A DNA stretch of 60,053 bases, counting the filler, from Basidiobolus ranarum (taxonomy: Eukaryota): assembly GCA_040143965.1 (NCBI GenBank). It is 13 parts of 13 records of this genome, joined end to end, with 100 filler letters (N's around TTAATTAATTAA, not from the genome) between each part and the next. Parts side by side here need not be neighbours in the genome. Positions count along the whole stretch, not along the records: positions 13,911 to 18,444 come from JASJQH010001925.1; 12 more parts are not named here. One strand, given 5' to 3'. The position numbers were made by a program, and so were the translations under genes. The notes beneath the pieces were generated by a model. The model was not told the origin of the DNA and made no database searches. It was given only the letters and a program-made list of their open reading frames with translations. Numbering within the stretch: position 1 is the first letter of the stretch; each line of letters begins with the position of its first letter. Positions 1 to 60,053 of this stretch are shown in pieces.

Positions 1-599
1 AGGTTTGAGATGGGTGGTAGTTTGATCATTCCTTGAGGTTCAGTTGAGTGCAAGGAATGTTCGGGAGGTGGCTGTTGTTTGTAATCATGCATTGAGATTG
101 GGGTGCTATTGCGTGAGTTGATCTCTTGTGAGAGCTCTGTACTTGACTGAATTTTCTTTTTCATCTCTTGTCTTTTATTTTGGAACCATATCTGAACACT
201 TCTTGGATGCATGCCGACTTTCTGTGCGATCTTTTCTCGAAGTTCTTTCGATGGGAAATTGTTGTATTTTAATACCTGATTCAACATCTTGATCTGGTGA
301 GAATTCGCGCGTTTTCGCTTTGCTTTTACAGATCGACCACCGTTGTTTCCCGATGTAGCGGCATCCTGGTCAAAAGCCCTCAATAACTGTTCTATCTCAT
401 GGCTTTCGGTAGTGGGTCTGGATTTCCTTGCTGTGTCCTCTAAACTAATAAAAGAATTGTGATCTAAACTCATGGACCCCATATATGCAGTGCCAACCGT
501 TAGAGTAATCTTTCTTCTGGACGCAATGCGTTGGGATAGGATCGAATTGTAAAATAAGTAGTCTGCAGCGACCAAGGGTGAAGTTCTTGAACCATGCAT
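1..599 (-). CDS. Homeodomain transcription factor, 3'-truncated at window edge
   Basis: Manual translation from ATG at 599 stays open to position 1 (not in the ORF track). It contains KAKRKRANSHQIKMLNQVLKYNNFPSKELREKIAQKVGMHPRSVQIWFQNKRQEMKKK, with the canonical helix-3 WFQNKR at about 150-330. Start codon uncertain. Confidence 0.9.
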   Translation of the reverse strand, partial: MHGSRTSPLVAADYLFYNSILSQRIASRRKITLTVGTAYMGSMSLDHNSFISLEDTARKSRPTTESHEIEQLLRAFDQDAATSGNNGGRSVKAKRKRANSHQIKMLNQVLKYNNFPSKELREKIAQKVGMHPRSVQIWFQNKRQEMKKKIQSSTELSQEINSRNSTPISMHDYKQQPPPEHSLHSTEPQGMIKLPPISN

Positions 600-2197
600 T
601 TATATCTAATATTGCCAAAGAAATCAGCAATATGCTTTAAGAAAAATGAAAAGAGGTGGTAGCGTCAAGTTAAACATGGTTTAGTGATATCAATCTCTTC
701 AACATCAACGATAAACTTGTTGCCTTTTTAGGTTGGTGTTTACCAATGATCATGGTTGGGTAGAAATGAAGGGGCTGTGATTGAAGCGGACTTCTCTACT
801 ATTTCTACTCAGTACGTTTTTACTATGACCAGGGATATAGCATTCAATGTATGCTATGCACAAAGATCGGTAGGATTACGATAATATTCACATGGAATAC
901 GCCATCCGTGCTTTCTTCCTCTCTTCCTACTCATCAATTGCCCCAGAAACCATTTAAAATTGAGCGAGATTGCGAGCCAAAGTCACGCGTGCGGAAGTGG
1001 CAACCTGATTCGGCTAACGTACTCAATATTCTCTGGTCAGAACGCCTAATCAGTCATTTCCATCCTTCATTGGGTGTGAGTCGCTACTGAATTCATATCC
1101 TGACTTGCAAAGATATTGAAAAGCTTAATATATAAGCAAGGAGTAGTGTGAGATACCAGAACGAAATCGAGTATTTCCCAAAAGTCTAAGAAACCATTTG
1201 GGCATTTTGATAAATGATGTTCCGGTACAGTCATGAGGGCCATTCATTTTGGTATGAGCGTGAAGAAAGATTGTCTTAGCCCACTTGCTCAATCCCTTGT
1301 CGGTGAAAATGAATTACTGACTTCCTTGGGAAATCATATTTATCAAACTCGTTTCGAACTCAATTAAAATCACGTTCTTGGTACGTTTACTCGTGTATAG
1401 GTTTAGTGTACAGTTCGCAATGGTGAATCGATTCTTTTGACTGCCGACCCGAGTTTCACATTCTGATAGACACTTAAGTCAAAACCATGAAGTAATTCTA
1501 ATACATTCACAGCTGAGATATCATTTATTGGGACTCGCAAGATTAATATGATGTTTCTCTTCAAACTGACTCCATTGGCCAACTTTATTTATCTCAATAA
1601 TTTTACTACTCACTTCATCAACCGTTGGAATTCCATCAGCAGTCAAACCCGAAGATGATTAATGTCTCATCCTTTGTAAACTTGTGCTGGATTTATTTCT
1701 ACCCGAAGTTGCGGTGATACCTCATACAAACAGGTGCTTTCTCATTTCTTTTTCCAGTATTCTTTGAGAAGAATATCGCTGTATTACTTTTCCATAGACG
1801 CACGGGCATGTTGCCTTTGCTTCCTATTTGGGAGGATAGAAATATAGAACTGATGATACTACAGTAGTCATTATTCCGATATCATTAGTTGAGGCCTGCT
1901 TGATTCATTGCTAATATAGCTCCTTGAATTCTTATTGTTATTCCTATATCCACTAGGCAACCAGGTTTAAAATTCATAGAGTACGATGACAACTATGATA
2001 ATGACTGAATGTCCTCTATGACCTTACTTTATTTATCAGCACGTGAAATCAGTGACAATACTTTGAAGAATGGAAAATGGTCACATCAAGGGAGCATAAC
2101 ATATATTGCTAGAGAGTTTTCATTGGCGTATGGGAAATACTGGGTTGTGAGAGAATAAGCAATAGGATGAGTTTCGTATTCAAGGTATCATATGTAT

Positions 2198-3564
2198 TCA
2201 TTCTTGGGTCTTGGAGATGTTGGTTAATTCCCTTGTTGAGATATCTTGGCGAAGGTCTTGCTTGTTCAAGACGATGCGATCTGAAAAGTGATGGTTGGTA
2301 TCTCGATGGAGGGCTTCATCTGCACGTATGGCGAGCACAACGTCTCGTATAGTGGCATTTTTGGGTAAGTTCCAATAGTCTATAGCGATCTTCGGCGCGG
2401 GTTTGTTCTCGATACGACCTTCGTCAATCTCCTTCAAAAATCCAGTATATGAGATAATGGCTTCCTCCTCAAGATACCCAACAACTCTGAAATATACGGA
2501 GGCTTAGTCAGATGGTGAGAATACGCGATAATTCGTAAAGTTACCTATGTGCAGTTTTAGGCGTGCACAGATATACGAGGAAGAAGCAATTGAAAAAGAC
2601 ACCCTAGCATACCAGAAGTTACGGAATGTACTGTGTGCAACATTTGGAGACCTTTTGCATACCTGAATTGCAGTAACAAATATTCTTTCTAGAAGGGTAG
2701 GCTTGCAAACCTTCATCCATGTAAGTAAGTGCATTCTATTTTTGAGGATCAACGATAAAAAATATCAGGAATATATGCAAAGTAGGATATCTCTTTTATG
2801 ATCTACCTCTCATTTTCAGCTTCATGAAGAAGATGGGCGATCCAGCCTAAGGAATTCCCAAACAATATGTAAACTCATTTACCAAATCGATTATCAAGCA
2901 ATAGATATTGGTTACCTCCATCATGTTTCATTTTACGAAGACTTCTCAAATGGCGAATAACCCCTGGAGATGAGGATAAATGTAAGTATTACTTGGAAAT
3001 GCTACAATGGTCAATTTACTGGTCCAGCTAAAGTAATTTAAAATGACTAACCTCCAACCATACCAGGTACTGCTGCCACTGTTTCTAGAGCCTAACATGT
3101 TGCAAGAACTCCAAGTAAGTATAATGTTGGGTTTTTTGGCTGATGACATGCGTACTTACCACCGCTCTGTGAAGATATTTTGTTCGAAAGAAAAGGTCGG
3201 CAGGAACACGCAGAGATTTAACTATGAAGAGTGCTACTTTGTCGCTGACAGTAACAGGAATACGGTGCTTAGTCAGACCAATATCCAATTTCTCGAGCTC
3301 TTCGGAGGTAAGTTGACGAGATATAAAGTCATTACGGATTGGTTTAGGATGTATCCCTTCAAGTAACTCTGGCGGAACCTCATAGAACTCTGGATTGACA
3401 ACCTGACCCTCTTTAAGGGATTTTGAATGTACCTTACGAGAGAGCACGAACGATACTAGCGGAGTTTGTGCGGAAAGGGTATGAATATGTGCATTTACCA
3501 GATTTCGAGTAGAATACCGAAGCAATGCCTTGGGAGTAAAAAAGATAATCTTGGCCGCATTCAT
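2198..3564 (-). CDS. AOX: Mitochondrial alternative oxidase, multi-exon
   Basis: Exons joined at GT-AG introns give [45 protein letters not shown] and [13 protein letters not shown], i.e. all diiron motifs. The N-terminus is basic and presequence-like. Confidence 0.95.
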
Positions 3565-4538
3565 TATACAAAAGTTTTAAGTTTTAGTTAAAAGTTTATG
3601 TCTATTTATACACTTTTATATAGTTTTTCAAAAGTTACTTTTTAATGTCAATAATATATTGAACTCGCTTGTTAACATGATTTATCGGATCTGCAACGTA
3701 GAGATTATAGGGGGCTTTTTCCGAAAGCTTCCAGCTCAAAGTATCCACTGGCCACTTGTGTGCGCTAATACCATGATCGTTCCAGTTTATTTGTTACACA
3801 GTTTACAACATGTAAAAGAACGGAGCGAATATGGTCACATGGCTACGAGCATCTATTGTGTGGTGCTATCGCCGGGAAATATAGGAATTATAAGACAAAG
3901 ATGAAGTATTTGTTACTAAATAAGAACAGAATCTCATCCAGTTGCCAGCCTAGCAGGCTGCACAGCAGTAGGAGTGATGCTATTTTAGCAAGGTTGATTC
4001 CGAATTTATTTATGTGGGGATGACATCAGTACTTTTGCTACGGTATGCTACATAAATACAAGTCACTCGTTTGTTACAAAACCTAAAACCTGTTCTTGTG
4101 GCGTGCTTCTTTCATATAAGAATCCATCAGTAATGTGTGGACGCAAGCCCCGAGCATATACTGCGGTGGAGTTTCAAGTGGATTTGTCAAGTTTCAAATA
4201 GCTGCTATAGAGTTACAAATCTAAACTATTGGTATCATTTTCTACATTCTGAAAACATATTATTGTGATGGGACATACTCACGTTATTCCTCTTCGCTAA
4301 CAACGATTCTGGATTCTAGCATCTACCGAGTCTCAAGGTGATGGTTTCCGATATAGTTTTGAGCGTGACCTACTCAGCAATCATATATACTTCATCATTA
4401 GTGAACAGACGGTGAAATCAGAAATACTCCTCAACAACGGTAAGAATTATTTGAGATGGGTGAGTGGGATGAAGGGGATTGCGAGTACCATAGTTGGTTT
4501 GAGCCCACTGAAGTCTTATAGCCACATGATTGCCTCAT

Positions 4539-4638
4539 NNNNNNNNNNNNNNNNNNNNNNNNNNNNNNNNNNNNNNNNNNNNTTAATTAATTAANNNNNN
4601 NNNNNNNNNNNNNNNNNNNNNNNNNNNNNNNNNNNNNN
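4539..4638. other. Artificial contig spacer (N44-TTAATTAATTAA-N44)
   Basis: Identical 100-nt spacers also at 9175, 13811, 18445, 23075, 27705, 32333, 36959, 41582, 46203, 50821 and 55439. The core puts stops in all six frames. Confidence 0.99.
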
Positions 4639-4859
4639 GCACATGTGTTGATCCATAGTTCTCTGAGATTTTAGCCAATCATTTGCAACTATTTTGTGAG
4701 ATCTTGAAATTTCACTCCTGAAACTGAAAAAATTGATTAAAATCAAATCTAACTTGACAATTTTATGACGGTAAGTAAACGGTCAATCCCAAATGGATTC
4801 AAATTGTGACGGTTTTCCTACAATAACAATCCTCAAATTTCTGTTAGGGACCAATATCA

Positions 4860-7590
4860 ATCATCTGAAATTGGCTGATAAGCTACTTTTTATCTGATTA
4901 GGAGCTTCTAGATCATTTATGGCTATAATCAAGTCTTCTATACATAGTGCCAAGATAAGAATCTTATTTCCTGCTGTTTGGATAAGAATACTGTGATCTG
5001 CTGCCCATTTTTGGAACTCCAATGATTTCAAGTAGTTATATAACTTGCTGAACAATGCCCTGAGTACTTGTTTGAGCCAATATGGTGATTTTTGTAGCTT
5101 ACAGAACATATCCATATAGGGCTTCAAATGGAGTAAAATATTCTAGTAATCTGGTTGGGCATCTGTTTTTGATATATACTGCAGTGCAGACAAATACAGC
5201 TCAATATTGGTAATCTAACTTTTGATCACGTAAACTTGATCTTGCCATCTCCACTATGCTTCTGTTGGCATGTTCTGCAACTCCATTGTGATGTGGAGTA
5301 TAAGGTACAGCAGTTTCTTGCTTAATTCCATGTTTATGACAAAAACTATAAAAGTCTTCAGAACAGTATTACCCAAAATCATCACTCCTTGGTACCATTG
5401 TTTTTGTGCTCATTTTCTTTTACCTTTGCTCTGTAGTGCTTGAATGTAGCTAAGGCTTCAGATTGTGATTTGAGAAAGAATACCCAAGTATTTCCTGTTT
5501 TGCATTGATAAAGGTCATAAGGTATCTCCCCTAACAAAAAAATTTTAAATTTGCATTTCATACTATTTTCTGACTGTTTCATAATGTTATTATGCTGGTA
5601 TTGCAACAATTTTCTTATGGTTTCTCTGCCAGTCTGTTTTTCCTCCCATTTTCTTATGGTATTTCTACCCCTATATCTGTGTTTTCTCTGGTTTTCCTCT
5701 GGTATTCATTCCCAAATTTTTCATAGGGCCTCTTGCCACCTAGTAATATGTTTTTCCTGGGCCTACATAGGTCAAAATGAATCAGGGCTAAATTCTGAGT
5801 GGATTTGATCTCTCCAGAGCTTGAACATGGCTGTCTGCAATATTTTCCATATATGCAACCTACACACAGATCCAATTTGGTGATACTTTTGATTTCTAAG
5901 CCTGAAACAAGCTGATTTTTGATTGTTTGGGTACATTTTTGTTCCCCAATGTGGCCAAATCTTATATGCCATGTTTGACACCTTATTATGCTGGTTTTGG
6001 CCAAGTTTGCATACTCAGAATGCAATTTGTTGCTTTCTAGCTTGTGTATATTTTGAGTTTTGATCCCAGTAACAAATTACTATTATTCCAATCTGTGATT
6101 GTGCATCCAGACTTGCTGAATACAAGGTTTAGTCCTTGAGTTGATGCTTGACTTACTGATAGTAGATTCTCGGCTGTATTTGGTACATAGAGTACATCAT
6201 CCAATTTTGCAGACTGTGTAGCTGAAGTTTGGTCTAAATTGAGCACAACTGTATCCTTACCAACTGATTCTAGTGCATAGTCTTCACCTTAGTAGAATTT
6301 CCTTGTTTGATGGGCTATGAGCTAGTAAACCAATCTTTCTTGTTCGACATATGCTGGAAAGCTCCTCATTCAATGTACCAGGTTTTTGGGTCTTCCTCAG
6401 TGGTTGCTGAAAGGCAGACACAAGCAAATGATCCCTATTGGTGCTTAATTGCTTTGCTTGTTCCTATTTTAGCTTTTTGACAAATACTCTGATTCTGCAA
6501 TCTTTGATTAATTGCCCTGATCTCTGGCCATACTTGCAGATGAGTGATTTCCTATTAAGGGCACCATTGTTGAAGCTCAATGGATGTTTTACAGCTCCTA
6601 AAAATGCCTGATCTGCATTATTTTGCTGAGAATTAAATCTCCTTGATTCCTCATTCCAAAGTCTGGCACCAACAAATTCCATAGTTGATCACTCTGATCC
6701 TGATTCTAGGGCAAGTATGATATCCCTAAACTCATCTGGCAGGCTCCTAAGTAGTGTCATGACTGAGTAATCTGCATCCAGAGATGCTCCAATGGATGAG
6801 AGCTGAACTGCCATAGCCTTTATCCAACTTATACAATTAGCATAAAATCAAAAGAATTTGTCCAATTTGAGAGCATTTGTTGCTCAAGATATGGTGCATT
6901 AGCCAGATTTCAGTCTCATAAAGTGTCTCAAGCACTTCTCACACAGTTTAGATGTTTTTGGCTGAGTGTATGTGCCTCAATTGAGAGTCTCTGAGATGAA
7001 GACAGAGCATAGTGAGTGCCTTCCTTGGCTTCTTGTGAAAGGCAATGATAGCTTCTGGTAGTCTCTTTGGCTCTATTTTTTCTCCTGTAAAAAATCCCAA
7101 AGCTCCTTGTCTAATAGCACCATATGCATCTTGAACTTCCAAAGGTGAAAGTCTTCATCATCAAACTTCTCTGTGGATGCAAAACATTTGTATTAGTACT
7201 GGTAGATATTTCTTTAACAGCTGGCTTGGGCCACATAACCTGTTGAAAGTATGTTGGGGATTTGGCAGTATTTTGGACAAGATTCAGATTTATGAATTAG
7301 ACAATTGAGTATCATTGAATTGAATATGTCCTATTTATAGTTTACTATGTAATAGGACTATTGGACATGCTTAGATGATTGCCAACATGCCTGCTAATAC
7401 ATGGGTGAGAATGTGAGGTGACTTGGAGAAGTTTGAAAAAAGTAGTTAAAATTGGTAAAAGTGATCTGACTGCTATTTCTATTGGTTAGAGCAATAATCA
7501 CATGCTTTTGTATGAGAGAATTGAGTGCTACATAATCGTAATATGATGTATACTAGGTACTAAATAATAGGTTGCTTTTTACCCATCTTC
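4860..7590 (-). mobile_element. Degenerate Ty1/copia LTR retrotransposon (family A): LTR about 7241-7590, PBS, gag, protease, integrase and RT remnants
   Basis: EKFDDEDFHLWKFKM gag start; DDVLYVPNTAENLLSV protease region; WHIRFGHIG...CVGCIYGK GAG-pre-integrase; LALIHFDLC integrase start; RT fragment LQKSPYWLKQ. Many stops and frameshifts. Confidence 0.9.
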
Positions 7591-8329
7591 AGTAAAATAC
7601 ACAGGAATTGATCTGAATTTGGAATATTTTCTTTTAAGATAGAGCTTTTTAGCTATACTCCTAGTTTCTGATAGTCCCTGCAGTGTTTTCCAAGCATTTT
7701 GAACATTTATGCATAAGGTTGTGTATCTCAATGGAGAGTTTGTGACACATAGAATAAGTGTGGACAATGCTGTCCTTGCTGATTGTGAAAAGCAAGGATA
7801 TCATTTGTTGTCTCTTTGGCTTTGTTTCTTCTCCTGTAGCACAAAGATTAGCATCATCTAGCACCATTTGCATCTCAAACTTCTGCAGGTAAATTCTTCA
7901 CCATCAAACTTCCTAGTTGATGCAAAAGCATTGGTAGTTTTACTTATGGTCATGCCTTTAACCAATAGCTAGGGCTCATAAATTGATGAAAGTGTTCTGG
8001 GATTTGGAAGTATATTGGCCATTTTATGGTATGAAAATTAGAAACTCAGCACTTATTAACTATAGTCTTGCATATTTAGTGTGTACTATTAGATAGGACT
8101 ATTGGACAAGTTTAGACCATAACAAACATTTCTGTAAAGTATGGGTGAAATTTGAAGTAATAGAGAAGGTATGAGAACAAGTTCATGTTTGTGAAGGTGC
8201 TCATATTATGTATCTGGCTAATAGAGCAATAAGAGCATGTTTTATTGAATGTCAGACTGGAGTGCAAGTTTATCAGAATATGAATAAACCTACTACATAA
8301 TAATATGTTACTACTTACCTATTTTCAGC
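7590..8329 (-). mobile_element. Second family-A copia 5' end (LTR about 7984-8329 plus gag fragment)
   Basis: The LTR is homologous to 7241-7590. It is followed by PBS remnant TTATGAGCCC and gag fragments (MQMVLDDANL, AWKTLQGLSETRSIAKKLYLKRK). Confidence 0.8.
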
Positions 8330-8814
8330 ACTAAAGCAGTAGATGAGGAGCCAGATAGAGGTTTATTCATAGCAAAAAGGAAGGAGCTAGTGATCTTTCA
8401 AGATAGCAATCTATGGGCACATTGCTTCTCTAGTACTGAAAAATAACTGTCAGAGTTTAATAGATTTGTCAAGGAGCTTTTGAAAAAGCATATCAATACA
8501 ATACAACCAATCATACCAGTTGAAAAGGTTACACCATGAAACATTAATTACCCTTAAGACTTGAATTAACTTATAAAGTAGGAAACCATGATTTATAGCT
8601 TGCCATCCTTAACACAGACTTTTTGAAGCATTGATCTTAGCAATAAGTGATGGTTATTATGGGATTTATGAGTGTTTTAGTCTAGAATAGGATTGTGTGG
8701 CAGATGTTGAAGATTTATCAAATTCAATATTTCCTATTGCAAGTTTACCAAGATATAGGACTATTGAACCATTTTGGATAATAACTTATACATCAGCAAA
8801 GTAAGGATAAAATT

Positions 8815-8989
8815 GATGTTAATTTGAGAAGCTTTGGGAAAGTAGCAAAAATTGGTAAAATTGATATAGTAAATATATATCAGTTATAGCAATAAATACA
8901 TCTTTTTGAATGTCATAATAAAGTGCTAAATACTCAGAACACAAATAAACTAGTTACCAAATAATGAGTTGACTTTACTTATTTCAACA
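8815..8989 (-). repeat. Partial family-A LTR
   Basis: GAGAAGCTTTGGGAAAGTAGCAAAAATTGGTAAAA...TTATTTCAACA resembles 7425-7590. Confidence 0.7.
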
Positions 8990-9274
8990 GCTTGAAGTAC
9001 AAGTTGACCAGGAGATTCATGCTCTAAGTCTTGAGTAGCTATAAGTTTTATAGAGTCTTGTACAGCTGAATTGCATACCATATAACTTGATGGCAGCTTT
9101 TTCAGGATGGTATTGGAGTTTGTGTTTTTTTCTGATATATTAGGTGAATACAGCCTTTGCCACTGCTTATTAGTNNNNNNNNNNNNNNNNNNNNNNNNNN
9201 NNNNNNNNNNNNNNNNNNTTAATTAATTAANNNNNNNNNNNNNNNNNNNNNNNNNNNNNNNNNNNNNNNNNNNN

Positions 9275-11707
9275 GTTGCTCTCCGATCTTTTCAAGAGTT
9301 CCGTTCTGAAGTTGCCGCTCAAGGATTGAACAGCATCATCAACAATGATTGCTCTGTTATACGTCAGTATTCCTCGCCCAATACTCGTGATCCTCTCCTA
9401 GAGGATATGCTAATGATGGAGCGTGGCTATGTTGCTGAATATGATGTTCCATTCGAAGATATAGTTCCAGGTGATTGGATTAAATTACGGGCAGGTGATT
9501 TGATTCCTGCAGACTTGCAATTGTTGGAATCCAAAGATCTATTCATCTCACAAGCATCCCTGACTGGAGAGGCCATGCCTGTAGAGAAGTCGGCGTCTGA
9601 GAGGACTGTGGGGCTATCTGCTGCAGGAGGGGTACCTAATTCGATGCTTGAGGAATGTGGACTAAACAGACCTGACATGTGCTTTATGGGTACTAACGTG
9701 GTTAGTGGGGTCGCCACCGGCGTAGTTAAAGCCGTTGGTACTAGCACTGTCTTGGGTGCAACGGCTAGACAGTTATCAACCCAGCGTCCAATTAATGCCT
9801 TTCAAAAAGGCATCCGAAGAATCAGTTATCTTTTCATGGGTATCATGATTATAATGGTGCCATTGGTATTTATCATATCTGGTTTTACAAATCACGATTG
9901 GGTACAGACTGCATTGTTCGCTGCTTCGGTGGCTGTAGGGTTAACACCCGAAATGCTACCTATGATAGTAAATGCAAATCTAGCTCGCGGCGCTTTGGCC
10001 CTCTCCAAGAGAAAATGTATTGTGAAGAAGCTGGATTCTATCATCAATTTGGGCGGAGTCGATATTCTCTGTACAGATAAAACCGGTACGCTGACTGAGG
10101 ATAAAGTTTCTCTGGTAAGCCATTTAGGGTTTAAAGGTGAAACTTCTTTCTTACCTTTGGAATTGGCCTTTTTAAATTCTCATTTTCAAACTGGCCTAAA
10201 GAACTTGCTGGATGTTGCTGTAATGGACTTCTTTCATAAGGACCATTACATGCCCTTGGATAGATATTCTAAAGTAGATGAAATACCTTTCGATTTTGTC
10301 CGACGAAAGCTGTCAGTGGTAATTCGAGATCAATCTAAACTAAACGATTTGTTAATCACGAAAGGGGCTGTGGACGAACTGTTAGACTCTTGCTCAAAAA
10401 TATTTATAGGTAATATTACCACTTCTAACCCCGCCAGTGAAGGTGTAACTTTACCTACAGATGAAATTGTCGATCTGACCGGGGAGTATACAACAAAGTT
10501 ACAAAATCTGAACAATGAGTTAAACGAGGATGGTCTTCGTGTGATAGCAGTTGCATATCGCTACATGGATAGTGATCATAAGGATCTTACGATTGCTCAT
10601 GAAACTAATATGATATTTGCCGGATACATTGCTTTCTTGGACTCACCAAAACCGAGTACTACCCAAGCTATTCGTGAGTTACGAGAAAATGGAATCACTA
10701 TCAAAGTTTTGACCGGAGATTCTGCTGCAGTGTGCAAAAAGGTTTGCAATGAAATACAACTCCCCATTAATTCTGTGGTCACTGCCACAAATCTTGAGAA
10801 TTTGACTAACGAAGAATTCTCGGCTATTGTTGAGGAGGCCACAATCTTTGCTAAGCTTACTCCATTACAGAAAGCTGAGGTTATACGGGCATTAAAAGCT
10901 AATGGACATGTTGTTGGGTTCCTTGGAGATGGTATTAATGATGCACCCGCACTTCGTGAAAGTGATTGCAGTATATCGGTTGATACCGGTGGTGACATTG
11001 CGAAAGAATCAGCCGATATTATTCTTCTGGAGAAAGATCTGATGGTGCTGGTGGCTGGTGTTATACGTGGTCGTATCACTTATGGAAATACTATCAAGTA
11101 CATCAAGATGGCAGTTTCTTCTAATTTTAGTAATGTCCTCAGTATGTTGGTAGCCTCAATCTGGCTACCATTCCTTCCGATGCTTCCTATACAGGTTCTG
11201 GTACAAAACTTACTCTATGATATCTCACAAATGGCTATTCCCTGGGACAATATGGATGACGAGTTTTTACATTCGCCACAAGCATGGTCTACCAAAGGAA
11301 TTCTCAAGTTTATGCTATTCATAGGACCAATCTCGTCAATCTTTGACATCATTACTTTCATCTTCATGGTGTTTTATTTGGAAGCCAATGCACCAGAGCA
11401 ACAATCCCTCTTCCAAACTGGCTGGTTTGTTATTGGACTACTCACTCAAACGTTAATTGTTCACATGATCCGAACCCCTCTCATTCCGTTTATCCAGAGT
11501 CGCGCTTCCTTACCACTATTATTCTCTACTGCCACTGTGATGCTCATCGGCTTTGTTATTCCATTCACGCCAATCAGAGATTCCCTCTCTATGGTGGTTT
11601 TACCAGGAATGTATTACCCGTACTTGTTTTCAGTGTTAGCCGGCTACTGCTTACTAGCGCAAATGGTTAAAGTAATATATATTCGGCACTTTAGGACCTG
11701 GTTATAA
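9275..11707 (+). CDS. mgtA: Mg2+-transporting P-type ATPase, P3B (MgtA/MgtB-like), 5'-truncated
   Basis: TGEAMPVEK, PEMLP (P3B TM4 motif), DKTGTLT, PFDFVRR, GDGIND, QNLLYD, FQTGWF, LTQTLIVHMIRT, PFIQSRAS. The frame is open from the contig start, with no introns over 2.4 kb. Confidence 0.93.
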   Translation, partial: VALRSFQEFRSEVAAQGLNSIINNDCSVIRQYSSPNTRDPLLEDMLMMERGYVAEYDVPFEDIVPGDWIKLRAGDLIPADLQLLESKDLFISQASLTGEAMPVEKSASERTVGLSAAGGVPNSMLEECGLNRPDMCFMGTNVVSGVATGVVKAVGTSTVLGATARQLSTQRPINAFQKGIRRISYLFMGIMIIMVPLVFIISGFTNHDWVQTALFAASVAVGLTPEMLPMIVNANLARGALALSKRKCIVKKLDSIINLGGVDILCTDKTGTLTEDKVSLVSHLGFKGETSFLPLELAFLNSHFQTGLKNLLDVAVMDFFHKDHYMPLDRYSKVDEIPFDFVRRKLSVVIRDQSKLNDLLITKGAVDELLDSCSKIFIGNITTSNPASEGVTLPTDEIVDLTGEYTTKLQNLNNELNEDGLRVIAVAYRYMDSDHKDLTIAHETNMIFAGYIAFLDSPKPSTTQAIRELRENGITIKVLTGDSAAVCKKVCNEIQLPINSVVTATNLENLTNEEFSAIVEEATIFAKLTPLQKAEVIRALKANGHVVGFLGDGINDAPALRESDCSISVDTGGDIAKESADIILLEKDLMVLVAGVIRGRITYGNTIKYIKMAVSSNFSNVLSMLVASIWLPFLPMLPIQVLVQNLLYDISQMAIPWDNMDDEFLHSPQAWSTKGILKFMLFIGPISSIFDIITFIFMVFYLEANAPEQQSLFQTGWFVIGLLTQTLIVHMIRTPLIPFIQSRASLPLLFSTATVMLIGFVIPFTPIRDSLSMVVLPGMYYPYLFSVLAGYCLLAQMVKVIYIRHFRTWL

Positions 11708-13520
11708 GTTTGAATATAATTAGTATCATTGTTTTGTAAAATACAATCTCATTTGGTAATGAACTTAAAAAAATCCTCTTATAGTTGAAAAAGAGGAGGT
11801 TCCCATAATATTCTATAAATTTTTCTGGATACTCTATTTCGTGGAAAGTCAATAAGTCTTTCACGGAAAGTGATTCTTTGTCCTACTACAACCGCTCAAT
11901 TTACAATCAATATACGACTCCAAGGTACAACTAGATTCAAGCTTGAGCCACATCTATATATATGTATAGATGTATATTGGAAAAATCCGATTTCTCTGTG
12001 AAATTCTATGCATGCGTTTAGTGTAGCAATATGTTGAATAACTGCAAGTCGTTAAAGATTGGCACAAAGCCGGACACGTGCCATTATTGAGATCAAAAGT
12101 CGAACATTATGACTAAATCAATGCTTCCCATGAACATGTAACTTTTTTCAAATTAGGCAAGTGGACGCATTAAAGCACAATAAATACCTGAACTTGAGTC
12201 AGTATATATACTATTAAGCACAGGGTATAGTTGAGTTTGAATGACTAAGTCAGCATAACAAATTTACGACAACTTTAGTATTGCAATCGCCAATTTTTGA
12301 AAGAGCAGTAAGAGTTACCAATTCGGTACTTCCACTTTAATACGAACTGAAACACATGATTTAATTTGCTATAGATCGTCTCCCAGTCAACCGCCGGAAA
12401 TGCGAAAATTATATAAGCTATTATTCTGTCATAAGATAATTGGTGGAGCTCAGATATCCATTTTGTTTACATGTCTTTTGTGACGCCCACCACGTGACAG
12501 TGGATGTTGGAATGAAACTATGTGCGGGCTCTGTATACTTACTGAATTGAAATCACAGCCTAAAAGGTAGCGCCTTTTTCTTCCTATATTGAGTTCCTTG
12601 GTTGGAGTGTGATCACGGCGTCAGTAACGTTTTATATTTGGAATGCTGCTATGTCACTCATTTTATTTGTTATTAGAATCTAGCGCTGACAATTAACTTT
12701 AGCACGTGCCACCCACTGGGAATATTGAAGAGCACACACGCCGAGAATATCATATATATATATTTGCAGCGTTTCCTATTGAGATCATTTTCACGGAAGC
12801 ATCGCAACGATATGCTTTTTCATGGATTACAGTATATAACACCAAGGGTTCCTTATTACCATGTCATGCCAAAGCAATGCTATTCTTGTCTAACCTAGAA
12901 TATTTTCTAAAACCTAGATTATCTAGATCTGGAGGTAGCTAACTCTTGTGACCAAGTAGCTTGTCCCGATCAGAGCCTCCGTAGCAAACTACACTTATCT
13001 CATAAGGTATCACATGATGCACTGTGATCTGCACCATAGAATTAGGTATGAGGCTATTTGGATTGAAAATCTTCCTAATTGATAACTAGAGGATATGAAT
13101 GGTTTGCCAGCATTCTTGTATAGGAAGTATAGTTACTTTACTCCTTTTATAGTAAGTTCTGGGACCACATATCGACAGTTGCACTGTTGTCTCTCTACAG
13201 CATCTGTCGAGAAAACATTATTCTATATATAGAATCGTGGTTAGGTACGTGGAAGAATTCTTTCTGCCCAAGATAAAATCCGTCGACGCTACGCAACCAA
13301 TAGAGGAATGAATTGTAGACATGTGATTTGTTAACAATAACTAAGAGAATAGCTTTGTTGAAAGGGTATAGTATGGCTCTATGAAATGATGCTTTACTGA
13401 TCAATAACAAAAAACATCAAGTGACACAGAAGTGAAAGTCGCTGTTCTCTCCCTTGAAGTATTTAACGTACCTCCAGGTAGGATTCAGGATTATTACATT
13501 CATTACACATCAAGGTCTAC

Positions 13521-13810
13521 ATGAGCTGTACAATTGCTATTTTACCTATATCAGTTCTTGAGTGTTGTTTGAATTTTGTTTCAAGTCAAAAAGAACTATG
13601 CACAATGAGCTACGTCTGCCGTATCTGGTTTTCACTTGCAGTCAAAAAATTGTACCGGCGACCTAGATTTTGCTCAACATGTGTTTGGGAGAAGTTTGTC
13701 TTCACTCTGCGATTATGTGCTGATGGAATGGCTACTACTCAATACGGGCTGTTGGTCCATGCGCTTGACATCTCAGTTATCAGATACTGCCTTTCCGAAG
13801 AACTTTATAC
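13521..13810 (+). CDS. F-box protein, 3'-truncated
   Basis: LPISVLECCLNFV...LCTMSYVCRIWFSLAVKKLYRRP matches the F-box-like pattern. Confidence 0.75.
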
Positions 13811-13910
13811 NNNNNNNNNNNNNNNNNNNNNNNNNNNNNNNNNNNNNNNNNNNNTTAATTAATTAANNNNNNNNNNNNNNNNNNNNNNNNNNNNNNNNNN
13901 NNNNNNNNNN

Positions 13911-14337
13911 ATAATCCCGAACCCAGCTTTCCCGCACCGGTCAGACCCCCCACCCCCCACACCAGCAATCCCAGCAACTCCACGACCAGTACCCCAGTAT
14001 TCAGCAGAAGTTTGATGACCAGCCTTGACGGAGACGGCATAGGCTTGACGCTTGTTCTTGGCCATGTTGGTGTGAACGAATCTCACGATATCAGGACGGA
14101 TAGGGGCCTTGAAGACAGCGGGAAGGGTGACAGTGGCAACGGAGCCATTGCCGGCTTCAGAGAAGACGTTAATAGTAGGTCTAGCGGCCGCAGACTATAA
14201 AAAATAGAGTTAGACATGAAATGATTTCAGTAGTAGACGCTTACCATCCAATCACAGTGTAGTAATGATGACAACTGGTGATGGATGGGTAATAGTCGGA
14301 TGGATGAATACTAGTGTAGATGATTAGGACATACCAT
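13911..14337 (-). CDS. RPL4: 60S ribosomal protein L4 (uL4), 5' part; exon 1 is ATG only (14337-14335), intron 14334-14195
   Basis: [15 protein letters not shown]...[47 protein letters not shown]. The last ~70 nt before the gap diverge from consensus and are probably low-quality contig end. Confidence 0.95.
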
Positions 14338-14776
14338 TTGAGAAATCTACCAAAATACGGAGGGGATATGGAAAGAAGGACGGTTAATTGATAATTCACC
14401 ACTCAAATACTTGGCCCACTTCCATCATCCCCTTCAATTTCAATTTTTTGACATGATTATGTCGGGGCCATGGTTAATTTTGGAAAATTTTATCTGTAAA
14501 AAAAAATTCAAATCTTGCTTAGATGTAATTTAATGTATCAGTGATTCTACCGATTCTACGCCATACAAACAGTATTTACATACAATATCCACACCATGCA
14601 AATAATAGATAATGGAGGTGTATATATGGGTACGGTATGTATGGATGTACACATGACTAGCGAAAAGAAACCAACATTTACAACACGATGTTTATGCCAT
14701 AATACACTGAAATGGTGTGAGCGTTTATTTCATCAAATAGGGTGAGAGAAGGGAGATAAGGAGGTATTTAGTTTGT

Positions 14777-15602
14777 TTAAGCACTGGAGTGGCAAAGGAT
14801 CTTGGTCAATTGTTCGAACTTGATGTTTTCAGTAATAACAATTTGTTTGGCTTCATTGTCCTTATTGAGGGGGATTGTTACATTCTCCTCTTGCTTGGTC
14901 CAACCTTGTTCCTTGACGAAGTTTTCAAGTTCTTGTCCCTTAATGTTCAAGTATCCCTCAAGGTGCTTCAAAGAAACTACTTGATAAGTGATGGCAATGT
15001 TTTTGGCGATCATGGTACGAATTTCTTTTTCAAAGCTAACTACATCACTAAGTAATTCTTTATAGTCGCTATCGCTTCCAATCTTGCTCCAGAATTCTTC
15101 ATAACGAGCCTCTTCAAGGATCTTGTGGAGGGAAACAACCTTAGCTACGGAGGCTTCGCTGATCTAGGTAAAGTTAAGGAATAAAAATACTAGTGGGAAA
15201 TAAACTGGGCTATCAAAATTTTGGGTAAGGATACGATTTGTTCGTTTAACAAATACAAACAGAGGTTGAAGTCAGAGTTAGGAATAGCAGTCAGAGCCTT
15301 GATAAGAATGCTGCACACGATTTGGTGGTTAACAAGTTGAGGATTGAATTGGTACCTGAAGTGAAGGGTTTCAATATTAGTATTCTATTTAGTGATGTTA
15401 TCGGGATAAACGAGGTTTATCAATATTCAAAGAGAAGTATGTCATACATTTTCAAGATGGCCAAGTTAGCCATCAAGTCGTGTTCTTGACCAGAGCATTG
15501 AAGAGCAAGATACTTCTCCAAAGCGGGCAAGTTCTCTGGGTTATAACGTTCAACACTGTTGATGATCTTCTCGATGTTCTCTGGTCTAATTGAAGAGTTC
15601 AT
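14777..15602 (-). CDS. eIF3k: Translation initiation factor eIF3 subunit K, 3 exons
   Basis: ERYNPENLPALEKY...DLMANLAILKMYQFNP and C-terminal ENIKFEQLTKIL, with GT-AG introns. Confidence 0.92.
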
Positions 15603-16405
15603 ATTGAATAAATATATTAAAGAAAAGAAACACCTTCAGTCAATAAGGAAAAAAACCAAGCCAGACAAAAAGTCAACTTGAAAATTTCCCATTTTTTTCT
15701 AAAAAAAAATCCCCCCTCCCCCGATGCTAGTGAATTCTCTTTTTTTACTGTTGATTTTTCCCTCGTCACTTACTTGCATTTTTAACCTGATTTTAATCAA
15801 CTTTTATTCAACTTTCGTAATTGATTTACTGCTGAGTCGGTGTCGGGTCTGATCGTAGCAACTCATATTCGATTACGAAGTCTGGTTTTATAAAGAATTC
15901 AGGCTTACTTAATCACACATGCGACAAGTGAGACGAATTGGTCATGCTCGGGTAGAACGGGTAGCTGAACAGGTGGTACAGTTGATATGATCTGATGCTA
16001 TCCTATTTATGGAGCATCCAATATAGGCTGGGAGAGCCTTGGTGATGTAGCGGGTGTCTAAGTGGATGTGAGTTCGGAATTGGTTTATCTTTCGACAGTC
16101 ACGAGTTGTATATTGACTAATGTGTCCTACCACGGAAACTACTGTCTATACAGTACTAGATGGTGTAATTACCTGGCATGATTGCAGAAGTGTTGCTATT
16201 TAAAGCGGTAAAATGCTCCATCAATCGCTGTCTGCAGTGATTTTGATAGATTTTCGAGATTCTATTAGTTATCCATCGTTTCTAAATTAGACCCTATCTT
16301 ATCAACTCTACCAGATCACTTCATATATTTTCCACTAGTCCTTTTTTCTCTTCCAAATATTCAATTCTACTTTTTTTAAACCTTATTCTTTCGTTTACAA
16401 CTAAG

Positions 16406-17447
16406 ATGTCCACTAAAGCGAAGTTAACTCCCTTTGGAGATGCGGTTGCTGGAGCTGGTGGTGCTCTTCTCGCTCTCGCGGCGGTGTACCCATTAGACAT
16501 GTAACCTTCCCATTTACTTGATTTCCTTGTCTTAAGAATTTTCCACTTATCCAATTCTTCAGTATTAAGACACGTATGCAAGTTCAATCCAAGTCCGAGG
16601 AGTCCTATACTTCCACATGGGACGCTTTCGTACGTATTCTTAAGGAGGAAGGAGTCGGCGGCTTATACGCTGGTTTACCTGCCGGTTTAATCGGAGTAGC
16701 TAGTACCAATTTTGCTTACTTTTATTGGTATTCTTTACTTCGTGGTAGTTATTCACGTAAAGTACAAGAGATTTCCACCTCTATGGAGCTAGTATTAGGT
16801 GCTGGTGCTGCCGCATTAGCACAAATTTTCACTATACCTGTTTCAGTTGTAAGTACGAGACAACAAACCACACCACCTAGTGAGCGTGGTTCATTATGGC
16901 AAACCTGGTTGGATATTGTCGAAGAGGAAGGTTGGACTGGCCTCTGGAAAGGATTAAAACCATCATTAGTTTTGGTGGTTAACCCTGCCATCACATATGG
17001 TGCTTTTGAGAAGATAAAGAGTGGTTTCCTGGCTAGATCTGGAGGTAAAGCTTTATCAGCATTGGAGGTGTTCTTGGTTGGTGCTTTAGCTAAAACCGCG
17101 GCGACATTAATCACCTACCCTTATATTATGGCGAAGGTTAGATTGCAATGGAAACCACCCAAGAATGCTGATACATCTAAACATCATGAACGATACAATG
17201 GTGCCATAGATGTATTAAAGAAAGTCTGGAAAAAGGATGGACTCAAAGGACTTTATAACGTAAGATAGATTTCTATGGAAACATTACTATAACTCACATA
17301 CTCATCTTTCTCATTATCTAGGGCATGGACGCACAAATTTATAAGGCTGTACTTTCACAAGCATTGCTTCTTATGCTTAAAGAAAAATTATCCATTTATA
17401 CTTTACTCATGTTTGCTCTATTCAACAAAAGAAAACTGAAGGTTTAA
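16406..17447 (+). CDS. ANT1: Peroxisomal adenine nucleotide carrier (SLC25; ANT1/PMP34-like), 3 exons
   Basis: MSTKAKLTPFGDAVAGAGG...YPLDIIKTRMQ, STNFAYFYWY, LVLVVNPAITYGAFE, TYPYIMAKVRLQ, KAVLSQALL. Introns at about 16501-16562 and 17260-17320. Confidence 0.9.
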
Positions 17448-17699
17448 TCTGGAATGTCCTTATTTGAAATCCCCTCCCACGCCACACCACACTTACACCA
17501 CCTCACACTCTAAAATTCTCGCTATATATATATATTCGTTCACAATTCTTACGATCTTTCTCAGAAAATAAATTCGGTTAGAGCTGTGGAATCTATATAT
17601 AATGAAATTTTGTATGGGGACATATCACTTTCTAAACTTAGCATCTAAAGAAAATTCCCGAGTACCATTGTTTGCTTCCTCTACCATTATCTCAGTTCA

Positions 17700-17925
17700 A
17701 TATTGGATAAATAGATACTGAGCTATATGTCACTATATAAGTGTTTAGGTTATACTTATTTCAACAAAGATATCCCCCATTATTCTCAATTGGAATTTAC
17801 TTACAATATTTCTACCAACTTAGAAGTTCTCTGATATATAGATTTTGATAACTTGTGCTAGAAGCCCTAAACTCTGTACACATGCTCCTCAGACCTTCCT
17901 TAACACATTCTACATATTAGACTTG
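17700..17925. repeat. Family-B LTR fragments
   Basis: GATTTTGATAACTTGTGCTAGAAGCCC...GACCTTCCTTAACAC is shared with 18545-18803, 19051-19260 and 46670-46950. Confidence 0.75.
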
Positions 17926-18357
17926 TTCCATTGGACCAGGTCAGATTGTGCCACCTAATCCAGCTTGCAAACACACTATCTGGTGTAATCTGTCAGTTAC
18001 CATTTAATAGATTAGCCACATGATTGGACACTATAAGGAACAATATGGCACCATCCCACCACATTTGGACACAGTGATTTTTTTGGAAATATCATGCCAG
18101 CTTGTACCAAGTTACCCAATTTAGTGCAGCCAAATCAAGATTTTGGGTAACTGACAGTTCAAGTTCATCACCTAATTTGTAACTTACCATTTCTTGAATG
18201 TGTAACAATAAACAATTTATACTATAACTTATGTAATCAAATGTGCAAGCAAGATATTTGCATATTTATAGATCAATCATTTATCTTTTGTTCATACAAT
18301 ATCCAGATCTTTGATTGGGCCCTGTTGAAATTATTGAAATTATTTAGGGAGAAATAT

Positions 18358-18430
18358 TGGTCTGGCCAGGATTTGAATCTGGGACCTCCTTCACTCTAGC
18401 AAGGTGCTCTAACCACTGAGCTACCAGTCC
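18358..18430 (-). pseudogene. tRNA-like sequence (tRNA pseudogene or tRNA-derived module)
   Basis: Minus strand reads GGACTGG TA GCTC AGTGGTTA GAGC A CCTTG CTAGAGT GAAGG AGGTC CCAGA TTCAAAT CCTGG CCAGACC A. This folds as a cloverleaf with an A box and a decayed B box, one mismatch in each of the acceptor, anticodon and T stems, anticodon AGA and a short variable loop. Confidence 0.8.
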
Positions 18431-18544
18431 TTATATGCTATGCCNNNNNNNNNNNNNNNNNNNNNNNNNNNNNNNNNNNNNNNNNNNNTTAATTAATTAA
18501 NNNNNNNNNNNNNNNNNNNNNNNNNNNNNNNNNNNNNNNNNNNN

Positions 18545-19260
18545 ACTAAGATATTATCCATTATTCTCATAAGGAATTTACTTAGAAGTTTGAAGATATA
18601 TAGATTTTGATAACTTGTGCTAGAAGCCCCAAACTTTGCACATATGTTCCTGAGACCTTCCTTAACATATTCTACACGTTAGTTTGTTTACATCTTGACA
18701 GAACTATAAATGTCAACTTTCTACTCAATAAATCAATAAGTGAAAACCACCAATTTCTCTAATTCTCCAAACCACTTCCAACAGGCTCCCAAATACTTTA
18801 ACAAGGAGTTTGTCATATTATCAAAATTCCAACACAGGAAATTGTTTCATTTTGGGAGCTACTATAACTTCAACCATACAAAGAAATGTTATTTCTCAGC
18901 AAGTAATGATAAACAGGTGATGTCTGAAGTAATATTTCGTCATAACCTTTCATAATTTTCTACATATGGGTGAAAATTGTTTATATCAAGACTAAAAGTT
19001 GAAGGAGGTAAGTTTCATTTCCATTATAATAAGTAACATATACATCAAAGTGTTGAAATTAGCATTACCTAAACACCTATATATTCATATATAGCTTAGT
19101 ATTTTGTTATCCTAAATTGAACTAAGATATCACCCATTATTCAATATCGGAATTTACTTAGAAGTTTGAAGATATATAGATTTTGATGACTTGTGCTAGA
19201 GGCCCCAAACTTTGCACACATGTTCCTGGGACCTTCCTTAACACATTATACATGTTATTA
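18545..19260 (+). repeat. Two family-B LTR copies (18545-18803 ending TAACA; 19051-19260 starting TGTTGAAATTAGC)
   Basis: Directly repeated near-identical core with TG...CA termini. Confidence 0.8.
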
Positions 19261-20516
19261 GTTGGTTCATAGATTTTGATGCAGCCTCATTGCATTTTAT
19301 TTCTTTTCAAAGCACTTATTTTCAGTTAAGTTTAGTAAACTATTAAGCATTTAGAGGAAGAAGTTACCTTAGAAGATACTTTGAAAGCATAACTTGCTGG
19401 GAAACAGCATCTTTTTTACACATATCAAGTATATAGTAACAGTCAACATGGAAAAATCCAATATATTGAACTTCTACGATTGGGCAGATGTCTATCCATT
19501 ATTGCTTGATGCTGAGAGATTTGATTGATGCTAGCACATGTAATTTATATGAAGCATGCAATGATAATGGCCAAAATCATAATTTACATAGTTTGGATCT
19601 TATAATTCGTAGTGTTTGGAAATATAATCAAAAATATAAACTTTTAGTGCAAAAAGCATCTGCACTCAAAGCTGATTCACTAAATGTGAGGAATATAAAT
19701 GTTTGTAATAGCACCAAGAGTGGTGGAATCACCATCATAATATCAAAGATTACTGTTTGGGCTCTACTTAGGCTATGTGGCCAATATCAAGTTAATACAT
19801 GTAGTGAATACAGAGATATTGTGGTTTCCGAAATGCTTGCAAAAAAAGTGATTAGTTATGAGCGCTAGTGTAAATCTTCATTGAAGCGTACTTTGGCCAA
19901 GAAATAAAGCCTAAATGTAGCATTCTTTTGAGAGAAACGTAATGGCGTGGAATCAATATATATGAAATCTGGTGAATTTCCTGCTTCGATCGTTTCCATA
20001 CTTATCACGGTTGTCAACTGCTGAATTTACTTTGGGAGTGGAGTAAAGTGAAGGAAGTTGTCGAAAAAAGCTAGTTCACCTCATCTTGTTGAACTAAATG
20101 CCATGCACAAAACGAAAGTTGCCTTACTACAACATAAGGAGGAGTATAACAGTAACGCTATGTTGTTTAATTCTGAGTACGCAGTCATATTTCGAGGGAT
20201 ATTCGCTAACTCGATAGCTCAGTGTTTGTAATTGTGAAAACAACCACTGCTGATACAAGTCATCATTTTTAGTTAATCCATAGGAATACACGATTTCTTC
20301 CGACCATAAAGACACGACAACATTTATAGCTTAAGCCATCTCAATTCAAATATTTCGTTGAACTTTTTTATTTATTATCTACCTAACTAAATAGCATTAT
20401 TTATATGGATCTTGAGAAAGTTTCAACATATCTTTAAGGCCACTTTTTTCATGATGTAAATTGATGCTTTATTAATCGATAGGCTCAAAAAATTCTTGTA
20501 AATCAAAGGTCTTCAC

Positions 20517-21201
20517 TTAAAGAAACATACTTGCGGTAAGTAAGAAAACCCCCGTAGCCAAGCCTAGCACCTTTATACTGGAAGCCCCAGATTTACCGTG
20601 ATTATGACCGTGATCATGATCATGCTCGTGATCGTGATGGTCTTCAGTAATGTTGGCACATGCAAGCGGAGTTCCATCGGAGCGATAAATTACTAGGGAT
20701 CTACCAACCACACTATTCTCACTGGTATGAGCATCCATAGATAGTCCAGGGACAACAACGCTGAAGGCAGGGGTAGTAGAGTTCAATTTTGAAGACTTGC
20801 CTATAGGCTTGAATTAGACGTCTGATTCTAACTAACAACTGACAGTTTATCATTAACTTACCTGAAAGATCTCCTAATTGGCAAGTATCTGGGGTTGTAG
20901 GAGTGCATTGAGAGCTAGTCCCTACTTTCTTGGGATCTAAAACGGACTTGGCTGAAGTGCAACTACCCGAAGCATCTAGTGTGCTTTCGTGAACTTTCCA
21001 AGCATACAAATCACTGGTTGGAATGACGGATTTCACATCCACACCAATATTGATTCCATTAGTAACGCTTGTAAAAGTAAAGTTCCCTTTGAAATCTTCT
21101 TGAGAGAAAGTAGCCACAGCTTTTTCGGCATCGTGAGCGGATACATAGGTGAAAGTACCGAGGAAAACGTAAGCAGATAAAAGAAATTGAGTTGCAATCA
21201 T
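20517..21201 (-). CDS. Secreted, probably GPI-anchored Cu-only-SOD-fold protein (SOD4/5-like) lacking catalytic His, with a His-rich tail; intron 20861-20801
   Basis: Signal peptide, then YAWKVHE, CTSAKSVLDP, CQLGDLSGK, VVGRSLVIY and LACANI, then EDHHDHEHDHDHGHNHG and a hydrophobic C-terminus. Confidence 0.85.
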
Positions 21202-22801
21202 TTTGTATCAAACAAGTCAAGATATGATGACTCTTTGCTCTACTCTAGCTGTCTTTTTATACAAATCGATGTCAAAATTAAACTACGCCAACCCATGTTC
21301 AGTTTACACCATCTTGATTCCTTCCGTACTCACCAAGATCGATGACCACTTCCATGCCATTCATCATCTACAATATATCGTTATTCTATTCTGTATATTA
21401 GAGTATCGAATATTTCAACTGCTGATAAGGTCATCTTCTACATTCCTTCTTTAGAAGCCTAAAAAACTGGCAGTATGCCTAAATAAAGAGCGATTTACGA
21501 AAAAGGATACTTTCCAGCTCCAACCTTATCAGTGATAAACGTCCCACCTCATCACTATTACGGTACTCTCATAAATCGTGAGAAGATGGATGCCACCTTT
21601 GTTTTCATATCGAATTCCATATTTCCAGTTAAAATCCAGTATGTACTCGTAAGACACTTGAATAATAACTCAAGGTTATTGGAGATACCGCTCTTGATTC
21701 ATAAAAAGGTTTTCTGTACGACAAAGCTTGAAGTAGTGAAGCGTGAAATAGTACCTTCCAGGTTAATTCTATGGTATGTTCTTTTGATTTCTTCGAGGTG
21801 CATTGTTGTGCTACGTTAAATGTCCAGTAAGAACTTCAGTTACTCTGACTCGTATCCGGAGTGTAATCTGTGTGTACCTTAATTGGTAGTCGACCGCCAA
21901 TGAGGTACTCAAATTGACAAAATCTTAATGGCCTGATTGGAAAGTGGTGGGGTGTCTAACTGAAATCATAATCGTTGACTAGACACTTCAATTTCGAGTA
22001 TCAATGTTCAAAGGTAAAGTGGAGCCAGCTGCAACATGGATTTTAGGCAATGAGCCATCAAAAAGTTCGTAGGAGATTCTGTTGGAAGCAGACAGAGTTA
22101 CTTCATGCAGAGATGTAAGTGCCCATTTCAAGAATCTATACCGCGTGAGTAACAAGAGAACCCAACAGAGTCTGATCTATGTTTCTGCTGAATATTTCCA
22201 ATCGAGTTTTACACGATCTTAGTTCTAGGGGGATGTACATTAATCACAACATGCCTGGTTTCAAACTTCACAAATGTCTCAAGATCTCATCACTTTTCCC
22301 TGAAATCGCTTTGTTATTCCCCCAACAAGAAACAATCATCAAATAGAAGCGATACAAAATCCTGGCCAATCTAAAGATGCCAGGCTCCATGGTATGCTAA
22401 ATAGACGGATTTTTTGTAGTTGTTAGATCGATACCAAAACATGCAGCAAAATTTAAACCGTTCATACAGTCCCTAGCACCTTTCAGTAATATAGAAAATA
22501 GATGGACTTTTCGCTTCTTTCCTAGAGATCCGCATTTCTAGCATTAATATTGACGTAAATCGCGAGATTACTATGTAACACTCTAGATTCCAACATGTAG
22601 GAGCCAACATATGAACATACTAGGTGCGAAATTAATAATTGATCAATAAACTCAACCATTGATACTTTCCTAGACTCCTTTTTAAAACTTACTTCGCCTT
22701 GCGTTTCAGATTCAAACAAATGGAGGTATAAAAGGCGAAGTGTTCTGCTCATTGTAATTTACCCTCTTTTTCTTGCACCTTCCTCCCCCATATAAGCCAC
22801 A

Positions 22802-23074
22802 ATGAGATTTTCTGCTCACCAATTACTTGCATTGATTGTTGCAGTTACTGTCACTGATGCCAGTAGCTATGGTGACAGCGGAGAATCTCACAGTGTGTCT
22901 AGTCATCGCTCTAACCATCACTCTAGTAGCTACGGAGGGAACTCGATTATCACTAGAGAGGGTCATAGAGGGAGGAGAGGTAGAGGTAAGGGACACCACG
23001 GTCACCGAGGAAAAAGAGGTCACCATGCAAGAGGTCGGAGAGGATTTAATGGAAGAAAGGATGGTGGGTATTTG
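22802..23074 (+). CDS. Secreted Ser/Gly/His/Arg-rich low-complexity protein, 3'-truncated
   Basis: Signal peptide MRFSAHQLLALIVAVTVTDA; TATAAAA at 22727-22733; ATG in CACAATG context. Confidence 0.7.
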
Positions 23075-23174
23075 NNNNNNNNNNNNNNNNNNNNNNNNNN
23101 NNNNNNNNNNNNNNNNNNTTAATTAATTAANNNNNNNNNNNNNNNNNNNNNNNNNNNNNNNNNNNNNNNNNNNN

Positions 23175-23250
23175 AATAAAACTTAAGTGTCTAATTCAAA
23201 AATCCAAATCTTGTCCAAAACACTTCCAAATCCCCTAAACACTTTTATCA
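23175..23250 (+). repeat. Family-A LTR 3' end
   Basis: TAAGTGTCTAAT...AAATCCAAATCTTGTCC...CTAAACACTTT matches 25432-25498. Confidence 0.7.
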
Positions 23251-23254
23251 AACA

Positions 23255-24933
23255 CCACAATGATTTGTATGGAATCATGAGTAAAAACTACAAAGTTGCT
23301 ATACAGGCCACTACAAGCAATGATGCAGCATTCTGCATCAATTAGTGAACAGTGAGGGAGTTGCTCAACTATACAAATGTCACCATGAAAATTTAGTTGA
23401 GCATCCAAGCAGAAATTTGATGATTTTTACTGTAAGAAAACCATCACAATTTTAATCCAATTCAGCTGACTGCTTACTTTGCATTATGAAATCATCAAGT
23501 AGAATTTGATTTAATCAATTTTTTTGGTTTCAGGAGTGATATTTCAAGATCTTGCAAAAACTTTGTACATGATTGGCTACAATTTCAGAAAAGAACTGCT
23601 CAACATGTGTGCAAAAAACAAAACTCAAATTTTAAACATATTCAACTGCAATGTTAATTTGTGACCTTTGAAATCCCTAGTTTTTTTGATATGTTTTTCT
23701 GAATATATGTGTAGAGATTGTCATACCCAAGGTTTAGCTCATATCCACACATGTTTGTATCAATATCTCCATTAAAGCTTGCAATTATGCTAATATTGCT
23801 GAAGCAACATTCTTCCAGCTATCTGGCAGATACCCTGCAATATTGTGCCACTCTGTATTCAGTTCTTCCCAGATATCTGCAAGGTCATCTCCAGACTAAA
23901 TGTCAAGTTGAATGTTCTTCTCCTAAAGCCACTCTCTACATACTTACATTGTGTTTTTCTCTTCATAGTTTTTAAGGAATCCTCAAGCACTTTTACTCTT
24001 TTTATATATCCTTGTACTGTAACACTACTTGTGGTGCTTTGTGGTGTGTGGGTGGCTTCTTTAAAGTTTGAGGCAAATTTCATCACTTTGAAAAGTACCA
24101 GTTGAGATTGGAAAGTAGTGAGTTTATTTGCTGGTGTTTTGGCTTGATTGCAGGTGCCAGGTGTTTGATACACTTCTGTATTTAGCACTCTTCCAATTGT
24201 TGTTCTAGGCTCAAAGGTAAAATCAAGCCTTTTTGCCAGTGTATCTGCTGGTATATCTGACTCTGGAAGTACAGAACCTTTTAATGGTGTGAAGAATTTG
24301 GCTAGTAGGATATTAGAGCCTAAACTCACTGGTTATTTTGCCTTGCCCTGACATTTCATAAATTCCTGCTATATGAGTCTACTTTTGCTGAATTTCTTTC
24401 TAGTTTTAGTCAGTAATGGCATACACTTTTAAGATATTTCATGAATGGGCCTACATTAGTCTAATTGCTATTTGCTTGCAAAAACCCAGGATAAGCCACA
24501 TGGATACCTCATGAACCTGCAGAGTAATGCCTGGTTTTGGTTTTTTCACAAATTTCTCAGATCAAGGTAATTTTGGGCAAGATTCCACACTGTTTCCAAA
24601 ATGTTGGACCCTTCAACAGCATGGTAAGTGACAGTGGCTCTGAGATTCAGAGTCTTTTGATTCACTGGCTTTTCTATGAGATTTTGACTTTTACATGCCA
24701 AAGCAATTTTGGTTGTTAAGTAAGCTTAATGAGAATGGATGGGAGGAGCAGTTTTTTGCTGCAGCTGAAGTATAGCATTGTGAAGGACTGGTATTATTGT
24801 TGGGTAACTCTCTAACTGAAGACTAAGTGCTTCAGAAGGCTGCATTAATTACAATGTTCCTGTACTCTTGCTTGGCATGGCCTGTATAGCAACTTTGTAG
24901 CTTTTATTTATGATTGTATACAAATCATTATGG
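23255..24933. mobile_element. Unclassified decayed repeat bounded by ~115-135 bp inverted repeats
   Basis: 23255-23369 is the diverged reverse complement of 24799-24933, with an exact 23-bp core. Internal 23410-23612 is homologous to 4639-4850 in reverse. Confidence 0.5.
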
Positions 24934-25153
24934 TATTCTGCCAGATATTGCAATCTAAACTTTTTATTGAGAAGTGTTTGATAGTCAGCAAAGCAGGCAT
25001 TTTGGAAGTTAATGGTTTTGACAGTGTTTCTGTTGGGCCTTGCTCAACTAATGATTCACTATGTAATGGGGGTATTGTAGTCTCTTCACTTGCACTATTG
25101 CTAGAAACAAATACTTCTGGTAAATTGAGTAATGCTTCATCATTACTTGAGTT

Positions 25154-27704
25154 TGTTGCAGTAGATAAAGAGCAACTGATTATTTAGTAGTTAGCTTATT
25201 GATGTTTTGATTATTTAGACCCAATTTGTCTATTCAAATACATGTGTTCCTTGCTCCAATAGATAGAGATATCAATTAGATTACATTTACCAATTTCAAC
25301 TATTTTGGCAAAACCTCTCCAAATTACCTCAAACTGTCACCCATGCTTAACAGGCATGTTTGTCAAGATCTAAGTACATCCATTAGCCAATGTAGCAAAG
25401 TAAAAGTAGGAAATATCAAATTCAATAAATTTTAAGTGTCTAATGCACAAATCCAAATCTTGTCCTAAACAATTCAAGTCCTCTAAACACTTTGATCAAT
25501 CTATGAGCTCCAAGCTGGCTGTTAAAGGAATGATTACTAGTTTCATTACCAGTACTTTTGCATTCACAGAGAAGTTTGATGGTGAAGACTTTCACCTTTG
25601 GCAGTTCAAGATGCTCAAACAGAAGGACCTTTACAGATTTGTTTTAGGAGTTGAAATAGAGCCAATGAGACTACCAGATGCAATCCTTACCTTTCACAAG
25701 AACCAGAGGGGAGTACTCTCCACACCTTGTCTCCATTTCAGAGACTCTCGATTGAGAAACACAAAATTGGCCAAAATGTCCAAACTACTTCAGGAACATT
25801 TGCAGGACAATAGGAGATCAAAGCTCTGGCTAATAGACTACATCTTAGGTGAGAACAATTCTCTCTTCAGATGAGTTTACATGATTCTATGGCTAGTCAT
25901 ATGAATTGGATGAAAACTATGGCAGAACAGCTCAGATCCATTCAAGAACCTCAAAATGAAGATAAATTAGTCATAACTGTACTTGGTAACCGGCAAGCCA
26001 AGTTTGGCATCATCATAAGTGCCCAACAAACAAGATAGGAGTCATTGACAATGGAATATGTTGGTGCTTGGCTTTCAAATGAGGAGACAAGATGATCTAA
26101 TTCTCTGCAAAAAAAAGCAGATCAAGGATTTTTGTAGCTGAAAAACATCCAACAGGCTTCAATAATGGTGCCCCCAGAATGAAATTATCCATCTGCAAGT
26201 ATTGCATGAGACCAGGCCAATGAATCAAAGATTACTAAGAAAGAATTTGTGCTAAAGAGCTAAAATTGGAACAAGCTAATCAAGTACACATTGATACAGA
26301 TCATCTGTTTATTTCTGCCCTATTGGTAACCACTGAGGAAGACTCAGAAATGTGGTACATTGATTCAGGAGCTTCCCAGCATATGCCAAACAAGGAAGGT
26401 TGGTCTTCTAGCTTAAAACCCATCCAAGTAAGTAAAATCTACTTAGAAGTTGACTATGCACTAAATCCTGTTGGTAAGGGCACAGTTCTACTCAATCTAG
26501 GCCAAATTTCAGCTACCCTATCTACAAAATTGGATGATGTACTTTATATATCAAATACAGCCAAGAATGTATTCTTGGTAAGCTAAGCAACAGCTTAAGG
26601 ACTAACTTCATGTTTGGCAAGGCTGGATGCACTATTGCAGATCAAATCATATTATATTAGCTACTGGGGTCAATACTCAAAGCCAATGCAAGCTAGAAAT
26701 CAACTAAGTGCATTCTGAGCATCAAACATGGCCAAAGCCCTTTGAAATAAGCCGCTATACAAGATCTAGAAATTGGGGCCACATTGGGGAACAAAAACTG
26801 ACCCCAATTATTATAAAGTAGCTTGATTCAGGATTAGATATTGAAAATATCACCAAATTGATCTGTATGAAGGTTGCATAAACAAAAAATTCACAGATAG
26901 CAGTTTTCAAGTCCTGGTGAGATCAAACCCAATCATAATTTTTCCCTGATTTATTCTGGCCATTGTGGGCCCATAAAAAATGTCTCAATTTGTGGCAGAA
27001 GGTACTTCATGAACTTTTTTGATGACAAAACATGATAAACTTTGGTATTTTTTTTCAAATTCACATCTGAAGCCTGAGCTCCTTAAAGCACTACAACACA
27101 ATGGTTGAGAATGATTCAGCACAAAAAATAGGGGTACTGAGTAGTGGTCATGGTGGACAATACTGATCTAAAGACTTTGCTAGATTTTGCCCCAAAAATG
27201 AAATTAAGCAACAAACTACTGTACTTTAAACTGCACAGCAGAATGGAATTGCAAAGTGTACTAATAGGACCAAAGTGGGGATGGCAAGATCAGCTCTTAC
27301 TACATCAGAGAAAGATTCAGGATCTCAGAGATCATCCAGAAGCAGAAATTCGGTGGGGAGCTGGCAGCACACTTCCCATGATGGAATATATACTTGCGTC
27401 ACATTCTGTAATGAGCCACAGACTTTAGTTTGAGCACAGGAGTGTCCAGAATCAAATTCATGTGCAAACATAATATCTGATGAGTTTTCTTGACTTCAGG
27501 ACTTTTGAAATTAGGTATATAAACACTCATTATTTAGTAGTTAGTTAATCATATTCTGATTATTTAGTGCTCAATTCTGTCATTCAAAAACATTTGTTTA
27601 TTGCTCTAATTCATAGAAATATCAATCAGATCACTTTTATCAATTTTCACTATTTTCTCAAATCTTCTCCAAATCACCTCAAATTTTCACCCGAGCTTAA
27701 CAGG
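25154..27704 (+). mobile_element. Degenerate family-A copia element: LTR 25154-25498, PBS, gag, protease, integrase remnants, partial LTR about 27510-27704
   Basis: EKFDGEDFHLWQFKM, WYIDSGASQHM (protease), DDVLYISNTAKN and integrase remnants. Colinear with the element at 4860-7590. Confidence 0.9.
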
Positions 27705-28289
27705 NNNNNNNNNNNNNNNNNNNNNNNNNNNNNNNNNNNNNNNNNNNNTTAATTAATTAANNNNNNNNNNNNNNNNNNNNNNNNNNNNNNNNNNNNNNNN
27801 NNNNCAAGGGAGAAGCACGTATGCAGTCCAACAGTGGCAACTAAAGTGCGGGTAAGATGTATGATGTGAGGCTGAATTGGAGTTGGTCCCAGCGAAGCAA
27901 TCAACAGTGTAAAAGTAAAAAAGGAAATTTCACCTGTGTCTCTCTTGCCTAAATGGACGATGTATATTATGTAATAAATCATGCACTTGTTCGTAAAATC
28001 TAAAAATACCCACATGCTAATTACCAAATCAATATCAATCCCCTACAAAGTAGAGATAATAACCCTTCAAAAGTTGGTTTACTTCCCACTTCTTGAGCGA
28101 TATTCGTGGGAATTCTCTACTGAAAAGAAATGGAAATGAACAACTAAACATATTTTCTAAAACCAATTCCCCACACGTTAAGCTTACTTCGGTTGAAAAT
28201 GATTCAGATATTATTTGCAAGTAAAACATGAATTGGGTTGATCATTCAAAGTGTGTACACAAATGTAAATTCAATTCAAAACAAAGAAA

Positions 28290-30942
28290 TCAATCAACAT
28301 TCTGGACTTTCTCCCTCTCAACATAGAACTCCAATACATCTCTCAAATTGGTAATCGATCCGGTATCTGTATCTAATATTTGAATCGGTAACAGCGTGTG
28401 CAAGTGTTCGGTGGTAGTGATCAAATGTAATTGAATCTTTTGACAGCTGGAGGGTTGCAAAGGACTAGGTTGATTGAATTTGAAACTATTAGTGAGTTGC
28501 TGACTGAAATTGATTCTAAAGTCTTACCTTAATCGTACATTGCTCTCTAAGCAAAGCATGGTGGCACGACTCCTTTCATGTTCCACTTGTCTGCGTAGAA
28601 AATCTATATAAAACCATTTCTCTCACGTAAGTAACTGCTTGTGAAGAAATATCTAACCTCTAGGGCACATGAAATCTTACCCGGTGCTCGCATCACTGGG
28701 TTGACTCTCGAGTTCGTTGACGAGTCAGAGATTGGCCTAAAGAGTAAGGGGTTGAATACTAGGTAATTCCGTTAGCTGACACATGCCATTCTCACCTGTT
28801 TGGTCTCGGTGATTTTGAGGAAGATTTCAGAAACTTTCTGTTCGGTACCACCACAGTGAGATTGCGAGTAGTCCCTGATTGATTAACAAAGAATAATTCA
28901 ACACTGAAAAACTTCCTGGCCACGATAGGATTTTCAGCAACTAAAATAGCAACTAGTTAGCTTTCGAACATCATGCATCTTCATGGCCCTTCTTGACTTA
29001 CTAGAAAAGGAAATAAACACTCCATTATCCAGATGTAATGCTGGAGTCTCTTCACTCAGTAGATCCCTTCTATCTGCTGTACGGATTCCCAGATGCGAGT
29101 TCGGTCTAGCATTTAATGATGAAGATCGGGCGATTTTGGTAGACGCAGGGGCGAATTTTCTTAGGCTAGGGTGGGCTCCAGTAGGACTGTACTCGTAATC
29201 ACTCGCAGCCGAGCCGAGATGCCGTCTGTTTGGTACAGGTGAGGACTGAGGACGCATGTTGATATTTGGAGTGTTTGGCACAACTCGTTTGGTCTGTGTA
29301 GAGACTTCAATCGGAAATTTCCATTCCGATTTGATGTTTCTTCCCTTGAAACACTCCAGCTGCGGCACACTTAGGACCGTGATAGTGGCATAGTATGCTC
29401 GTTCCTCTGGACCCTTCGAAGATTGGGGTTGATGCGAAGGCCTTCGGTGCGAAGGTCCATTTAAAGAAGGAGAGCTGACCTGGCTTCCATTTTTTGTGAC
29501 ACTATTTTCAATCAAATTCACATCGAACAAGAACGTACTATGATCTGAAGCCTGGAAATTCATTGGATACAAGTCATCCTATATCACAAAAGATCCTTAG
29601 TATATGGACCGAGATGTGCTGTAACGAACTACAACTCCTTTGACCAACTAACCTCACTTCCACAGTATACCACCGTCGCATTTGTTACCGTAGTCTCTAC
29701 TTTCTCCAACGAAACCGACACCTGGTTGGAGCACTTCAAACAAAGCGATATAAAAGAGGCCTTGTCTCCGATGACTGTGGTCCTAATTCTGGCTTCTAGC
29801 GCCTGAGTGATGGGAATGGTTTTTTGAAGGGTGATCTTCTCCAGAGGAAGTCCCACTCGTGGGAACGGGTAACTAGGGGGAAGTGAGCTGACAGGAGAAT
29901 CCTCAGCGGAGTCATCTAAATTCCCTATATCTGAATAAAATTCTCCTTTAAGTTGCCGTACACTAACTATACCAACTTCGCTAAACAGAATTACCATGAG
30001 ATAGATTGTCCATTAATGAAATGATATCCAGCTCTCCCAACGGGTCCGTTTCCTCCTCCTCTTTCAAGTTTTGAAGGGATATCTTTCGAGAATCCTGGAC
30101 AGATTTCTCGTTAATGAAGATAGTGATGACAGCGATTAACTCTTGGCCTTTGACTTTGGCAAACGCTATCAGGATCAAGAAGTGAAGGGTCAGAATGCGA
30201 CTCCATGATAAAATACACAAAAAAAACCACACGTGAAAGTACCTAATGGAACTGCCAACGGATATAAGCACACCAATTCATCGTCCATTTGAAAGATATT
30301 CAATTTCTCAATCTCTTTAGGTCGAATATTATATATACGAGATAGCTTCCCTCCTTCGATAAAAGGCTTTCCACTTTTCATCGGTTTTTTCCCACTACCA
30401 TTAGTATACTGTGTGTTTTCGTAAGTACCAGTTTTCCCTGCGAACTCAAATACTTGAGTACTAGGATCGACATTATCCACACTAGAGCCATCACGGACAT
30501 CTACTTGCACTTGAATCTGTAATAGAGAATGAAATAGACTGGCTATTTCCTCTTCACTTGAGTTTTTGCACAACTTAGAATCAGTGGAAGTACGTATCAC
30601 CAAGTAAAAATTCAAGACTTCATCTACATCATATTAGGATTAGTCAGTGAATTCATGAATGATAATAGAAGAGTAACAGAGGGAAGGGAGATACACAATA
30701 ATCTATCTCGAAATTATTCCGTCTGTAAATTGTTTGGGGAAGGGTTGACCTCAAAATGGCGTGAGAAAGATAAGAATTTACTTCGCGGTCATCAAAAAAG
30801 GAGGAAACTAAGATCTTTCATCCTTACCAAAATACAGTTGACTTCTAAGAGGTGAGTTAAGAACCTCTAAACCATTAGTAAGTTTTTCGGTTGGAGAAAC
30901 GTCTGGTATGAGTATATCAAAAGATAACTCGGAGAAGAGCAT
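28290..30942 (-). CDS. TRS65: TRAPP II complex subunit Trs65-like, multi-exon
   Basis: N-terminal RSQLYF|DEVLNFYLV spans an intron. The C-terminal region has FSVELFFVNQS..RNLTVVVP, LESNVRL|PLQPSSCQKIQLHL and LLPIQILD..TG, typical of the Trs65 domain. Exact exon bounds and start approximate. Confidence 0.7.
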
Positions 30943-31353
30943 CTGAGCTTGGTTTTTATACTTGGACTGTGGTTTCTAGTTTGGTTTGATGTTGAAAATA
31001 CACTCAAGGGAAGAGTGTTGAGAAAATAAATGATACAAGGCTTCTTTTTCTGTCTTGAATGGACTAAGATGAGGTGATATGGGGAGAAAAAGTGAAGACA
31101 GAGGGTATATACCCATTCGTTAGCATTATTGGCAACTAATTATTCCTCATGATGACCACGAAATCAACTGATTACATTTACACAGTAACATGAAAATTGG
31201 ATTAATGCCCTATTCAGGTGGTGCGAATTTGAACGATTTATCAAACAAATAAATTATGCTACAAATTGCTGAGACAACATATCTCATGGGAAAGCCTATA
31301 ATTTCTAGAAACTATTTATTCATTTAACACGAAAAAATAACACGATTTCGCCT

Positions 31354-32332
31354 CTAAAATCGTTGGAATTCTTTTCGCTCCGTTAATTCTGGTATGATTT
31401 CTGAAACGATAGAATCAATCAAAGCGTAAACTAGATGCCTATTGGCATAATTGGACTGGAAAGGTGCCAGAATATTTTGCGCTAAGTTTTCGGAGCAATT
31501 ACTACCAAGGATAAGCTTCTTCACATTGTCTAGTTTCATAGCATAAAGGCATCAATTGATAAACAAGTATAGGTGATGTAATTTGGCTCCTAAATACCTG
31601 GAATTAGTTGATTGATTATTCTTTCAGCCTCTCGTTTGGTTTTGAGACGTTCTTCTGACGAGATTTCTGCAGAGGTGAAGAACACTTCGTTGGGCCATAG
31701 GGAGTTACGTGCTTGCTCAAGGTAGTACGCCATCTGGCCTTCACTAAAGGCATTTTTAACTTGGTTCTCGATGAATCTACATACATCAACAAACAACATC
31801 GTACGGTTAAGAAAAACTCACAATGCATGGAGAAGACTATTCTATACTGAATGGCATCAATACTAACATGTCGATCCAACTTCCGCCAATTAGTCTGATC
31901 AATGGAAGCACGAATAACTCCACTTGAAAGTACATCCAACGATTTCTGTCTGAAATCAACAGTATCTCGTTTATCAGCTCTACCAAAGGCCTCTCTAGCC
32001 TTGAATGCTTCTTAAATGTGTGCATGCCAAACTGCTTCATTTCTAAGAATCTGTAGATGGCTCCAAAAAATCGATTCGGGATTGAGATTATTCTTCTCCA
32101 AAATAATTGGATTCCCATGGTCCATAGATTTACTAACAACGCAAAGCTAAATATACTGTTTGTTTCTTGAGATTTGGCTGAGTAGCCTTTGTACTCATTT
32201 TCTTCTGCGGTCGAGTGGGCATTGCTACCGTTAGGAAAGTTGGCCTCAAATCTCTGACCTTCCGGCATCTCATTTCTATCTGACCCTACGGGGCGTTGTG
32301 ATGTGTGAGCGCCGTTTGATTGCTTAGTATTG
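31354..32332 (-). CDS. PXA / sorting-nexin C-terminal (Nexin_C) domain protein, 5'-truncated
   Basis: YLEQARNSLWPN, ERLKTKREAERII, KLILG and FQSNYANRHLVYALIDSIVSEIIPEL, across GT-AG introns. Confidence 0.75.
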
Positions 32333-32432
32333 NNNNNNNNNNNNNNNNNNNNNNNNNNNNNNNNNNNNNNNNNNNNTTAATTAATTAANNNNNNNNNNNN
32401 NNNNNNNNNNNNNNNNNNNNNNNNNNNNNNNN

Positions 32433-33240
32433 AGATTTTCATATATTTGAAGGGGACAATTGATCTGGGATTAAGATACACATATTCTTATGAGAATAAG
32501 GATCTAATTAGGTTTAGTGATGCAGATTGGGGATGTGATATTGAGGACAGAAGATCTATCACTGGATATACATTTCTCTATAGTGAAGCAGCCATATCTT
32601 GGAATAGCAAGAAACAACCCAGCGTAGCACTTTCAACAACTGAAGCAGAGTACATGGCAGCATGACATATAACAAAGGATGCTATGTGGTTAAGGAAACT
32701 GTTTAAGGACTTGGGCATTTTTCAAAGTTCACCCACCATAATTTTCAAGAATAATCAAAGTTGTATTTCTTTAGCTAAAAATCCCAAATTTCATGCTAGA
32801 AGTAAGCTCATTGACATTCAACATCACTTTGTTAGGGAAACTATTGAGAATAAGCACATCCAACTAAAGTGCTGTCCAACTGAAGACATGATTGCTGACA
32901 TCCTTACTAAACCATTACCCAAGCCAAAATTTGAGGAATTAAGATTTAAGTTAGGATTAAGATATATGAATATTTAGTTGAGTGGGAGTATTGAAGTTTA
33001 TTGTCTTTATCATATTTGTTATCTCTATCTTTATACACCTAACTATTTCATATATCACATATAAGTTAGTTAACATTACTAAGTCAAATATCACCTAGCT
33101 AAAAATTGGAGCATATATTATATACATATGTGAATAACATGAGAATTAGCAATTCTGTGTTGGAAATTTCAAACTCATCCAAATTGCCCCAAAGATAGCT
33201 CATTTTACTCCCACAGATGTTCTGAACACAACCCCAGTAC
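32433..33240 (+). mobile_element. Copia 3' end (family D): RT/RNase H, PPT, 3' LTR from 32989
   Basis: FSDADWG, SKKQPSVALSTTEAEYMA, IDIQHHFVRE, MIADILTKPL. PPT GAGTGGGAG is followed by TATTGAAG (decayed TG). In-frame TGA at 32663-32665. Confidence 0.92.
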
Positions 33241-33249
33241 TAGTTTTCT

Positions 33250-35085
33250 GTATTTCCATCAAACCCAGAAATATGTGTTTCTTATTTTTTGGATCAAATT
33301 TAGATCAATTTCTAGTTATAATTTTGGCATAAGCAATGCATATAAAGTTCCTTAAATATTTTACATCAGGTTTAAGTCCAAACCACACTTGATAGGGTGT
33401 AAAGTTACACAGATTTTGGAGTAAAACTCCTACTCCTCAGATATATTGCTGTAGCAACAGAATCCACTCAAATATTACAAGATATATATGATGCATTTAT
33501 CATTAATCTTGCTGTTTCTACTCTAGTCCTGTTAACTCTTGCAGCAACAAAGTTTTGCTGAGATGAATAGGGGCAGCAGCTTCTTGCTTGAATCCATGAG
33601 CTTTGCAAAAGTGATTAACCAGTGTTGAAGTATATTCTCCACCATTATCAATACAGAGTTTCTTGATTCAGGTTCCAGTGTCAGTCTTGACAAGTATTTT
33701 AAAGTATCTAAGGATAGGGTGAGATTCATTTTTTCTTTCCAAAAAGTAGAACAAGGTGTATCTTGTATAATCATAAATAAAAGTGATTAAATATTTTTTC
33801 TTTCTCAAGGAAAAAATTTTGCCTAGGTTCACACAAACCTGAATGAATTAGATCCAATTTTTTGACAAATTTGATTAAGCCAGAGCACTTGAATAGTTTC
33901 CTGGCTTGGTTTCTATAAATATAACCCTCACAAATTTCATTATGGTTGGAGGGTTGATTTGAATACCAGAAATTAGGTAATTTGTGATAATTTTGCCCAA
34001 AAAAGCAAATCTAATATGGCCAAATCTCATATGCCATAATTGAATAGTTTCTTAATTGAAATATCTTATGTTTGCACATAAGCATCATGGATTATATGTA
34101 TGTTTGTAAAAGTTCCAATCCACTTCTCCTGAAGCTAAATAATTCCCATTTTGATCAGTGATGGTGCATCCTGACTTATCAAAATAGAATTTTAGCACTT
34201 CTGAAGTAACCTTGTATACAGATATTAAGTTCTTGCCATTATCTGGAACATGTTGCACATCCTCAAAAGTGTACACTTTCTCTTGAGAAGCTAGTTTTAA
34301 ATTGACTTGAATTGTTCCCATTCCAATTGCATCCAATGTATGGTCTTCTCCCATGAAAACCTTGCTTGGGATTTATTCTTGATCCACAAACCAATATTTT
34401 TCATTTGTGAAATGTTGGGAGGCTCAAAAATAGTATACCACATCAGAAAATACTTGTTGATAGTCATGGATAGAGCAGATGTGAACAAGTTATCATCCAT
34501 TGTAACAACATTTCTAGATTTCATATGTTTTTACTTCTTTTGCAATTCTTTTAGAGCAACCTTTGCTTACATGGCCAGTACTTTTACAGTAATTGCAAAA
34601 TGTGAGATATCTCTTCTGGAAGTGCTTTGACCTTTAAAGGATAGTTTCCCATAGCCTATTAAAGCATTTTCTGCATTCTGTTGTTTGGATCCTAATGTAC
34701 ATAAATCTCATCCAGAAGTATGCCAAATAATTAGTTTAGGGGCAAATTTTCAGTTCAGGATTCTAGAGACATTACTAAGCTCTGAAACTTGTGTGACAGG
34801 CTATTCAGGACTGCAACTATGAGGCTTGATTAGTAGTAGGAACTTCCATGCATACTGTTTCATCCACCAAACTAGCATTGCTATTAATTAGTGATTTAAA
34901 TTATTCTCCTGACTGCATCTTAAAATTAAAGAATTGTCTTGTTAGAAACATCTTCTTGATGGCAGAATACATTTGGTGGTTGTCTTCTAAGGCTTTCCAT
35001 GCCTTCTTAGCAGTTTTATCTCTAGAACATTGAATTAGCAATTTGTCTTTAACATTCAGACAAATTGTGTTAAAGGCACATTCTT
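33250..35085 (-). mobile_element. Degenerate copia gag-protease-integrase remnant
   Basis: FEDVQHVPDNGKNLISV fragment and integrase-like remnants with multiple frameshifts. Confidence 0.8.
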
Positions 35086-36811
35086 CTTCCTAATTGAGAA
35101 TAATGGGTAATAACTTGGTAAATTAAAAGATAGCTTAGTACTAAGCTATATATGACTATATTTGTTTCTAAGCAATGCTAATTTTGACAGCAACATCCCC
35201 TGAATTCTCCTTTACCAAGGCCAGAATTGTGATGAATGGACTTTGGCATCTAAGTACAGCAATGCAGTGAATGGTACATTTACATTTTTTACATATCATA
35301 TCAAAGTAGAGCGGCTGAAAGCAGGACTGCTATTTTTATATAAAAATCAATAAAAGGCTGCAATCAAGGAGTGGCCCTACCTGCTTGAATTTTATCTGAT
35401 GTGAGCCTATTTTATTTGACTTGGCATTATAAATGCTTGAAGTAGGAAAGCCTGCAATTAGTCAGATAGACTACCAGCTATATCTTTGATATGCCTATTG
35501 CTTTTATATTTCCTTTCTTAATGCCTACAAACCTGGCTTTTAGTTCATTATCTATTTAGTGTCTCCTGCCTCCCTTCTCTTTTACTGCTACTTGCACCTA
35601 CAAGCACCATATCTACATCATGAAAACTGGAATACATTGACAGTTGAGTCAATAAAGGATAGGATCCCTAACTTGACTGTGTGTTAAGAGGATGTTGTCC
35701 TAATTCTCACTTAATTTAGATTAAGATATAATTCACCTACAAACACTATGTCAACATTCATAAAACTTGAATATACCAATAGCTGAGTCAATGAAACAGT
35801 GTCTTAGGAGATTGCTGTCCTAATTCTTACTCTATTTTGATGAGGATATAAGCCAAATAACTTTCATATGACTGGTGCATTTATCCACCCAAAAGATTTA
35901 AACATCTCATTTAGTAAACTGAAAGCTATGACTTTTGAAATGTATGCTACTTGGGCAGTAATTTCCTAGGTTATGCAAACTTACATGTTGGCACAAAAGT
36001 TAAAGCCAATTTAGCCAGGATTGCTAGGGAATAATGTAAATAAACGATACCATCTTGAGATTAATTCTTTGACAGAAGATTCTCTATATTGCTGAGTGTT
36101 TTTCCAATACCTAAGTGAACTCAGAATGGTGATGATCACTTACTGACCAACTGTTTTCATATATATGGTAGTTGTACCAGCTCAGAGACATTTACATACT
36201 TGCTCAGAATGATTGACATCAGGCCACAGCCTGTGAATGTTATAGTTCCTTAGTGCTGCAGTAGCATACACTTGCTGATCCCATGTTCAGGGGAATATAT
36301 ACACAACTAATTCCATATAAATAGATGGCTATTTACCCATGTAACTAGGCCAACCACAAAGTATTTAATACAATATATGATTTATCTATGTCATTTTGCA
36401 TAAGTTGAGCCATAATTAGTTGCTATATGCATCATTGGGTAGGGCACATTATATAGGGTTAGGCTAAGTGACACTGTAGATCTCAGCAATTTCCATTCTT
36501 ACTTAGGGCCTGCTATATTGGATTTGTTCAGGTTAGTTCCCCCTATATAGGATGGTGCTATAACATCAAATAATTGATTGTGAAATTAAACTAAGGTGTA
36601 TCTCATTTCAACTTGTTCCAGTAATCAGGCAGAACTATGTAATCTATATTGTAGTTGCAACTTGCATTTGAGATATACTAACCCTGGCCCAGATGTACCT
36701 AAGCAAATAGCCAACACCAATATAGGACTAGGTTCATATTTTCTCTTTAGATATACATATCATATCCACATGTACCAAAGGTGAATATGACTCCAGGTGA
36801 TGAGGACCTAA

Positions 36812-36958
36812 TGTTGAAGTTTATTGTCTTTATCATATATGTTATCTCTATCTTTATACACCTAACTATTTCATATATCACATATTAGTTAGTCAACATT
36901 ATTTAGTCAAATATCACTTAGCTGCAAATCGGAACATATATTTTATATATATGTGAAT
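36812..36958 (+). repeat. Family-D LTR 5' part
   Basis: TGTTGAAGTTTATTGTCTTTATCATAT is near-identical to 32989 onward. Confidence 0.85.
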
Positions 36959-37058
36959 NNNNNNNNNNNNNNNNNNNNNNNNNNNNNNNNNNNNNNNNNN
37001 NNTTAATTAATTAANNNNNNNNNNNNNNNNNNNNNNNNNNNNNNNNNNNNNNNNNNNN

Positions 37059-38240
37059 ATTTGAAACCTGATTTGCTTATTCTGACTTCTCATATTTGTT
37101 GTAATTTCTTGATTTGCTATCTTTTAACTGGTGTCCTGCTTTGTTACAACCATAGCATAAACCTGGTTTCCTTCTTCTGTAACCTTTGTACTTGCCAAAG
37201 CTATATTTTCCAGCTCCAAACAGAGCCACTTCCTCAGATTCTTTTCCAAATTCTTACTTCTGAGGTGTTGATCCATTAGTCTTGCCACCACAAACTCCAA
37301 AGATAACTTGTCAGATCTTGCTTCCAAAGCTGTGACCAAGTTTGAATACTGTTCTGGTAGACTACTTGGAAGAGTTATAATGATACTTTCTTCCTGTAAA
37401 GCTGCACCAATATTTTCCAATTGTTTTGCCCAAGATCTCACATATGCACTATGAGTAACCATGCTTTCAGACTCTTCCATCTTTAGATTGAAGAATTTTT
37501 GTCGGCAAAAGAGTCCATTAGCAAGACTCTTTTCTTCATAACACTCTTCCAATATAGTCCAAGCTTGATGGGAAGTCTTTGCATATTGAATATTCACAAG
37601 ATATGAGTCCTTCAAACTTTGACAAATGATATTAAAGGCCTTCTTGTCTCTTTTCTTATATGCTTCCAATAAAGAAAGATCAGAAGGTTCCTTTTCATCT
37701 CCAGAGACTATATCCCAAAGCTCTCTGTCTTCCAGCATGATTTGCATCTTGAACTGCCAGAAATGTAATTTTCTCCATCAAGCTTTTCAACACTTGAGTT
37801 AATAGAAGTGATAGTAGTGGTTTCGGTCATGCTGTAAAGGTTAGAACATGGGGCTCATAGCCTATTGGGAAAATATAGGCTGTTTGGAGGAACTTTAGAA
37901 AAGTGGAGTTGTGAATAGCTGTGTGAGATAATTATTTATTATCCCAAAATGCAGCATTTATACATTTTGGTAGAAATACAGAGAACTAACCTTGAGGTTG
38001 TGTTCAGAACATCTGTGGGAGTAAAATGAGCTATCTTTGGGGCAATTTGGATGAGCTTGAAATCTCCAATATGGAATTGCTAATTCTCACATTATTCACA
38101 TATATATATAATATCTGTTCCAATTTGCAGTTAAGTTCTATTTGGCCAAGTAATCTTAACCAACTTATATGTGATATATGAATTAGTTATATGTATAAAG
38201 ATAGAGATAATAAATATGATAAAGACAATAAACTCCAACA
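37059..38240 (-). mobile_element. Copia 5' end (family D): LTR 38240-37863, PBS GGCTATGAGCCC, frameshifted gag
   Basis: VEKLDGENY, FKMQIMLEDRELWDIVSG, AWTILEECYE and SLPEQYSNLVTALE (copia gag/UBN2-like). Confidence 0.92.
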
Positions 38241-39291
38241 AAACTAGTAATCATAGCCCTGATCCAAAACTCTTGAATTATCCAGTGCTTCAACCTACAC
38301 AAATGAATTTAAGGCCTGGAATTATTGGACATGTAAAAAAGACTAAAAGTATCTGAAGAAAACCTGAAAGTATTGTGCCACCCCGTTGTATAATTGTATT
38401 GACTATAGAGCTAGCATTTCATGTTCTAATACAACAAAATATTCCAAGCAATTACCTAGTCACTGTGAATATTTGTACATTAGTTCTACACAAATCTAGG
38501 TACAATCAACTATATTTGGAAAATTAAGCACAACGCCAGCCTTGACTAAAATATGCGCAACACATACTATGCATGAATGTGGAAGGCGTGGGGAATCAGA
38601 ATCATAACAGTCACCAATAGGATTTATGCAGGAAAAAAGAAAAGCTTCACTTACCTATATTTGGCAGTTAAGTTATGGCGCAAATACAGCTCATTTACGG
38701 AACTTCAGAACTAGTGCAATTGGGGTAAGTTAGAGAAACTTAGTAACAGCCTTCTCCATCACAAATCAGAATACTCTCAGGTAAAAGATATGACGGTGTT
38801 TAACTATCAAATCATAATCATTAATTTATCAGTTGTTCTGAGCAATCAAGTGATGATACAAATCATAAGATGTTTTGGAAGGCACAACCACTAGATTTAG
38901 AAGGTAGAAACACTGGAACAACCATTAGAAATAGCACAAACTGTCTAGCATATTCATTCGTACTAGACTACTTTACTCTTTGAAGAAGCTGGCTATTTTT
39001 CTGGCAATATTCCTGATTACGGTGCTCCTTGATGATTTTCACCACCTACTTCATTGACATCACGTATTCTTCTTTTTCGATACTAATGTAAACCAATTAT
39101 ATTATAGATTGTGTATTTGAAGGGTTATTGGATATCGTGCCACCAACTAGATATTGTGACGCTTAATATTTGATCCAAACTGCAAACCTCTTGCAGGAAT
39201 TTGTTGACTTTCTTTTCAAATATAAACCAGCCAAACTCTGTGCAGTTGTCAATATCAATCTTGCTCTTCATTATCTTCTGTATTAAATCAT

Positions 39292-41044
39292 ATGGTTAGC
39301 ATCACTAAAATAGCTTGGCTGCTTCTAGTAAGCACTTCCGCTAACACGGTCAACAGTGCTCCAAGTAAGCATACTGTACTACATATATTATTACAAATCC
39401 AACTAATACTCTTTATCTCTCAGTCAATGAAGGTTCTTCTGTTGGGAAAGTTAATTTGGCTGTTGGCAAGAATGGTGCCGTCGCTGCTGACTTGCAAATA
39501 TGTTCCAAAGCGGGGGTGCAAATTTTGAAGAGTAATGGGAATGCCGTTGATGCTGCAATAGCCACTGCATTGTGTCTTGGTACAGTTAATAGTTTCTTGT
39601 CGGGTATTGGTGGTGGTGGCTTCATGACTATTTGTTCCAGTAATGGTACAGTTGATTTTATCAACTTCAGAGAATCAGCACCAGCTGGTGCGTCAACCGA
39701 GATGTTTAAAAATCAACCTGACGCCTCCCAGGTTGGTGGTCTTGCTATTGGCATACCTGGAGAAATTTGAGGTTTTGAGTTGGCTCATAAAAAATACGGT
39801 TGTATCTTATGGGATAAATTATTTCAACCGTCGATTCGACTTTCTCGTAATGGCTTCCCAGCAACGGAGCAGCTCGCAATCAAATTACAACTTTATAAAG
39901 ATTTAATCTTAAATAATTCAGCTTTCAGAGAAATTTACGCACCTCGGGGAGATGTCTTGAGAGTGGGGGAGCTGGTAAAGAGGTCCCGATTTGCAGGCAC
40001 ATTGGAAGAAATAGCCAGGAATGGACCTGATGCGTTCTATATGGGGAAAATTGCTAATTTAATTGTGAAGGCGATTCAAAATGCTGGTGGGATCATTACT
40101 TTGGATGATCTAAGCACGTACCAAGCAGTATCATAGCCTCCACTTGTAGGCTGCTATCAAGGTCATAAAGTCATTGCTGCACCACCACCTGCAAGTGGCT
40201 CAGTTGTTCTCTCAGTATTGAATACTCTAGAAGGATACAATCTTCCAACCGATAAACTGAGTGGTGTTAATCTTCATCGCGTTATTGAGTCATTCAAATA
40301 TGGTTATGCCCAGCGTACGTACCTTGGGGACCCCAATTTTACCAACACAACAGCCAAGATTGCTGAGATGTTATCAAAGGATCAAGGAATTCTAAGATGG
40401 CATAACATCTCAGACATAAGAACTTTTCCAGTTGAATATTACCAACCGAATTACCAGCATAAAGATACCCCAGGCACCACTCATTTATCCACCATGGATA
40501 AAGAAGGTGGAGCAGTTGCGTTGACTTCCACTATCAACCTTGAATTTGGATGCAAAGTTCTAGATCATGAAACTTGTATTGTTTTTAATAATACATGGAT
40601 GATTTCTCCACTCCTGGATTGGTCAATGCATTTGGATTCCTTCCATCGCCAGCCAATTTTATTCAACCTGGCAAACGTCCACTCTCATCCATGTCACCAA
40701 CCATAATAGAGACCGACAGGTATCCATCGTTAGCGGTTGGTGCTAGTGGTGGTAGTTACATAACAACTGCAACAATCCAAGCCATTCTCAGTATATATGA
40801 TTTGGCTGAAAGCATTGATAAAGCGATTGCTGCTCCCCATGCTCATCATCAGCTAATGCCAGATGAAGTGACTGTAGAGCCACAATACGCTGAACATTAC
40901 ATTAAGTCTTTGGAAGCACGTGGACATAACGTTACCCAGTTGACTACCACAAAATGTGTTGTCCAAGCAGTTGCCAGACTACCAAGTGGATACTTCAATG
41001 CTGCATTGGATTCCAGAAAAAGAGGAGTTGCTGTTGCTTTCTAG
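39292..41044 (+). pseudogene. GGT: Secreted gamma-glutamyltranspeptidase pseudogene
   Basis: GNAVDAAIATALCLG, SGIGGGGF, NFRESAP, GTTHLS (nucleophile Thr), MDDFS, PGKRPLSSMSP. Lesions: TGA 39768-39770, TAG 40134-40136 and a 1-nt frameshift near 40590. One intron near 39365-39423. Confidence 0.9.
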
Positions 41045-41412
41045 ATAGAGTTAGGCAGACAATTAGGTGAAGTAAGCGCTATCTTTTATGTATAGAGATA
41101 GATGAGGTCCATGAGAACTGATTGACAAAATAAGCAATATAACAGAAAGTCATAGGACCACATCTTGACATATTCACCCAAGGAGATATTCTATGAAGAT
41201 AACTTTTAGATGAATGTTTGAATAAATTATTGAACCAAACATTATGAACTGTACTTTGCTTTGAGTTCTTATATAAATGCTTGAGATGACTGATTAACTG
41301 GGATTAGAAACTTCCCATGGCAAATATGTCTTCAAAGATCAATGATGAATCAAACATACAAATGACAAGATGGTGATGATGAGGCGTCATAATTTTTTGA
41401 TATCACCAAAAG

Positions 41413-41581
41413 TTGTTAAAGTATTTGGGAGTCTGTTGGAAGTGGTTTGGAGAATTAGAGGAATTGGTGATTTTCACTTGTTGATTTATTGAGTAGAAAG
41501 TTGACATTTATAGTTTTGTCAAGATGTAAACAAACTAACGTGTAGAATATGTTAAGGAAGGTCCCAGGAACATGTGTGCAA
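41413..41581 (-). repeat. Family-B LTR fragment
   Basis: Reverse complement of about 18635-18803. Confidence 0.85.
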
Positions 41582-41681
41582 NNNNNNNNNNNNNNNNNNN
41601 NNNNNNNNNNNNNNNNNNNNNNNNNTTAATTAATTAANNNNNNNNNNNNNNNNNNNNNNNNNNNNNNNNNNNNNNNNNNNN

Positions 41682-42036
41682 AACCTTGTTTGTCGTTACC
41701 ACCAGTGATACGGAAGACATATCCCTTGAATTCATCACCAAGGGAATCTCCGGGAACTTCAGAGGACATACGTTTGTCATAAAAAGCACGACTATTTTAA
41801 AAAATATTAATCTACAAAGCTCGTAACAATTTGTATGCATCTACACTTACACCTTACGTTCATCATCAATTTCGATGGTCTTTTGGCAGCCAGTAGCTGG
41901 GTTGGCAATGTTCAACTAATGAGACAATAATTAGTGAGTGCTATGACTTTTTATAAAAAATAACGTTCATACGTATAACTATATAGATGTATGGCTACTG
42001 GTAAACGTTAGATTGATAAGAAATAACTACCTTCAT
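41682..42036 (-). CDS. RPS6: 40S ribosomal protein S6 (eS6), 5' part, 3 exons visible
   Basis: [60 protein letters not shown]. Not in the ORF track. Confidence 0.95.
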
Positions 42037-42953
42037 GTTGGATGTACAGGTACCCGCTGAACGTGTGTGAAAGAGAAAGTGAAGCCTTCGTTACTCACCT
42101 TTTTATGATCCGATCGAAATTTTGCAGTTCGGGGTTCCAATCATTATCCCTCATTCAAGCCAACCCATTTTTTCGGTTTTTTTTCATTTTGAGTGATATA
42201 TCAGCCGATTTGTGGTGAAAGTAGCCCTGTCAAATTAGAGTATTTTTGTGTGTGAGTTTGAAAATCCTATGATTTATAAAGGGACAGATTGTCCATTGCA
42301 ATCACATGAACGGAAATTGATTCCGTGCATGTTTTCATTGACGATGGGATATTTCATTATACCTACTGCAGATATCTTCTCTCGTTATCATGATAGCGAG
42401 CCATATAGCAAGGATTTTCTGTCGAAGAAGCAATGATCTTTAGTATGGCAAGTCTCGATTACTGATTTGTAACATCAGACGATGTTTCACTTTTTGTCGA
42501 AATCACGTGACTGCATAAATCCTTTCACATACAGGATCACCATTTCTTGTATTCCATCGTCACAGAGAATGAGACTGCCAGCACCCTCTTAGATTCGTTA
42601 CAAGTACGCTTTATCTTGCTAGTACTTTATAACCAAGGGTGGTCCAGATTTGGTAAGAATTGTGCAGTTCGATACATCTCCAACTGAGCATTTATCATCC
42701 ATGATAACAATTAAAGAACAAGGCGCAAAGCATATATGCTCATGTTCTATAGAATTGACTATTCCTCGATACAAATTCATTATTTGTAATTTGCAACCAG
42801 TTTTACATACACAGACTTCAATACCACCTAGAACTAAAAGGGTATTCAGAAGAGGCAGATGTAAAATATCTAAATTTCATATTATAAGAATTCTCGAGTA
42901 TTTAATGGTGTTAAAAATGCTTTGGCGATGAAAAGGGAAGGTATAATTTGTAT

Positions 42954-43386
42954 TTAATTGCGGGAGGGTTTAAGGGTATCAAATCGTGCACGTTCAGCGC
43001 ACTCACGCTCGACGTCGTCAATTATGGGTTGAAGATAGCGAATATCGTCTTCAGGCTTGGTCCATCCAGATTTTGGAAGCTCGGTATGGGATAAGGAGCA
43101 TTGCATAGCAACACGAAGACGGTAAGCTCTGTCATAAGCCTCTTTTTCAGGAAGACGTCTTAAAGCCTCCCTAACAGTATCACTTTCTTCGGCGATAATA
43201 TCGTCATAACGCAAACCTGAAGAAATATTACAAGTTAGGAATGGGATCTATGTATAATCAGAGGGAATTGCACAATGAAAAATTACCAAGACGTCTGTAA
43301 CCAGCGGCGTTGGCATAGGCGTTACCCAAAGGAACGAATATTTTTTTAAGAAAAGAGTTGTTCTTGATGCAGTTTGCTAGAGACAT
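42954..43386 (-). CDS. QCR7: Cytochrome bc1 complex subunit 7, 2 exons
   Basis: YANAAGYRRLGLRYDDIIAEE..V.EALRRLP.KEAYDRAYRLRVAMQCSL.H.ELPK..WTKPEDD..YL.P. Confidence 0.95.
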
Positions 43387-44628
43387 ATTGAGTTATAATA
43401 CTAGAGAACAGGCCGAAGTAACGATAAACTTGATGCTATAGTAATAGTTATCTTTTAGAGGACAGACTGTCTTACCCCAACCAAAGAAAGTTACCCGGAT
43501 TGGGGCCCCAAAACCACTCTGCAATCAAAGCAACAAAATAACTCTAAATAGGCCCCACAGAAATACATTTATTTTATTATTGTCATCATAAATTGAGTTG
43601 ACTATACCGATTTGTCGAGCGCATGGCTCTGACAGCTGTCATTTACCTGCGATGTAAACTAGAACCAAAGTTGTGTTAAATCGTGCCTAACTATTTGTTT
43701 AAGGCACTGCGATGAATCTACTGCCTATCTTGCAGAATCTCAAAATCACTTTTACACCGCACATCCATTACAACCCTAAATTGATCACCCGTCATGAGTG
43801 ACCAAGATCCACATACAATTTTAATCCTGACATTGAGTGTGACGATCAACCAAATAATGCCAAATCTCTTCATCTCCAGATATTTCATCGCACCTCTGAA
43901 TCCACGCTTATCTGCTCATATGAAGCTTGAGTATTCTGTGGATGCATTACGCATCATACAACAGGAAAAAGTGAAACTTGAGGAGCATTCAGTTGTCATA
44001 TCATCTCTATGAGAGAATTCTGTTGTTGTCCGCTGCATAGAAGATTAGTATTACAAGTGGTTGTTCTATCAGTACTGCCCTCACTCGCTAGATATCGCTC
44101 TATCTAAATCAGTGCAGGTACTTTTAACGGCATTTTCATTCTCTGTAGAGACAGAAGGCCTAGCATGTGGTATAGAATATTATCCAAATGTAATGGACAC
44201 CATTTCCTTATTGAAACAGGCGTTCCATCCGACTTGAACGAATGTATATTTAACTGTAACTGAATAACACTGATTTATACATAGCAGTGTTTGGTCATTG
44301 TATTACAAGATTAAAGATCTTGTCAATAGGAAGATCATCTCTACTGCGATGATTTGCTATATCTATTCGAAAATCACACAATGTTGGTACGTACATACTG
44401 AGTATGCCACACAAGTGATGTTTCGGTTCGGAGTAATGCAACTTTCCCAAGGCAATCATATGAAATATATGTATGTATATATGGGTTAATCCTAGTTTAT
44501 TCTGGTGTCCTTGTGATTGGTATATTGAGATGGTAGAAGATTAGATTCAATGCTGATGCTGTACTACGAAATATATTCCATATAAATATGTAGAATATCC
44601 CGTAGTAATGTTAAAGTTTCTAATTACA

Positions 44629-46202
44629 ATGTCTGTTTTAGAGAAGAAACCAACTGGAGCCAAGCTTATTGCGGAATGCCTTAACGAGCAAGGCGTGACA
44701 GTAGTTTTTGGCATCGTTGGTATTCCAGTAGTAGAGGTACTATACACATAATTTAAGGTTTGATAATTGCATAATTGTAGTATTATTGATCCTTGTAACA
44801 CCAAGGTCGCAGAAGCATTTTCAGAGGTTGGAATCAAGTTCGTTGGTTTTCGAAATGAGCAATCGGCCAGTTACGCAGCAGGAGCTTGGGGTAAGGTTTT
44901 TATAAGATATTAAGAGAAGACTATTGTTTAATAAAGCTGTCTAGGTTTTCTTACCGGTCGCCCTGGTGTAAGCTAAAGTAGACAAAACAGTTTGAAGCAG
45001 TTTTAATACTTACAGCTCGACACTTCAATTTTAGGTATGTTTAACTGTGTCTGGCCCAGGTGTTATTCATGGTATTGGAATTTTCTTTGACCGTTTAGTT
45101 TCGTTTTTGTTATCGTTTTACGAATGCTGTTAATTCTAGGGCTTGCTGGACTTGGAAATGCTCAAGTAAATTGTTGGGTTAGTTGTTGTAGTATTGTACG
45201 GTTCCTTCATGCCAATATTCGTACTCATTATTCTTTGCAATGACAAATAGCCCATGGTGTTGATTAGCGGATCTAACGATACTACACAGGTGCATATGCA
45301 TTCCGATTAGAGACAACGTGATTATTTTGTTTATTTATTTATTTTTGTAGCAAGACATGGGTGGATTCCAGGAATTCAGACAAGTCGAAGCTTGTCGTCA
45401 ATATACCAAGTATGGCTTCATCATGTTCACTAAAATATAACGAGAGACATACATTGAGCATTTTATTCAGGTATTCAGCTCGTCCTGGAAGTATCGAGCA
45501 AATCCCATTTGTTGTGGAGAAAGCATTCAGAACTGCTATGTATGGACGTCCTGGACCATGCTATATTGATTTGCCTGGCGACTACATTCAAGGGACGGTA
45601 TCTAAAAAAGTAGTCATTCATCATAAGGTTCCTGAAGCCCCAAAGTATCAAGCCGACAATAGTGACATTGAAAGAGCTATTCAAGTATTAAAAGCTGCTA
45701 AGAACCCTTTGGTCATTGTAGGTAAGGGTGCTGCATATGCAAGAAGTGAGCGAGAAATCAATCAATTTATTGAGTCCATCGGGCTTCCCTTCCTTCCTAC
45801 ACCTATGGGAAAAGGTGTCGTATCTGATACACACCCTCTTTGCGTAGCAGCAGCACGCTCCAAGGCGCTTGCTAAAGCGGATGCTATTCTTCTTCTTGGA
45901 GCCAGACTCAATTGGATTTTACATTTCGGCATGTCCCCAAGAATTCATAAAGATTGTAAGATCCTTCAGGTTGATATTTGTCCGGAAGAAATCAGTAATA
46001 ATCGAGAAACACTTCCTCTTGTGGGAGATATTTCTCTCGTTGTAAGCCAACTTACACAAGGATTGCAGGGTTACCAATATCCGCTAGATAGTCCCTATCT
46101 AAAGGAATTGAAAGTCAAGATCCAAGCTAATACCAAGTCTAATGAAAGCCGCTATAAAGATGATTCTATTCCCATGTCTTACCACAGAGTCTTCTCCGAA
46201 AT
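44629..46202 (+). CDS. HACL1: 2-hydroxyacyl-CoA lyase (TPP-dependent), about 8 exons, 3'-truncated
   Basis: VFGIVGIPVVE, FRNEQSASYAA, VCLTVSGPGVIH, NAQVNCWPM, GGFQE, YGRPGPCYIDLPGD, FLPTPMGKG, GARLNWILHFG. Confidence 0.92.
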
Positions 46203-46302
46203 NNNNNNNNNNNNNNNNNNNNNNNNNNNNNNNNNNNNNNNNNNNNTTAATTAATTAANNNNNNNNNNNNNNNNNNNNNNNNNNNNNNNNNNNNNNNNNN
46301 NN

Positions 46303-47965
46303 ACTATATAAGTCACCATATACTCTTAAGAATAAACTAACTAAAAACACACTATCATAAGTTGCTTCTAATACTCAAAGTCTACCCCCATTATGTCAAG
46401 ATCCTCCAACAATAACTAAGCACTAAGATATATATGACTATATAGGTGTTTAGGCAATGCTAATTTCAACAGCATCTAAATATCCCATCAGGGCAAAATC
46501 TGATCCAGAATATGGTTATTTCAGGTGCAAATCCACAGTTCCTTTCAAATATATGAAAATCCATTCAACTGCTATGATTTGATCAGATCCATAATTTTGA
46601 AGATATTGGCTTATAACTCTCTCACCATATGCAATATCTGTCAATATTCCAACCATCAGCTGTATAGTCATGTATAGCGTAGTATTTAGTTATCTCATAT
46701 TCTGCTAAGATATCACCAATCATTCTCAATAAGAATTTACTTTGAATGCTTTTACCAACTATGACCCACTACTCTCAATGGGAATTTGCTTAGAATATTC
46801 TGCCAACTTAGAAGTTTTCTGATATGCAGATCTTTCAAACTTGTGATAGAAGCCCCAAACTGAGCACACATGTTTCTGTGATCTTCTTTATCACATTTTC
46901 TTTGTTTGTTTGCTTACATCTTATCCAACAGGCTCCAAAAATACTTTAACAGCTACTCCTAGCTCTTGGAGACAGTTTTAAATCATATGATGTCTTCTTG
47001 AATCTCCTGACTTTGTTAGTGGTTCCTGAGTTCCAAACCCCTTCTGGATGCCCCATACAGATCTTCTCAGCAAGCCTTTCATTCAAAAGTGCATCTATAA
47101 CATCTATTTGTTATATATTAAGCTGATATTTAGCAAAGATTGCCTAAATAAATCTAATTAAATCAAACTTTGATATAGGAGTAAAAGCATAGGTACAATC
47201 TATTCCAGATACTTAGGAGTATCCTATTGCTACTAATCTAGACTTGCACCTTTTTATATTATCATCAGAGTTGTCTTTCACTTCATCAACCTCTGAGTTA
47301 TCTCTAGTTATGATATATACCTCCAAAACAGAAAGCAGTAAATCTATAGCTCTTATATTCAAATTGGGAATATTTCTATATCTATACAACAGGTATGTCT
47401 TATTACCCCCACTTATCTATTATATTTTATTACACAAACTCCTGAATGTCTCAAACAATCAATTTGCTTCTCTTCTGTATAAGTCACCATGTTCTCTTGA
47501 GAATAATATTACTAAAACCTTATGATAAGTTGCTTCTGATATAAAATGTCTACCTCCATTATGTCAAGATACTCCAACACTCTAGGCAGCCAAGTTAATT
47601 CTTACCATTGGGCAAGTGCTAAAGTATTTTGAGAACCTGTTGGAAGTGGCTTTGGATACTAGAGAAGTTGGTAGTATTGACTTGCTAGTATAAAGAGTAT
47701 AGAGTTGCCATTTGTAGTTTTGTTGAAAGGTAAGTAAAAAGATGTATCATGTATTAAGGAAGCCTATAGAACATATGTGCAAATTCTGGTGCTTCAAGCA
47801 CAAGTTTGAAGAATCCATATATCTGAAAACTTCTAAGTTGGTAAAATTATCTAAGCAAATTCCAATTGAGAGTGGTGGCTGTTATCTTAGTAAAAGATGG
47901 ATTAACTAAATTCCAAGCTATATATGACTATACAGATCTCTGGGCTATGCTAGTTTTAATATTAT
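46303..47965. repeat. Cluster of LTR fragments (family B at 46420-46470, 46670-46950, 47617-47960; family C at 46303-46410 and 47478-47579)
   Basis: Matches to other family-B copies, plus repeated TATAAGTCACCAT...CCATTATGTCAAGAT..TCCAACA. Confidence 0.75.
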
Positions 47966-48580
47966 AGTAACCAAGTATCAGTGTAACCTAGCAGTCTCAT
48001 TAATATATTGTATGCCCAAGTTGTATCATCATATATTTGTCCACTAACTCTACAATCAAATTCTATAAGCTATACATGTGACTTCCCATTAAATAAGCTC
48101 TGCTATCAAGCACCTTAAGTCATTAGCAACCTATCCATTGATGTATTGCCACTAAGATTTTACTAGATATTCATGACAACTACTGGTATAAACTTCATCA
48201 GATTGGCTGTTAAAAATCTCAATAGTGCTACAGATTGGGGACAGAAAAATATTTGTCAATTTTCAATAATAAAGTACTACTTTTCTTGGAACAAGTCCGC
48301 AGAAGATTTTAATATTACCATTCTCAGAACAAAATTAACTATCACTTTTGTTGAAAGTATTGAGACAAACAAGCAAATTTGAGTTCGGTTAGATTTGAGT
48401 TGCATATCGTGAGTAATACTTCAATTGATTTTAACACCATTTTAATGGGACAATTCATTTATTTCCAATAGACTGACTTGGATAATTTTAATGAGTTTAT
48501 CTATTCAATTTCCAATTGGTGGATTTATATATCGTTGACCGTAAAATAGTCATAATCCTAACCCAAACAACAGATGGACA

Positions 48581-49726
48581 TCAATTTGATTGCCTTGGCT
48601 CCAGACCAAGTCGGTGACCCCAATCATCAGGGCTTTTAATTAGATCCAAAACTTTCCAGGAGCCATGTCTCCACATCTCTTCATCTTGAGGGTACTTGTT
48701 AGCGAGCTCTTTCAATGTTCGAACACACTTGATAGCATGAGCAAATGTGTCACCATCTTCTATCGCTGCTGCACTAGTTTCCTCCCAAAAGTTCTTAACC
48801 TCTGGCAATGGATAGTTTGTTAAATTGTCCCATCGTGGAAGAGGACGTCCTACAGAGGCAAACAGGGTCAATGCTGTCCACCAAAGTAAACGAAGAATTC
48901 GAACTTGATCAGATTCCGAGAGGAGCGGCAACAAGATTCGACCCGCGTGTAATCCGGTCAGTGCATGGCACAACAGGATATCCAGTCTCAGCTCATGATT
49001 GTGGCCTAAGAATAAGAAGACAATTCCGTGAGATAGTTCGCGGACCTTGTCATCAAGAGATTTGTTCTTGATACTTGAATCCCAAGCTTTATAATGCTCC
49101 TTAGTGTATTCATAATACGGAATGATCATGACCTCTTCCTTGTAAGGATCCTTTTCAAGATCTTTAAAGCGGACATCGCGAGACATCTCTTCAATGATAG
49201 TAACTGGATCTTTATATGCAGATTCAGAAAACTCCTGATCAATCAGCTCACCAGTTCGGTCGTAACCAATTACACATAGTGCCAGAGCTTCAGAGAGGAT
49301 TAGATCGTTATGAAATTCGACGGCATATCCCAGATGAATTAAGGGATGAGCTGCTTCTCCACCTATTCCCGGTAGAAGACGTGGCACATACTTAGCAAAT
49401 ACTTTGTCGAATCCAGCTTCGCCAATTTGTTGTTCAAAAAAATCAAGCAAATCGCGATAAGCCGGGACTACACCTACAAACTGAAAATAGTTCTTTTCAT
49501 CAACACTATGCTTAGGCTTAGAGAGTGGCTCGAGGCATTTGGTGACTGCTTCATACATGGTGCGCAATCGCTCTTCAGACGCACCAAGCTTATACAGACT
49601 GCAGATTAAGTGAACCGTATGACTGTGAGCATTAACTTGAAAGTAGATATCATTTTCTCTGTGGTTTTTGGTGATCAACTCCTCAAAAACTTCCTTGGTA
49701 TTTTCGGTTGATACGGTAGGCTTCAT
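48581..49726 (-). CDS. Questin oxidase-like / AflY-HypA family oxidoreductase, intronless
   Basis: HTVHLICSLYKLGAS, AAHPLIHLGYAVEF, SEALAL, DILLCHALTGLHA, HAIKCVRTL. First ATG at 49726. Confidence 0.8.
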   Translation of the reverse strand: MKPTVSTENTKEVFEELITKNHRENDIYFQVNAHSHTVHLICSLYKLGASEERLRTMYEAVTKCLEPLSKPKHSVDEKNYFQFVGVVPAYRDLLDFFEQQIGEAGFDKVFAKYVPRLLPGIGGEAAHPLIHLGYAVEFHNDLILSEALALCVIGYDRTGELIDQEFSESAYKDPVTIIEEMSRDVRFKDLEKDPYKEEVMIIPYYEYTKEHYKAWDSSIKNKSLDDKVRELSHGIVFLFLGHNHELRLDILLCHALTGLHAGRILLPLLSESDQVRILRLLWWTALTLFASVGRPLPRWDNLTNYPLPEVKNFWEETSAAAIEDGDTFAHAIKCVRTLKELANKYPQDEEMWRHGSWKVLDLIKSPDDWGHRLGLEPRQSN

Positions 49727-52168
49727 TATTGCTTGCTGAAAACTAACCTGCTCTATGGCCTTTATAAGTAACTGCAATTACATCCACCATAAGATAGCCT
49801 TACGCCAATGTTTCATCCACCTTGGTTTACGAATAGGAATACCCGCATTATCTCGCCATCCCCTGCAGGATGAAACAGGGACAGTGTTTGTTGTGGTGCC
49901 GAGAGACTTTCAAGACTTATCAATGGAATCAGAATAAAACGGATTGATAAGAATATAGTGTGATATGTGTAGAAGCCTAGGGAGATTCGTCATCCCCTGT
50001 GTGCTTTATCTGATGCATAATTCAAGATATAGTGACGTGTGTCTTCTATATCTGAGTATGTTCCATTATCGCGCGTCCTAGCCTGGTTGCCCCTAAGCCT
50101 TTTGTAGGGTTTTTATTCATAATATGAGGAAGTTCAGTTTTAAATTCTTCTTGTAGTGACCTGTCCCTAACCCTTTTACAGTTTGGATTTGAATTAGGGT
50201 GACTTATAAAGCTTGTATATTGACTGCTTCATTAGGGTTAAACCGGCTTAGCACGTTTTCGATAAGAGACGATTTTTCCTTGAGATTTTATTGGTTGGTT
50301 TTCGGGTTCGGGGTAAATCAAATCTAAGAGGAAATGGCATCAATAGATATTTTGCATGAATGGTGGTGCTAGTAATAGTGATGGTGCTTAGGGCAACAGG
50401 TGCCAATAATAGTTGTGGATGAGATTGGGTAGCGGATGAGGTTATCCGAAATAGCTAGGTGGACATATGAGGCTATGATGGCCAGTTAGTATTGAAGATT
50501 CGGTAGCAGTCAAGTTATATTAAATGTTGCAGATGATGTAGTATCACCGTTAGAAGGGATTAGTAGTCATAACAGAATTTTTGGTGCTGATCATAGTCAG
50601 GGTGCTCTTAAAAGCTGCAACGAATGGTGAGTAGTAGTAGTATTATTAATAACGGTGCTGGTAGTGGTACAACCAGCACAAGTGTGATGGAAATGACAAT
50701 AGTGATGGTAGGTATTGTAGAAATATAGGTGGTGATGATAGTATTACGACGAATGGAAATAAGATGGAGATGACGACGATTATGGCAGTGGCAGAGGCAG
50801 AGGCAATAGCGACAAGGATGNNNNNNNNNNNNNNNNNNNNNNNNNNNNNNNNNNNNNNNNNNNNTTAATTAATTAANNNNNNNNNNNNNNNNNNNNNNNN
50901 NNNNNNNNNNNNNNNNNNNNATATTCAGTATGTCTCTGTGTTTATCAGGTGAATCAATGATAAAAGGTTGCAATCCCACTGCCAGACATGTCCAATCCAT
51001 TGATCATTTTAATTAGCAGTACCAATGCTAAAGCATACTATTTAGTGATTAGTAATTAATTAGTTATCTAAACAACCAAACAGTAAGTGGTCAATGCAGC
51101 GGTATATAGTAGCTTTTATGATTCTAGCAAGCTTGTACCTGCCCCTAATAGGAAATGAGAGTTGTAATACAAGAGAAAAATTGGTAGAAATTTTACTTGA
51201 TCCTGATTTGACATTGTAACTTTTATCACACCATGTGAGGAAAACTGATTTACAACTACAAAAAATGATTTGCAGCTCACTCATTATATCAGTCCACTAG
51301 ATTGCCCATTTATTGTTGGTAAAAAATCTTTGTAAAACCTTCTCATATATTTTAATGCTATCATCACAGGATGCAATAAAATATCACAATTTTATTAATT
51401 AGATTCTGACAAGATTTAGCCACTCTTCCTTAGAACATTGAGCCACTGTGTCAAGAGCAGTATCTCCCTTGTTGCATTGAAGTAACAGCTTAAAAAGAAT
51501 GCACCATCATACATTATTGCATTATAGGCTTGCTTAGAATGTTTCAAGCGCCTGAATTGCAGTCAACCATTAGAGAATAAACCTGTCTATAAGTGTAAAT
51601 AATCCTGTCGAAGCCAAGATACAATCCTTTTACACTTATAATTGTACAACATCAAAAATACTGCCATCAGGTATTATAGTTTCTCAGATACTGCTTATGC
51701 AAGACTGAACAGATATTTGCCCCGAATTCAGTGTGAGTAGCTAAGACATGGCAGAGAGATGGCCAAATAGCTGAGAGGTTCAAATACGTGTGTGTTTGTA
51801 AAGATGCAAAAGGTGGGGTGATATTGAGTTTGCCACAATAATCATCTAATATAGTAGCTCAGTTTACTTGCATTTCTTGACTTCCATTGTGTAGTCAAAC
51901 AGGAAGCGTTAAAGATACTGAATTACTAGTTTCGATGTTTATGGCTTACAGTCCGTTAGGTAACTGCATGAAGAATATTGTTCTCCAGTAATGTAAGGGA
52001 TCTGAGAGACAGGACTTTATCATATATATTGTTAGACTGAATATCCAGCATTGCATAATACCAAGTAAAGAAGGTAGAATGAGTATGGAACATTACTCGA
52101 TCAACATACTTGATGTGGCAACAACAGTCTTTTATTGAGGTTACTTATTAGGGCCATTGGAACACTAC

Positions 52169-53616
52169 TCAAATTCTGATGCGATCACTGTCGTTTGGGC
52201 AATACACTTCGATGTTTGGATCGAAGGACCAGGTCTTGCGACGCTGTTCGAAAGGAATCCAGAAGTTATTCCACAACCCCTTAGCGATGTATGCATGAGC
52301 TTTACGGCTATAATAAGCGAAAAGAATATTAGATATTGGATTTTCTGAGACAATTACACCACCACTAACCCGGGATGGAAGCAATCAACATTCGACAAAT
52401 GATCAATAGGGAGGCTTGACAGATCAATGTCAAGTGGGTGGAGTGTTATGGCAAAAGTGTTGGTTTGCTGATTCTTATAATCTTGATAAATCTTGACGAG
52501 TCTCTGATTAAAGGCCGCTGCACGCTTATCCATGCTCTTTCGGGACTCTTCACCAATTATGCCACCAAGTAGAGCGCATGGGCATTCAATATTAAGATGT
52601 GGTAAGCCCATAACCTTTTGGCTTCAAATAGGCACTGGATTAGTTTGATGTTCACTATAGTATGCACTTGTGATTACTTACCAGTATGGATCATTCTTGG
52701 TCTTTGCCCAGGTTTGACTTACATTAAAGACCCCACCTAAGTTGAGCCAATGATAAGTTAGAGCACAGTTGAAACTCTACGTTTAAAATATAAATGTAGT
52801 TACCAAGACTGACAACGACTCGTGGAATGGACTTTCTAACTCTTTCAATAGCTGCCCGAATGTTCTTCTCATAAACATCAGGACCGGTGAATTGGAAAAG
52901 ATCCAAGCATGATTGGCACAAATCATTACTACCTAGTTGCAAAGTGAGCAATTTCCAGTCATTTTGAATATCGATCCCGGGGTATTTCTTAATGCGCCCA
53001 AGTAAGTAATCCACTTCGGTGGCAAGATTGGTAGATAAAGCACCTGTCTGTGCGGCATTAAGATTGTCTTTTTCAGGTCTGTATTGGAAAGGAGGGCAGA
53101 GTGGGCCTGTGAAAAAAATTACCATATTAATGTCAGAAAGATGACCAGGGTCACAGAAGTTAAGGAGATTTTACCATAGCATAACTCAACCAAGTGTTCT
53201 CCAACCGACGGTCCTCTGACTGTAGTATTATAGTGGCCAAATAGATTTGGTATGGTGGTCTCACCTGGATCCTAAAATAGGGATACGTTAGCCGAAGGAA
53301 GCAGTCATTATGATAGAAATGTAGACCATACCCCTCCAGCAGCATAACTAACTCCACGACTTTCGTAAAGAGATTTCAGGCTAATGAAGCGACCATCTTG
53401 AATACCTTTGGCAGCAAATCCAGCAGTGATACTGTCTCCTAAGGCCATGAAAACCTTAATGTCATCTGCGCGAAGATCATTAACGCTGGTCGGACTAGTG
53501 GTCCTAGGAGTTAAGCGAGGACATTGGGAAATATCTTTAGCACCATTAACCTTGCCTGCAAGGAACAGTCCTGCAATCAACATCACGCTACTGGCTACCT
53601 TGGTTACTAATCTCAT
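52169..53616 (-). CDS. Secreted SGNH/GDSL lipase, phospholipase-B1-like, multi-exon
   Basis: Signal peptide, DIKVFMALGDSITAGF, LNAAQTGA, DWKLLTLQLGSNDLC, ECPC, DCFHP and LWNN. Confidence 0.88.
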
Positions 53617-55538
53617 GATTCGCTTGTATATTCAGGAAATAGAATACTGCTAAAATGAAAGTAAATACTGGCCCATTTTATAGCAACCTTTAACTTCTGT
53701 TAACATGATCAAGTGGAAATCATTCCCTATTTCTCTTGAAGATAAGCGCCCACCGTGTGATTTTGTACTTCCTCCCCACTACTCATGAGTTACGCTAATC
53801 TGGACCTGTGAATACAACGCTTATTACCTCGCCCATATGTTCAACATTCCCCACGTTCTGCCTATCAATTTTGTTGGAAGATTCCAAAGATTTTGAGAGA
53901 GCATTTGCATGTGCGTATGAGAAATGAGTTAATAAATAAGAGAAAATAAGCTTTATTAAGTATTTATAAGCGTATAAAACTAACGGTAACTTGCGATACA
54001 TCCCTAGAGGGGAAATTTGGGACCAACAGAGTACAATAAAGAAAGCATGTTACACTGCCTATTGGAGTCACTTGGCTCGCGATTGATTATCAAGTGAATG
54101 TTCGGGATTCTTTAGCAGGTAATCGGCAACTATCTTGCCAGTTATCTCTTGTGGCTAAATTGGAGTACTGCGCATAATGATTGAATTTCTGAACTCTAAG
54201 TTAGCAGCTTTACTCGAAAGCTAATTGACAATATTGACAGCCATCTACAGACCACAATTTGCAGCAAAGGGGGTTATTAGTAATAGAAGTGATATATGAA
54301 TACATATTAGGTTAGAAAAGACAATTTAGAATAAAATTAACTTACGATTTCATCTAGACGCATCTGAAACCAGTGCATGATTGCAGTGTACATGAGAAAA
54401 ACCATGCAATAGCTTGGTAGCTTTAACTCTTACAATCGCTCATTCCTATGCACACTTGTGGTGGCAAGACCACTTATTTTGGATACTTCATTGTAATACC
54501 ATCCAAATTAGGTACGAGCGTCAGGTTAATTGTGAGATACGATTAATCACAACAAAACCAATATGTGAGTTGTTTCGTGGTATTTGATACGTGCACCGAA
54601 TATATATATAATGTTTGAATACATACATCTATTTACTATTGTTTTACTTTACAGTTTACATGTTGTAAATTTTGAAATGAAAATTGGCATGCTAAATTAT
54701 TGCAGTCTGATAAAACTTAAAAGGGTTTCTTAAATCCATATCATATATACATCATTAAGAGTTTGATTATTTAAAACATTACCTTAGTGAATATCATCGA
54801 ATGCTATTAATAGTAATAGCACAGTATTATTAGCATCACTCAGACTCCTTTAAATTAAGTTGATTTATAGTAGAGACTACAAAAAGAAAGGAATAGCTGG
54901 AAATTTACCATTAATTATCTCACTGCGCTATGAGAGCTTTATATCATTAATTATATAACCAATATGGTTGTATAACTCAGTGGGTGAGTTCTTCCAAAAT
55001 CTTAATATATGAACAATGCGCGCTTTATACTTGGCATTGCTCCAAGTTTTTTCTAGCTTTGCTTAGATAGGACAGTCACCACTATTACCCTTCCCAGGTA
55101 CGTTAAGCATTGAATTAATATTATTACTATTCCACTTCCTCTCTCACTCAAGTGAATACTTCCATGATCACACTATACTTATTATTTTCCTATAGTATTT
55201 ATCGGGAACAAACAGCACTCCCATCACGATACTTATTGCTAGCTCCAGACTCACCGCTATCGTCATTGTTATATCCAATTCCACACTTTCTTGCTTCCTA
55301 GAAATAAACTCTATTGTCACCATTACCAGTGCCAACATCTCTACTATTTTTTGCTTATTATAATTCCCTGTCCAAACTTATGATATCCTACCCAGAATTT
55401 TAAATCCTAACCATTTCTTGGTTCTTCACTGTATCTTTNNNNNNNNNNNNNNNNNNNNNNNNNNNNNNNNNNNNNNNNNNNNTTAATTAATTAANNNNNN
55501 NNNNNNNNNNNNNNNNNNNNNNNNNNNNNNNNNNNNNN

Positions 55539-56010
55539 ACTGAAGGAATGTGTGGCCAAATACACTTCCAATTTTGGTGTGCTCTTCCGTCGTGGTTCTC
55601 TAATGACCATCGGTGCTGATCGTTCGTGTAGCGATAATATTTATTCACGATACACTATGATACTACTGATGCTATCAGTTGGACCATTTATGGCCTACTA
55701 GATATAAAAAGTACACGGGATATTGCATGCACTTGCTGGCTTATACACCATCATTGCCTCCCGTTTTCATTTTACTGTGGATGTTTTACTTGCAATTTTT
55801 ATATTCTACACCAGGTATGTACTATATTACTCGTTCGTTCGTTCTGCTATGTTAAAGCGCTGTCTGCGGAATTTGGCTATCTAGAGCTGTGTGAGCGTTT
55901 GAACAAATGCGCAATACCAGAAGATTGCGCATACTCCGCATATTCTTGATCAGCATATCATCCCCGTGATAACATGGATGGACGGCTTGGATCTTCGCTG
56001 GAAAAGTACC
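55539..56010 (+). pseudogene. Sphingomyelin/IPC-synthase-family (PAP2_C) C-terminal remnant
   Basis: The frame from 55540 gives SCSDNIYSRYT (cf. CGD.IFSGHT) and IIASRFHFTVDVLLAIF (cf. HYTVDV), with in-frame TAG and TAA near 55699-55707. Downstream WMDGLDLRW. Confidence 0.65.
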
Positions 56011-56716
56011 TGATAGCAACTTTACCCTTCGCTCCGCGTGACCATCAGATGTCCCAAACCTCCAGTATTGCTTAACTGCAGTATATTATATATATATTAA
56101 GTAATATCCATATCACATATATAGTAAACGCTGGATAATAATACTTCCACCAGGTTTGAATTGAACGCATCCTTGATACATTTCATATTACACTCTAATA
56201 GCCGCCTCCAATAAGATACGAATGATGAACCACCGACGCACGTGAGCAGAGTTTGATGCATCACGTGAACCTATATATTCAATGATCAATCAACGGTTGG
56301 GCTGAAATCCATCTTCGAACCAGTCAAGCTAAAGGTTTTGTCGCAATAAATGAAGTTCCAACTACTAAGACGACCTACTCACTTGGGGATTCAGAAGTAA
56401 CCCGATCAAGTTAGGGGATCATGTTTGTTTCAGGAATGCGTCTTAGGGTCTACTTCATCTACCCTGTGCGTAACAATTATTTGCATGTTTCCCAGGGACT
56501 TCTATGCCGATGGATCCATGTTCAGATTTATTTCCAAAAGTGAACCAACTATTGCTAAATCAAGTGGATTTGGTCTTAAAAGAATTCTCCTGTTACTGCT
56601 AATCATCCTTTTCATCTCGAGCTTAAATTGGTCAATTCTCATGACTTTATTCATCCAAGATACAATTACTACAAGATCTCTCTCTCCTCCAAAAGCTTCT
56701 CTTTCTCGTACTCCTA

Positions 56717-58114
56717 ATGGGTGTTTCTCCTTCCCGGGAACTCAACCTTTCTGATAGGCAACTTCAAAAAATACCTACGGATATATATAAGCATTCAAAT
56801 GTTCAAAAACTATATATGAGAAGAAATAACATACGACATGTATCACCTGAGATCACTCATTTGGAAAAACTAACGGAACTGTCTTTGCGTGAGAATCGAC
56901 TCACCTCGTTTCCGGTCTACATTCTGAGCTTGAAAAGTTTAACGAAACTTTCTCTCTCCTTTAATGAGTTGACAGAGATCCCTCCTGAGCTTGGTACACT
57001 TCGACATCTGTCACTCCTAACAATCGCAGGAAATGCTTTAACCTCTCTTCCCGAAGAACTTGGGAATCTTGAGAAACTAACTTCTCTTGATATTCAAAGG
57101 AATCGGTTCACTAAACTTCCTTATTGCATTGGTAAAATGAAGAACTTGACTATCCTCTCAGCACATAAAAACCGAATTAGTAATATTGCACCTGATATCT
57201 TTGTTAAACTAAAGAAGCTGATCTCTCTCAACTTGGGCTACAATCTTTTGAGTAGCCTTCCCGAAACTCTGGTTAAGCTGCGTGAATTGGAACACTTGAT
57301 AATCTCCTCCAACAATTTCACTTTGATTCCTTGGTCAGTCTTCAAACTACCTAATCTAATTAATCTCGACCTGCATACCAACCAGATCACCTTAATATCC
57401 CCCGAAATTCACGGGTTGACTTCGCTGAAACGTCTGAACCTCGCTATAAATAGGCTTGAAACCCTTCCTGAAGAGATAGGGAGATTACAAGCGCTTGAAT
57501 GGCTTAATCTGAATGATAACCAGCTCAGAATGCTACCGGATAGTATCGGAAATCTCAAGCATTTAACCAAGATGGGAATAGTACAAAATAGATTGACTAC
57601 TCTGCCATTAACCTTTGGACAGCTACGACATTTATACAAACTTGACCTTCGCAGAAATGAAATTAGCATCTTTCCATTTACAATGATTCATATGCGAAGA
57701 TTAGCGAACCTTTTGGTAGCTGACAATCCATTAAGTAGAGATTGTGGAACTCACTCGTCGACTGGAGGGTTTCCGAAATTAAGTGAATTCGCCGCGAGAA
57801 CGTTGGTCAATGACTCAAGAAAGTCAAGGCATAAATACTTTCAATTGAGGAGACAAATTCAGCTATTACCAACATACCTACAGGGATTAGTATCCCAGCC
57901 ATCTAAATGCGACCTCTGTGGCACTGCCTTATGCCATTACTGGTTTGATCATGTCGAGCAAGTACCAATATGTGAGGAACGGGTGAGGATTCCAATTCGA
58001 TACCGAATGTGTTCGCAGAAGTGTATCGAGAATCGGCTGTCTTGTCGGGTGATGGTGAAGCTTAATCCATGTGGAGTAGATGCTAATTGTAAATATATAA
58101 CGCTTTGTATCTAA
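56717..58114 (+). CDS. Leucine-rich repeat protein with C-terminal BC-box-like and Cys-rich domain (LRRC58/LRRC28-like)
   Basis: About 14 LxxLxLxxNxLxxLP repeats, then PKLSEFAARTL, LPTYL, CDLCG and RIPIRYRMCSQKC. Intronless. Confidence 0.85.
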   Translation: MGVSPSRELNLSDRQLQKIPTDIYKHSNVQKLYMRRNNIRHVSPEITHLEKLTELSLRENRLTSFPVYILSLKSLTKLSLSFNELTEIPPELGTLRHLSLLTIAGNALTSLPEELGNLEKLTSLDIQRNRFTKLPYCIGKMKNLTILSAHKNRISNIAPDIFVKLKKLISLNLGYNLLSSLPETLVKLRELEHLIISSNNFTLIPWSVFKLPNLINLDLHTNQITLISPEIHGLTSLKRLNLAINRLETLPEEIGRLQALEWLNLNDNQLRMLPDSIGNLKHLTKMGIVQNRLTTLPLTFGQLRHLYKLDLRRNEISIFPFTMIHMRRLANLLVADNPLSRDCGTHSSTGGFPKLSEFAARTLVNDSRKSRHKYFQLRRQIQLLPTYLQGLVSQPSKCDLCGTALCHYWFDHVEQVPICEERVRIPIRYRMCSQKCIENRLSCRVMVKLNPCGVDANCKYITLCI

Positions 58115-59981
58115 GAAATTCTCATTCTCGTTTATTTATTCTCGTCATTATCATTCAATTCATAGTGAGCTCAGGTGGGCCAATTCTTCCCCTACAACGT
58201 CTTATTGCTATGGAGATGCGAAAAACTCTTGAGAGATTCTAATTGTGCTGGCACTTTCTTTTCCCTATACTCCTTGTGTGTGTATCTCATGTGTAAATGA
58301 ATCCAAACCCCAACTGGATGTATTAATTCGACTTGAATGGCTACCCTTTATTCATACAGCTAATTAGAATAGTGTGAAACGTACGAATAAACGTGGAGGA
58401 ACTAGCTTACTACTAAAATATTCTATCAAGCGGGCTAAAAATCAAAAGATACCAAATCGAAGTGAAGCAAAAAGAAAATAAGCTTAGGAATTTACATGTA
58501 TGAGTATCACGCTTAATAAAATACCAACTCGAGTATGTTATTGCAGTGTCGAATATATATATATATATATATATATGTTAAAATAGAAGGATGTCAAAAA
58601 GTTTACAAGTTGTAACAGCTTTCTTTGACTTCACCGATCAGATCTTTGCTATCAAAAAATATAAGTGGTTTGTAGAGCAGCCTGCGCATCCAACCACAGG
58701 TCAGAGGTAAAGCTAAACAATGCATGTGCAAGTGATTCACCGGAGATAAAGATTTTGGCAGAAACCCCATTCTATATATTTACTAAGGATTAGATTCGGG
58801 CTTTCAGAGTGCAGGCTTAGTGAAAATTCAAGTTACCTTATGGGTGTACCTGGTTCGATAACTTGATTGAGTAGTCTACCGCCTACAGTTTGCATTTTCT
58901 CAACTGTAAATGTTTAAACGAATGTGAGACTTAGATAAGCTGACAGTTACATAAACAAAGATTGAAACATACGAAGGTCTATATCTTGCTCTGTAAGACT
59001 ATTATAGTCAGGAATGTGGACTTTGCTTAGTACGATAAAATGGTTATCGGAGTCTGGATTCGGGTATTGAAAGGCACATACTTCAAGATCCTATGGAAAG
59101 GCAAACGAACGATGAGATTCAACACATAATATCAGAATACAAATAAAGTGGAGAATAGTAGCGAACATCATAGACAAGTAATGTATCCTTCTCGTTGCCA
59201 GAGGCTATGTTACAGAAAGGACAACCGAGATGAGATTTCAGAGTAACAGTCATAACAACAGTACAAAGCTAACAAAAATTATCCTCTGAATATGAACTGC
59301 TTCAAGAGTTGTGTATTATATTTAGTAGCAAGAAAAGATTGTGGGCCTCCCATAAGGTTCGGAGTATGTTTTAAGTTACAATATGTTAATTGATATTAGC
59401 AATATCCTATATTATTATCACATTCTCGTCCTCGATAATAATTTCTTTTGTCATATAAATTCGGATAATTTCAGCAGAAGTGCAATTTAACCCAAAGTGT
59501 ATTCAAAAGGTGAAACTTTGGGTATTGAAGGAGCTGTTACTTACTATTAATAGTCAACAGTAGATCCTGATTGTAAGGGTTTATCCTATCAAGATAAGGT
59601 TGCGACAAGCACAACCCAAAGCAGTGGCGGTTAAAGCCCACATATCACATGATTGCAACTACTAAGCCAACATCACATGATCGCAACCGTACCATGAGGA
59701 AGCTAATACATAATACGCATAGCATAATAGTAACAGTCGAATAAGCCCTATCACATGATTGCAACAATCGAGTTTCTAGGCCAAGTTCCAATGGACGCTG
59801 ATGTACGGGATATTAATACATGTCCATTACGCAATTCTTTCCTAACAAACATAGCACACGAATCACCATGTAATTCAATCTATTGTTGGGTTAAGGAAAA
59901 TGGTAGATTGTAGGGTTATGATGGTTTGTATAAAGCGAAAAGCTTGCTTTGGCCTCTAAACCCTTACTCCTATGTGCAGTT

Positions 59982-60037
59982 ACTTTGGCCGTTTAGGGCT
60001 AGATAATACACTTTGGCTGTTTAGGGCTAGATAATAC
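59982..60037 (+). repeat. 28-bp tandem duplication
   Basis: ACTTTGGCYGTTTAGGGCTAGATAATAC x2. Confidence 0.9.
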
Positions 60038-60053
60038 ATAGGTTTGCATCAAC

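Follow-up and report, generated by a model that had tools for sequence, protein, structure and literature searches.

A predicted hairpin in the start-codon intron of the uL4 (RPL4) gene of Basidiobolus ranarum: a possible passive, self-excluding insert

The ribosomal protein uL4 belongs to a family for which negative feedback is known in other organisms. E. coli L4 controls the S10 operon through the S10 leader. In yeast, Rpl4 (old name L2) induces the cleavage of its own transcript (review PMC6884704, citing Presutti 1995), and RPL4 mRNA is under co-translational control or decay (PMC8970588), as described in the available text of both sources. This known uL4 feedback consists of mRNA cleavage or decay, or of bacterial control of transcription or translation, and none of it works via splice-site choice. 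For other ribosomal proteins, splicing-level control is established. According to the available text of PMC8047918, eL30, uS4 and eL22 repress their own splicing via structures near splice sites, which agrees with the statement in a preliminary description of the present locus that several ribosomal proteins regulate their own splicing. The available parts of two further papers report that a 5'-UTR intron is needed for RPS22B autoregulation (PMC7732827), and that the RPL22 intron is an allosteric switch involving an alternative 5' splice site (PMC13630204). In the available text of PMC8047918, the proteins named as splicing-autoregulated do not include uL4; the term uL4 is absent from this review, and RPL4 occurs in it once, within RPL42. 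No report of RPL4 splicing control was found among the papers listed by our literature search.

Intron structures can also be related to splicing in a more passive way. In S. cerevisiae, a zipper stem is defined by linkers of at least 10 nt and at least 20 nt whose sum is 42-85 nt, and in yeast introns, stems show an enrichment over cryptic splice sites and a depletion at genuine ones (both from the available text of PMC12350175). Ribosomal protein genes are enriched in start-codon introns, which in fungi are slightly longer than the background, as far as the available text of PMC1626468 describes them. We analysed a predicted hairpin in the start-codon intron of the uL4 gene of Basidiobolus ranarum and compared it with these systems.

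The window, by which we mean the whole analysed stretch of 60,053 bases (GC 0.375), is made up of 13 contigs, each about 4.53 kb long, placed end to end. Each junction is a linker with 44 N on either side of TTAATTAATTAA (24 such N runs were counted), for example at 4539-4638, 9175-9274 and 13811-13910. Because the contigs are merely joined by these linkers, genes on the two sides of a linker have no genomic adjacency. Of the 105 frames in the window that are open for 75 codons or more, 82 were scanned with Pfam, and the matches indicated ordinary fungal genes. The intron with the hairpin is located in the contig at 13911-18444, which also carries an eIF3k-family gene and a mitochondrial carrier (Pfam), together with a tRNA at 18358-18430 (Rfam).

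The uL4 gene lies on the minus strand. Its start codon ATG (14335-14337) is the sole coding part of exon 1, and exon 2 (13911-14194) was identified by translation, protein match and Pfam. Joining the two gives MSAAARPT. The best of 2,494 protein hits, obtained from 2,606 candidates, was uL4 of Basidiobolus meristosporus (P0002), which is 90% identical over the first 70 residues; the next-best hits came from Mucorales and other early-diverging fungi (70-86% identical). The B. meristosporus protein begins with MSAAARPV, so the join M|SAAARP is right. Over exon 2 as a whole, 77 of 93 residues are identical to P0002, and the mismatches are concentrated past residue 65. There, from about 13999 downwards (residue 66 on, about 90 nt), the frame becomes G-rich and garbled and departs from the conserved uL4 sequence, which looks like a low-quality contig end and not like real divergence. 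The gene is truncated at the contig end (13911). Only a fragment is thus present in the contig, and for this reason the Pfam Ribosomal_L4 match on exon 2 (E = 1.3e-05, 25.3 bits) stays slightly below the cut-off of 25.8. In the leader, no other ATG was found within 80 nt upstream of 14337-14335, and 20-40 nt upstream of the first ATG there is a pyrimidine-rich tract.

Intron 1 (14195-14334, minus strand, phase 0) was read from the sequence and recomputed by script. It is 140 nt long, with the consensus outer donor GTATGT at 14334-14329, a branch point CTAAC at 14213-14209 and the acceptor TAG ending at 14195. Its position is ordinary: as in the start-codon introns of PMC1626468 (available text), it separates codons 1 and 2, in phase 0, in a conserved, short ribosomal-protein gene. 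A metagenome scan with exon 2 as query gave at least 61 uL4 loci, most of them cDNA-like, and the start-codon intron position was inspected in 19 of these. Among the 19, ATG|GT was present at the same position in L025, L040, L042 and L058, and L003, L005, L006 and L007 begin directly after AG. Only the hairpin and the duplicated ATG|GT are peculiar to the Basidiobolus intron.

The length of intron 1 was compared with that of other introns in the window. Two heuristic searches gave 37 and 12 candidates, which were noisy and mostly not trusted; five introns were accepted as convincing since they belong to Pfam-supported genes or have long flanking frames, and they measure 59, 60, 61, 61 and 62 nt. 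Against this small heuristic set, the 140-nt intron 1 is unusually long.

Inside the intron, a second ATG (14247-14245) is directly followed by the donor-like GTAAGC (14244-14239), and an acceptor-like CACCAG stands at 14280-14275. The minus-strand reading and the script thus placed the ATG-only exon, the 140-nt intron and both inner sites exactly where the preliminary description had located them. In about 118,000 strand-bases the pattern ATGGTA[AT]G[TC] was counted 7 times, twice within the uL4 gene, and its expectation is 0.008 per 130 intron positions. When translated, the isoform using the inner donor turns the first ATG into an 8-codon uORF (MVCPNHLH*), as had been proposed. The second ATG opens the native frame, but the N-terminus is spelled MSAAARPT with three alanines and not MSAAR as first written. 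The use of both inner sites would insert 30 nt in frame, dividing the intron into 60, 30 and 50 nt, and the translation then continues with MSAAARPT as predicted. The intron lengths of 60 and 50 nt had been called normal sizes for the genome. This holds for the 60 nt, which lies within the 59-62 nt cluster, but not for the 50 nt, which is shorter than every plausible window intron save one doubtful 37-nt candidate.

Branch-point options bear on the form with two inner sites. CTRAY motifs are present at two places only in intron 1, positions 8-12 (CTAAT) and positions 122-126 (CTAAC). The upstream 60-nt mini-intron has no CTRAY except the one starting 7 nt past its donor. This sole branch option is 10 nt from the donor, which is sterically implausible, so the three-exon isoform is unlikely. 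The idea of a 30-nt cassette micro-exon between introns of 60 and 50 nt was rejected on the same ground, as its upstream intron lacks a usable branch point.

Minimum-free-energy folding of the minus strand predicted a hairpin of 63 nt and 22 pairs at 14236-14298. Its 5' arm (14274-14292) contains the CACCAG and its 3' arm (14241-14258) contains the inner ATG and GTAA. An earlier claim of a bulged stem of about 17 bp matched this fold, in which these two arms form 17 Watson-Crick pairs with three 1-nt bulges. Core pairs are arranged as 5+5+4+3+2 around the bulges, with a 10-nt loop and 3 outer pairs. The free energy of 14298-14236 was -19.0 kcal/mol (z = -3.0; 1 of 200 shuffles was as stable), for a segment that had been picked post hoc. 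In a 263-nt pre-mRNA context, the pair probabilities of the stem were 0.3-1.0 and mostly at least 0.9. The paired probability in this context was 0.99-1.0 for the inner ATG and 0.5-1.0 for the CACCAG; positions G+1 to A+4 of the inner donor were paired at 0.95-1.0, and +5 and +6 were unpaired. The true branch point was open (0.11 paired). The structural part of the masking claim was therefore borne out at the level of prediction, since the hairpin covers both ATG|GTAA and CACCAG. When the whole intron was folded, as had been proposed as a check, its stability was only moderately unusual (z = -1.46; 14 of 200 shuffles were as stable).

The inner ATG|GTAAGC could be a site in regular use, either because both donors are constitutive or because transcription also starts inside the intron past the first ATG. 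There would then be two leaders for one protein, with the hairpin located in the leader or at the shorter form's 5' splice site. Consistent with this, each ATG precedes a donor and the protein is identical. GTAAG-type donors are the commonest among the plausible window introns, and GTAAGC itself heads a plausible intron at 39365 (heuristic search). The inner donor is 50 nt from the 3' splice site, which exceeds the lower limit of 46 nt estimated for fungal introns (PMC1626468, available text). On the other side, it is 34 nt from the branch-point A, compared with 41-44 nt in the three best-supported window introns; taken together, these distances make its use borderline but not impossible. Its first four nucleotides are almost always paired in the predicted stem. 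The sequence around the second ATG is unfavourable, having T at -3, and the first ATG would make a uORF in any transcript starting upstream. We regard regular use of the inner site as improbable. If the passive reading given below is true, gene-calling programs could be led astray by the inner ATG|GT, which gives it a modest relevance to annotation.

To judge how unusual the hairpin is, every 63-nt window of the 13 contigs was folded on both strands on a 2-nt grid. A 63-nt fold of -19.0 kcal/mol or lower was contained in 4.7% of 57,062 segments of 140 nt. On a 7-nt grid, 84 of 16,598 windows of 63 nt reached this value, making 48 separate loci. The hairpin is thus only moderately unusual: it belongs to the top 5% of segments and is not exceptional. 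Taken alone it is about a 1-in-20 event, and the ATG-plus-donor is about a 1-in-100 event. The two are not independent, because the inner site mirrors the 5' arm as part of a repeat architecture.

The strongest 63-nt folds of the window were found at 16424-16507 (+, -24.7 kcal/mol), 9569-9638 (+, -24.8 kcal/mol) and 43452-43563 (-, -22.9 kcal/mol), and all three exceed the RPL4 hairpin. The first of them lies in the same contig as RPL4, just upstream of the frame of the mitochondrial carrier.

These counts favour the view that the hairpin is a chance inverted repeat without effect, that its fold is absent in vivo or irrelevant, and that the inner ATG|GTAAGC is a coincidence. The shuffles of the whole intron point the same way, and the feature was chosen post hoc from a reading of 60 kb. 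This view is weakened by the very high pair probabilities in context, by a repeat architecture that is real and not random, and by the fact that a local stem of 22 bp would be physically hard to avoid during transcription. We consider chance alone an unlikely explanation.

The repeat architecture was resolved by a repeat search and a three-copy alignment. A direct repeat of 17 nt (82% identical, spacing 19; family D1) links 14280-14296 with 14299-14315, the latter being an upstream direct copy of the 5'-arm unit on the minus strand. In the alignment, the reverse complement of the 3' arm matched both direct copies. The middle of the intron thus consists of one short unit, present twice in direct and once in inverted orientation. 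TTAC(C)CAT of the 5' arm is mirrored by the inner ATG|GTAA, and ACTGTG by CACCAGT. None of the 22 pairs in the stem is a G-U pair, and the antisense strand folds slightly better than the sense strand (-21.3 versus -19.0 kcal/mol). The predicted stem, having neither G-U pairs nor a bias for the sense strand, appears to carry no signature of RNA-level selection on that strand. Since the repeats, the missing G-U pairs and the antisense fold are those expected from an inverted duplication, the sequence suggests a local tandem and inverted duplication at the DNA level as the origin. Such a local duplication would explain the length of 140 nt against the 59-62 nt of the window introns. The 19-nt 5' arm is unique in the window, where it matched only itself. 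A repeated mobile element as the source was unsupported, as blastn of the intron and leader against the window and the at least 61 metagenome loci, a small sample, gave only E values of 0.45 or higher. A further direct repeat of 10 nt (90% identical, family D2) connects the start of exon 2 (14170-14179) with 14290-14299 in the intron; the intron copy adjoins the 5' arm upstream, and this repeat is probably due to chance.

The reading we prefer, at about even confidence, is that intron 1 is an ordinary start-codon intron lengthened by local duplication, in which the hairpin is passive and not a sensor and the outer donor is used for splicing. This reading accounts for everything observed. The intron would have grown to about double the usual length via local duplication of a unit of 17-23 nt, now present twice directly and once inverted. 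Pairing of the inverted copy with the nearer direct copy would form a stable hairpin once the 3' arm is transcribed. This fold would take about 63 nt out of the path from GTATGT to CTAAC, and it would also hide the decoys made by the duplication, namely the donor-like ATG|GTAA and the AG. The intron would be spliced constitutively from the outer GTATGT, and the hairpin would act as a passive zipper or decoy-masking stem, or would be merely a tolerated self-excluding insert. In favour of the outer donor are its consensus sequence and its place behind an ATG whose leader has no other ATG within 80 nt. A beneficial stem and a tolerated one may both be compatible with this passive reading. The analysis demonstrates the sequence features, the predicted fold with its probabilities, the repeat architecture and the placement relative to the splice signals; from these we infer formation of the fold in vivo, use of the outer donor and a hairpin that is read by no protein. 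The hairpin could also form and yet be protein-bound. A point against the passive reading is the quality of the inner ATG|GTAAGC as a donor of the GTAAG type, with a motif whose chance expectation is only 0.008 per intron. One point mutation could have erased a harmful decoy, so the persistence of the inner donor might mean that it is used.

The likeness to zipper stems, for example that of S. cerevisiae RPS17B, lies in the distances. The stem starts 37 nt past the 5' splice site, and 22 nt separate its end from the branch sequence, giving a linker sum of 59 nt. These values fall within the positional definition, which comes from modelling of the S. cerevisiae spliceosome and may not transfer to this fungus. 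The predicted pairing, with 22 pairs at probabilities that are mostly 0.9 or more, also agrees with that of a zipper stem. The differences are that yeast ribosomal-protein introns measure 300-500 nt whereas the usual introns of this Basidiobolus fungus measure about 60 nt, and that the stem here is a single local, repeat-derived hairpin known from prediction.

The likeness to occluded cryptic sites, for example those under the stem of yeast RPS23B, is that a consensus-like decoy is buried in a high-probability stem and the true signals stay open. In our case, GTAAGC fits the genome's own donors, such as that of the plausible intron at 39365, and sits in a confidently predicted stem. The documented yeast cases are mostly cryptic 3' splice sites located downstream of the branch point, whereas the main decoy here is a 5' splice site with an ATG of its own, and for the AG in the other arm there is no branch point. 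Should the passive reading be true, the locus would be a tidy example outside the budding yeasts of an intron tolerating extra sequence. An inverted duplication that folds itself out and hides its own splice-like sites would be of modest interest for intron evolution.

The preliminary description had proposed an autoregulatory switch, and two forms of such a candidate element, responding to uL4 or to another factor, were weighed. In the first, the balance between the hairpin and the open form would be shifted by free uL4 or a factor towards the inner donor, producing the mRNA with the 8-codon uORF. In the second, uL4 would bind the hairpin and block splicing, as Rpl22 and eL30 do, and the retained intron would be translated up to the stop of MVCPNHLH*. 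Both forms gain from a stable stem that covers a strong inner donor together with an ATG, and from alternative products whose translations keep or destroy the uL4 frame exactly as claimed. The splicing repression by eL30, uS4 and eL22 and the feedback on yeast uL4 by other routes (PMC8047918, PMC6884704 and PMC8970588, in their available text) are precedents. Several features argue in the other direction. The hairpin ranks only among the top 4.7% of segments and the whole intron is only moderately more stable than its shuffles (z = -1.46); the stem lacks G-U pairs and strand bias, and its repeat origin makes the inner site a mirror of the arm. The three-exon isoform has no usable branch point. 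The first form would in addition need a factor able to open a stem of -19 kcal/mol, and ribosomal proteins usually bind folded RNA. Autoregulation is thus somewhat disfavoured by the features examined, and we rate it as improbable.

The regulatory elements of RPL30, RPS14B, RPS9A/B, RPL22B and RPS22B resemble the present locus, where the structure is predicted, in having a structured element near splice signals in the first intron of a ribosomal-protein gene. They differ in that protein binding and a dose response have been shown for them, and several are conserved or mimic rRNA sites. Their list does not include uL4. The narrower proposal, that the hairpin is a uL4-responsive element through which free uL4 freezes splicing or redirects it to the inner ATG|GTAAGC, is likewise improbable. 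If it were uL4-responsive, this would be the first splicing-level uL4 feedback described in a eukaryote, found in an early-diverging fungus, and a third mechanism beside the uL4 feedback of bacteria and yeast. If it were regulatory, uL4 would join the short list of ribosomal proteins controlling their own splicing, in a poorly studied fungal lineage; our results do not lift this possibility above its prior level.

Other functions of the hairpin were also considered. An intron-hosted snoRNA or a known cis-element was rejected: in the Rfam scan of contig 13911-18444 at E values up to 1, no hit fell on the gene strand of intron 1, and the sole hit in the intron, SNORD113 (21.7 bits, E = 0.9, with a gathering score of 36), lies on the strand opposite the gene. 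A thermosensor is improbable, as a stem of -19 kcal/mol should not melt at growth temperatures, and the idea of a mirtron or other small-RNA source gains no support. A similar intron was present in 0 of the at least 61 metagenome uL4 loci, which included no close relatives (best blastn E = 4.0). Among the loci listed, the amino-acid identity over the full query was at most 80%; the partial match L059 had 91% identity over residues 20-64.

Several observations were made elsewhere in the window. In the contig of RPL4, an ATG|GTAAGT is present at 18190 on the minus strand, and about 40-85 nt downstream of it lies a perfect 9-bp inverted repeat, GTTACCCAA...TTGGGTAAC. No coding frame was recognised after this ATG|GTAAGT, and the tRNA at 18358-18430 is near. 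A gamma-glutamyltranspeptidase gene at 39369-41041 (+) has continuous Pfam matches over profile positions 2-512 and is interrupted in frame by TGA at 39768-39770 and by TAG at 40134-40136, two stops that could mark a pseudogene (for example through C-to-T changes) or assembly errors. On several contigs, at 4864-6288, 26239-26583, 34088-34372 and 37127-37777, Pfam recognised pieces of copia-type LTR retroelements (gag, pre-integrase, Pol beta-barrel and RVT_2). A P-type cation ATPase occupies an uninterrupted frame of 810 codons at 9275-11704 (+), beginning at the start of its contig; this intronless frame is conspicuous, as short introns seem to be present in most genes of the genome.
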